The position numbers and the translations under genes are program-made. Below, in pieces: positions 1 to 64,000 of a stretch of DNA of 64,000 nt. The stretch is from Octopus vulgaris (lineage: Eukaryota), in the NCBI GenBank assembly GCA_951406725.2, contig OX597814.1:161882001-161946000 (forward strand), read 5' to 3'. Every line of letters starts with the position of its first letter. The first letter of the stretch is position 1. Under the pieces are notes generated by a model. The model was not told the origin of the DNA and did not search any database. It saw nothing but the letters and a program-made list of their open reading frames with translations.

Positions 1-9
1 TTCGTCGAG

Positions 10-83
10 GAAGCGGAGGCCTACCACACGCCGATGATAGGCAATACACCTTGAAACCATGGTCCGTGTGTGGTTTCCGCTTC
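10..83 (+). ncRNA. Type I hammerhead ribozyme-like motif (variant core), copy 1
   Basis: Helix I cacacg(25-30)/cgtgtg(65-70), extended by gaagcgga(10-17)/tccgcttc(76-83). Core ccgatga(31-37); helix II agg(39-41)/cct(49-51); gaaa(53-56); palindromic helix III accatggt(56-63); GUC triplet (62-64), predicted cleavage after 64. Confidence 0.8.
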
Positions 84-369
84 ATCGGGGAATTACCTCC
101 CTTTGCAGGTTTAGGGCACCGTGACGGTGTCGAGCCTTTCTGGTGACGTCGATGTTCGCCTGGGGCTAAATGCAACAGTAACACCCCCACCACCCTGCCC
201 TGTCCCTAGCCATATTCAGATGGCTTTAGTCCCTTATGTTGTCGAGCAGTTACTGTCTATATTCCTTTTAGAGAATTATTATTGCTTTCGAACAGATTTT
301 CGAAATCAGCAAATTTATTTTGCTTGAAAATCTATATAAGAAAATCCTGCAGAGAGAGAATTCGTCGAG

Positions 370-443
370 GAAGCGGAGGCCTACCACACGCCGATGATAG
401 GCAATACACCTTGAAACCATGGTCCGTGTGTGGTTTCCGCTTC
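370..443 (+). ncRNA. Type I hammerhead-like motif, copy 2
   Basis: Identical to 10-83, offset 360. Confidence 0.8.
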
Positions 444-729
444 ATCGGGGAATTACCTCCCTTTGCAGGTTTAGGGCACCGTGACGGTGTCGAGCCTTTC
501 TGGTGACGTCGATGTTCGCCTGGGGCTAAATGCAACAGTAACACCCCCACCACCCTGCCCTGTCCCTAGCCATATTCAGATGGCTTTAGTCCCTTATGTT
601 GTCGAGCAGTTACTGTCTATATTCCTTTTAGAGAATTATTATTGCTTTCGAACAGATTTTCGAAATCAGCAAATTTATTTTGCTTGAAAATCTATATAAG
701 AAAATCCTGCAGAGAGAGAATTCGTCGAG

Positions 730-803
730 GAAGCGGAGGCCTACCACACGCCGATGATAGGCAATACACCTTGAAACCATGGTCCGTGTGTGGTTTCCGC
801 TTC
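730..803 (+). ncRNA. Type I hammerhead-like motif, copy 3
   Basis: Identical to 10-83, offset 720. Confidence 0.8.
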
Positions 804-1089
804 ATCGGGGAATTACCTCCCTTTGCAGGTTTAGGGCACCGTGACGGTGTCGAGCCTTTCTGGTGACGTCGATGTTCGCCTGGGGCTAAATGCAACAGTA
901 ACACCCCCACCACCCTGCCCTGTCCCTAGCCATATTCAGATGGCTTTAGTCCCTTATGTTGTCGAGCAGTTACTGTCTATATTCCTTTTAGAGAATTATT
1001 ATTGCTTTCGAACAGATTTTCGAAATCAGCAAATTTATTTTGCTTGAAAATCTATATAAGAAAATCCTGCAGAGAGAGAATTCGTCGAG

Positions 1090-1163
1090 GAAGCGGAGGC
1101 CTACCACACGCCGATGATAGGCAATACACCTTGAAACCATGGTCCGTGTGTGGTTTCCGCTTC
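1090..1163 (+). ncRNA. Type I hammerhead-like motif, copy 4
   Basis: Identical to 10-83, offset 1080. Confidence 0.8.
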
Positions 1164-1449
1164 ATCGGGGAATTACCTCCCTTTGCAGGTTTAGGGCACC
1201 GTGACGGTGTCGAGCCTTTCTGGTGACGTCGATGTTCGCCTGGGGCTAAATGCAACAGTAACACCCCCACCACCCTGCCCTGTCCCTAGCCATATTCAGA
1301 TGGCTTTAGTCCCTTATGTTGTCGAGCAGTTACTGTCTATATTCCTTTTAGAGAATTATTATTGCTTTCGAACAGATTTTCGAAATCAGCAAATTTATTT
1401 TGCTTGAAAATCTATATAAGAAAATCCTGCAGAGAGAGAATTCGTCGAG

Positions 1450-1523
1450 GAAGCGGAGGCCTACCACACGCCGATGATAGGCAATACACCTTGAAACCAT
1501 GGTCCGTGTGTGGTTTCCGCTTC
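1450..1523 (+). ncRNA. Type I hammerhead-like motif, copy 5
   Basis: Identical to 10-83, offset 1440. Confidence 0.8.
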
Positions 1524-1809
1524 ATCGGGGAATTACCTCCCTTTGCAGGTTTAGGGCACCGTGACGGTGTCGAGCCTTTCTGGTGACGTCGATGTTCGCC
1601 TGGGGCTAAATGCAACAGTAACACCCCCACCACCCTGCCCTGTCCCTAGCCATATTCAGATGGCTTTAGTCCCTTATGTTGTCGAGCAGTTACTGTCTAT
1701 ATTCCTTTTAGAGAATTATTATTGCTTTCGAACAGATTTTCGAAATCAGCAAATTTATTTTGCTTGAAAATCTATATAAGAAAATCCTGCAGAGAGAGAA
1801 TTCGTCGAG

Positions 1810-1883
1810 GAAGCGGAGGCCTACCACACGCCGATGATAGGCAATACACCTTGAAACCATGGTCCGTGTGTGGTTTCCGCTTC
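1810..1883 (+). ncRNA. Type I hammerhead-like motif, copy 6
   Basis: Identical to 10-83, offset 1800. Confidence 0.8.
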
Positions 1884-2169
1884 ATCGGGGAATTACCTCC
1901 CTTTGCAGGTTTAGGGCACCGTGACGGTGTCGAGCCTTTCTGGTGACGTCGATGTTCGCCTGGGGCTAAATGCAACAGTAACACCCCCACCACCCTGCCC
2001 TGTCCCTAGCCATATTCAGATGGCTTTAGTCCCTTATGTTGTCGAGCAGTTACTGTCTATATTCCTTTTAGAGAATTATTATTGCTTTCGAACAGATTTT
2101 CGAAATCAGCAAATTTATTTTGCTTGAAAATCTATATAAGAAAATCCTGCAGAGAGAGAATTCGTCGAG

Positions 2170-2243
2170 GAAGCGGAGGCCTACCACACGCCGATGATAG
2201 GCAATACACCTTGAAACCATGGTCCGTGTGTGGTTTCCGCTTC
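2170..2243 (+). ncRNA. Type I hammerhead-like motif, copy 7
   Basis: Identical to 10-83, offset 2160. Confidence 0.8.
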
Positions 2244-2529
2244 ATCGGGGAATTACCTCCCTTTGCAGGTTTAGGGCACCGTGACGGTGTCGAGCCTTTC
2301 TGGTGACGTCGATGTTCGCCTGGGGCTAAATGCAACAGTAACACCCCCACCACCCTGCCCTGTCCCTAGCCATATTCAGATGGCTTTAGTCCCTTATGTT
2401 GTCGAGCAGTTACTGTCTATATTCCTTTTAGAGAATTATTATTGCTTTCGAACAGATTTTCGAAATCAGCAAATTTATTTTGCTTGAAAATCTATATAAG
2501 AAAATCCTGCAGAGAGAGAATTCGTCGAG

Positions 2530-2603
2530 GAAGCGGAGGCCTACCACACGCCGATGATAGGCAATACACCTTGAAACCATGGTCCGTGTGTGGTTTCCGC
2601 TTC
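2530..2603 (+). ncRNA. Type I hammerhead-like motif, copy 8 (in the truncated unit)
   Basis: Identical to 10-83, offset 2520. Confidence 0.8.
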
Positions 2604-2760
2604 ATCGGGGAATTACCTCCCTTTGCAGGTTTAGGGCACCGTGACGGTGTCGAGCCTTTCTGGTGACGTCGATGTTCGCCTGGGGCTAAATGCAACAGTA
2701 ACACCCCCACCACCCTGCCCTGTCCCTAGCCATATTCAGATGGCTTTAGTCCCTTATGTT

Positions 2761-2791
<31 letters not shown>

Positions 2792-2888
2792 AGAGTGAGC
2801 ACATAAATGTGAAACAAGGTGGAAAAAATAGTACTTGAATACCAGAGGTAGAGTAATATGCTTTATTAAATATAGCAAAAATATCACA

Positions 2889-2934
2889 AAAACCGTTACT
2901 CAGAGTTTCACTTTCCTGTTCGTTGCACAGTTTT
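2889..2934 (-). ncRNA. Degenerate minimal hammerhead-like motif (Penelope-type) in a short repeat between (TA)n tracts
   Basis: Minus strand reads aaaactgt-gcaacga-ac aggaaa gt-gaaa-ctc t gag-ta-acggtttt. Helices I, II and III and the GAAA and GUA motifs are in place, but the CUGANGA box is decayed. Confidence 0.5.
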
Positions 2935-2996
2935 GTATAGAAAACAAAACTGTATATAATATATATTATATAGTATATAAGCATGTATATAATATA

Positions 2997-3052
<56 letters not shown>

Positions 3053-3096
3053 ATATATATAGTATAAATAATATATATGTGTATATGTATACATAC

Positions 3097-3143
<47 letters not shown>

Positions 3144-3209
3144 AACATATATATAGTATAAATAATATATATGTGTATATGTATACATACATTATATATA
3201 TATATATAT

Positions 3210-4159
3210 ATCATCATCATCATCATCATTTAACGTCTGCTTTCCATGCTAGCACGGGTTGGACGGTTCAACTGGGGTCTGGGAAGCCCGAAGGCTGCAC
3301 CAGGCCAGTTAGATCTGGCAGTGTTTCTACAGCTGGATGCCCTTCCTAACGCCAACCACTCCGTGAGTGTAGTGGGTGCTTTTTATGTGCCACCGACACA
3401 GGTACCAGACGAGGCTGGCGAACGGCCACGCTCGGATGGTGCCTTTTATGTGCCACCGGCACGGAGGCCAGGTGAGGCTGGCAACGGCCACGATCGGATG
3501 GTGTTTGTTACATGCCACCAGCACGGAGGCCAGTCAGTGCGGTGCTGGGTACGGCCACGTTCGGATGGTTCTCTTATGTACCACCGGCACTGATACCACA
3601 ATTACAAATTCCATTGATGTTGATCGATTTCGATTTGATTTTTGATTTTCACTTGCCTCAACAGGTCTTTACAAGTAGAGTTATATGTCCCAAGAAGGAA
3701 GGTATGCACAGGTGGACTGACTACGTCCCAGGGAGGGGCCACGGGTTATGGCCTTACTTGTCCTGCCGGGTCTTCTCACGCACAGCATACTTCCAAAGGT
3801 CTCGGTCTCTGGTCATTTCCTCGGTGAGACCTAAAGAGCGAAGGTCGTGCTTCACCACCTCGTCCCAGGTTTTCCTGGGTCTACCTCTTCCACAGGTTCC
3901 CTCAACCGCTAGAGCGTGGGACTTTTTCACACAACTATCTTCATCCATTCTTACCACGTGTCCATACCAGTGTAGACATCTCTCTTGCACACCACAACTG
4001 ATGCTTCTTAGGTCCAACTTTTCTCTCAAGGCACTTACACTCTGTCGAGTATGAACACTGACATTACACATCCATTGGAGCATACTGGCTTCATTTCTTG
4101 CAAGCTTACGCATATCCTCCTGTCACAGCCCATGTTTCACTACCATGTAGCATGGCTGT

Positions 4160-4160
<1 letters not shown>
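3210..4160 (-). mobile_element. RTE-clade LINE, 5'-truncated 3' fragment
   Basis: ORF 3754-4113 has the RTE C-terminus (WYGHVVRM...GRGRPRKTW). The 3' UTR includes ggatgcccttcctaacgccaacc, and the tail reads (CAT)n on the + strand. Confidence 0.92.
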
Positions 4161-4195
<35 letters not shown>

Positions 4196-4473
4196 TATAT
4201 ATACATATACATATATACAATGCATATATGGGTACAGGACATCACCAACAGTAAACAACATGAAATATGAAAACAAATGAGTTAAATACGCAAATAACGA
4301 GAGAAAAAAAGGACAAATAATACAAAGAATGACCCTTCATCAGCTGTCACCTGTCTATCTACTCCCCATTTCAAGCAATCAATAGCAATATGAGTCCTAT
4401 AAATACCAAAATAGAATTTTAGGATTTATGGAGGGTCAAAGTTAGGAATAAAAGCAGGAAAGTTTATGTATAC

Positions 4474-4520
<47 letters not shown>

Positions 4521-4652
4521 CACACACACACACACACACTATATCGTCATCATCATCATCATTTAACATCCCTGATTTTTCATGCTGGCATGAGTTGGAC
4601 ATATATGTATATATCATATATGTTAATGTGTATACATATATATGCATGTATG

Positions 4653-4683
<31 letters not shown>

Positions 4684-4904
4684 ATGCACACACAAGTTAG
4701 TGTGTGCATATCAGTGTCTATATGCAGGCACAAACATATACACACACTGTGATATAGAAATGTATGAGAAATGAGTGAGAATAAGATAGATGCATCAAGA
4801 GAGATAAAGAGTAATAAAGCTTAAATAGAAACAAATACACAAATGGATCTAAACTAGCTTGATAGCAAGTGTAAACAATAGGCAGATGGATGAATGGAAT
4901 GAGG

Positions 4905-4917
4905 AAGAGATGAAGGG

Positions 4918-4956
<39 letters not shown>

Positions 4957-5077
4957 GGAGAGAGAGAGAGAACTAGATGGACTGATGGATAAATAGACAG
5001 ACAGACAAATAGATTGATAGATAGACAGACAGACAGACAGGCAGACAGATAGATAGTTAGATAGATAGATAGATAGG

Positions 5078-5109
<32 letters not shown>

Positions 5110-5400
5110 TAGATAGATAGATAAATAGATAGATAAACAAAGAGAAAGAAAGACGGACAGACAGATAGATAGACAGGCAGACGAACAGGTAGGCAGGCAG
5201 ACAGTCAGACGGACAGGTAGGCAGGCAGGTAGACAGACAGGTAGGCAGGCAGACAGGCAGATAGGCAGGCAGGCTAGCAGGTAGATAGACAGATAGATAG
5301 ATTGACTGAGACAGAGAGAGACGGATATGGTGGGTAAGTGGGTTTCAGAAGGTTGGATGAATTGATAGATGGATGGATGGATGGATGGATGGACAAACAG
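4905..5400. repeat. Compound (GATA)/(GACA)/(GGCA)/(GGAT) microsatellite
   Basis: Directly visible tetranucleotide runs. Confidence 0.95.
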
Positions 5401-5684
5401 TTGGACAGGTGGAAGGTTGATAATTAAATTGAGAGCTAAAGTGGGTATATACTTTGCGCTCACGAATGGTTTATTTATGTGTGGGAAATGGACGATGTGA
5501 AATAATGTTGTATTGGCAGTTTATCATGGCAGAAACAGAAATGAGTGCATGCAATACTTAGGGAGAGAAAGAGAGAGTTCTTCAAAGGAACTAGCAGGAA
5601 AGAAGCTACTTTGTAAACCAATGTAGCATGGTTAAAGTAGATGTTAAAACCATTTTTGAAGAAGACGATTTGTCTAGAGTTAAC

Positions 5685-5685
5685 A

Positions 5686-5724
<39 letters not shown>

Positions 5725-6035
5725 AAGTAGAAGTGATAGTGATGCTGGTAGTGGTGGTGGTAGTGGTGGTGGCAGTGGCAGTGGAAGTGGTGGTAGCAGC
5801 AGCAGTGGTGGTAAAGATGATGATGGTGGTGATGGTGGTAGTGGTGGTGATGGTGATGACGTTGATGGTGGCAGTGATAGTGACAATGGTGAGATGATGA
5901 TGATGATGGCGGTGATGATGATGATGATGGTAGTGGTGGTGGTGGTCGTGGTGGTCGTGGTGGTTGTGGTTTTGGTGGTGGTCGTAGTGGTGGTGGTGGT
6001 CGTGATGATGATGACGGCAGCAACAATAATGATAG
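5685..6035. repeat. Compound (GAT)/(GGT) trinucleotide repeat
   Basis: Directly visible; explains the poly-H/S/T/V pseudo-ORFs. Confidence 0.95.
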
Positions 6036-6627
6036 GATGCTGACATTTGCGATGGCAGTAACAGGAAAGCTTAATGATAGACTTTGTCGACTATATTACA
6101 TTTCACCTGTTGTTTTCCGCCAACAGTCTAAGTGGGAGAGTAGAGATAAAATGGTTGACTGCAGAAGGTTTTATGGCTCATGTGTTCATGAAATACGGCA
6201 GGCATTTCGTTGCGTCTCTGAGTAGCAGATCTTATTCTGCATGGTGTGTGATTCAGATATTCACTTCACTTCACAAGCACGTGGAGTTCTGGGGTCAATC
6301 CTTCTGCACAGCACTTCGATCAAATGCTTTCCACAATGGCTTTGACTGATAAAAACTGTATGAAATCCATATATGTGTGCATATATGGATTTCATACAGT
6401 GTTTGTGCGTTATTTTAGAGCCCACAAGTAGACTCTAAAATATAAAGATATGAAATAAGCACAGGCATGGCTAGTTCAATCCTAGGGAGTGGTATTTTGG
6501 GTATCTTCAACTACAGCCTGAAGCCAACCAAAGACTTGTGAGTGGATTTGGTAGATGGAAACTAAAAACAAGCCAATTGTGTGTGTGTGTGTGTGTGTTA
6601 ATATGTACAATGGTTGTAAATGGTAGA

Positions 6628-6935
6628 GGCGCAATGGCCCGGTGGTTAGGGCAGCGGACTCATGATCGTAGGATCGCGGTTTTGATTCCCAGACCAGGTG
6701 TTGTGAGTGTTTATAGAGCAAAAACACCTAAAGCCCCACGAGGCTCTGGCAGGGGCTGGTGGCGATCCCTGCTGTACTCTTTCGCCGCAACTTTCTCTCA
6801 CCCTTTCTTCTGTTGGCCTGTTCACTTAGCCAGTGGGACGGCATCATTTGAAGGCTAAAAACAATGCGAAATGCATTGTGACCAGCGATGTGTAGCAACA
6901 TCTGATAGCCTGGTCAGTCACGTGGTCACGTGGTG
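6628..6935 (+). mobile_element. tRNA-derived SINE
   Basis: A-box-like tggcccggtggttagg and B-box-like ggttttgattccc. Flanked by a 12-bp direct repeat tggttgtaaatg (6611-6622, 6943-6954). Confidence 0.8.
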
Positions 6936-7232
6936 GTGGTGGTGGTTGTAAATGAGCATCAACATCTTACAAGCAATGTTGTTCTTTTCTAGTTCCCATC
7001 AAAAATATGTTTGGCCATGGGAATTATCACTATGTTTGGAAAAAGAGTAGAGTTGATAACTAACCAGGTATCCAGCCATAAAAAGTCTGCCTCAAGAAAT
7101 TCCATCTGATCCAGGCAAGCATTGAAAAGTGGGCATTAAATGGGGGATGATAGCTGATGATGATAACATTACATTTACAGAGAGTTTTACATTATTTGAT
7201 AATTAATATCATATCTAAAATATGGTATTTAA

Positions 7233-7451
7233 CCCTTTAGCACTTAAACCAGCCATATCCAGCCCTAATATTCTATTCATTTTATGTGCAAACCTACCAG
7301 ATCTGACCTCTCATACCTACTTTACCATGTCATGCTAAAAATAACAATCACTTCATCAAAATTTCAAAGCTGCAAGATAATGCATGATTAGTTCAAAACC
7401 ATGTGAATAAGTAAGCATTACATTTGACAGAGTAAGCTGAATGCTAAAGGA
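7233..7451. mobile_element. piggyBac-type MITE
   Basis: TTAA on both sides; ends ccctttagca...tgctaaagga. Confidence 0.75.
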
Positions 7452-8815
7452 TTAATATGTGTTAAGTATTAAGTTTCAAAGAAATCCACTTCCTTTGAAC
7501 CCTATCAAATATATATATAGTTGCCTCCACAGAGATAGTGGAAAATACATACACACACATAGGTATATATATATATATACACACATATATACACATACAT
7601 ATATATATAGGGAGAATTCACAAAAAAAAACCAAAAGACAAAGACAGGTGGTGTAAAAAACAAACAGATGTAATAGTATAATGCTCGGGAATTGAAAAAG
7701 TTTTTAACACTTTGAGCCTACGCTCTTCCACAGAAAGGAACACAGAAAGAAACAAGGAGAGAAAAAAATGTGTATAGTGGTTAGCAATCTATCATGGTGA
7801 AAGCCGGACAGATATATATATATATCTTCATTTTTCACTATCCCTGTGGAGGCAACTATCTCACATTGGTGTGCAGCCACCAGCATGAAATGGTTGCTTC
7901 CATAGTATTCAATCTTTGTCAGAAAAATCATGTCAAGACCTGTCCATACTCTCTTAAGTTGCCAACCTCTGCCTCCCTTTCTATAAAGCATGCCTTGCAA
8001 GCAGATCTTGCTAATGTCACGAACCACTCTTTTAATGTAGCCAAGCAACTTGAATACTTTATTTTTGCACTTACTTAAAATGAATCCCATACCTCATAAA
8101 ATCAAGCATCTACGACACCTATGCTCTTCCAATAGTTTTATATGGGCCAGAATGTGTCAGATGGGCTTCTTGCATTATAGAAACTGGAAATCTTTCAGAA
8201 TCATATAATGCAACTTATTACTGACACCAAACTCTCAAACCATGTCAGAATTTAGAATTTAAGATCTGAAACAAATAACCAAATTACCAGCAGTCATAAC
8301 TGTCATAAAATATTTTCACATGCATACATATATACCAAAATGTTTTTGGTATTATTATTTACCATTACACATGTTTCATTTGTTAATAGGAATTACAAAA
8401 TAGTATATGTTGGATACATTATTTGATTCTCTATTTGAAAAATTTCTAATAGGCAATTTCTTATATGTTTATCCAACATGTACAATTTAGTAATTCCTAT
8501 GAGCAAATGAAACATGCTTAATGGTGAATAAATAATACCAAACAATTTTTTCAACTTCCTGCTTTGATATATAATTAATTACTCTGCAAGCTACATTTCC
8601 AAAATTTTCAAATCTAATGCATATCTCTCATAAATATAACAACTACTAGATTGTAATACTGGAATAAGCAAATGAGCTTCAAGAAGACAGAGCTTGGATT
8701 TTAATCCTAACTGCATAATAGATAGATAGATTAATAGATAGATAGATAGATAGATAGACACATACATACATACATACATACATACATACATAAATACATA
8801 CATACACAAATACAT

Positions 8816-8846
<31 letters not shown>

Positions 8847-8876
8847 TATATATATATATACATATACATATATATA

Positions 8877-9038
8877 GGTGCAGGAGTGGCTGTGTGGTAA
8901 GCAGCTTGCTTACCAACCATATGGTTCCAGGTTCAGTCCTACTGCGTGGCACCTTGGGCAAGTGTCTTCTGCTATAGCCTTGGGCCAACCAAGGCCTTGT
9001 GAGTGGATTTGGTAGACGGAAACTGAAAAATGCCCATC

Positions 9039-9124
<86 letters not shown>

Positions 9125-9332
9125 ATGTGTGGACTTGTTTGTCCCCCCCCACAACATAGCTTGACAACCGATGCTGGTGTGTTTACGTCCCATCACTTAG
9201 TGGTTCGGCAAGAGAGACCAATAGAATAAGTACTAGGCTTACAAAGAATAAGTCCTGTAGTCGATTTGCTTGACTAAAGGTGGTGCTCCAGCATGGCCAC
9301 AGTCAAATGACTGAAACAAATAAAAGAAAAGA
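8877..9332 (+). mobile_element. tRNA-derived SINE with internal (TA)n (octopus SINE-like family)
   Basis: Head gtggctgtgtggtaag...ggttcagtcc, body ccttgggcaagtgtcttc, tail cagtcaaatgactgaaacaaataaaagaa. Homologous copies at 31615, 37810, 49320-50050 and 51420. Confidence 0.85.
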
Positions 9333-9419
9333 ATATATATATATTGTCACGTAACTGGACCATTAAAAGCTCCCTTCAATCATTGGGTGTTATGCTGTGC
9401 ATGTGAAAAGCTGTTAAAC

Positions 9420-9815
9420 CAATTGAAATCATAGTTGTGACCAATGCCAGTACTGTCTGACTGACACCCGTGCCAGTGGCACATAAAAGGCACCATCTGA
9501 CCCTTGGCTCTCATGGAGGCAGTGATAGGTGACCAAGACCCTTCGTGATATACCATGCCTGTGTTGACCTGTCAAGCCAAGTGAGACCATAGTTGTGGCT
9601 GATGCCGGTGATAGGTCAATGGCACTCATGCCAGTGGCACGTAAAAAGCACCCACTATGCTTTTGGAGTGGTTGGCGTTAGGAAGGGTATCCAGCCATAG
9701 AAACCTTGTCAAATCAGATTAGAATCTGGTGCGCCCCCCCTACCTGGTTAACCAGTTTCAGTCAAACTGTCCAACCCATACCAGCATGGAAAGTGGGTGT
9801 TAAATGATGATGAGG
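9420..9815 (+). mobile_element. RTE LINE 3' UTR fragment
   Basis: ggttggcgttaggaagggtatccagc and the tail gttaaatgatgatga, the reverse complement of the 3210-type end. Confidence 0.75.
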
Positions 9816-10116
9816 ATATATGTTGTCAGTTAGCTATCCATAAGTCAGAAGCAAAAGCACACTCAATATTTGAATATAAATAACAGAGTAGGTACTGGTT
9901 ATGGCATATAACAAGTCAGTATACATTTGTCGGTTCACATTGAATAGTGTGACAAGAAAAAATATTGATGTCTCTTCAGACGTACAGGCTGTAAGCATAG
10001 AGCATCAATATTATTGAGTGTCAACAAACCAACAATGACTTTCTGACTAGTTGTATGTCATAGCTAGTAATGTATTGTTTGATGATATATATATATACAT
10101 GTACATAGATATATAG

Positions 10117-10149
<33 letters not shown>

Positions 10150-10333
10150 TGTGAGTGTGTATGTGCCTGTGTATCTGTATGCGTGTATTTATATTCCTGT
10201 GTGTATGTATTTTTGTGTCTATATGTAATTGCATATACACCTATGAGTGTGTATGTGTGTCTGTGCTTATGTATAAGTGTATTTATGTACATATTTATGT
10301 ATATATGTTATGAGTATATACATACATACATAC

Positions 10334-10377
<44 letters not shown>

Positions 10378-10579
10378 TACAGGTTTTTTTCCCTCAGTGT
10401 TTATTTTTTTCTCCATCTCATTTATATTTAAATAAGTAATGGCTTCTTGCAGCACTTCATTTTAAAATTAACTAATCAGTTATGTATTCAATTAAGAAAT
10501 TAGAAGTAGCCGAATAAATTATGATCTATATGTGAAATTTATGCTTTTATACTTCTAATTCTGTATATGTATATAGATT

Positions 10580-10762
10580 AGGGGGTGCGAAAAGTTCCTG
10601 GCTTTGAGAGTATTGCAAAAGGCATGGTTGGAGGCCCAACCTTCTGAGTACTTTTAAAGGACTGAAAAAACTGAAGGACCACTGCAAAAAGTGTGTGAAT
10701 CTAAGGGGGGAATATGTTGAATAAAACCTTAATTAACTGATCCTCCTGTATTTTCTTTTACT
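10580..10762. mobile_element. Partial Tc1/mariner-type MITE
   Basis: Same family as 49421-49638 (ggtgc.gaaaagttcctggcttt...aatatgttgaata); one TIR missing. Confidence 0.65.
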
Positions 10763-10809
10763 TTATATATGTAGATACATGTGTATATATGTGTGTGCAT
10801 GTATATGTC

Positions 10810-10876
<67 letters not shown>

Positions 10877-11490
10877 ATATACACACATACATACATAAGA
10901 CATACATACATATGTATATATATATATATATATATACACACACATATACACACACATATATACATATATATATTTATAACTATATATAATCATGCTTCTA
11001 ACATTCAGTTTATCAACCATAATAGATCTATAATACTGTACACTCTGATTAATAGACCTACTCTATCAACAAATATACAAGTCCAGATTTTTTATGTCTT
11101 AAGGATTCTTAGATACACATACACACACACACACACACAACACTGTATCACAGTATCGACCAAAGCAGCAAATACTGTTATAAACTGCTGGTCGCAATGC
11201 GCTTCCAATTCCCTTTTGATTCTGCCATTCTTTTCCATCTTGACCCAAATTACTAAACTAAACCATCTTCCCATTATCACGGAGGCCTTCCAAGTAGCCT
11301 TTTCTGATCTCTTGGATATCACTTGGGAACTGCATGGGTCCACCTGTTGTCTGTGAACTTTGTGACATGTCCAGCCTAGTGAAACTTGTGCTTTCAGTAT
11401 TCTGCAGTCACATCATTCACTCTGTCCCATTCTCTCTATATATACACACATATGTGTGTGTGTGTGTCTGTCTGTCTTAATAAAAAAAAT

Positions 11491-11734
11491 AAATGCACCC
11501 TTTTAAAGCCTAGCCAGGCTCATGGGCCCGGTTTCCCGGTTTCTATGGCGCATGTGTTCCCCAACTGGATGGGCTGCCAGTCCATCGCAGTGTTACTCAT
11601 TTTTGCCAGCTGAGTGGACTGGAGCAACGTGAAATGAAGTGTTTTGCTCATGAACACATGTTGCCTGGTCCAGGAATCGAAACCACAATCTTACAATCAT
11701 GATGCTGACACCCTAACCACTAAGCCACACGCCT

Positions 11735-11736
<2 letters not shown>
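11491..11736 (-). mobile_element. tRNA-derived SINE
   Basis: Minus strand begins ggaggcgtgtggcttagtggttagg...ggtttcgattcctgg (A/B boxes); related head at 20738. Confidence 0.8.
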
Positions 11737-11774
<38 letters not shown>

Positions 11775-13837
11775 GTAAAACCCTTCAAAGCAATGCTCCA
11801 GCATGGCTGCAGTCAAATGACAAATAAGTAAAAGAATAGCAATTACAAGTATATATACTTTCTTCCTGTTCCTGTCCAGTCAGGACCCTTGACCGTAGAT
11901 GTCACACCCCTTTCCTTCTGACTCATCTCATCCCCACAGAAGACCAGCCAACATTAAAAGTGGCTTTGTTAGATTTGAATTACTGCTTGTATTTAGCTTC
12001 ATCAGTAACAATTATCCACTGTCCATTGCACTGTGACTTTCTCACTGACTCGTGACACTAGTCTCTCGTTTTCTCTTCTATTACTCTTTCCCTGACCATT
12101 TCTATGTTAGTCTCTCTACAGATGGAAAATCATACACAGATATGACAGTTGTCATAAATCTATATGGTCATCACATCTTTATTGTAGTTGTTTATTATTT
12201 ATTAATCCAAAGTTGGTTCTGATCAAGCAGACCTATGATTAAAACAAGCACCCAACCCATTTTTTTTTCTGGCAGGAAGTGTGTTTTAAGGGATATAAAA
12301 CTGTTATTTCTAACAAATTGATAAATCTTGTTGGTTTATACGCATCATTGTAATTGGATATGCCACCATAAATTTTCGGATTTAAAACATCCTTCCTCTA
12401 CATTAAATACAGTAACAAGATGATGGAGACATTTGGCTGTTACACAGAACAGAATAATGAGCTTGTAATAATTTACTTTTATTCTTCATTAATCACACTG
12501 AAATATTATTTGGTAATTTTCATAAGTTAATCAGTGAGGTTAATTACTCAAATGCAATAGTTAACAATCATTAAGTTAGTGTTAACATATTTAATGTAGT
12601 GAGAACATTAAAAAAAAAATGTCTAGAAATAATTATATAGTGAGGAAAATATAATATTAGCCTAATGTCTAATATTATTTTATTATTTTTGTAACTTTGG
12701 AAAATATGGGTAGCAACTCCAAACTTGTTTTGGTCTCATTTGACTTCCTTGCCAAATTATTAACAAGTAAACCACAAAATGGTTATAGAATATGGCACAT
12801 GAATAGGTACAGGACATTAGCATATTTAGGCACGCCACAACTCTTTTTCATAATTGTAAGAGAATGACTGTGTGGACATACAATACTGTAAATGTGTAGG
12901 TGTAGATAATTAGCATATTTAGAAGCAGCACAATTCCTTTACATAATGGTATAAATTGATGGTCTGATGCTAATTACAAGAATACCAATATAGCGTGGCT
13001 TATGAATAATTAAATATATGGTCATATCTATATGTATGTATTTCATTATAAAAGTAAGCCACCATGTGGGCCATTTTCCTCAGTTTGGGATGGAATTAAT
13101 TGTACCTCCACATATACTTGTTTGTGTTTTAATATGTCACCTTCAGCATCTCATGCACAGAACTTAGTTTTACAGAAAAACTAAATATAGAGAGATATGA
13201 CTCTTCATTTATTCATAGCCAAATACTGTATTGGCACTCTAGAAATTTTTTGGTATTATTGGCAGTCATATTCTCCATTATGAAACAATAAATGTTTATA
13301 TTGTATTTGATAAAAAGAGTTTGTTAGCTTATAATATGATGGTTGGAGAAGTCAAGAATAGAAGTATAATAGAATCGGACAAGAACTGTTTGAACAAAAA
13401 GAAATAAAAATGTTAGTTGCTGCAAAAGTGAGTTATACCAATGTCATTCAGAATAGATGTTAAAAAAAAAAAAAAGAGTCTAGAACAATGCTTTGCAAAT
13501 GGTGTACCACATGGGTATCAAGGTGAGCAGCATATATTTAAAAATATAATTTAAGGCTTTAGAAAATCTATTAATTCTTGAGCACTTTGCAAAGCATATT
13601 ATAAATAATTTTTGTCATACACAAGTAAGATTAATAAAATGAAGTAAGCAATAGTTTTCTCTATTTTTTCTCAATTGTTTATGTTAAAACAGTTTTTTTA
13701 AAATTTTCCAGGCAAAGTGCACCAGATAGTCAATAAGATTGAGAAATATTAATCTGAATAACAAAATGTAAGTCCATCGTCTCTGAGAAACAGGTAGCAA
13801 GTAATGTCCCTGTATGTTGCAGTAGTCTTGAGCTGTG

Positions 13838-14165
13838 GTTACAAAGTCAGAAAACAGCACAGCTCTCATGACTTTCGGAAACATTTTTTCATGCTAAGAG
13901 TTGCTGAAGCATGGAACAGACTGCCGGCGTCAGTTGTTAGTTGTCGGGGCACTGCATCCTTCAAAACTTCCATGCTTCCTGAGATTCGCCAACACTACAC
14001 CTGATTTTCTCCCTTCCATACACATGCAAGCATATATCTGACTCGTACACTGTTCGCTTTCCAGACATTTGTACATTACTGCATATACTCTATGCGCACT
14101 TTTTGACAAGTTGTGGTGCACCTGAGCACTGTATACAATAATTTCATTATTATTATTTTTTTTAT
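13838..14165 (+). mobile_element. CR1-type LINE 3' fragment
   Basis: YKVRKQHSSHDFRKHFFMLRVAEAWNRLPASVV matches the CR1/L2 ORF2 C-terminal pattern FF..RV...WN.LP..VV; (ATT)n tail. Confidence 0.85.
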
Positions 14166-14623
14166 TATAAACTTCGTTGTAGTAACTTCTGTTTGCCATC
14201 TACTTTTATTCATTTATTTATCTATTTTTCATAAAAGCTATTCAGTGAAAGGAAGTACTGAGTTCCTATTGATCTGAAGAGTAACAATAAGTGAATGTGT
14301 CATCTCATAGAAGTACAGAACATTACATGTAGCCATCTCCATATATTTGTAATAGTCCTTTGTACACTTTGAAAATGTGGTATTAGCATTTCCAAACTAT
14401 AATAACAATTCCCTACATAGACTCAGGTACATGTATTCAGCAGTGGACCCAATTTTGGTATATGGCTGTTGCTTCATTCCTTCTGATAAATAAACTTATC
14501 AAACTCTCTTGTTAACTAATTGTTATCAGCACAGGCCATTACTAGTTTCCTCAGACTACATAGTTTACCTTACTCTTACATATGTCTGAAAAGGAGGGAT
14601 AACCATGAATGGAACACCTTTAA

Positions 14624-14831
14624 CCCTTCAGATTATTCTGTCAAATACTTGTGCATTCACATTATCTTAAATTAATCATGTATTATTTCATAGCTTTGAA
14701 TTTCAATGATGTTATCGTTTATTTGTAAAATGACACTGTAGGGTAGGCGTGAAAGGCCAGATCTGGCCAGCTTGAGTATAAAACAGATTGAATATTTGGG
14801 CTGCATATGGCTGGTTTATATAAAAAAAAGG
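14624..14831. mobile_element. piggyBac-type MITE, same family as 7233-7451, opposite orientation
   Basis: TTAA flanks; internal reverse-complement similarity (ccagatctggcc, atatggctggttta). Confidence 0.6.
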
Positions 14832-15157
14832 TTAATCACAGACCTACTTGATCAGGATTGACTTGCAGCTAAACTAAACAACAGTGGTTATTAAATAAAT
14901 CCATATGCACTATTTTTCTTTTGTTTTATACTTAATCACCTTACCATGTGACAACAAAGTGTCCACTCACAGGTATATGCAACATGTTTGGTTTAATTAC
15001 TTTTTATGTTTTGTGGTTTTGGCTTAATCCAAAAAGGAAAGAAGGATAAAAGTTATATTTAGACTGGAAACTAGGTTCAAAGACTCTCGACAGAGCAGAC
15101 CCTACTAAAGACACCCAAATATGAGGTTGTGGTGTTAAGCCCAGTGAAAGATCAAGA

Positions 15158-16289
15158 TGTTACGGTTTAGCTGGTGCATTTCCCGGTGACCCACATTGGA
15201 ATTATGGTTCCGGCATGTCTAGTAGAAAAGTGACAGTCTTTTGTTTAATGGAGGACTAATGGGTTTTGGAATGACCTGTGACCTTGTGCGGGTGAATTAG
15301 GGGTCGCTCTGGGCACCCCTTGAAGAAGTGAAGAGGAGGACAGATTAAGGGAATCTAAGAGCAGATGGAGAGGGTATTGACAGTAGGAGAGAAGGACAGG
15401 CAGAGAGTTTGGTAGAGCTGTCATGAGAGAGATAGAGTATAAGACTAAGGGACAGATAGAGAGGCTAAGGGACAGTAGGTGATATAGATAGAGTAAGGAA
15501 TCAGATAGCAAATAGAAAGACTATAGGTGGTAGAACAGAGGGAGATGAGGGAGTGGAAGTCAGGACAAGGAAGTGAGGTTCTGGGCAGTCGTTGAGCGGT
15601 CGTCGAAGAACACAGACGGATCTTGCGGTCGCTGGCCGGTCCTCGAGGAAGACAGACGGACCTTGGATTTAAGGAGCAAGCGTTGGAATTCTTAGGAGCA
15701 AGTTGGATGCGGAGGCTTGGCGGCACTGATTGGGATATATGCAGATTGGAATATGCACAGGAGGGAATTAGCAGTATCCAGAGGAATTAGCAGTATTGAG
15801 AGGAATGGGACACTGGCAGATTCAATTAGGAATTGAGGTATGTGTTTGTGCATTGATAAGAACAGTCAAGGACTCTGTCGATGTGGTCGATAAAGGACAT
15901 TGTGAAGAAGAAGAGTAAAGGACTTGTTGATTGTGATGTTTAGGAAGAGACTTTAAAGAACTGTTGTCTTGGGACGTGTACTCTTGAATTGTTACATGAT
16001 GTTGTATTATGCGTTGATCTGTTGTATGATGTATTGAGTAGTCACGTGCATGCTTTAAATGTATTTGATGTGTAGCAATTGTAATTGTCATATAAACTGT
16101 TGTTTGAATATAAGCCAGTGTCTCTGTTGCCTTGCCTCTCTTTGGATTGTATCTCGGGTTGTGCCTCTGTATCTCTGTGTTGAGGTTGTGGCAGTATCTA
16201 TCTGTATCTCCTCTCTCCGCCTCTTTGGGTTCCGTGGCGAACTAGTGGGCCGTTCGGGGCGGGCGACGACGGGGGATTCCGCCGTAACA
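15158..16289 (+). mobile_element. 5' LTR of a Gypsy-like retrotransposon
   Basis: Perfect 8-bp terminal inverted repeat TGTTACGG...CCGTAACA, followed after 2 nt by a PBS. Confidence 0.85.
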
Positions 16290-16291
16290 AC

Positions 16292-16310
16292 TGGTGTCAG
16301 AAGTGGGATT
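16292..16310 (+). promoter_or_regulatory. Primer-binding site complementary to a tRNA-Leu 3' end
   Basis: tggtgtcagaagtgggatt is the reverse complement of aatcccacttctgacaCCA, a metazoan tRNA-Leu 3' end. Confidence 0.85.
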
Positions 16311-16347
16311 GTCCTGATTGCTGCGTTTCGATCAGTTCTTTTTCGCT

Positions 16348-18222
16348 ATGGATTTGTCTGGTTGTCAGACCGGAGACGAGGAGATTTCGCTTGCCCTGAT
16401 TGTGGAGATGTTAAGGGGCCAGATGGCGCAGACGGACGCGTTCATGGAAAGGATGGACAAGAGGCGACGGGGCCTGTGGGCAGATCAGCGGGAGCTTGAG
16501 GTTGCGGATGGGTCAGCTTTGAAGGATCGGTGTTGGACCGAGGATAGCGACGGTCCTGTGGGCAGAGATTGCCCGTCGAACGAAGCATCGAGGGAAACAG
16601 ATAGTGAAGGAAGTGTTGCCGAAATCTGTGATGCTGGACCGGCTGTGTTTGTGGAACCTGGGCTGGTTGCCGAAATTTGTGACGCTGTACCCAAGAAATC
16701 TTGTGATTTGGAACCCGTAGAGGTTGAAGTAACCAAAAGGCCTGTGGAAGGTGTTATGGCTGATGCTGTTGTTCCGTGTCTGGAGCCCTTGGCATCTCGA
16801 CCCCTGTCTCTCGGAGCTCAGGATGAAGAGCTGGCGAGGTCTGGGGCGAATGTCGCTGAATCCGAGGTTCCGGCTCTGTGTGTGATGGTCGCGGCAGGTG
16901 TTGTGCCGTGTGCGAGTCCTTTGGTGTCTGGACCCCTGTCTCTTGGGGCCCAGAGGGACTGTATGGTTCCCACCGTGGAGAGGCCACAGGCGTGGATGGA
17001 CTGGCGGCCGAGCGTGCGTGTTGTGAGGCCTGCGGTACGGAAGCTGGTGAGGAAAAGGACCAGGCCCGTTGACGAGGCGAGACGGCTGCGAACGGTGGTG
17101 GGTCCACCGAGTCCAGGAAGTCTGCTTCAGCGTTGGGTGAGCTTTGTGGTTGATGGTTGCTTGGGGCCGGTGGAGCCCGACAGGCAGTGCCTAGTGAAAG
17201 CTCGATTGAGGGTCGGGTGGACCCTAGTGGAAGCAGAAGCTGGTGGAGCGCTGGCTGGGTCGGCCGATCTTTTGGAAGTGGCACAGGCGATTTGCAGAAG
17301 GCAAATCGAGGAATCGTGCCAGATGGCGAACCAGTGGTGGGGCCAGCTCTGCCGATACGGCAACGCAGTTGAAGGAGGTGGTGGCCCATAGATGCAGTTG
17401 AGGAAGCGGTCCGCAAGGAGTCGCTGGTGCTTTGTTGGCACTTGGGGGAGCTCTGTATTTGATGGTTGCGTGGGGCCGGTGGAGCCCGACATGCAGTGCG
17501 GAGTAAGAGCTCAATTGAGGGTCGGCTGGACCCTGGTGGAGGCAGAAGCTGACAGAGCGCTGGTTGGGTCGGCCGAGTTATTGAAGGCTGCGCAGGCAAT
17601 TTGCAGAGGGCAAATCGTGGAACTGCGGCGGATGGTAAACCAGCGGCGGGGTCAGTTCTGCCGGTGCAGTGATGAAGTTAAGGGAGATCGTGGTCCGCTG
17701 ATGCAGTTGCGGAAGAAGCAACCGTTGGTGAAAAGCGCAGGACGTTGGTCGCGAGGGTTGTTGGATGCTGGTCGCATGGACCTGGCAGAACGTTTCGTCG
17801 ACCAAGGCGGTTGTCGCTTGAGGAGGCAGCGAGGCCGGAGGAAGGTCTCAGTACAGCAGCGCAAGAGGAGATATTGGCGACAGGTAATAGTGAAAGGACA
17901 GAATGGTCCCTGGTCGTCAGCGATAATTGCGCGGAATGGGGATGGTACAGCAAGGTGCTGCGTGGGCTATAGAGCCCTGAGGAAGGTGGCCACTGTGAAG
18001 GATTGGCCGGACCCTGCCTGTGGAAGGGATTTGAGGAACTTCCTCGGACGGTGCGCCTATTGTGGGCGGCTAGTAGGAAGCCTGGCGGCATTGGCGGAGG
18101 TGTTACCCAAGCCGCAGAGGGAAGGTGCCAACCTGTGGCTGGTGCTGAAGTGGTGGCTGTGGGAGGTGAGACCCCCGGAGGAGAAGCCACCCAAGGGGAC
18201 CTCCAGTTCCTGGAACGTCTGA
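16348..18222 (+). pseudogene. Rearranged Gypsy gag/pol-derived ORF with one internal TAG at 17389-17391 and the RT core deleted
   Basis: Two track ORFs lie in the same frame (tag|atg). GPWSSAII.RNGDGTARCCVGYRAL resembles the Gypsy RT N-terminal motif and is fused to VKDWPDP...DLRNFLGRCAY (RT C-terminal/connection). No YxDD, RNase H or integrase. Confidence 0.75.
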
Positions 18223-20243
18223 TAGAGCTCGCCCTCGGAGCTGGGGGTTTGTTATGCTTTGTCGGGTCGACAAAAGCTTAGGTAGACAACAACTGAAGAA
18301 TGTGAACAGCCCTTTTTAAATGAGTTTCCACAAAGTTTCTGAAAATCAAATTTTGCTCACAAGGCTTTAGCTACCTTGATCCAATGACAGAAGAAACTTG
18401 CTCAAGGTGCAACATACTCCAACACAAACCTGAACCCACATTGTTCCAAAGCAAACTTCTTAACCCAGCTGACAGACCTGCATCCATATTATGCAACAAA
18501 TTAAGTTTAGAAATATCAATCTAGCTGAATGTTATTAAAACAAAAGCAAAATGACATAAAATAAGTTATATTCAAACCATATAATTTAATTTCGCAACTT
18601 TCAGGCAATTTTCAAAGGTAAGTAAATTCAACAACCTGATTGTTTTCTGTATTCATTGTAAAATTTATAGCATTAATTTGTTTATAGCAACCTCGTTATT
18701 TAACAACTTCTTATTAAATTACTGGAAAATATTTAGTTATCGAGATGAATTTAATTAACATCTAATGAGTAAATTATACAGAGTTTTTACAATGCAGGTA
18801 AACTTTAATGTTCAAAACTATAGAAAGTTAACATGAGAACATGTTATCCATGAATGTGATGGAGATGAAACCATCTGTGTATATACATATATATTATTTA
18901 TCCCTGTTGTTTTAAACCTTTCTTATACCCTGCACCCTCAGAAGGTGTTCGATTAATTTTCACACACCTTCAAAAGTAATATCATATTTGAAGATGAAAA
19001 AATTGAATTTTCTAATAACTAATTTATTCCTTTAAATTGAACTACATGCAGAATTGTAGGAGAACAAAGTGAACTAAAAAAAAATAATAGCATTTGACTT
19101 AGTGCAAATGTAAATTGAGCAATTAGAAAAAGAATAATTGATAAGGCTGAAATCAGTCATAATTGTGAGCATAAAATTCAAGACTTCTTTGTTCCTGCTT
19201 TCTGTTCCTAACTTTTATCAAATGGTGGAACTTTATTTTGTTGATTGTTTTCTGTAGGCTTGTCTGTGCATTGAAAAGTTACTAGGTTTTGTTTTGATTG
19301 ACAAAAAAGAACTAAATTCAAATTTACACAAATGGAATGAGAACATAGTTCTTCAGGGTTAAATCTCTATATGTAGGATAATAAAGTTTTAAGTGTGCTT
19401 AAAACAATAAAATCACTTTTAAGAGTTAGGTAATAATTTTTAATAATTTTTAGTAGATTATATATTCTTTATCTCTGCTGCACCCCTTGAAATACTGTTT
19501 GTACCCATCATCATACTTTTCAGGCACCCCAGATTACGAACCCCTAATCTAATCAAATCTGTACCACTGAGCTCTCCGAGTTGATTTGCCTTAACTCCTA
19601 TTTATTTTAATTACACACATTTCTTTTGACTAAGAATATCATCAACTCTCACTTGAATGTGTCAAATCTGGTTTGGACTCAAGATGGATAATACTATGCT
19701 GATGGTGTCCATTTAGGCAGAAACATATACCCAAAGCTGACTTCTTGTCACTGAAACAAAAATTACATTATCTTTTTCTCCTAGCAAGTTAATCCAATGA
19801 GAAGTATTTTTCACGGAATTATCTACCCTTCTCATTCAAAGTTGCTAACAATCCCCACTAGGTTTATGTTTACTGTCAGCATAAGAAAATTCTATAAATT
19901 AGAATTTATTTTCCACAGTGTTTTTTTTTTTATGAGCAGTGCTTGATTTATTATTTTGTTTGCTATTGAAAGAGACAACAAAGTTGGCACAATTTCATTG
20001 GAGGATGCTCTCAGTATCATTGTTTATGGAGTCAATGCAAGTTTGGCACATGTATCTAGATTGTGAGTGGATTATACATGTTTAGGGAAGGTTAGGGAGG
20101 AAGGAGGGAAAGAAGGATTGTGTTATCTGTGTAAGAGTGAATGTTGTTGGATATGGTGGTAAGCTGGTTGCTGATGTAGAGAAAGAAAAGAGGGAGAGAC
20201 AGAACTGAATTCTGGGGATGATCAGAGTTGATTGAAAATGGAA

Positions 20244-20279
<36 letters not shown>

Positions 20280-20737
20280 TCAAAATGATGGAGCCCATCA
20301 TTGTTAACGGCTGTCTCTATTACCTTGGAGATTTAGAACAGCAATAGAGCAATTGTATGCTGGAGGTGGGTATCCTTTCTTTAGAATAGGACACATTGAA
20401 GTATACTTCTAAATGTCAGGCTATATTTTTATACATACGGAGTGAGAGATTAAAGAATTTGGTGAGTAAAGGGGCAAATTCTGGAGCACATTGTGGAATG
20501 AAATGGAAAGGGCATTGTTAAGGCTAGTGACCTTGCAGGTAGTTTTGCACTATGTACATAAAAGCATGTGTGCATGTGTGTGTGTATGTGTGTGTATGTG
20601 TATGTGTGTGTATGTGTGTGTGTATGTGTGTGTGTATGTGTGTGTGTATGTGTGTGTATGTATGTGTGTGTGTGTGTATGTGCACATATAAAGGGGCTAT
20701 GTTTGCATGTGTATGTGTATGCATGTGTGTGTGTGTG

Positions 20738-20866
20738 GAGGCACATGGCTTAGTGCTCAGAGTGTTGCGCTCATGATCATAAGATTGTAGTTTCAATTCC
20801 TGGACTGTCCAGTGCATTGTGTTCTTGAGCAAAAACACTTCATTTCATGTTGCTCCAGTTCACTCA
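20738..20866 (+). mobile_element. tRNA-derived SINE 5' fragment
   Basis: ggaggcacatggcttagtg...tttcaattcctgg...gttcttgagcaaaaacacttcatttc, homologous to 11491-11736. Confidence 0.7.
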
Positions 20867-20987
20867 GCAGTAGGGGACTATTATACCAAAAAATCCAGAA
20901 AACCAGTCTTATGAGTCTATGGCCCGGAAAAGGACCTTTGATCCTTTTACATATATGTATGCATATATATATATATGTATATATATG

Positions 20988-21043
<56 letters not shown>

Positions 21044-21103
21044 TGAATTGTTTGAGCACTACTAAGTGTCTTCTATACAGAAAATCTCTAGATCTCATCT
21101 GTG

Positions 21104-21149
<46 letters not shown>

Positions 21150-21814
21150 ATATACAAGTATGAATCATGAGATATCCATTATGCATTTTCAGTTTTCATC
21201 AGTGACAATTTTTTCCAAGAAGGCATCATCTTTATTTTAGTAATTCAAAAATGGTTGACAGATTTCCATAATATTTTCTTTGAGGAATTGTATGAGTCTT
21301 TTGGGACCCATCTCGCATGGCTTTAAGCCAATCTGTTATGGATGATTTTGTAAGCAGAACCATAACTAATTTGCATATTATTTGCTAGTTCATCAATAGC
21401 ATACCTCTATTAAAAAAAAAAAAATCACGTCACAAATGCATATATGGGCAGGTATTTTTAATGCATGACATTCATGCAGCAATTTTTGAAATTTCCTATC
21501 CATTCATTGACAGTATGAAGCAGCAAAACAGTGTTTTCATACTGTGCTGAAAAGCCTTCAGGCCCGGAAATACTTTCAGCCCACCAGAAAACAGATCACT
21601 GAACATTGCTCTTCTCTTAAGCAGACAGAAAGTGAAAGCAGCCATGGTTAATGCAAATACAATGGCAACTTAATTGATGTTTAAAGTTTTAACCTGCTTA
21701 GCAGAGACCAGAGGGAGACCCCATCTAGTGATGCACATGGAACAAATTTCTACATCAATATATGTAATGTATGTATGTATGTATGTATGTGAATATGTAT
21801 GCATCTAGGTATGA

Positions 21815-21873
<59 letters not shown>

Positions 21874-22414
21874 GAATAAATATATGAATAGATATGTATA
21901 AGGAAACCGTATACAATATGTTTATCAAACATATATTTATCCGCAGGTTATTTAAGAGATTTTCTCTTTCCCCATTTATTCCTAACTGTGCTGCAGTGAT
22001 ACTTTTGTTATTGTATATCTGTTTGTGTGTATGCATGCGACCGTGTGTATCTGTATGTGTTTATGCATGTGTGTATATTTGTCTGTGTGTGTATGTGCGT
22101 GTGTGTGTAAGGGGAGTGATTGTGTGCATGGTGTGTAAATATATATATACAAAGACAGATACGCATAGATATATATATTATTAATTTACAGATATTTAAT
22201 GTAGCTTTTGAAAAAAAAAGAAATCAATAACTAGGATCTCTTGTTATTGTTAGAAACTCTATATTATTCATGTTTCTTCTTGCCAATGAAAGAAAAACAT
22301 GTTTCGTCTTGCACTCAGAAGTTAGGTTGTATTTTACCTATGTTCATTTATGTACTAAAGTAAGTCAATATGACACACACACACACACACACACATACAC
22401 ACACATACACACAC

Positions 22415-22450
<36 letters not shown>

Positions 22451-23331
22451 ACACGCACGCACACACACACACACATACACACACACACACACACAAGCAA
22501 ACATATGTATATAGGCATAAATATACCCGCACACATACATATACATGTGTGCATGTATGTATATGGATGCATGCATATATATGTATGTGTATCTATATTT
22601 GTATTGATAATACAGATCTGTGTGGTTTTTATTTCTTTTGTAACATATGACAGGATTGCAACATAAATTCTTATCAAATTCCTTTTGACAAACAAACTTG
22701 AGTTGAATTGCATTCATTATCTTATGAGCTCATTGTCAGCAATCTATCAAAATAACAAGGCCCATTGACAGCAATTAAAATTATTTAATGACTTCTGCTT
22801 TTCATGTAGATGATTTTTGTGAAATCTTTATGATAAATGCCATGTTACATCTTTTTATATCCAAGCTAATTGACTGGTTAGATCCTATAATGCCAAGGAT
22901 AATCATTAGGGTACTGTTTTGTAGGATGTCTTCAATACTAAAACCACAGGCAGTAAATGAAATGTTAATGAATTGTATACTAATGGATATGCTAATGTTA
23001 ATGTTAATGATTTGTGTGGACTTTTAGTCTTGTACTAGTTTCAGTTACTGGACCAAGGCCAACGAGAGTACTGACAACTTGGGTTTCAGTCAATTATGTT
23101 GAGAGGAAAAGAAGAGATATGCACGAGATATGTATGTTGTAAATTATTTGGAGAAAGTGAGTTGCAAGAGATAGTCTTAAATAATGTGGACTCACATGAT
23201 CTCCAGTCACAATTAAGTTTATCTCTGGCAAGAGATAGAACTGTAGCCTTATATAACAGAACAGAGAATATTCTCAAACTTTCTACTTGTATTTTGGCAT
23301 GGTCATTGAAGTGATTCCTTTCATGTCTACC

Positions 23332-23369
<38 letters not shown>

Positions 23370-24880
23370 GTTTAACACCTATTTTCCATGCTGGCATGGG
23401 GTGGATGGTTTGACTGAGGTCAGCCAGCAGCAGCACTCGGCTCTAATCTGATCTGGTAATGTTTCTACAGCTGGATGTCCTTCCTAACGCCAACCACTCT
23501 GAGAGTGTAGTAGGTGCTTTTTACATGTCACTAGCACAGGAGCCAGTCAGGTGGGCCTGGCAGTGATCACGTTTGGATAGTGTTTGGGGTCGATAAATTA
23601 AGTACCAGTTACGCACTGGGGTCGATGGAATCGACTTAATACCTATGTCTGTCCTTGTTTGTCCCATCTATGTTTAGCCCCTTGTGGGTAATAAAGAAAT
23701 AGGTACTGGCATCAGCCACATTTGAATGGTGCTTTTCATGTGTCATCAGCATGGGAGCCAGTCAGGTAGCCCTGGCTCCCATCATATTTCGATGGTGCTT
23801 TTTACATGCCACCAGCACGGGAGCCAGTCAGGTTGATCTGGTATCAACCACATTCGGATGATGCATTTTACATGCCACTGGAATGGGAGCTATTCAGAGG
23901 ACACTGGCCACAGCTGCGATTTTGGTTTTACTTGACTCAGCAGATCTTTTCAAGCATATCATATTGCCCGATGCATCAAAGGTACTCTTCAATGGGTTGG
24001 ACATGCAACACTGGCATCAGCCACGCTTGTGATCTCACTTTAGATGCCGGGTCTTTTCAATCACAGCATATCTCCAAAGGTCTTGGTCTTCTGTCATTGC
24101 ATCAGTGAGGCCCAATGTTTGAAGGTCATGCTTCACCACCTCATCTCATATCTTTCTGGGTCTACCTCTTCCACAGGTTCCTTCCACAGTTAGGGTGTGG
24201 CACTTCCTCACACAGCTGTCCTCATCCATACGTAACATATGACCATACTAGTGCAGTTATCTCTCTTGCACCCCACATTTGATGCTTCTTATGTCCAACT
24301 CTCTCTCAGGGCACTCACACTTGTTTTGTTTGCACAGTAACATTACACATCTAGTGGATCATACTAGCTTCATTTCTTTCAAGCCTACACATGTCCTCAG
24401 CAGTCATGGCCCATGTTTCACTGCCATGTAGCATGGTAGTTCACACACATGCATCATACAGTCTACCTTTCATCCTGAGCAAGAGGCCCTTAGTTGCCAG
24501 CAGAGGTAGGAGCTCCCTGAACTTTGCCCAGGCTAATCTTATTGTAGCCACTACACTCTCAGAGCAACCACCTCAACTACAGACTTGGTCACCTAGGTAG
24601 CAGAAGCTATCAACAACTTCTAGTTTTTACCCCTGGCATATGATGGAATCTGTTTTCTGTACATCTTCAGTGTTTATTGCCCCTGTGCATCTGCCACACA
24701 CAAAAACTATCTTCCCGGTTAACCTTCCTTTGATATTGCTGCAACTTTTTTGAATCCATAGCTTACACTGGGTACATTGTATGGAGTTTCTACCCACGCC
24801 TTTTCTACAGATCAAGCAGGGCCATCTACCTGAAGAGGTTTGTGATTTGTCAGCCTTCCTACTTACTAAGACTTATGTTT
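23332..24880 (-). mobile_element. Degenerate RTE LINE 3' portion with a nested SINE fragment (23585-23703)
   Basis: ICRKGVGRNSIQCTQCKLW zinc-knuckle-like segment, also seen in the 53445 copy; (CAT)n tail; stop codons. Confidence 0.9.
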
Positions 24881-24944
24881 TATTATAGACACCACAAAAT
24901 GTGATTGGCTGTAATATATTCCAGTAGATGTGTTGCTTATCTAC

Positions 24945-25319
24945 ATGAGACACCTACCATATTCTGAGCGCCTTGTTTCCCTGGGCATGGATTCACTGAA
25001 GCTCTGGCATCTGGCGATGGACTTGGTAAACACCCACAAAGTTATCAACCACCTCACCAACAACAACACTGAACACCTTTTTGATCTCCATGTGTCTAAC
25101 ACACGTGGACATGCCTACAAAGTCAGAAAACAACACAGCTCCCATGACTTTCGGAAACATTTTTTCACGCTCAGAGTTGCTGAAGCATGGAATAAACTGC
25201 CTGCGTCAGTTGTTGACTGCCATGACATTGCATCCTTTAAGGCCCTCATGCTTTCCGAAACTACACCTGATTATATATACACTTTAGATGAGTTGTAGTG
25301 CACCTGAGCATTGTACACA

Positions 25320-25383
<64 letters not shown>
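24945..25383 (+). mobile_element. CR1-type LINE 3' fragment
   Basis: LPYSERLVSLGMDSL...TRGHAYKV...FFTLRVAEAWNKLP; long (ATT)n tail. Confidence 0.9.
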
Positions 25384-25384
<1 letters not shown>

Positions 25385-27315
25385 GAGTAGTATATTGCTT
25401 GCTGTGATAAAATGACCAAATATGGTAATACTAGCCAACTCATTGATCCAAATCTAAACAAAGATACCATAAGCTCAATCTCAAGGGGCTATATAAAGAA
25501 ATATGTTGTCTTGTTAGTGTGATTTGGAGGAAGAGGAAGTGACCAGAGTTTTTGCAGGCTCTCAGACACTAATGAAAAATATTTATCATTGAGCTAGCAT
25601 ATTTTTTATTTACAACTAAGTGATGTGAGCCAGTGGGAGTTAATTGACTTTTCTACAGAGAGAACAGCTCTGATGATGGCCCATAAATCACTGAAGCAAA
25701 TGTCTATAAGAAAGAAATTCTGAAATAACATCTGCCTCATTGTGAAGTCAGAGATCTTACTCTTGCTTGTTTCCGAACTACTTGACTTTGTAAGTGAGAA
25801 TCTTAGCCGTGTTGTACAAGCTATCATTGACTTTAAATTACTGCACAAGTATTGCTGACAGCCATTGTCTTTAACATCTAGGACAAGATAATTTGTTTGT
25901 GGTGACCTTACTTATTTACGAGTCAACAGCCACTTTGTATGTATGTATATATATGTGCATGCGTGTATGTCCATGCATGTATGCGCATGTGTGTGGGTGT
26001 GCAAGCAAGCATGTTTGTATGTGTATGTGTGGAAGCATGTGTCATGTGTGCGAGTGTGTGTGTGTGTGTGTGTGCATTCACGTGTGTGCATGCATGCACA
26101 TATGTGTATGACTGTGTTCGTTTACATACAGGCTCTACAAAAATTGCTTGCTGCAAGTAGTGTTGTTGTTGTCACTTGCAGAAGGACATTTGGCTATAGA
26201 ATACTGCTTCAGAAGATTTGCCCAACATATGCCAACATAAAAGCAATAATGATGAACATGATACTGTATTTCTATTTCTTATTTACAGCACCTTGCTTTA
26301 TTTACTTAATAAATACAATACATTAAAAAAAATTTTTGTGAACAAGAGAATATTCACAATAACAGCCTCTTAAATCCCCAATGCTGCCACTACTTGGAAA
26401 GTTTACTGTATTAATAAATAAGTTTATCATCTTGAATAAGTTGTATACAATGGGGAGAAGAATAAATAACATTTCTAGACTGTCTCTTTATCTGAGACAT
26501 TGAAGAAAAAATATTCAAAATTATAAAAGAATTCTTTCTTTCCCTCTCTCTCCGTCTCCCTTTCTCTCTGTATCCCTCTCCCTCCCTCTCTCTCCTCTCT
26601 CTGATTAAGTGTCAGCCTTGATACATCAGTTTTTTTTTCAACCTAAAGCAGACAAACTTTTTCCACCAAGGGCAAATAAACTTATCAAAATCTCAGTAAC
26701 TTCACTGTATAATTTTTGCTGATGCAGACTGTCATGCCTACAACTAAATTAGTGCTAATTAAAAAACATCTCCCCTGGTTAGTAATGAGCATTATTGCAT
26801 TTCCATTAATTCTGTCTCTCTTTACAAAATATTTCTGATCAAGCTAGCTTAATTGACAAGATTTCCTTTCTACAAATCAGTAAAATTTGTCAGGAATAGA
26901 AAAAGAAAGAAGAAAAACTATATATAAATAAAATAAAACCAAAAAATTGTTTTACATTTTTCTAAAAATTTTTTTTGTTTTTACCCCTAATTAATTTGTG
27001 AAAATATGAAATCAAGATTAAATGGAAAACAAAATCTTGTACAAATTTTGAAAATTCTGTCAAATTACATTCTAAGTCATTTTTAACATTTTGATTTTTT
27101 TTTCTTAAATGTTTCATCATAATTCTTCTGGCTATAAAATGGCTGTATGGTTCAGAAGTAGTTTCAGGTTTGATCTCATTGGGTTGCACCTTGGGCAAAT
27201 GTCTTTTACTACAGATCCAGGCAACCAATGCTTAGTGATTAGATTTAGTAATGGAATCTGTAAAAGCCTGTCACATATATGTATATGTATATGTGTAATA
27301 TATATGCATGTATGT

Positions 27316-27386
<71 letters not shown>

Positions 27387-27718
27387 ATGCGTGTCCATGC
27401 ATGTTTTGGTGAATATTCACATTCTGCACCTTGCAATGGAAATCTTAGAGCTTTCAATGGTAAGGTTTGTTAACATAGCTCTCTACCCTTGCCAATAAAT
27501 CATCCAGTGGCCCTGTGCTTTTCATGATGAGTGGAATGAAAACTTCTTTACTTGAAATACATGTAATGGTTAACAACAAGGACATCTGGCTATAAAAAGC
27601 AATGCCTCAATATGTATTCATCCAACCCATGCTAGCATTGAAAAATGTATATAAAAGCAATCAAATCAACAAACGAATAGTTATGACTATGGTTCAGCAG
27701 AAACAGTTGAATGCAGAA

Positions 27719-27774
<56 letters not shown>

Positions 27775-28439
27775 AACAGTATTTAGTTCTTTCCTTTTAC
27801 ATCCTGAATTCATATGCTGTTGTTGACTTTGACATTTCTCAATCTAGAGAAATAATATAAATTATAGAGGCTACTTCTCTCCTACAGTATATCAGATCAC
27901 CTATGAGTGCTATGAATAAAGTAACATGTTTTCTTGTACAACCTGTTGCATGGTCAAGTTGTTAGTGACTAAACCAGCTGCCCCACCAAGCCTGGTGACA
28001 CAGGCTGCTAGAAATCCAACAAGGCAAAAATACTTGTCAAAAGAGTTAGATGAACTTAATGTCAAGTTAGTGTATATCTAGCAGTAGCACAGGAACTTAG
28101 AAATTATGGATTTGTGTATGATGTCGGTAGAGAAGCACCCTTTGGCTGTGGTTAAAGTTTGCTTCTAGAAAAAGGCAATATTGCATCCTCAGACACATTA
28201 GCATAATAGCATGGCAGATACTTTTGGCTCAGCAGCCTTTGAAAGCTAAGAAAAGGACAATTTTGAGCATAACTCATCACTATCTATGAGTGTCTGAAGA
28301 GGCAAAGTCTAAAGGAGTCAGCTCTAGCAATAAATTAGGACCAAGAAGAACTCTGGTTCCAATGCCCTAAATCATTCTGAAAGAGCCTGAAGATGCAGCA
28401 ACAAATGGGTTGTTTCTGAAGCCCCAATACTCAGCCATG

Positions 28440-28787
28440 TGGATAGGAATCAGAGACTCCTCTCAGTCACAAATGACCATGGGATTGCACCTAGAAAGTT
28501 ACTCTCCAAGGCACAAGTCTGGGCATGGTTGTTTATGGAAGACCAGCAGTCGCCCATGCATACCAGCCTCCCCTCTCCATGCCACCGATGTCATCCAAGG
28601 GAAAGGCAAAGGAGGATACAACTTGGCACCAGTGATGTCGCAACTCATTCCTACAGCTGAGTGAACTGGAGCAACGTGAAATTAAGTGTCTTGCTCAAGA
28701 ACACAGCACGCAGCCCAGTCTGGGAGTTGAACTTCCAACCCCATGGTCATAAGTTCGATACTCTAACCACTGAGCCATGCACCTTCA
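28440..28787 (-). mobile_element. tRNA-derived SINE
   Basis: Minus strand begins gaaggtgcatggctcagtggttagag...gttcaactcccag; shares gagtgaactggagcaacgtgaaat with 11611. Confidence 0.7.
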
Positions 28788-29308
28788 CGGATGGGAATAC
28801 TCATTCATTTAATACCCCACAAATGTGGGATATTAAATCATCACTGATATTATTGAAATGCATAGTGTATAGGTAGATTTAGTGGAGCATCAAACAAAAA
28901 ATCTTGTATTTCTGTCTTTTTACTAAGTTCGAATCCTTCTAAGGTCACTATTATTTTTCATCATTCTAGGGTCAATAAAATAAAGAACCAAACAGGTACT
29001 GGGGTTGATAAAAGAAAGTGCCATTCAAATTCTATGGTTGTACTTGTACTTATAAAATAAAGTTCCAGTCAAGTGCTTGGTCAATAAAACAAAGTACCAA
29101 TGAAGTACAGAGTTGATAAAATACAGTACCATAAAATAACAGCCAAGTATTAAGATCATAAAGTGCCAGTCAAGTACTGGGATCAAGATAATCAACTATA
29201 CCATTCCTAAAATTTGAACCCATGCACCAATGTCAGAAATTATAATCATTATTCAACTTAAGCAGTGCCAAATATCTTGAGAATTGTGCACTTTATTGCA
29301 TGAACAGT

Positions 29309-29400
29309 TATTTCCCAAACAATTTGTTAGAATTTGTCAGATATTTCGCAAACAATTTGTTAGAATTTGTCAGATATTTCCCAAACAATTTGTTAGAATA
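29309..29400. repeat. 33-bp minisatellite, about 2.8 copies
   Basis: tatttcccaaacaatttgttagaatttgtcaga at 29309, 29342 and 29375. Confidence 0.9.
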
Positions 29401-30849
29401 GATAATTTTCTAGTTTTTTTTTAATACAAAAAGTATTTTTCTATGCTCGTTAGATATATGAAATTTTGTCTTATTGTATCCAACTTTATGTCAAATCTCC
29501 TAAGAATTATTAACTTATTGACTTCAAAAGAGACTTGAATAGTTTGGGGATGAGATTTTACCACTTCTTCAATGTGCAAAATGCCAAAATTTCTACTGTA
29601 AGCTGGCAGATCTGTCAGAAATATGAAAATTTGGCCATTTTTTCCAGCTTAGAAAGTGTCAAATATCTTGAGAATTACTATTCACTTTGTTGCATCCAAA
29701 TATACTTAACTATTTCACTTGCAGTTTTTAGAATAGATAATTTTCTAGTTTTTTCATGTGAAAATGCACAATTTTCCCAAATCCCAAAGCTGTTTGAAAT
29801 TTGAAAATTTATCTCTTTTAATGTAAAAATACTTCAGGGACCAGATTAGGATATGAGTTAAGAGAGAATTGATGGGGGTCATTATCAAAAATAGGTGGTG
29901 GGTTTCACTAGAAGTTTTTAAAAAATGGAGAAACAGCCATTTGTTTTAGCAAAGTGTTAGCTGTAGATAATAACAGATTAGAAGAGGAACTAATATGTCA
30001 CTTAGAAGAGGTGCATTGAAGAGGCATTGAAAGCAATATGGTAGCGATGTGAATGACACTTGAACTTAGCTTTGAAACAAAACATGAAGGATGTATTATT
30101 CAAGCTAATGCAAAGGCACTGAAGCATCATGGCAGGGTAGTTATTCATTGAGCTTATATGGCAGACACACAACATGGCAACATAGCTAAAATTCAGTCTT
30201 TGATGAAATAGATTCCAAACAGGTATGTGTATTTTACCAATGGCTCTTTGCTAAACTGTTTTCAGTAAGTGATTACTGGTGGCAGTGAACCTTAATGCCT
30301 ACCTTGATGGTTTGTTGCAAATCTTGAACAGAGTGGTAGAGTACTGCATAAAGAGATTTCAGCTGATGAAGTGCAGTATATTCTGAACCACTTAGTGAAG
30401 GGTAAATCACTTGGTTTGGAAGTTCTGTTCAATGAGATCCATTTCCACATTCTAAATTTCATTCACTATCAGCCATTTCCTGCAGCTAGCAGCAGAATGC
30501 AAGCATCTCCTGTTGAACCAAGGAGTGGTAACACTTTTGAGAAAGAACCTGAACAAGGAAAGTTTAAGACCCATAAACTACTTGTTAAAGATTTTAACAA
30601 AAATGCTTGCCAGAAGGTTGGCATTTGTTGTTTGTTGAAGACAGGCAAACATGTGTGAGCTCTTGTAGATCTATCTATGACAATCTCTACTTCATGTAAA
30701 AAAATAGAGGTAAATTGTCAGAATCCTTAGAACATTGGTTAGCATTTGTTCCTGCTTTTTTCAATCAGAATTCAAATCCCATTAAAATCAACTTTGCCTT
30801 TCATCCTCCCAGGGTCAATGAAATATGATACTAAATTATAGTTATAGAT

Positions 30850-31052
30850 TGGCAGAATTATTAGAGCATTGGTTTTGTCTGCCGTTACGTTCAGAGTTCA
30901 AATTCTGCCGAGGTCGACTTTGCTTTTCATCCTTTCGGAGTCGATAAATTAAGTACCAGTTATGCACTGGAGTTGATATAATTGACTTAATTCCTTTGTC
31001 TGTCCTTGCTTGTCCCCTCTATGTTCAGACCCTTGTGGGCGATAAATAAATA
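30850..31052 (+). mobile_element. tRNA-derived SINE
   Basis: gagttcaaattctgccgaggtcgactttgc...gataaattaagtaccagt, homologous to 45022-45252. Confidence 0.8.
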
Positions 31053-31544
31053 AGAATTATTAGAGCATTGAATAAAATTCTTTGTGGTTCTCCTTTTAGT
31101 TTTTTGCATTCTAAGCACTCTGGCAGATATAGCAAACCTGTCTGCATCTAACCAACAAAATAGTGTCTTGTAAATAATATTTGAATGACAGCAAGAAAAA
31201 AACCAACTTCATATTCTTTAAAAAAAATTCATGACCGCATCATAGTACTTGTCAATGAAGTCACCAGGGGATGTTCATTGGTCTTATGATGCAAAAAGAA
31301 AGAAGAGTGATTGAAAGGCAATATCAATCAAAGTGAGATATAGACTTAGAATGTAGAGGAAACAATACTGTTAAACATTTAGTCTGGTATTGCTTTTATT
31401 TTGTCAAAGGAGATAGGGTGTCATCCTGATAATTTCCAGAGCTACCAGGACAGATGGGAGGATAGGAGAAAATTATTCTCAGACCAGTGATCTGACCTGA
31501 ATTCTTACAACTGAGTGCACTGAGCTAAAGACATTACTCTAAAC

Positions 31545-34061
31545 CAGAGGTTCTCAAACTTTTTGAGCCACCGCCCCATCACCTCATGGCTACTTAATAC
31601 CCCCAGTGCCCCCCAACCACATGGTTCCAGGTTCAGTCCCATTGCATGGCACCTTGGGCAAGTGTCTTCTACTATAGCCTTGAGCCAATCAAAGCCTTGT
31701 GAGTGGATTTGGTAGACAGAAACTGGAAGAAGCCCGTTGTGTATATATATATGTATATGTTTGTCCCCCCCACTCTCACTTGACAACCGGTGTTGGAGTG
31801 TTTACATCCCTGTAACTTAGCGGTTTGGCAAAAGAGACTGATAGATTAAGTACTAGGCTTACAAAGAATAAGTCCTGGGGTTGATTTGTTCAACTAAAGG
31901 CGGTGCTCCAGCATGGCTGCAGTCAAATGACTGAAACAAATAAAAGAATAAAAATAAATATTTTATATTTTACTAATTTATATATATTATGAATCATTTG
32001 ATATTTAATATATTATATCATTTGTATACAATGCTATAATAATATTATAAATTCATAGCGTCCCCCAATCTACTGCCAAAAAAGAAACCTTCATTGCATA
32101 TTCTTACTCGATAAAATAATACAAAAATTTTCAATGCATATTGGAGAAGTCAGTATCATAGAGGCATGTGTGTTTTTTAAAGGTTTTAATTATATCAGGA
32201 GAAGGCTTTGGGCTTAACAAAGTGTCTTTGTTAGGTGTGAAATTAAATTGTGTCACTTGAACAACTACATAATAATTTTATTTGTCATATATTATATACA
32301 CAAATAACAAACATTGGAAGTATAGCAGATATGGCTAAGTGTGTCAAAGAAAGGCATTTTGGTGTAAGCAGAGAATATATGGTGATCTATGTTGAAATAT
32401 CATAATACAAACCTTAGTGAATTAATTGAATTTTCACAGAGAAGAAATAATCTTTTTCTTCAAGAATGTGGGAGAGAAAAGTGTTCAAAAGCATTTGGCT
32501 GTTGGACAAAGGTCTCCGAGATTTCCTGAAGGTTTAACGTTATTTACACTTCTGTTGTAGTTCTTCTCTCTTTGAGGTAGAGCAGAAACAGATCTTGTCA
32601 CCTCTCTTTTTTTCAAAAGAACATTTAGTGGTAACATTCAGCAAAGTGCTGCACACATGCGCAGTGATAGTGTTTTAATAAATGGAACTTTCCACTTCAT
32701 AAATGCAAACAATATGTGAAGAAAGATAGTTCACTCACTTTGATACATCACCATAGTATCCCGGGACAAACCAATAAGGTGTTAGGAAAAAAGGGAAGCA
32801 ACATTGTAATACAAAAATTGAAAAATAAAGAACAAAATATGAAAATATACTGAAAGCAAGTGTCAGTAGTATGCTACCCAGAAAGGTAGTTTCCATATGT
32901 AATTTATGACTGCTAAAAAACTATGCACAACTTTACATGAAATAGACATCACAAAATACATATATATACAGCAAATAAGAAAACGGAGAGGATATAAAAT
33001 CAGCTTGTAAACATTCCAGTATGTCTATTTATTCAAATGTATTGGATGAATATATACACATGTATGAGTGAAGGGTGTGAAAGCATATAAGCATATAGAA
33101 GCAATTGAGCAAAAGAGCAAATTGGCAATAAACTGAATTGGTGAGCAAGTGCTAGTTCCTTGCCGTTTCTGCCAAGAGGCAACGAAACCTTTCGAGGTTA
33201 TCTTCATCTTTTCAGTGTTATGCAGGGATGAGCAGACAATGCTTGGAAAATGGGTGTGCCCCTAGGCTTCTTCAGAGGGTCTAAGTGGTTGGTGGGGTTA
33301 ACTCATATAAAAGTTAGTTAAGAATAGCTAAAGTGTGTTTATCCTTTTAAATAGAGCAGAAGGAGAATAAGAGCAAGAGCAAACACAAGAATACAAGTGG
33401 AGTACATCATAGTACAATGATTTGGGCATAGCAAGAGGAAATAAGATACAGACTTCCCATAATGTATTTTAGGATCCATGTTATTTCATCCAGTGGTGGG
33501 TAGGTGAAATTAGTCGTTCTCAGGAGGAGTTCTTCCAGGAGAGATAATTTTAGGCAGTAGTTCACATTGTGTTTCCATAGAACTTTAGCCATGGGTTTGA
33601 TGGTATGGTCCATGTTACAGAGGTGAAAGTTTATATGTAGAGTGCTGGTTAGTAGGTGTAGCATTGCAGAGGGTATGGCATAAGCAACTTATAAGGAATA
33701 CATCTTGTGAAAATTTGGTGCATGAGTATATATATCAATGATATGAGTGTGTATGGGTGTTTGCACATACCACAACCAAATTTTCTTCTATATAAGCAAC
33801 ACCAAACTAGAATATTGCTTTAATAGCAACTGGTGTCTCTAACATTGCAAAAATTTGATGAATCCTAGTCCTGTTAAATGGAGAAAAGAAAGCCAAACAA
33901 GTTTTCATACTTACATGGGCGGAATAAAACTAACAGCCTCTCCTTTCCTCCCTTCTTTTTCTCTACCACATCCCCCCTACTGCCCACTTAGGCACCAGCA
34001 CCCACCTGGACTGTCTCAACGCCCACGGGGGAGGGGGTAGCATCCACTTTGAGAACCTATA
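31545..34061. mobile_element. Non-autonomous hAT (Charlie-like) element, 2.5 kb, with a nested SINE at 31615-31955
   Basis: TIRs cagaggttctcaaa / tttgagaacctata and a perfect 8-bp TSD ctctaaac (31537-31544, 34062-34069). Confidence 0.75.
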
Positions 34062-34162
34062 CTCTAAACATACCTATTAATTAAATTTCCTTCTCTGCCT
34101 TTATGTGTGACTGAACCCAGAACTACATAGTTTTGAAATGGTTTGCTTAACCACACAGTAAT

Positions 34163-34515
34163 ATCATCATGATCATCATCTTTTAATGTCCATTTTCCGT
34201 GCTAGCACGAGTTAGACAGTTCGACCGGGGTCTGGGAAGCCAGGAGGCTGACCAGGCTCCAGTCTGATATGGCAGTGTTTCTACAGCTGGATGCCCTTCC
34301 TAACGCCAACCACTCCGTGAGTGTAGTGGGTGCTTTTTACGTGCCACTGGCACTGGTGCCAAGGGAGGCTGGCAGCAGCCACGATTGGTTGGTGTTTTTT
34401 ACGTGCCACCGGCACAGAAGCCAGTCAAGGCGGCGCTGGCATCGGCTATGTTTGGATAGTGCTTTTTACATGCCACCGGCACAGGTATCACAACTACAAT
34501 TTACAATTTCCACTA
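34163..34515 (-). mobile_element. RTE LINE 3' UTR fragment
   Basis: Same 3' UTR as 3210. Confidence 0.85.
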
Positions 34516-35136
34516 CAACTACAATACAAGTATAGGTACAGATTCCTAAAAATTTAATAGATTATCATTTGATACTTTTCTTGGGAAAATATGCTTCAGA
34601 TTTTATTTGCCAAAATCATGGTATTGTATAGTCTTAATGTCTATATTTTATTGTATAAGATATTCGAGAATATTATACATTTTATCAAATAATTCATCAG
34701 TAAGCAATTTTCGTCTTTGTGTCCCTTTTAGGTTTATACCATGAAGTTCAGAAATATAGGCAAAAAAGAGAGTTTCAGGTGGATTCACATTATGAGAAAG
34801 AATGATTGTAATCAGTGATATATTATAGGGTGAAAAGAGTGAGTCATTGTGTGGAAAAGTATTTTAGTGAATGATGAATCTGGGCACTGCCAGGGGTGAC
34901 CTGCTGTTCACAGCTGAAATATTTCCTGACACTGAAAATAAAACCTATAGAGTTTTGGCATTTGGCAAAACGTGCGTTTTGTAGAGGAGGTCATGAGACT
35001 AAGTATTTGTTTGGATCTGATATGCAAAATTAGATCAAACACAGAAAATAACTTATGCTTTGTAAAATTATATATATATATATATGCATTAAAGATGTGT
35101 TAAAGAAATTTTTCCTTATCTTCTTTTCATTGAATA

Positions 35137-35199
<63 letters not shown>

Positions 35200-37121
35200 A
35201 TGTCCTAGCTTTTTATCTTCTAAGTATAATATCCAGTGAACCAATGAATGGCTCATGGAAAACTTATTACATATACATATTTTAAAAAGGTTTGTAGAAT
35301 ATGATTGATTTGTTGAAATGTGTTGTGGTGGTAAAAGGGTAGGGAAGCGTAGCTGTATAGCCACTTACTGAAAAACATGAGAGATATATGAGGGAGAGAT
35401 AATTGACCTACTATGTATGGCATAGTTGAATGGTTTAGTCAATATCTGCTTGGTTTTTTTTTTAAGAAGTATTCAATTTGCTTCCAACTCAATGCAATTT
35501 CTTTCCTTGCAACTGAAAGCAAAGTGCCTTGTGCATGCTCTTTTGCCAGCAATCTGTTATTCACAAAATACGAGATGTAAAAAAAAATGAATCAAATAAA
35601 TAGGTATATTTTTATGCTTTTATAAACTCTTAAAATCTAAAAATATATTTTATTCTTTCTCACATACCTTTAAAATATAACATATGATCATTTATTAAAA
35701 AGGTTTTTTTAAAGCATTCACTGATCCACAAATTCACTTTTTTATAATCTACCAAAGATACTCTTTATTTCTATTATTATTTCTCTTAATATCATTTAGA
35801 AAAAAATTATGATACAGTTTTCTGCATCACATCTGTTCTTGGTATAGTATTTTCTTTTTGATTTAAATTCTCATGCCATTTCTTGTAATTCACATCAATA
35901 AATCATGTACGAGAAATGACCATGTATTTGGTAAGCAATTCATCACTGTTTTCTTTCATTCTGCTATTTTGACATTTTGTTAAACAGAAAAGTTATTGAT
36001 GCTGCTCAAAGCTTTTAGCTAAATATCTTCTTACATACACATGCTTTGAAAATTATTCTGCCAAAAGCCCTGAAATTCCTCTAACCTGAAGCATTTTCCA
36101 ATTTAGAATTTTCTTCATATTTTCCCAACATAATTATAACTGTCTCTCAAGTTTGAACATCTTCAAAGGATATCGATTTTATATAGTTCATTGTTTATTT
36201 ATTTTATCTAATTCTTTTATCTAGTTCATATATTTTACCTCCAAGGTTTATACTTTACAAGTCTCTTTTTTCTTTTGTTCTTTCTCCATACCAATAATCT
36301 AAGAAATCTAAGTTCTTTCTTTATAAATGAAGTCATTAATATTAAAATAGGTGAGCACCTCAAAATCTAAGTCTGAGACCCAGTTTTAGATTCCTGGGCG
36401 TAACTACTTTACTTCACTTATGTTGCTAATAGAAGTTCTTGAGAAATACCTGAATGTCAGACATTATCATTTTCTCCTCTATAAATTTGAGGCTTTATAT
36501 AAAAATAAAATCAATATTGGTGATGCTATCTACCTTGATTTTTTTTTCCCAATTATCTTATGCATTGTCTGCACTTGATATCTCAGACATTTTCTATCAA
36601 TATTACATAATTCAACTTTAAAGAAAACCATGTTCTTATTTCATTAATGTTCCATGTTCATCAATTTATAAATCACAAGACTAATGATCAGATTCTTCAT
36701 CTGATAGCCAAACTTTGTTTTCATGAAATCAAGTATCCTACCAGACATAGCAGTCTTTATATTTTGTTCTACAGGATATCAATCATTTTTTGTTCTATCT
36801 TAAATCTTCTAATATTAAGTTGCTTAATAACTTCTTCCAAATCTGGTTTACTCGATCCTTAAGTATTGCTTACTTATTAGGGACAAACATTTATTAATCT
36901 GTACACTCTACATCTTTTCCCTATATTCTAATTTTCCTGACAAACTTTTAAAGAAACACTTCAAAACAATCCTATTATTTCCTTCAGACTATTTTTCATA
37001 ATAATCTGGGTAGTTAGAGTATAACTCAGATCATGTTTCTCCTCTATGGGAGACCAGCTGGGGGGAGGGGATTTTAAGTATAGCTTCAAACGTCAGTCAA
37101 ATTATTGACTGGTTATATTGT

Positions 37122-37318
37122 TCATCATCATCATCATCATCGTTTAGCGTCCGTTTTCCATGCTAGCATGGGTTGGACGGTTCTACTGGGGTCTGTGAAG
37201 CCAGAAGGCTTCATCAGGCCCAGTCAAATCTGGCAGTGTTTCTACGGCTGGATGCCCTTCCTAACGCCAACCACTCCGTGAGTGTAGTGGGTGCTTTTTA
37301 CGTGCCACCCGCACAGGG
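37122..37318 (-). mobile_element. RTE LINE extreme 3' fragment
   Basis: (CAT)n followed by cgtttagcgtccgttttccatgctagc...ggatgcccttcctaacgccaacc. Confidence 0.85.
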
Positions 37319-37727
37319 GTGTTGTTATTAATATTTTGTTATATATAATGAAATATCGTATTTGCTAGAGATGTTGATACCTTTCACTCACAATTCTTTA
37401 TAAAAGACAAAAGCTTTGTATACGTTCTCCTGAAAGCCTAACCTTTTAACAAAAGTATTTGGACATGGAATTAGTTGATGTTATTGCCAGAAATCGGGAT
37501 TTAAAAACCCATACTTCACTATCATTTCAATGTTCCCTTTTCCTAACTTGCATGAGCCAGATAGAATTGGTTGAAGCAAATTTTCTATGACTAGATGTCC
37601 TCTCCTGACACCAACTCACATTTGTTTCCAAGCAAGGTAATACTTTCTTATGATTGGATATGTTTTCACATAAGACTGGAAACAAATAACACTTGTTGTA
37701 TGACAGCAGCACTCATTTACAATTATG

Positions 37728-37809
<82 letters not shown>

Positions 37810-38982
37810 ATAGGCTCTTTTCAGTTCTCTCTAGGAAATCTACTCACAAGGCTTTGGTCAGCCCAAGGCTACGGTAGACACTTGCCCTAGGTGTCACAGA
37901 GGTTGAGTGATCCCAAAGTCCTGTAGTTGAGAAGTAAACTTCTTAACCACACAGCCATGCCTGCAATATATGAGAAAAGAGAACAACAGACCACCTTTCC
38001 TCCTATTTTATCATGCTATTATGTTTTGAATGGTTTCAATGAATTTTGATTTTCCATATCGCATCTAAAATGGTCAAAGCTGTTGAGTTCTGTGATGCAA
38101 ATCGTCTAACTATTTACAATAGAAAATTTGGAAAGCTGGCATGGCTGGCTTTCTCAATTTTGCTACTTAAATAGAAATTAATATCAGATTGACTTTGTTC
38201 TTACCAAGAAAAATAGTGTTGCATTGTTTTTTTTTTTGAAGTCTAAGTTTCTCCTTGATGAGTGAAATTTTGACCCCCTACCCCACATAGGTTCTTGGCT
38301 GGCAATTTTGAATTGAAGATGGAGGATATTTGTATGAAAATTATGAGAGAAAGAACCTATAAAAGTTGAGAGATCCAATTAGGACAGGGCAATAAAGAAG
38401 TTTAAAGGAAAGCCAGATGTTTCTAACATACAATTTTCTCTGTTGAAATCCTACCAGTTTTGTTGTTTTTAGTATTGCAAGACAGATAGTTGGAGAAAGT
38501 TCTCAACCAGGCAGCAGATGCCATTAGTGGAATAATGTTGTAGATTGGGCTATATAAACTAAATAATAGAATTGTAGAGAATGAAAGAAAGTGAGTAAAA
38601 AGAAGTGATATCAAGAAACAACAAGCTTTCTTCTATTATAAATCCATTCTTCTCTATGATACTTTATCAGCATATTAAATCAACTCAGTACTTTATTTTT
38701 ATCTACTCCAGAAGGATGAAAGGAAAAACTGACATTAGCAGGATATGATCTAAAAATATAAAGGTCCAATGATTTAATAATTCTTCCATTTCATTCTTTT
38801 ATTTTTTATCAAGGAAAGAAATTAAGGGAAGATTTGCTAGTGTTCTATATTAAAAAGAGGAGAAATATGAAATACTTTGAATTGCATGGCAGTTTGTTTA
38901 TATGACTTAGAATATCATTAGAGGAAAATAAGTCCAAAATGACACTGACACACATGATAGAATAGAAAAAGAAGCAGGGACA

Positions 38983-39391
38983 GGATCTTTTCGGTTTGAA
39001 CGGCAGTTTTTTCTAGTGGTGTCATGAAATTATCACCCATAATTATGACCCTAGTATCGATCTATTGCATTTCAATCTGTTTTAGGGTTAGGGGTGGGGG
39101 GAAGGGTATCTTTTTTACTTCACAAATGTAAATAAACCCAATCTGTTTCTTAAACGAGGGACATATTCATACGGCACATAATGTTTTTTACCTCAATAGA
39201 CGTCAGTGATTGGTTGAAATTGCAGAAATTGAAGAAAAAAACAACAAATATCTTACAAACTATAGAATTTTCTCAATAAAGCCAAGAGAAAAAGATGTTT
39301 TATAAACACATTCTACCAGTATACAAAGTTTAAAAGTGTTTAGTTACATGGAAATTATTTTTAAAAACTGCCGTTCAAACCGAAAAGATCC
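38983..39391. mobile_element. MITE with GG..CC termini and an 8-bp TSD (Merlin-like)
   Basis: Perfect 29-bp TIR ggatcttttcggtttgaacggcagttttt; TSD cagggaca at 38975-38982 and 39392-39399. Confidence 0.85.
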
Positions 39392-39759
39392 CAGGGACAT
39401 GTTGCTATAAAAAGTAAGTAAACGAAAGATATTAGTGGGATGGTGGGAAATTCCTAAGCAGATCCAACTGAAGAGCCAGCAATAAACTTAAGCTAAAGCA
39501 TGATTACTATAAAAAAGGTGAAGTCACTGTAAAACGCAGGTTCCTTAAAGGTTGTTTTCAAGACAAAGAAAGCATCAAGCTATGTAGGTATGTTGCTAGT
39601 TTATCAATATTTTCCCCAAAATGATTGGAATATCTGTTTCATTGTAAACTGCTACAAAGACTAAGGAATTGAATTTGATTAATCAGTTTCATGGATATTA
39701 CTTTTCTTTCAAGTTTGTGGTTTGGAAAACATTTTTGATACATTTTGTATTCTGATGGC

Positions 39760-40570
39760 AATGAAAAATATTATAGATGGATGAATAACTTATGAAAGCT
39801 GTGAATGTGGGTTTCTGTAAGCTAAGTCAGGATTTTTAATGTGTGCAGGAATGAATCTAATATACAGGTAAGTGTTACTGCTGGCACTGCCTGTAGCTTG
39901 CTGCTATTTATTACATATTTTGAAGTATTAGTGCAGGAATTCAGAGCAGGATGTTTTGAGGAACTTTTATACACTAATGGTCTGTTTCTCATTGCACAAT
40001 CTATAGAGCTTCAAGTAAATCTCCAAATCAAAAAGGTTGGTAAAAAATTCAAAGGTCTGGAGAGTAACATGGAAAAGATAAAACTCTTAGTTACAGAGAG
40101 CACAACATTCCATTGCCACCACGGAAGTGATTCACTCAATATATAAGAAGGAAATTGGCAGGAATGCAATAACATGTATTCATGTAAACTATGGTTACAC
40201 AAAAAAAATGTAATGTAATTACTAATAGGTTGACAGAGAAACATTATTTCAATTGCACAGTAATTATCAGTACAAAAGAACTTCAGGAACTGCTAAGGTG
40301 ATTTAATAAATATAATTAGTAGTTTCTGCTGTTTAGATAAAATAATCAGTACTGGAGTTGATTATAGTGTCAGAAGTGTCTAAATAAAAAAAAAAAAGGG
40401 TTAGGGAATTTAATGGGTTGTCATCATTGTCAGTTGCTAAAATGTTTTTTCTTCATGTGAGAAAGCAGAATGTATCAACCACGTGTAAAGAATATGATGC
40501 TGCATGATTTTGAGATATAGGCATTGACTGCAAAATATCCGAAGTGGCAGGAGAGAAATGAATCAGTTAT
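39760..40570 (+). pseudogene. Old, highly decayed RTE RT fragment
   Basis: EVLVQEFRAGCFEELLYTNGLFLIAQS aligns by eye to ITEEFK.GCPW.LLYADDLALIAES of the 53445 copy. Confidence 0.65.
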
Positions 40571-40811
40571 GATTCATTGGATGGGTAATGTTTAGTTGCA
40601 TGGAGAAATGAGAAAATCATACACACAAACACAAAAAAAAAAAAAAAGAAAAAAAAAAGCAAGAAAAAGAGAGCGAAAATGAAAATGTCTTTTCCTGAAA
40701 CTAAAAAACAGCAGAAACACATTCTTATAATAATTCTGTGCCATTGTATGATTATAATGAGGATATATGTAAAGTAAAGTAAGAAAAGACTGGCTATGAA
40801 ATGGGCGGCAA

Positions 40812-40953
40812 ATACTACTATTACAACAACTACAGCTGCTGTTGCTGCTGCTGCTGCTCATGCTGCCAATGTTGCTGCTACTGCTATTACTGCTGCCCCT
40901 AATCCTGCTGTTGCTGTTGCAGTTGCTGCCACTATTGTTGCTGTTGTTGTTGT

Positions 40954-41006
<53 letters not shown>

Positions 41007-41045
41007 TTACTACTACTGCTGCTACTGCTGCTGCTGCTGCTGCTG

Positions 41046-41117
<72 letters not shown>

Positions 41118-41118
41118 A
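40812..41118. repeat. (GCT)/(ACT) trinucleotide repeat
   Basis: Directly visible. Confidence 0.95.
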
Positions 41119-41559
41119 GAACAGCAATAAGTTTTTTCTAATATAAGTACAAAGCCTGAAATTTTGAGGTGATAAGGATAGCCAATTACTCTAACTCCCG
41201 AACTTGACTAGTACTTGATTTATTGACCCTGAAGAGAGAAAAGGCAGAGTCAACCTCAATGGATTTTAACCCAGAGTGTTAAAAACATGAAATGCCATTA
41301 GCCATTTTCTCTCGTGTGCTAATGATCCTGCAAGATTGCCACTTTGGTTTCAAATTTTGGTCCAAAACTAGCAATTTTAGAGGAGAGAGTAAGCCAGTTA
41401 CATTGACTTCAGTGTTCAGCTCATACTTATTTTATTGACCCTCGAAAGATGAAAGGCAAAGTCAACATTGGCAGAATTTGAACTTGGAATACAAAGAACA
41501 GGAAGAAGTCTCACTAGGCATTTTATCCAAAATGTTAAAAATTTTGCCAGCTAATCATC

Positions 41560-41587
<28 letters not shown>

Positions 41588-41609
<22 letters not shown>

Positions 41610-42040
41610 CATCATCATCATCGTTTAACGTCCGTTTTCCATGCTAGCATGAGTTGGACGGTTCAACTGGGGTCTGGGAAGCCAGAAGGCTGTGCCAGGC
41701 CCAGTCTGATCTGGCAGTGTTTCTACAGCTGGATGCCCTTCAAACGCCAACCACTCCGAGAGTGTAGAGGGTGCTTTTTATGTGCCACCTGCACAGGTGC
41801 CAGACGAAGCTGGCAAACGGCCATGATCGGATGGTGCTTTTTACATGCCACCGGCCACAATCGGATGGTGCTTTTTACATGCCAACGGCATGGAGGCCAG
41901 TTGGGGCGGCATTGGCAACAGCCATGTTCAGATGGTTCTCTTACGTGCCACCGGCACTGGTATCTCAGCTACAATTTCCATTGATGTTGAAAGATTTCGA
42001 TTTCGATTTTCACTTGCCTCAACAGGTCTTCACAAGTAGG
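41588..42040 (-). mobile_element. RTE LINE 3' UTR fragment within an (AAT)n tract
   Basis: Near-collinear with 3210-3680; (AAT)n on both sides. Confidence 0.88.
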
Positions 42041-42044
42041 GTTT

Positions 42045-42084
<40 letters not shown>

Positions 42085-42365
42085 GTGTAATCAAACACCA
42101 TCAGCTGGATATTGTCATATTGAATGAGACAAATACTGTCAGATCATTGATGTAGCCATACCAAATGACATGAATGTTGTGAGTAAAGAGGTTGAAAAAA
42201 ATCACCAAGTACTCTGAATTGAAAGTGGAAATGGCAAGACAATATGGGATGCGAGAGGGTAATGTAAGAGTGATACCAGTGGTGATTGGAGTGTTGGGCT
42301 CAGTCCCATTGTGCAACCAGCACAATGAGACAGTTGACCACATCATCTGTGAGACAGTTGACCAC
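42085..42365 (+). pseudogene. Restriction-like endonuclease (R4/Dong/NeSL-type) LINE fragment
   Basis: DIVIL...AIPNDMNVVSKEVEKITKYSELKVEMARQY...VIPVVIGVLG is the RLE pattern; an ETVDHII segment follows. Confidence 0.75.
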
Positions 42366-42516
42366 AGTGCTGCACCACACCCCAGCACCATGGAGGTGTA
42401 GCAGATGATGCAATAGAAATTCGCCTGAAACTACCAAATATTGAAGAATAACAACAACAGCATCAACAATAATAATAATAATAACCTACCAGAAACTACC
42501 ATGCAAATATCCTTAA

Positions 42517-43330
42517 CCTTTTAATGTATCTTTTTAGAACCAGACAAGTATACTCGGTCAAAATTAACTTTTAATTTTAGCACTCAAACGAGTTTTTATT
42601 TGTTTTGTGTCATTTCATTTTTGAGCAATCACGAATTTACTCGCGTTGTGCATGCCTGCCAGCACATATTCTGGTGCCATTTCAAAGAATTTATGCTTCT
42701 GAGTTTTGAACTTTTACTTCAGTGAATACTCAGATTCAGGAGGAGGTTGATGTCATTTTAGAACTGTCTTGTTTTGATTCTTTATTATTTATACAAATAA
42801 GAGAATTATTTACACATTATTTTTCTCAAAATGAATGAATATTTAGATATATTCAGCGACCACAAAAGCGATTTTTCATTTCATGATCTGGAAAGCTCTG
42901 GGGATGAATTAGACACATGTGCAAAATGTGCAGAGAAGACAGACGCTAAAGGAAAGAAGATTCAAAGAGAAAGCAGATACATGTGTGATGTCTGCAAGAT
43001 AACTTTGTGTGTAACTCCTTGTTTTAAAAAAAATTATCATTCTAAATAAACTGTCTATCTCATTTAAAAAAAATTTTCCTTTGATTTAAAAGCAATACAT
43101 CTTATATTCAAATTGAAGATAGTTAAGTTATATGTACTTTTTCAATGTCCGAGTTAACTCATTTAAATCCAAATAAGTAAAAGTACATTTTAATTTCTAT
43201 AATAAAAAATAAAGGAAACAAGATAAAAAACTTGTTTTTGTAATTAACACAGTGTATATAATTAAAAAAGGAAATAAAAAATATGCTCTGAAATGAAACA
43301 CCATATCAAAATAATTGATTCATTAAGGGG
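42517..43330 (+). mobile_element. Internally deleted piggyBac element
   Basis: TTAA TSDs (42513-42516, 43331-43334); TIRs ccttttaatgtatc / gattcattaagggg; internal ORF carries the piggyBac C-terminal cysteine-rich domain. Confidence 0.85.
42831..43049 (+). CDS. 72-aa mini-ORF: piggyBac acidic N-terminus fused to the C-terminal cysteine-rich domain
   Basis: CAKC...RESRYMCDVCKITLCVTPCFKKNYH matches the piggyBac CRD pattern. ATG to stop is open; expression unknown. Confidence 0.45.
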   Translation: MNEYLDIFSDHKSDFSFHDLESSGDELDTCAKCAEKTDAKGKKIQRESRYMCDVCKITLCVTPCFKKNYHSK

Positions 43331-43359
43331 TTAAAGATAGATCTGACCCCTCGTGGAAA

Positions 43360-43645
43360 ATTCACAGACAATTGATCATGTTGTTTCTGGCTGTCCAGTC
43401 CTCACAGAAATGAGTACCTCATAAGACATGACAGACAAGGGCAGTACATCCAGTGGATGTAGTGCCGAGATAAGTAGTACAGGCACCATCCAGAGGATAT
43501 AGCAAATGGTGAAGGTATCACCATCCTTTGGAACTTCAAAATACAAACAAACAGAAAAATTGACTCCAATTGACCAGAAATTGTGATCAAGGACTACAAC
43601 AGAAGAACTTGTTTGTTAATAGATATGTCTGTCCCACAACACTGC
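43360..43645 (+). pseudogene. R4/Dong-like LINE fragment (CCHC knuckle plus RLE start)
   Basis: TIDHVVSGCPVL..YLIRHDRQGQYIQW...ITILWNFKIQTNRKI...PEIVIKDY...CLLIDMSVP, with stops. Confidence 0.75.
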
Positions 43646-44229
43646 AACCAAATCTCACAATAAATTGACACAGTACCGGTACTGTATTTTATTGATCCCA
43701 AAAGGATGAAAAGCTAAGTCACTTTCAGATGTTATAAAGTCTCATTGTGAGTGAAATAAGAAATTAAGCATATTCCTTCTACAGTTTTGATGTACAGAAA
43801 AAGGAATTTGAGCATGTCTTCTCTGAGGAGCAGTCAAAAAGCTGTGAAATGGTCTGTCAGAAGACTCCCCACTCTTTTTTCCTCACATTAAAAATGTAGA
43901 AGGAATGTGTTTACACTTATATTTCACCTAAACATGGTAGGTGTAAACATTTCTTCAATGCTTCTGATGTGTGGAAAAAAAGGTTAGTTTTCTAAAGGGC
44001 TATAATATATATATGTATATGTGTATATATGATATTTCATATATGTACACACCCCTTTAAATTTTTCTGTCATTTCTTATAGTCTTATATTACTTAATTT
44101 ATTTTTATTACCTTCAATTCTGATTCAGCATACCTTTAATCAAAGGTATTCCAGTTATGACCATCCCAACCCATCCTTTTTTTATTTATTCTTTTTATTC
44201 TCATTGTACATTGGCAGAGAAAATAGACA

Positions 44230-44910
44230 TAGGAATGAGCAAAGGAAATAGATGTAGGAACATTAAGGGAAGTCAACCGAAATACTACACCAGACTTAAA
44301 TATACTCCCATACATCTCCACCCATAACCCTAGAAACAACAAAGCCTTTAACATTATCACCCAAAATCTATCCATTCTCACAGGAGATAAAACAATGAAC
44401 AAAATTTTAGGCTCACACAAAATTATCAAGAGCAAAATGCAACTGAAATCATTGAAAAAATATTAACCAATGCAAGACTATATCCATTAACAACGGAACC
44501 AAAAGTGAAAAAATGCTTTTGACCTAACTGTGGAACATGTCCCCAACGTTTTGGAGGGTACAGAATTCCACTTTAAACAGGGTGAAATATTTATGATTAA
44601 ATCAAAATTCACCTGTGCCTCGGAAAACCTAATCTATGCCCTTACCTGCTTAAGGTGCGGTAATCAAAATATTGGCCAAACAGGAATATCACTCCGTCAA
44701 AGATCCACTCTTCACAAAGAACAAATCCACCACCCACAATACAGACAGATACAGGTCAGTGAACACATAGATAGGTGTGCTAGGAACCTTAATCCTAATT
44801 TCCTAATTTTCCCCTTCTATTAATGTTCACAGAACACCTCAGTACAACAAAGAATGAATAAAGAAGCAACTTTCATCAATAAATATCATCTACAACTTAA
44901 CATGAACACA
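44230..44910 (+). pseudogene. Penelope-like element fragment with a GIY-YIG endonuclease
   Basis: FTCASENLIYALTCLRCGNQNIGQTGISLRQRSTLHKEQI...VSEH is a PLE GIY-YIG with Cys/His motif; upstream LPYISTHNP linker; frameshifted. Confidence 0.85.
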
Positions 44911-45021
44911 ACATAATACAGTACACTACTAACCTTACCAATAATGCTACTAACTCTCATAAATTCCTTATACCATTCATATTACAGTATTATATACCAT
45001 TTATATTACAGTATTATATAA

Positions 45022-45252
45022 GGCGGTGAGCTAGCAGAATCGTTAGCACGTCGGGCGAAATGCTTAGCGGTATTTCGGCTGCTGTTACGTTGTGAGTTCA
45101 AATTCCGCCGAGGTCGACTTTGCCTTTCATCCTTTCGGGGTCGTTAAATTAAGTACCAGTTAAGCACTGGGGTCGATATAATCGACTTAATACCTATGTC
45201 TGTCCATGTTTGTCCCCTATATGTTTAGCCCCTTGTGGGTAATAAAGAAATA
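45022..45252 (+). mobile_element. Full-length tRNA-derived SINE
   Basis: A box tagcagaatcgttag, B box gagttcaaattcc; 10-bp TSD agtattatat (45010-45019, 45253-45262). Confidence 0.88.
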
Positions 45253-45447
45253 AGTATTATATCAACCCTAATTGCACCATGTCAAGGTCTACTTACCTCC
45301 TTTACACAGTCTTTTTACTCAAGGACTATTAGACCTGATACCGTTTGATAATTGGTGCACATTCAAAGCCAGTGAACAGCAATGATTACACTGGTTTGAC
45401 TTTGAATCTCTTTAACAATTCAAAATAATGAATTTAATTCCTCTTAA

Positions 45448-45668
45448 CCCTTTCGTTACCAACCCAGCTGAAACCGGCTCTGGTTCTGTAGTACAAATGT
45501 CTTGTTTTCATAAGTTTTGAATTAAAATCTTCCACCAAACCTTAGTCACAATTTATGTTCCTAACACTAGCCGAATGATAGCCAAGTTATTTTACTAAAT
45601 TCTTTGTTATATTCAAAGTAATTGAAAGAAACAGAGAGCATCTCAAAATAAATACAGTAACGAAAGGG
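45448..45668. mobile_element. piggyBac-type MITE
   Basis: Perfect 12-bp TIR ccctttcgttac/gtaacgaaaggg with TTAA on both sides. Confidence 0.9.
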
Positions 45669-46013
45669 TTAATTCTACCTCAGTTCATCTAATTGTATTT
45701 ATTTATCACTACTTTTCACAAAATAGCCTTTTATTTTTTTGATATTCAATGTGCATTTTCACTTTTTTTCTTCTTACTTTCCCTATATATTTTCCAAGTG
45801 TAGTTTCTGTTTCCTTTTTGAAACATATTTCTATTGTGTGTGTGTGTGTGTACAGGCATAGTTGTGGGTGTGATATAGGTGCATGTGTGGCTGTTTTGTT
45901 GCATAGTCTGCTCCCTAACCACATGGTTTCAGGTTCAGTCCCATTGCTAGCCTTCTGAGGGGATTTGACTGACAGAAACTGAAAGAAACCCATCATGTCA
46001 TGTGCATGTGTGT

Positions 46014-46087
<74 letters not shown>

Positions 46088-46382
46088 ATTTGTGTGTTTC
46101 CTTGTCTTGCTATCACTTGAGAGCTATCAATGATGGCCATTGTCATATGAGCAGTGTCCTTTATTTTGCAATATTATGTGAAAATATATGTCTTTCCTGG
46201 AAACAGGTGAAAGTTGGTGAAATAGAAAATTTGCCTCAATAAATTCCGTCCAACCCATGCAAGTATGGAAAAATCAACATTAAAAAGAATAATGATGAAG
46301 ATGATATAAATATATTCTCCTCCTTTCCGCCACCTCCAGCTCATCATAATCATCATCATAATCATCCTCATCATCATCATCG

Positions 46383-46413
<31 letters not shown>

Positions 46414-48999
46414 AATTCTATGTGCATGGATTGGATGGGTTCTTATAGTCTGAGTCAGTTCTTATTTGGAACTGATATGTCTAGATATGAACTAATTTGA
46501 ACAATGATAACCTGGGAAAATTCTTAACTATGAAGCATGGACTATGGCTGGAAAACACAAATAAAATACATTTGCATTTTATGCAGTGTCAAGAGACAGT
46601 ATTACAAGCAAAACTTCTTAACTATATTAATGGAAACTCTACTATTGCTTTAGCTTCCTCACAACCTGCAAATATCTGTTATCACTGATGTTTCCATTAA
46701 TCTGACACAGTGTACATTTTATCATGGCACCAGTACTAGAGAGGTTACTTTGTCTTTGTCTAGACTAAAGAGTCCTTGTTATTTTATGTGTCTCTGATCA
46801 TTCAAAGCACACACTTCACATGTTTGCAATAACTTTATTATCACGAGACGTTTTAGCATGACTTTAAATTGTGATTTCTTTTTCTTGAGATTGCTTTACA
46901 TGAATTTGATGTTTGATGATAGTTTTGTTAGTTTCAGTTTTTCATGAAAAGGATTTAGCTAAAAAAATATAAAAGACTTTATGGAATATGCATAATTTAA
47001 TGATATAAGTAATGTCTATCGATACAGAAAAGAAGTACAGCTTTACTATATATCATTTACCTAAAATAAAACTGCAAAAATGTTTATGCCATTTTAAAGA
47101 AATATAACTATTATATTTTTATACAATGATAATAGATAGAAGTGGTTTGTGAGTAACCTAAAGTAATAACAGAGTTTCTATTAATATGTATCAAAAATTT
47201 GCTTGAGTTTGTCTCTCAATACCCATAAATTGCAATTATTGTTCTAACAGGCACTAGCAACCTGGTTGCATCATATTAAGAGCAGTTTTCAAGTAGATCA
47301 TATTTTAACAAATTTTATTTATAAACCAATAAGAGGCTGTAGTTTCTTTATAGATTTATAGCAGATCTGTTGAATGTTTTTCCACTTTGTATATGCATTG
47401 TTCCATTTTCTGTTTTTTAGTTGTTTTCACTGAATTCTTTATATTGTCATATATTTTCCATTTCATGAAAGTGATCTTTGTTTGTTTTTTTATTAAAAAT
47501 AAAAGAGACTGTTTTATTAAAATACATAAAGTAGTTTTTGTTAGCTTATGCTTTATTTTTTCTTCTCTATATCTTTATCTACTTGATAATAGGTTTATAG
47601 ATTTTATCGAATATTAACCAATAGTTTCACTTAAGAAGTGATGTTTAATTGTTTGTTGTTTGAGTTTTTCATCCATGCTTCTTGATTTGGAATATTCTCT
47701 GAAAACCAGCCTATTGATATATAGTCATAACCATTTCAAAGCTACATAAACAGGTTATCATATTATATTTGCCATTATCATCAATTTAATGTACAATATT
47801 TCTGTATGGTGTTAAATGCAATAGCAAGTTGGCTTCAAATGCAAAAGCAAAGATTTTCCTTGCTTAATATAAAATTTAATTATGAATTTTAAAATTTCCT
47901 ACAAGAAAAATATATTAATCTATATAAAGATTAATAAATGAGAAATTGACTTTATTATTTCATTTGATGATAAAAGGAAAATGCACATTTTATTACAATA
48001 TAAGCTGAAGTGAAATTTCTCTCCAAACTTGCACAATGTTATTTGTATAAGCAGACACTAATAATCTATAATTTCGTATTTTTAAATTTAAGGAGCCACT
48101 TAAGAGGGGATTGCACATTTATACAAGCACATAATAGGTGGAGGCATGGTTGTGTAGTTAAGCAGTTCACTTTGGAAACACTTGATTAGGAGTTCAGTCC
48201 TACTGCAGGGATGTTGTTGGCTAATACTCTATACTACAGCTATGAGTTTACCAATACATTGTGGGTGAAATTGATGGATGGAAACTGAAGAAACCTGCTG
48301 TATGCGTGTATATGTATGTGTGTGAGGTCATATTTCTTCTCCTTTTCATGTGTGTCCATTGTTTGCAAACAAAAATACATCACGGTGTTGTTTGCTTGCA
48401 ATCTACTAGAAAAACATCTCTAGACTTGTTGATGCTTATGAACATGTTCAGATGGTGTCATTTGTTTCTAGTTCTCTGTTGAACAACTCTATAATACAGG
48501 CTATTTGTTGTTCAGTAGACCAAGGGATTATTAACTTGTTCAGAAACAAGTGAGGGTTGGCATCAGGAAGGACGTTCAGTCATAGAAAACATTGCCTCAA
48601 CATAGTCTTGTCACATTCATGCAAGCATGGAAAAGTAGGTATCAGGCAGTGATGAGAATGATGATGTTATTGGTGGTGGTGGTGGTGATTATGAAGGATG
48701 ATAAGGATATTGAGGGATGATAATGATAATGATGATGATGATGATGATGATGACGACAACAACAGAGATGATGATAACTGGAATTTAGGACTGAGGTTTA
48801 TCACCATTAATTCCAATTTCTTTAGCATTATGTTTGGTTACCAATACAATTTCTGTAAAGTAAGCTGATTCAATGTCACATAGTGTTTAGTACAAAAAAA
48901 TCTTGGCGAAAATACAACTGTAGATTCTGGTAAAAACTAGATCATTAGTAGAATATATTTTGAAGTGTTTACTTTTACACATGTTAGTAATAATGTCTT

Positions 49000-49180
49000 A
49001 TCATCATCATCATCGTTTAGCATCCGTTTTCCATGCTAGCACAGGTTGGACGGTTCGACCAGGGTCTGGGAAGCCAGGAGGCTGCACCAGGCTCCAGTCT
49101 GATCTGGCAGTATTTCTACAGCTGGATGCCCTTCCTAACGCCAACCACTCTGTGAGTGTAGTGGGTGCTTTTTATGTGCT
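49000..49180 (-). mobile_element. RTE LINE extreme 3' fragment
   Basis: (CAT)n plus the conserved 3' UTR. Confidence 0.85.
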
Positions 49181-49420
49181 AGGGGAGTCTCATATCTATT
49201 TATATCTATTTGAACTACAATATCTCAGTAAATCAACCTTTTTAAAGTTCAAATACATGTGAGTCAACCACTGTGCAGTCCTCTCTCATCCATCTTACTT
49301 CACATCATCTCCCTATTTCTTGTCTATCTCCTATCTTTTACATGTTTCAGTCATTTTACTGTGGCCATGCTGGGGTACTGTCTTGAAGAGTTTTAGTCAA
49401 GCGAATTGACCCAGTACTTA

Positions 49421-49638
49421 CAGGGGATGGTGCTGAAAAGTTCCTGGCTTTAAGGGTATAACAAAAGGCCCAGTTGGAAGCCCTGCCTTCCAAGTTCTTT
49501 TACAGGGCTTAGAAAAACTGAAGACTGCTGCAATAAGTGTCTGAATCTGAGCGGGGAATATGTTGAATAGAATTATAACAAACTGATCCCCCTGTATTTT
49601 TTTTTACCTAAAGTCAGGAAATTTTCAGCACCCATTCG
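49421..49638. mobile_element. Tc1/mariner-type MITE nested in a minus-strand SINE
   Basis: TIR ggtgctgaaaagttcctggcttta / taaagtcaggaaattttcagcacc, TA on both sides; splits the SINE at ccagtactta|ttttttagagcctag. Confidence 0.8.
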
Positions 49639-50309
49639 TATTTTTTAGAGCCTAGTATTCATTCTATCAATACTCTTTGCCATACCACTAAGGAATGGGG
49701 ACATAAACACACCAACACCAGTTATCAAGCAGTGGTGGAGGACAAATACAGACATAAACACACATACACACACACATAAGGCTTCTTTCAGTTTCCATCT
49801 ACCAAATCCACTCACAAGTCTTTGGTCAGCCTGAGGCTGTAGCAGTGGACACTTGCCCAAGGTGCCATGCAGGACCATGTGGTTGAGAAGCAAAGACACA
49901 CACACATACAACAGGCTTCTTTTAGTTTCCATCTACCAAATCCACTCACAAGGCTTTGGTCAGCCTAAGGCTGTAGCAAGGACACTTGCCCAAGGTGTCA
50001 TGCAGGACCATGTGTTTGAGAAGCAAACTTTTTATCACACAGCCACGCTGGCATCTATCTGTAGTTTTATCATACATCTCCACCCCACTTTATTTACTAT
50101 CATATATCATCTATTGACCATTTCTAATTTTGTTACTTTCCCCACAAACTGAGATTCACTATTGCTCATTCCTCTACCTGAATTCATCATTTTCTACTAC
50201 TCACCTGATGACAATGATGATAATGATGATGATGATGGCGATGACTATGATGATGACAAAGATGATGATGATGATGGTGATGACGATGATGATGACAATG
50301 ATGATGACA

Positions 50310-50340
<31 letters not shown>

Positions 50341-51419
50341 GGAGGAGGAGGAGGAGGAGGAGGAGGATTCAGTGTATCTGCAGACAGCTAACGAACAGCT
50401 ACTCATTGACGAAATCCCAATAAAAAATTGGAAACAGTCCAGCTGATAAACATTTTTTTTTTTCTGTCCATAGAAAGATTGTATATATTGGCAGGTAACA
50501 GTTGACTGTTCAAGATGTGTTCGATAATACATTATACCATCTTTCTAGTCATAAATAAGATACATCTAAATCCTTCAAACTCGCTACAAATGCTCTGTTG
50601 ATATTGCCTCAATAAAATAACAGTGATTTAAGGTCCAAAAACACTTCAATAATTAACAGTTGCACATCCCCTTCAAGTCACATCGCAGTGCTCCTAATAT
50701 ATCTACCACAGAGTAACTATCTATACAAAACAAGTGTATACATAAGCAATTCCTCTATAACTTCTTTCTGTATTTTTAAAATATTTTCCGTTTTACTTTT
50801 TGCAGCTTCTGTTTTTATAATAACCTCTGACTCTTCTAAACAGAAAAAAATATATCTTATCTTCTTATGCCCACATCCTCATTTTAGCTACATTCAAACT
50901 GTGCATCCACCTCTATTTCAGCATTCTTGTTGCATTTCTCTCCATAACTCAAATTTTATCACCATAACAACCAAATCGACCATGGTACTATGCAAGTACT
51001 TTTTGAATTTTATTTTTCTATAATCTAAAACTACTTGAGTTATCAACAACTAACAAGGTTATAATTTATCTAGTTCTATAACATTTTGGTAAGCACCATA
51101 AATAACTCCCGTGTGTTGAGCCTACAATCTGGTTTCAGATTATTGTTGTAACTATTTTTCGGTTATGTTATTAATTATGAATGAATTAACTGCTGAGAAT
51201 TTCAGTGCAAATTGTTGTTCTCTATTTTCCTTTGTTTCCATTCAGTGTTGTTCTATATTTCAGCCTATTCTAGGATTGTTCCATCTGCTATTCAGTTTTC
51301 CCATTACCAGTGAGATTGCTGGTCTCACTCACTAAGCCCTTCTCTAGTTCAGAAGAAAGGGATACTGTGAGTAACAGAGAGAGATAGAGAGAGTTGGGAG
51401 AGAGACAGACAGACAAATA

Positions 51420-51583
51420 TTCTTTTATTGTTATTCTTTTACTTATTTCGGTCATTTGACTCCAGGACTTATTCTTTGTAAGCCTAGTACTTTTTCCATC
51501 AGTCTCTTTTTGCTGAACTGCTGGGTTACTGGAATGTAAACACACCAACATCAGTTGTCAAGTGAGGTGGGGGACAAGCAAAG

Positions 51584-51634
<51 letters not shown>

Positions 51635-51790
51635 CGACGGGCTTCTTTCAGTTTCCATCTACCAAATCCACTCACAAGGCTTTGGTTGGTCCAAGGCTAT
51701 AATAGAAGACACTTACTCAAGGTGCCATGCAGTGGGACTGAACCTGGAACCATGTGGTTGAGAAGCAAGCTTCTTACCACACAGCCACTT
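51420..51790 (-). mobile_element. tRNA-derived SINE (8877 family)
   Basis: Reverse complement of the 8877-9332 head, body and tail. Confidence 0.85.
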
Positions 51791-51800
51791 ATATATGTAT

Positions 51801-52495
51801 ACTAGCTGAGGTAACCGGTAATAAATTACTGTTAATAAGATGTGTTTATAGCCATGAAACATTTTTCGTCAAATTTCAACATTTTTCAAAAAATTAAAAT
51901 CTATATTAATGGGTAGGACCAATTTGATAAAAAAAAAATGAGCAGAGTCTGGTATCAAACCTGTGTCATCGTCATTTTTGTGCATGTGCATAAAATGGTG
52001 AAATTTCATGCTTTGGGGCAGATTTTGTCAAATTGATGTCACAACGGCTAGTGTGCAAAATGCCTAAATTTTGCTTGAGAAATAAAATGTTCTTACCTAA
52101 TGAAAACCTGAAATGCTGTGGAATTAAAACAACAAATTTAAATAATAAGTTTTAGCAAATCAAAACAACTCACATTAAAATGAAGAATTAGCAAATGCTA
52201 AATAGATTACCATTAATAAGCTGTCTGTTTATACCTATGAAACATTTTTCATAAAATTTCGCCATTTTTCATCAAATTGATGTCATGATGGATAGTGTGG
52301 AAAATGCCGAAATTTAACAATTTAAAAAAAAACGATTTTTTAAGAATTACAAGTGTATAAGTGACCGCACTGGCTTAAGCCCCCCCACCACCACCATACA
52401 CACAAATGTCAAGTTTCATCAAGGTCTGTTGGATAATCTCGGAGGAGTTAAAGTAACAAATTCACAAACACACAAACTAACCATTTGATATCATA
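51801..52495 (+). mobile_element. Possible non-autonomous Helitron-like element
   Basis: Starts actagctg..acccg-like, ends aagtttcatcaagg...cggaggagtt...acaaac before (TACA)n, with internal duplicated blocks. The pattern resembles invertebrate non-autonomous Helitrons; no TIR or TSD seen. Confidence 0.4.
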
Positions 52496-53058
52496 TACAT
52501 ACATACATACATACATACATACATACATACATACATAATGTATATGGTGTGTGATGAGAATTTATGGAAAGGTATCCCTAAAAGTTTTAGTTTTTTCACA
52601 ACTAGACTCAATGAGTTTTTCAGTACACTCTTGATCTCTCATAAGGATAAAATATGTATATCCGAATATGTTATTTGCTATTTCTTCCATCAAGTCTTCT
52701 GTAACAATAATAATAATTTTTTTGATGTATTCTTTTTTTGCACTGAGGAGAGCAGTGATATGTAATTAATTTCTAATTATTCTACCATGTTATTTACATG
52801 TTAATATTGCTGTTGCAAATGCTCATATGCATGTATTAGAATTCTTTTTCAAATCTTCACATCTCCATATTTAACAGTTTGTTGAGTTTCTATGGAATGC
52901 CTTTCCATAAATTCTCATCACATAGCATATACATGTAATAATTTCATATTTGCAAAAATCTTACGCCAGTAAGCTACCAACGAAATATGAAGAATCTTTG
53001 TTAGAAATCGCCCTTTGGAACTTTCCAGAGTAAAGGATGAAATAGAACTCAGCCTTTT

Positions 53059-53122
<64 letters not shown>

Positions 53123-53125
<3 letters not shown>

Positions 53126-53440
53126 TAATCATCATCATCATCATCATTGTTTAACGTCTGTTTTCCATGCTAGCATGGGTTGGACGATTTGACTGAGGAC
53201 TGGCGAACTTGACAACCGATGTTGGTGTGCACCAGGCTCCAATCTTGATCTGGCAGAGTTTCTACAACTTGATGCCCTTCCTAATGCCAACCACTCTGAG
53301 AGTGTAGTGGGTGCTTTTACGTGCCACCAGCACAAGGGCCAGTCAGGCGGTACTGGCAACAGCCATGCTCAAATGGTGTTTTTTACATGCCACTTGCACA
53401 GGAGCCAGTCCAGTGGCACTGGCAATGACATTGCTCGAAT
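53123..53440 (-). mobile_element. RTE LINE 3' UTR fragment (second subfamily)
   Basis: (CAT)n tail and gatgcccttcctaatgccaacc. Confidence 0.8.
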
Positions 53441-53446
53441 ATATAC

Positions 53447-55908
53447 ATATCATCATCATCATCATCATCATCATCGTTTAACATCCGTTTTCTGCGCTAG
53501 CACAGGTTGGACGGTTCGACCGGGGTCTGGGAAGCCAGGGGCTGCACCAGGTTCCAGTCTGATCTGGCAGTGTTTCTACAGCTGGATGCTCTTCCTAATG
53601 CCAACCACTCTGCGAGTGTAGTGGGTGCTTTTTACGTGCCACCTGCACAGGTGCCAGGTGAGTCTGGCATTGGCCACAATCGATTGGTGCTTTTAACATG
53701 CCACCGGCATGGAAGCCAGCCAAGGCGTCGCTGGCATCGGCCACGTTCGGATGGTGCTTTTTATGTGCTACCGGCACAGAAGCCAGTCAAGGCGGCGCTG
53801 ACATCGGCCACGTTTGGATGGTGCTTTTTATGTGCCACTGGCACAGGTATCAGAACTACTATTTCCATTGATATTTGTTTCGATGTTCATGTACATGCAC
53901 TTGACTCAACAGGTCTCCTCAAGCACAGCGAGATGTTCTGGGAGATGAATGGGCAGGGGCTATGCGGAACTGGTGCCGGAAGCATCCCAGGTCTTTGCAG
54001 TCACAGCACATCTCCAGAGATCTCGGTCCTTCGCCATTGCCTCAGTGAGGCCCAACGCTCTGAGGTCATGCTTGACTACCTCATCCCATGTCTTCCTGGG
54101 TCTACCTCTCCCCCTGATTCCTTCAACTGTTTGGGAGCGGCACTTCTTCACACATCTCTCCTCATCCATCCGCAGTACATGACCATACCATCACAAGCGT
54201 CGCTTTTGCACACTGCATCTGATGCTTCTTATGTCTAGCATTTCTCTCAGGGTGCTTACACTCTGTCGTGCATTCACACTGACATTACACATCCAGCGGA
54301 TCATGCTAGCTTCATTTCTTTCAAGTCTACGCATGTCCTCTGCAGTCATGGCCCATGTTTCACTACCGTGAAGCATGGCAGTTCGCACACATGCATCATA
54401 CAATCTACCTTTCACTCTGAGTGAGAGACCCTTTGTCGCCAGTAGGGGTAGGAGCTTTCTAAACTTTGCCCAGGCTAATCGTATTCTAGTGGTGACACTC
54501 TCTGAGCATCCACCTCCACTACTAACTTGGTCACTCAGGTAGCGGAAACTATCAACTACTTCTAGTTTCTCTCCCTGGAGTATGATGGAATCTGTTTCCT
54601 GAGTATTTGTGGTGTCTATTGTCCCTGTACATCTGCCGCACATGAAAGCTATCTTATCAGTTAATTTCCCTTTGATGTTGCTGTACCTCTTATGCATCCA
54701 TAGCTTACACTGGGTGCATCTTATGGAGTTTCTACCTACACCTTTCCTACAGATCGAGCAGGGCCACCTGCCCGATGGGGTGTGTGCTGAGTTTGCCTTT
54801 CTGCTTACTATAACTTTGGTCTTCGCTACATTTACTCTAAGGCCCTTTGATTCTAACCCTTGTTTCCACACCCGAAATTTCTTTTCTAGTTCCGGTAGTG
54901 ATTCTGCTATGAGAGCCAGGTCATCAGCATAGAGGAGCACCCAGGGGCAACCTGTTTTTAAATTCCTCTGTTATTGCCTGGAGGACTATGATGAATAAAA
55001 GGGGACTGAGGGCTGAGCCTTGGTGTACACCTACTTCTACCCGGAATTCTTCACTATATTCGTTGCCAATCCTAACCTTGCTGACAGCCTCTCTGTATAG
55101 GGCCTGTACAGCCCTTATTAGCCATTCGTCAATCTCCAGTTTCCGCATCGACCACCAGATAAGGGATCAGAGGACCCTGTCAAAGGCTTTCTCCAAGTCC
55201 ACAAAAGCTATGTAGAGGGGTTTATCTTTAGCTAGGTACTTCTCCTGCAGTTGTCGGACCAGGAATATAACATCAGAGGTGCTTCTACCCGGCACAAAAC
55301 CGAACTGCATCTCATCTAAGCAAATTCTCTCCCTAATGAGATGGGTTATGACCCTCTCTGTGACCTTCATCACCTGATCCAACAGTTTAATACCCCTGTA
55401 GTTATTTCTATCTAGAGCATCACCCTTACCCTTGTAGCAGTTGACTATGGTGCTGCTACGCCAGTCATTAGGTATGACTCCATTATGAACTACCTGGTTT
55501 ACAATACGGGTGACTAGGCCATAGCCCACATAACCAGCTGTTTTAAGCATCTCAGCAGTGATACCTGATGGGTCGGGGGCTTTACCTGGTTTCATACCCT
55601 TAATTGCCTTAACTACAAGGGAGCTGTCTATTTGGATAGCTGGTCCCTTTACTGGGTCAACATTTGGCAGGCTCTCCTCCTCCCATTCATTCTCCACATT
55701 CAGCAGTCTTTCATAATGGCTTCTCCAAGCCTCTTTCTTTCCACCAACATTAAAAGCAAGTTCCCCATCATCCATGCGGACACATTTCTCTCCTGTAACA
55801 TCACTATTTTCTCTCACACACTGTTTAGCAATCCGAAATACCTCAGTTCTTCGGTCCTCACGTTGCTGGACATTGGCAAACTTCTTCTTTTCTGCTATAT
55901 CTTTGGCT
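53447..55908 (-). mobile_element. RTE LINE, 5'-truncated, with an RT pseudogene
   Basis: KAPDPSG, NYRGIKLL, QFGFVPGRST, FVDLEKAFDRV, GVHQGSALSPLLF, LLYADDL and GRGRPRKTW. Stops near 55167 and 54191 and a frameshift near 54940-54960. Confidence 0.96.
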
Positions 55909-55944
55909 ATGTATATATATATATCATCATCATCATCACCATCG

Positions 55945-55996
<52 letters not shown>

Positions 55997-57084
55997 AGAG
56001 AGAGAAAGAGAGAGTGCACAAAGAACTTGCTCAACTTCTTGACTGGTATATTAATTATTGATTCTCAAAAGGATGAAAAGTAAAGTTGAGTTTGGTAGGA
56101 TTTGAACTCAGAACCGGAACAAATATCACAACGTATTCTATTTGATGCCCTGACAATCAAAATTTCAAGAAAAATATATTTACTTATATTTTAATGATGT
56201 TAAAATTAAAAATTTTAATGATGTTTAAAATTATAAAAAAAAAAGGTAGCTTTTTAATAAATAACTGCTGCAATAAATAAAATAAATAAATTCAGTAAAA
56301 TATTACATAATAATGTTTGCATGATAAACTTCCAGAAGGTTCTTTTAATAAAAGAGAAGAAACAAAAAATATTTAGAGAAACAAGATGAAATATATATCT
56401 AATTTTACTTATGCTAATGGAAAAGTTATAAAAAGTTTATTCTTCATAACTAGGTAAATCTAGAAATAGCTCGATATTTAGAAATGCATAGTTTTAAAGT
56501 ATTGAAAAAAAAAAAAGAGAAGATATGATCCCTGGGGGTGATAAGCTATTGCAGTAACTTGAAAAATGAACCACTGTTACTAAGTGGTTTGAAGTCATGC
56601 TGCTGCTATGAAATAAAGATTGTTCTTGGCAAAAAATATAAGCTTTTTTCTATTGAGATGAGAGTAATGTTTTCACTGACAATGATTCTGGTCGGCAGCT
56701 TCTAAGAAGTTTTTCCAATTTAGCTTGGATAAAAGTAAGCTGTTTATTGACATGTTGCTTCATTGCACAATATGCTATTTATCTATGGCAGAAGATGTTG
56801 TTTTGCACTTTGGCTTCCACAGACAGAATTGTGTGCTCATAAGCATACAGATTAGATAATATTTTATCGTGATTCAAATATTAAAGTCAATGCATTATAT
56901 TCAAATACTAACCACTGACATAGCATTAATGTCAAAATAACAAAAAAAAAATTTTTTAAATTGCACAGATTATAACATAAGAATTACGTACATCTTAATG
57001 TATACAAAAATAAATGCATTTAATAAATAATAATGCATTCAAATCATTTTTTTCCCATTGCTTTTATCATACTTGTCAGTGTCA

Positions 57085-57188
57085 ACATCATCATCGTCGT
57101 CACTATCCTCGTCATTATCATCATCACTACCATCATCATCGTCATCATCATCATCATCATCATCATCGTCGTCGTCGTCATCATCATC

Positions 57189-57220
<32 letters not shown>

Positions 57221-57246
57221 CATCATCATCGTCATCATCATCATAA
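57085..57246. repeat. (CAT)/(CGT) trinucleotide repeat
   Basis: Directly visible. Confidence 0.95.
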
Positions 57247-58544
57247 TAAGCTCTCTTTTCATGCTGATATGAAAATTCCTTGTTTTTCTTTGTTTTGTTT
57301 TGTTTTTTTTTGTTTTGTTTTGTTATTGTAGCAGCTGTAACCAGGTTCATTTTACTAGGTTTCCATTTGAATAGAAGCATCCTGTATGCTGTTTCCTGGG
57401 AATTTCATGCATTGTGAGCTTACAACTAGATTCTATGACTCCTCAACTACAACTTGTGACTTCTCAACAAGTATTACAGTATCGTTTATTTTATATTACA
57501 ATTTGTGAACAATGGTGTTATAGATTGCAGGCTTCCAACAGGACAACCACTGATTCACAGCTTTCTGAAGGTGAAGGAGACATGAAAGTGTACCTAACTC
57601 AATGCAGAACAAATATCTCAATGGACTTCATTCTTCAGACATCATTTTTGGTTTGTTTGGAGATTTTTTACTGATGCTTATATTCCTCAAGGATATACAT
57701 CAGTAAGTCACACAGACACACACATGCACATACACACACATGCACATACACACACATGCACACACACACACATGCACATACACACACATGCACATACACA
57801 CACATGCACACACACACACATGCACATACACATGCGTGCACATACACACACATACTAACTCACACACACTCTCTCTCTCTCTCACACATGCATGTACACA
57901 CATATACACACACACATGCATGTACACAAACACACACTAACTCACACTCACACACACTCTCTCTCTCTTACACACACACACACACATGCATGTGTGCACA
58001 CACATACACACATACACAGACACTAACTGACACTCACACAGATACACACACACACACACACACACATATGTACATGCAGACACATCTGTGTGCACTCACA
58101 TGATGAGTTTCTACAATTTCTGCCCACCTCAATTTCCCTAACATATTACTGGTCAGAGACAATAGAAGAAGACACCAGCTCAAAATATCATGCAATGGCC
58201 CAGCTCTCCACCAGTTATGATGACAAGTGTTCCAATTAATTTGATCAACAGAATAACTTGCTAATGAAATTAACATGAAAGTAGCAGAGCACTCCACAGA
58301 CACCTATACCCTTAACATAGTTCTCAGAGAGATTCAGCATGACAAAGAATTTGACAAGGTTGGTCCTTTTAAATTACAGGTGCATCTCATTTTTGCCAGT
58401 TGAATGGACTGGAGCAATGAGAACTAAAGTGTCTTGCTCAAGGGCATAATGCACCATTAGGAATCACACTCACAACTTTAGAATCCTAATCCAAATACCC
58501 CAACCCCTAATCCACACAAATGGAATTTTTCATGGGTTCTCATC

Positions 58545-58910
58545 TTTATCATTGTTGTTTAACATCTGCTTTTCCATAGGTTGGATGGTCTAACTGAGGG
58601 CTAACCAGGAGGCCGCACTGGGCCCCAATCTGATTTAGCAAGTTTCTAAAGCTGGATGCCCTTCCTAACCACTCTGAGAGTGTAGTGGATACTTTTTACG
58701 TGCCACTGGCATGGGGGTCACTCAGGCGGCACTGGCATCAACCACACAAGAATAGTGCTTTTTACAGGCTGCCAGCACAGCAGCCAGTCAGGCAGCACTG
58801 GCATTGACCATGCTCGAGTGGTGCTTTTTATGTGCCACTGGCATGGGAGCCACTCAGGCAGTACTGGCATCAGTCATGCTCAAATGGTGCTTTTACATGC
58901 CACGAGCATC
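58545..58910 (-). mobile_element. Degenerate RTE LINE 3' UTR
   Basis: gctggatgcccttcctaacc plus four gtgctttttacgtgccac-type subrepeats. Confidence 0.78.
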
Positions 58911-59296
58911 TGTGAGTCATGAAATGAATTTCTTGAGCATATAACCATATCTGCACCCATAGGACCATAAGATGTTAAGAGCTCATAAATAATTTCCAAA
59001 TGATAAAGTCTTTCTCTAACTTTCTAACTCCATTTCTTTTATTATTTCTATTGCAACACATTCATCATTGATGAACCCACCCCACCCTCATCCCCACAAC
59101 CACCACCACCACCACCAGCACAGGGTCACAGGTGATGAAAGCTATGCATTAATCAAAAATTTGAACTCAAAACCAATACATGAATTAAAACAATATAATG
59201 ATTAAAAAGTAATACCAGAAACAGGTGTCAGTGGTAAAATTATGAACATATGACAGGTGGTAGTCAGTGTTGTAATCATCATCGTCATCGTCATTG

Positions 59297-59329
<33 letters not shown>

Positions 59330-60915
59330 GTAACAACAACAACAATCTGCTACAATTTTCACTTTGCATTAGATAGGGTGACAGATGTATAACTTACCCC
59401 ATTCCCTCATCTGTGTCACAAGTTCTTCAGCAGTGACAGTATGAATGTCCTTCATCAGGATCTTCTTCACCATTTTTCTAGAAGATTAACCCTTGTTCAT
59501 CCTACTGTAGGTTGGTTCCCAGATGATGAATCAATGGAGAGGCAATGAGGAAGGAGTCTTGAGCAATACACAGAAATCTGTAACCATCTTCTTGCTAGCT
59601 TGTTAAACTGAAAGTTATAGACAAAATTGTAAAATTATTTTAGATGAAAATAGATTAAACAACACAAAGCAAATAATAAGAATTTATTTTCAGCTTGACA
59701 CATGGCCAGAATTTTTGGGAAGTGGGTTGTTGACAATTATGTTTAATGTGATACTAATTTTATCAAACCCCAGAAGAATGGAAGTAGAAGTTAACAGTAG
59801 TAGGATTTGAACCTGAAATGTAAAGAGACATGATTAAATATGGTAAATAAAATGATTAAATATGGTAAATAAAATGATTAAATAAATATAAGAAATAAGT
59901 GGAAATTTTACCAGTGAGTGTGTTACATTATAAGGCAAAAAAAAGAAAATGACTCTCCCCAGACACAACAAAATATGCTTCAACACACAAATTCATATAA
60001 AGAATCTTGCAAACCAAATCCAAAAACAAAATAAATATGGTAAGATATTCTGGCCTCCACTCTGCTGATTTTATCATTGACTACCATATACAGGTGTTAC
60101 ATATTTATAAACATATTGTGAAAAAGGCATCAGATATAACAGGTACATGAGGAGCAAATATGAATGTGATATGGAAGGTGACATGACAGTTGACAGACAT
60201 TGTGAAAACAACAGCAGAAATGTATATTCATAGTTATGATGTATCACTTGGTATCATGTATATATCACTTGGTGTGTCAAAAAAAGCGAGAGATATTGAT
60301 AAGTATATAGGGAAAACAATATATCGTTGGTTGATAGATATTTATAAATAAAATATGAGAGTCACACATCACTTGATACATATTAGCCAGTGTAATGTAA
60401 GAGGGTGGTGACACCTGAAAATAAGAGAACAAAGCTACTGGAGTGAAGTTATAAGAGGTGATATGTAGAATTAAAAGCTTATGCTGGTCTTGTGAAATAG
60501 ACAGTGACAAGGACAGATTTATTGATTCTTGTCTAAAACAGCAGAACATTGTAGTTGGAATATAAGTCCCAATAGTTTGTTCAAGTTTGTAGCCAGTCAT
60601 AACTTGAACATAATACAATGACAACTTTATTTTCGAAATCTGTGGTAAAAAAAAAAAAAAATAAAAAAAAATAGATGTCTCAAGTTTAATCAGTGAGTTT
60701 CCTACTTATATCAAAAACATAATTATTTCAAGTCTATTTCACTTACTAAATACAATTCTTTCTTTCTTAAGATAGCTGTTATAATGGTAGATGTAATAAA
60801 CTAATGCATTGGCATTTAAATTCTTTGCATTATGTTACATCCAGAATTTAAAATGATCTTTGTAGGAAATGATTTACTTGCTTTATTTCCTTCCAATGTG
60901 TGTGTCTATGTGTGT

Positions 60916-61036
<121 letters not shown>

Positions 61037-61473
61037 CATACAGAAACACATACACACATATGCACACATACATGTATATATACGTGTATAAATGTATGTA
61101 TGCATATGTATGTATTACAAATTTACAAAGAAAGCTATAACATAATTATTTACTATGGTTGCAGAGTTTTATACATTTTAGCAGCAAATTCATCCAAGTC
61201 TTAAAGATGTAGAACGAATTTGACACTAATTGTACATTATATAATCTTCCTATGTTAAAAGATTATTTTTCTTTACAATGATGATGCGATTCATATAATA
61301 TATATATATATATCTCAAATTTTCATTCATGCCACAAGACCCTTTTAAGCATTTATATTTTTATTTCTACATTCATTCTCTTGTTTCCATATATACTCTT
61401 TATTCGCTTCCTTTTCCAAAATAATTCCTCATATTGAACTCCAATATTTCCCTCTATTTAACCATTTAACATT

Positions 61474-61521
61474 GTCTCCAGTGAAAGGATATCCCTAATA
61501 TCCCAGAAACAGCTGTAAGAC
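61474..61521 (+). ncRNA. Degenerate minimal hammerhead-like motif (Penelope-type)
   Basis: gtct-ccagtga-aa ggatat cccta atatcc ca-gaaa-cagctg-ta-agac: helix I, helix II, GAAA, palindromic helix III and GUA are present; the CUGAUGA box is decayed. Confidence 0.5.
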
Positions 61522-61989
61522 TAACTTTCTCTTTATAAATGTCCTGAAAATTCCACACAGCCTTGGCTTTGTTGTCTTTTTTTATTAAAATTTTATCTAA
61601 CACACACAAACACACACACATGCATGTGTGTGTATGTGTGTGTGTGTAGATAGATAGACAGATAGAAATATAGATACATCATTATCATCATTTAATGTAT
61701 GTTTTCAGTCTATGCCTGTATGGTTTTGCAAGATCTGAGGAGTTGCAGAGCTGTATCAGGTCCTGATGCTAATTTTGACATAGTTTCTACAACTAGATAT
61801 CCTTCTAAACACCAGTCACTCTACAGTGCATAGTGGGTGCTTTTTTCATGATACCACCGTTAGTGAGATTGCCTAGTAACTTGAAAGACAAAGAAAAGAA
61901 AGGAAAGGTAAAAGAGCAAGTCTCCTCAACTGAGTAGAAGTGTTTTTGAGAGAAGGGGAAGTATATCTTAACATGGAATGTGAACTAAT

Positions 61990-63110
61990 GAGGTTTATTT
62001 TTCAACATAGATCCCTTTTTCCATCAGTGAGGCAGTGCTTGGTGACCATTGGTGAAGAAGCTTTCATCCCGTTAATCAAACAGAGTCATCAATAGTAGAT
62101 ATGGTGTCATCATCACAGCAATATTGGTTCTCAGCCAAGAGTTTTTCATAGTCAGATGGAGCCAAATCAGAAGAATAGGGAAGATGGTCAACTAGTTCAA
62201 AGCCACATTCATAAACAGCAGCCATTGAAACCAAGAACTTGTATGCTGGAACATTGTCCTCATGAAGCTTGACCCATTTCATTAGTTTGTTTGGATGTTT
62301 GATTTTGATAACCTTTCTAACTCCTTCTGCAAATTGGCACAGTACTCTCCATTGATGGTGTAGTCCTTTTGAAGATAGTCAACAAGCACAATACCTTTTG
62401 AATAACCCCCAAAATTGAGCCCATTACCTTCCCTGTTGATATAACAACCTTGACCTTCTTTAGAGCAGGTAAGAAGGGGTGTTTTCACTGCATGAATTGT
62501 CTTTTTGTTTCTATCTTAAAGTGATGAAGCCAACACTCATCCAGAGTTAGGAAACGTTCAAGGAAACCAGCTGGATCTGCTTCAAACAATCTCAGATTTT
62601 GCCATGATGTGGTCATCCTGGTGCACTTTTGCTCACATGTCAGAAGACGTGGCAGCTACTGAGCAGAAATTTTTGTCATGCCAAGTTCATTGTACAGAAT
62701 ATTCTTAACTTCTGTATGGGATATGCTAATAACATTGGCTATTTGATTTATAGTCAATCACCTGTCACCCATTATCATGTGGTGAACACGATTAACATTT
62801 TCATTAGTGGTGAGAGTTACAAGACATCCAGACATGGGATCATCTTCAACACTCCTAAATTCAGCTGCCCACTTTTGCACTGTTGATAAAATCAGAGTAT
62901 CATCTAATGTAGCAATTAAGTCAGCATGAACATCCTTGATGGTAAAACCGTTTTTCTGCAGGTAGTTGATAACACCACAATGCAAATTTTTGTCCATTTT
63001 CAAGAGAAGTTGCTACTACTTACATATTGAGGTGTTTTTTGAACAACCAGATGTCAGTTTACTTGGAAAGAAACAATGTAGTTATTAATCAGGAGAGTTG
63101 AAATTAGTGC
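61990..63110 (-). pseudogene. Mariner transposase pseudogene
   Basis: MDKNLHCGVINYL...STVQKWAAEFR.SVEDDPMSG (HTH), GIVLVDYLQK..TINGEY, HEDNVPAY and HLPYSSDLAPSDY; multiple frameshifts. Confidence 0.92.
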
Positions 63111-64000
63111 ATGGAAGATTTCACAGTTTGGCATTACTCCTTTATACACACCCAAGCACACATGTACATATGCACCAATGAACTGATGCCGTCAGTTCAT
63201 ACATGAACACAAACACACACACACACACACGCACACACACATGCACATGTACACACATGAGATACACACACCTGTGCACTCATGCAGCTGGTATACCCCC
63301 ACATGCACAAATGGTGTCACTAGCAATTCACACTCCACTTCCTAGACAGCAAGGTGCCACCAACATCCTGTTCAACCACATGGTCCTAGAAATACAGATA
63401 GGGATTTCTATCTGATGTCACGATTATATCAATACCAAGATCAAAACAACACCATTAAGCCTGCCTCCACCAATAACTATCCAGTCTCTAGTAACCATGC
63501 TGAAATTCCTCCATTCAGTCACCTAAGCCTGAAGAGTTAGGTTCATTGTACAAGTTCACAAAACGTGAAGTTGCATTGAGCCAAATCAAACTGTTATCAA
63601 ATAATATAAATATTCATATGCACATATGTATGTATATACATATACATGTATATACATACATATGCACATATATATGTGTATAGCCATGTACATCTTCTCC
63701 TTGACTTACAACTGAGTTCCATTCTGACTGACAGGTTGTAAATCAATCTGGTCATATGTTAGATTTATATTTTGAAACACTATTTTCATTCAAATGCAAC
63801 TGATACTTGAAAGCAACTGAGTGAGAGACAGTGGCAGGCAGTGGATGCCTGGGTTTGAGGGGGTGCCTGTGTTGCTTGATTCTGCCATAGTTAGCATATG
63901 CGCAGCTGCCCAACGTCCAAAAATCGATTTTTTAATTTATTTTCTTATTTTCTTGTGGCTGTAAGTGGATGGATGGTCATAAGTCATATAGGTCGTAAGT

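Follow-up and report, generated by a model that had tools for sequence, protein, structure and literature searches.

Results

A 360-bp tandem array in the window is one arm of an inverted insertion

The window analysed here is a 64,000-nucleotide stretch of the 2.8-Gb Octopus vulgaris genome, starting at G000:C1:161882001 (contig OX597814.1). Its first 2,760 nucleotides form a tandem array with a period of 360 bp, for which TRF gives 7.7 copies with 100% matches over positions 1-2760, in good agreement with the earlier note's count of at least 7.7 identical units. Taken whole, the insertion at this locus joins a 14.7-unit arm on the minus strand (approximately G000:C1:161876435-161881738, upstream of the window and together with the junction) to an 8.4-unit arm on the plus strand, of which positions 1-2760 are the visible part, with the 3' ends of both arms facing outward. 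The outer ends of the arms fall at different places in the unit, at position 286 for the left arm and at 240 for the right; the latter, the short end, occupies positions 2746-2760 on the plus strand. An (AT)n microsatellite, the target of the insertion, lies on either side: at 2761-2787 on the right and as a matching tract that borders the left arm. The earlier note had described the 360-bp array correctly and missed both the upstream inverted arm and the 46-nt 'tail' (unit positions 241-286, plus strand) that separates the two fixed 3' ends, 240 and 286. By analogy with biochemical work on Penelope-like elements (PLEs; PMC11167929), and from the genomic junctions, we read this tail as the stretch between two internal reverse-transcription start sites.

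The unit has the hallmarks of a non-coding element. All six frames contain stops (2-9 per turn) and none stays open round the 360 bp, the longest stop-free run being 98 codons, in keeping with the earlier note's description of short open reading frames. An ORF for reverse transcriptase (RT) plus GIY-YIG is absent from the unit, no PLE protein match was found inside any retrozyme insertion searched, and no LTR-like layout was seen in the insertions. The G+C content is 168/360, under 50% as is typical of retrozymes; the unit length, 360 bp here and 352 bp in sister family B, lies in the retrozyme range of approximately 150-450 bp, and target duplications exceed 4 bp. A hairpin at 208-225 (plus strand), approximately 15 nt before the short end, is kept in family B and altered in families C-E, and is a candidate recognition element for the helper RT. 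A TATA-like box at 333-340 (plus strand), a candidate internal promoter, precedes the outer stem described below by approximately 25 nt.

Elsewhere in the window, positions 44245-44901 hold a PLE fragment that is 46% identical to the protein of PLE-B, one of the resident elements described below. Frames that by eye are LINE reverse transcriptase-like lie at 54191-56030 and 3476-4150, near 62-67 bp tandem repeats, and the GC-rich region 16318-18277 contains a number of long frames as well as a duplication of 309 bp (17133-17715).

Each unit carries a type I hammerhead fold with a variant core

A type I hammerhead fold (25-70, plus strand) recurs every 360 bp. It is built of helix I (25-30/65-70), the core CCGAUGA (31-37), helix II (39-41/49-51) with U38·U52 unpaired at its base, GAAA (53-56), a palindromic CCAUGG helix III (57-62) and a GUC that ends at C64. 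All hammerhead elements proposed earlier, including the outer stem 10-17/76-83, are at the positions claimed for them. The long outer stem that extends helix I (approximately 1-21 with 71-92, within 1-92, plus strand) has a different sequence in family B and pairs there as well. Our first reading of it, taken from locus L141, turned out to be an inversion junction, and the true stem was read from L166. The predicted site of self-cleavage and re-ligation, positioned by the hammerhead consensus, follows C64 in every unit (64/65, +360n, plus strand).

The core CCGAUGA is in place as claimed, and its departure from consensus had not been flagged. Measured against CUGANGA/GAAA/UH, it has C for U4, and the U·U replaces the usual G10.1-C11.1 pair; the rest is present. 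Rfam, a check that the earlier note had proposed, missed the hammerhead: there was no match at the gathering score across the window, and no ribozyme family or known RNA at E<=10 on positions 181-720. The fold itself is far more stable than expected by chance. The 95-nt hammerhead region reaches -42.2 kcal/mol (z=-5.0; 0/200 shuffles as stable), and the circular monomer also folds far more stably than its shuffles (z=-4.2). The fold that is competent as a hammerhead is 7.4 kcal/mol less stable than the one of minimum energy.

Covariation, likewise proposed as a check on helices I-III, supports the structure. Families A-E, of which family A is the 360-bp family, share the hammerhead and downstream motifs; the four further families B-E were found at L014:253-305, L116:8794-8845, L058-L073 and L154-L183, with 2,043 first-look candidates for family B. 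In 23 aligned cores from these five families, 94% of cells are paired and 12/14 pairs show two-sided changes, a score that counts cells and not independent events. The observed value was reached by 0/500 shuffles, and slid alignments pair at 29-38%. The core 3-8 pair covaries as C-G, U-A and U·G. Helix III varies in sequence and yet is palindromic in every family. Its energy is -12.6 kcal/mol as a duplex vs +2.2 as a hairpin, so that it is stable only as an intermolecular duplex, which fits cleavage as a dimer, as reported for axolotl retrozymes (PMC7229834).

Genome-wide, family A has 1,219 hammerhead copies with a C4 core and 347 with a U4 core. Some successful subfamilies, intermediate ones, have a U3·G8 wobble, and all three core variants of the family (U3-A8, U3·G8 and C3-G8 with C4) have spread genome-wide. 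The combination of C3 with U4 is missing from the 100 matches listed out of 347, which suggests that the two positions, 3 and 4, changed jointly. The order of these changes is suggestive only, as a tree of 25 units has no outgroup and few supported forks. A U4C hammerhead is reported to be weak in vitro, and yet a viroid bearing U4C is infectious (PMC3088659). Judged by its core, the octopus ribozyme may have low or tuned-down activity.

The insertion footprint is of Penelope type

The insertion in the window is one of a family of more than 500. Exact junctions with (AT)n number 535 at the 240-end and 770 at the 286-end genome-wide, vs 0 for a control pattern. Among the first 66 240-ends listed, 43 are paired with a 286-end that diverges from them at a distance of at most 15 kb, one has a partner on the same strand and 22 have no exact partner; convergent or same-type end pairs were not seen in this set within that distance. 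When 17 'unpaired' loci were fetched, 12 turned out to have two arms, one with a short and one with a long end of variant sequence, four were one-armed and one was unmatched. Similarly, 20 of the 26 top-matching loci are two-armed, each with one short (~240) and one long (~286) end, and the other six are one-armed. Sister family B has the same paired ends and inversion. Target duplications of approximately 10-15 bp are visible at four sites outside pure (AT)n (L034, L057, L163 and L169).

The footprint, i.e. the 46-nt offset, the inversion, the (AT)n target and the 10-15 bp duplications, is by analogy of PLE type, and each mark of PLE mobilisation is present: a tail on one end, an inverted 5'-truncated arm and an AT-rich/(TA)n target. 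Since two fixed 3' ends, inverted arms, an (AT)n target and target duplications all point to a PLE as the helper, the family is very probably a retrozyme mobilised by a PLE. The proposal of a non-LTR retrozyme served by an RT in trans thus gains support from the ends, arms, target and duplications.

Identity of 100% and an inverted junction are also typical of fold-back reads and collapsed repeats. That the insertions are such assembly or sequencing artefacts is nevertheless next to inconceivable: the left and right flanks differ, target duplications are present, individual loci have private variants, and the ends fall at two fixed positions in hundreds of loci.

Variants, crossings and stops suggest a probable circular template

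To what template the arms correspond was assessed on 43 paired loci (86 arms), which had been selected because both ends were present. Within an insertion the two arms differ at 30/8,809 sites vs 2.3% between loci. A genome-wide search for three array-fixed variants placed each of them at a single locus, where they are present in 9/9, 8/8 and 12/12 units, respectively; two of these three locus-private variants are present in both arms. The remaining array substitutions are mostly scattered (42 singleton vs 4 shared-minority), and such scattered variants are almost never common to both arms over approximately 48 overlapping units. The predicted cut site at 64/65 is crossed 275 times in genomic copies with 0 indels at 62-67; 54/86 arms reach it and one stops there (2.6 expected). 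In the putative start zone one stop is seen where 5.7 are expected, and the 5' ends of the 86 arms do not pile up anywhere that a transcript might begin. These results have to be read with the caveats that junction processing could blur run-off ends and that source arrays may be missing from a single assembly.

From these sequence comparisons we consider a circular monomer the likely template. A single circle copied from two primers would account for all of the template results together, and the arrays appear to have been made at insertion. We rejected one candidate line of evidence for the circle, a 390-nt contig equal to one closed unit among the contigs of four runs, because a tandem array gives the same and the run is only presumed to be RNA.

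A different template could serve the same PLE insertion, namely a linear multimer that was transcribed from an array already present and was not cleaved, with the ribozyme weak or acting at a later step. Uncleaved RNA is the dominant in vitro substrate of an anole PLE (PMC11167929), and seamless crossing of the cut site is expected from such a template too. The attenuated core (C4, and an active fold 7.4 kcal/mol above the minimum) would suit it, as would L047/048, in which each arm has one deviating unit, offset by one, and L115, a mixed array in which three-change and one-change units are scattered across both arms. Against it, a new variant starts in one unit, so filling the 8-12 units of both arms requires a one-unit bottleneck, and 3/3 variants have no other carrier in the assembly. 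The near absence of scattered variants common to both arms and the lack of a 5'-end pile-up at a possible transcript start speak in the same direction. We consider the linear multimer unlikely, and the most serious of the competitors to the circle.

The arrays could also have begun as short PLE-made insertions that were later grown by unequal exchange and homogenised by gene conversion, the satellite route of Li et al. 2026. Tandem 360-bp units are able to recombine, gene conversion could have produced the mixed units of L115 as tracts, and the median arm lengths, 311 and 321 nt, are under one unit. However, the longest arrays are found in the tip subfamily, whereas older TT-core copies are seen short; the variants are singletons and not blocks (42 vs 4); and the arm lengths of an insertion correlate (rho 0.57, p 8e-5). 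Growth in place is quite improbable on this evidence.

Still less probable is the copying of linear self-cleaved monomers by repeated end-to-end template jumping. It would account for the mixed units of L115 and for L051 (G000:C3:139.86 Mb), whose arms differ at one site. A linear monomer should, however, end copying at base 65, and one stop in 54 reaching arms speaks against this. Over the 275 crossings the 64/65 joint shows neither an accumulation of stops nor gained or lost bases, and most arrays hold one haplotype. As a separate observation, L051 departs from other arrays in that its junction-adjacent units show numerous small deletions and a patchwork of pieces.

Where the two arms meet, 20/43 junctions overlap by at least two bases vs 16% by chance, i.e. 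microhomology is above the null.

The octopus genome contains young Penelope-like elements

The genome contains young GIY-YIG PLEs, for which 150 of 6,136 candidates were scored. PLE-A, a 4,271-bp unit, has a 454-aa frame and an intact 775-aa RT/zinc-finger/GIY-YIG ORF, and PLE-B has an intact 781-aa ORF; both match the RVT_1 and GIY-YIG domains. Their zinc-finger linker, judged by the motif in Craig 2021, suggests the Neptune type. PLE-A has six inverted insertions in (AT)n, each pairing a short with a long end, and PLE-B likewise has inverted, two-ended (AT)n insertions at three loci. The PLE-A hammerhead shares the C4 and U·U features of the 360-bp retrozyme; relatives of PLE-B have a hammerhead core with U3-A8, a variant reported by Cervera and de la Peña 2014.

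The unit has no sequence homology to PLE-A or PLE-B beyond ribozyme type, and none to the pLTR of the PLE loci fetched. A search of PLE loci for the conserved motif of the retrozyme superfamily gave matches only in neighbouring retrozyme copies. A match at L107:5771-5817, at first taken for an autonomous PLE tail, belongs to sister family B, of which it is a separate copy. With no homology beyond ribozyme type between the unit and these PLEs, and with 150/6,136 candidates scored, PLE-A and PLE-B are candidate helpers.

Several observations on the resident elements are of interest in their own right. PLE-B (tail of L097) and older retrozyme tails (L133, families B and E) have a small hairpin of similar sequence that precedes the long end by 13-17 nt and is altered in the youngest retrozyme subfamily; this is a weak hint at PLE-B as the helper. 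At L119/L143 and at L117, a retrozyme and a PLE-A copy lie in one (AT)n tract, i.e. in a common target. Full-length PLE-A also occurs in head-to-tail arrays of 2.1-2.5 units at G000:C1:27.84-27.85 Mb (L134, L135) and C1:38.87-38.89 Mb (L136, L137), with identical units in one and six common differences in the other, as if autonomous PLE-A, too, were copied from a 4,271-nt circle. A protein search with PLE-A found bivalve relatives and no cephalopod among the 120 matches listed. Several close relatives are labelled as proteins of bacterial symbionts of bivalves and are probably host DNA in those assemblies.

Locus-private variants are skewed towards A>G

Thirty-five fixed differences separate arrays from their nearest loci, of which we kept the 20 that occur in at most one other locus and dropped 15 as subfamily-level. 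Among the private fixed variants, A>G accounts for 7/20 (9/22 when two edge sites are included), G>A for 6/20 and C>T for 0/20. The 146 scattered singletons comprise 10 A>G, 31 C>T and 31 G>A, so the private variants are enriched in A>G (p=0.001). With 31 C>T and 31 G>A, the singletons are strand-symmetric, as expected for DNA mutation. A strand test of A>G vs T>C on the private variants was not significant (p=0.20 and 0.08).

Cephalopods edit RNA heavily, and we regard the skew as a lead for A-to-I editing of a structured RNA that was then written into DNA; the same skew could come from selection on structure. Were it editing, RNA edits would be inherited via a mobile circle. Editing has been raised for mussel circles that match no genomic copy (Cervera 2020, PMC7229834).

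Discussion

A proposed insertion cycle

In this study we have described a two-armed insertion of a 360-bp hammerhead repeat. Our main reading, to which we give a probability of about 70% on genomic evidence, is that of a young non-LTR retrozyme whose monomeric RNA circle is copied by rolling-circle reverse transcription by a Neptune-like PLE at both ends of a cut target. In the cycle that we propose, arrays would be transcribed and the hammerhead, probably as a dimer via the palindromic helix III, would cut the transcript into 360-nt monomers, which would then be ligated to circles. The PLE protein would make a staggered cut in (AT)n, and each of the two 3' ends would prime synthesis on one and the same circle, from unit position 240 in one case and from 286 in the other. 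Copying from either primer would proceed round the circle until it stalls, and the two cDNAs, often joined at microhomology, would form the two diverging tandem arms. A further-reaching reading takes the insertions as a genomic record of single circles, copied by a PLE dimer from both ends and carrying A-to-I edits in the germline; we offer it tentatively and consider it doubtful as a whole.

Comparison with known systems

Non-LTR retrozymes and a proposed link to PLEs were known already. Metazoan non-LTR retrozymes (coral, mussel with 350-390 bp, axolotl; Cervera and de la Peña 2020, PMC7229834) share with the octopus family a non-coding short tandem unit with G+C below 50% and one type I hammerhead per unit with a weak palindromic helix III. 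The axolotl ribozyme HHR_Amex2 also has the U·U at the base of helix II. The circle as a proposed intermediate and a PLE as the proposed helper are common ground. The octopus family differs in its C4 core, and its inverted arms, tail and microsatellite target are features that the main text of that paper does not describe. The same text mentions neither 'inverted' nor 'cephalopod', and the supplement may list such repeats; a 2020 review describes retrozyme repeats as lacking a motif that would reveal the helper.

A recent preprint derives retrozymes from PLE pLTRs and ties retrozyme to PLEs in one genome (Li, Clavereau, Pollet 2026, bioRxiv 10.64898/2026.07.22.740005). Its case is drawn from vertebrates, where retrozymes co-occur with PLEs and show pLTR homology, and it proposes that tandems arise by local amplification, whereas our link is the insertion footprint, with no pLTR homology found in the PLE loci fetched. 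The words 'tail', 'target site', 'mollusc' and 'cephalopod' do not occur in the text of the preprint. Of the Xenopus retrozyme dimers reported there, only 1/9 cleaves in vitro.

On the side of the helper, PLEs have been described as targeting (TA)n and as having a 5'-truncated copy in inverted orientation, with a tail of 30-40 bp at one of the two ends (Craig et al. 2021). A PLE protein cuts and extends both strands, using two internal RNA start sites with the tail between them (Frangieh 2024, PMC11167929); in the same system ribozyme mutants of the anole PLE inserted normally in vitro. EN+ PLEs (Neptune, Poseidon, Naiad) thus share with the octopus family the inverted truncated copy, the one-ended tail, the AT-rich/(TA)n target and two RT starts. 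In contrast to them, the octopus family has no ORF, its tail measures 46 nt vs 30-40 nt, and an arm can comprise as many as 15 units. In non-autonomous Chlamys PLEs such as MRC1 the 3' end is similar to that of the helper, which is not so for the 360-bp unit, and Chlamys and Naiad elements are described as without hammerheads, whereas the 360-bp unit has one (Craig 2021; PMC9940879).

Our literature search, which left Repbase, most subscription papers and supplements outside its scope, found no cephalopod retrozyme and no PLE tails or inverted arms in retrozymes, and a 2026 octopus repeat annotation, in its text and one supplement, does not mention a ribozyme. What the sequences suggest as new is PLE-driven, two-primer, probably rolling-circle insertion, read from the footprints of retrozyme insertions. 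For animal retrozymes, which enzyme acts as helper and what part the RNA circle plays have so far been proposals, and the footprint described here is direct. With the two putative start sites named, it is clear how a resident PLE protein could be tested in vitro on a 360-nt circle. Finally, the strict pairing of one short with one long end limits the ways in which a PLE protein could employ its two start sites.
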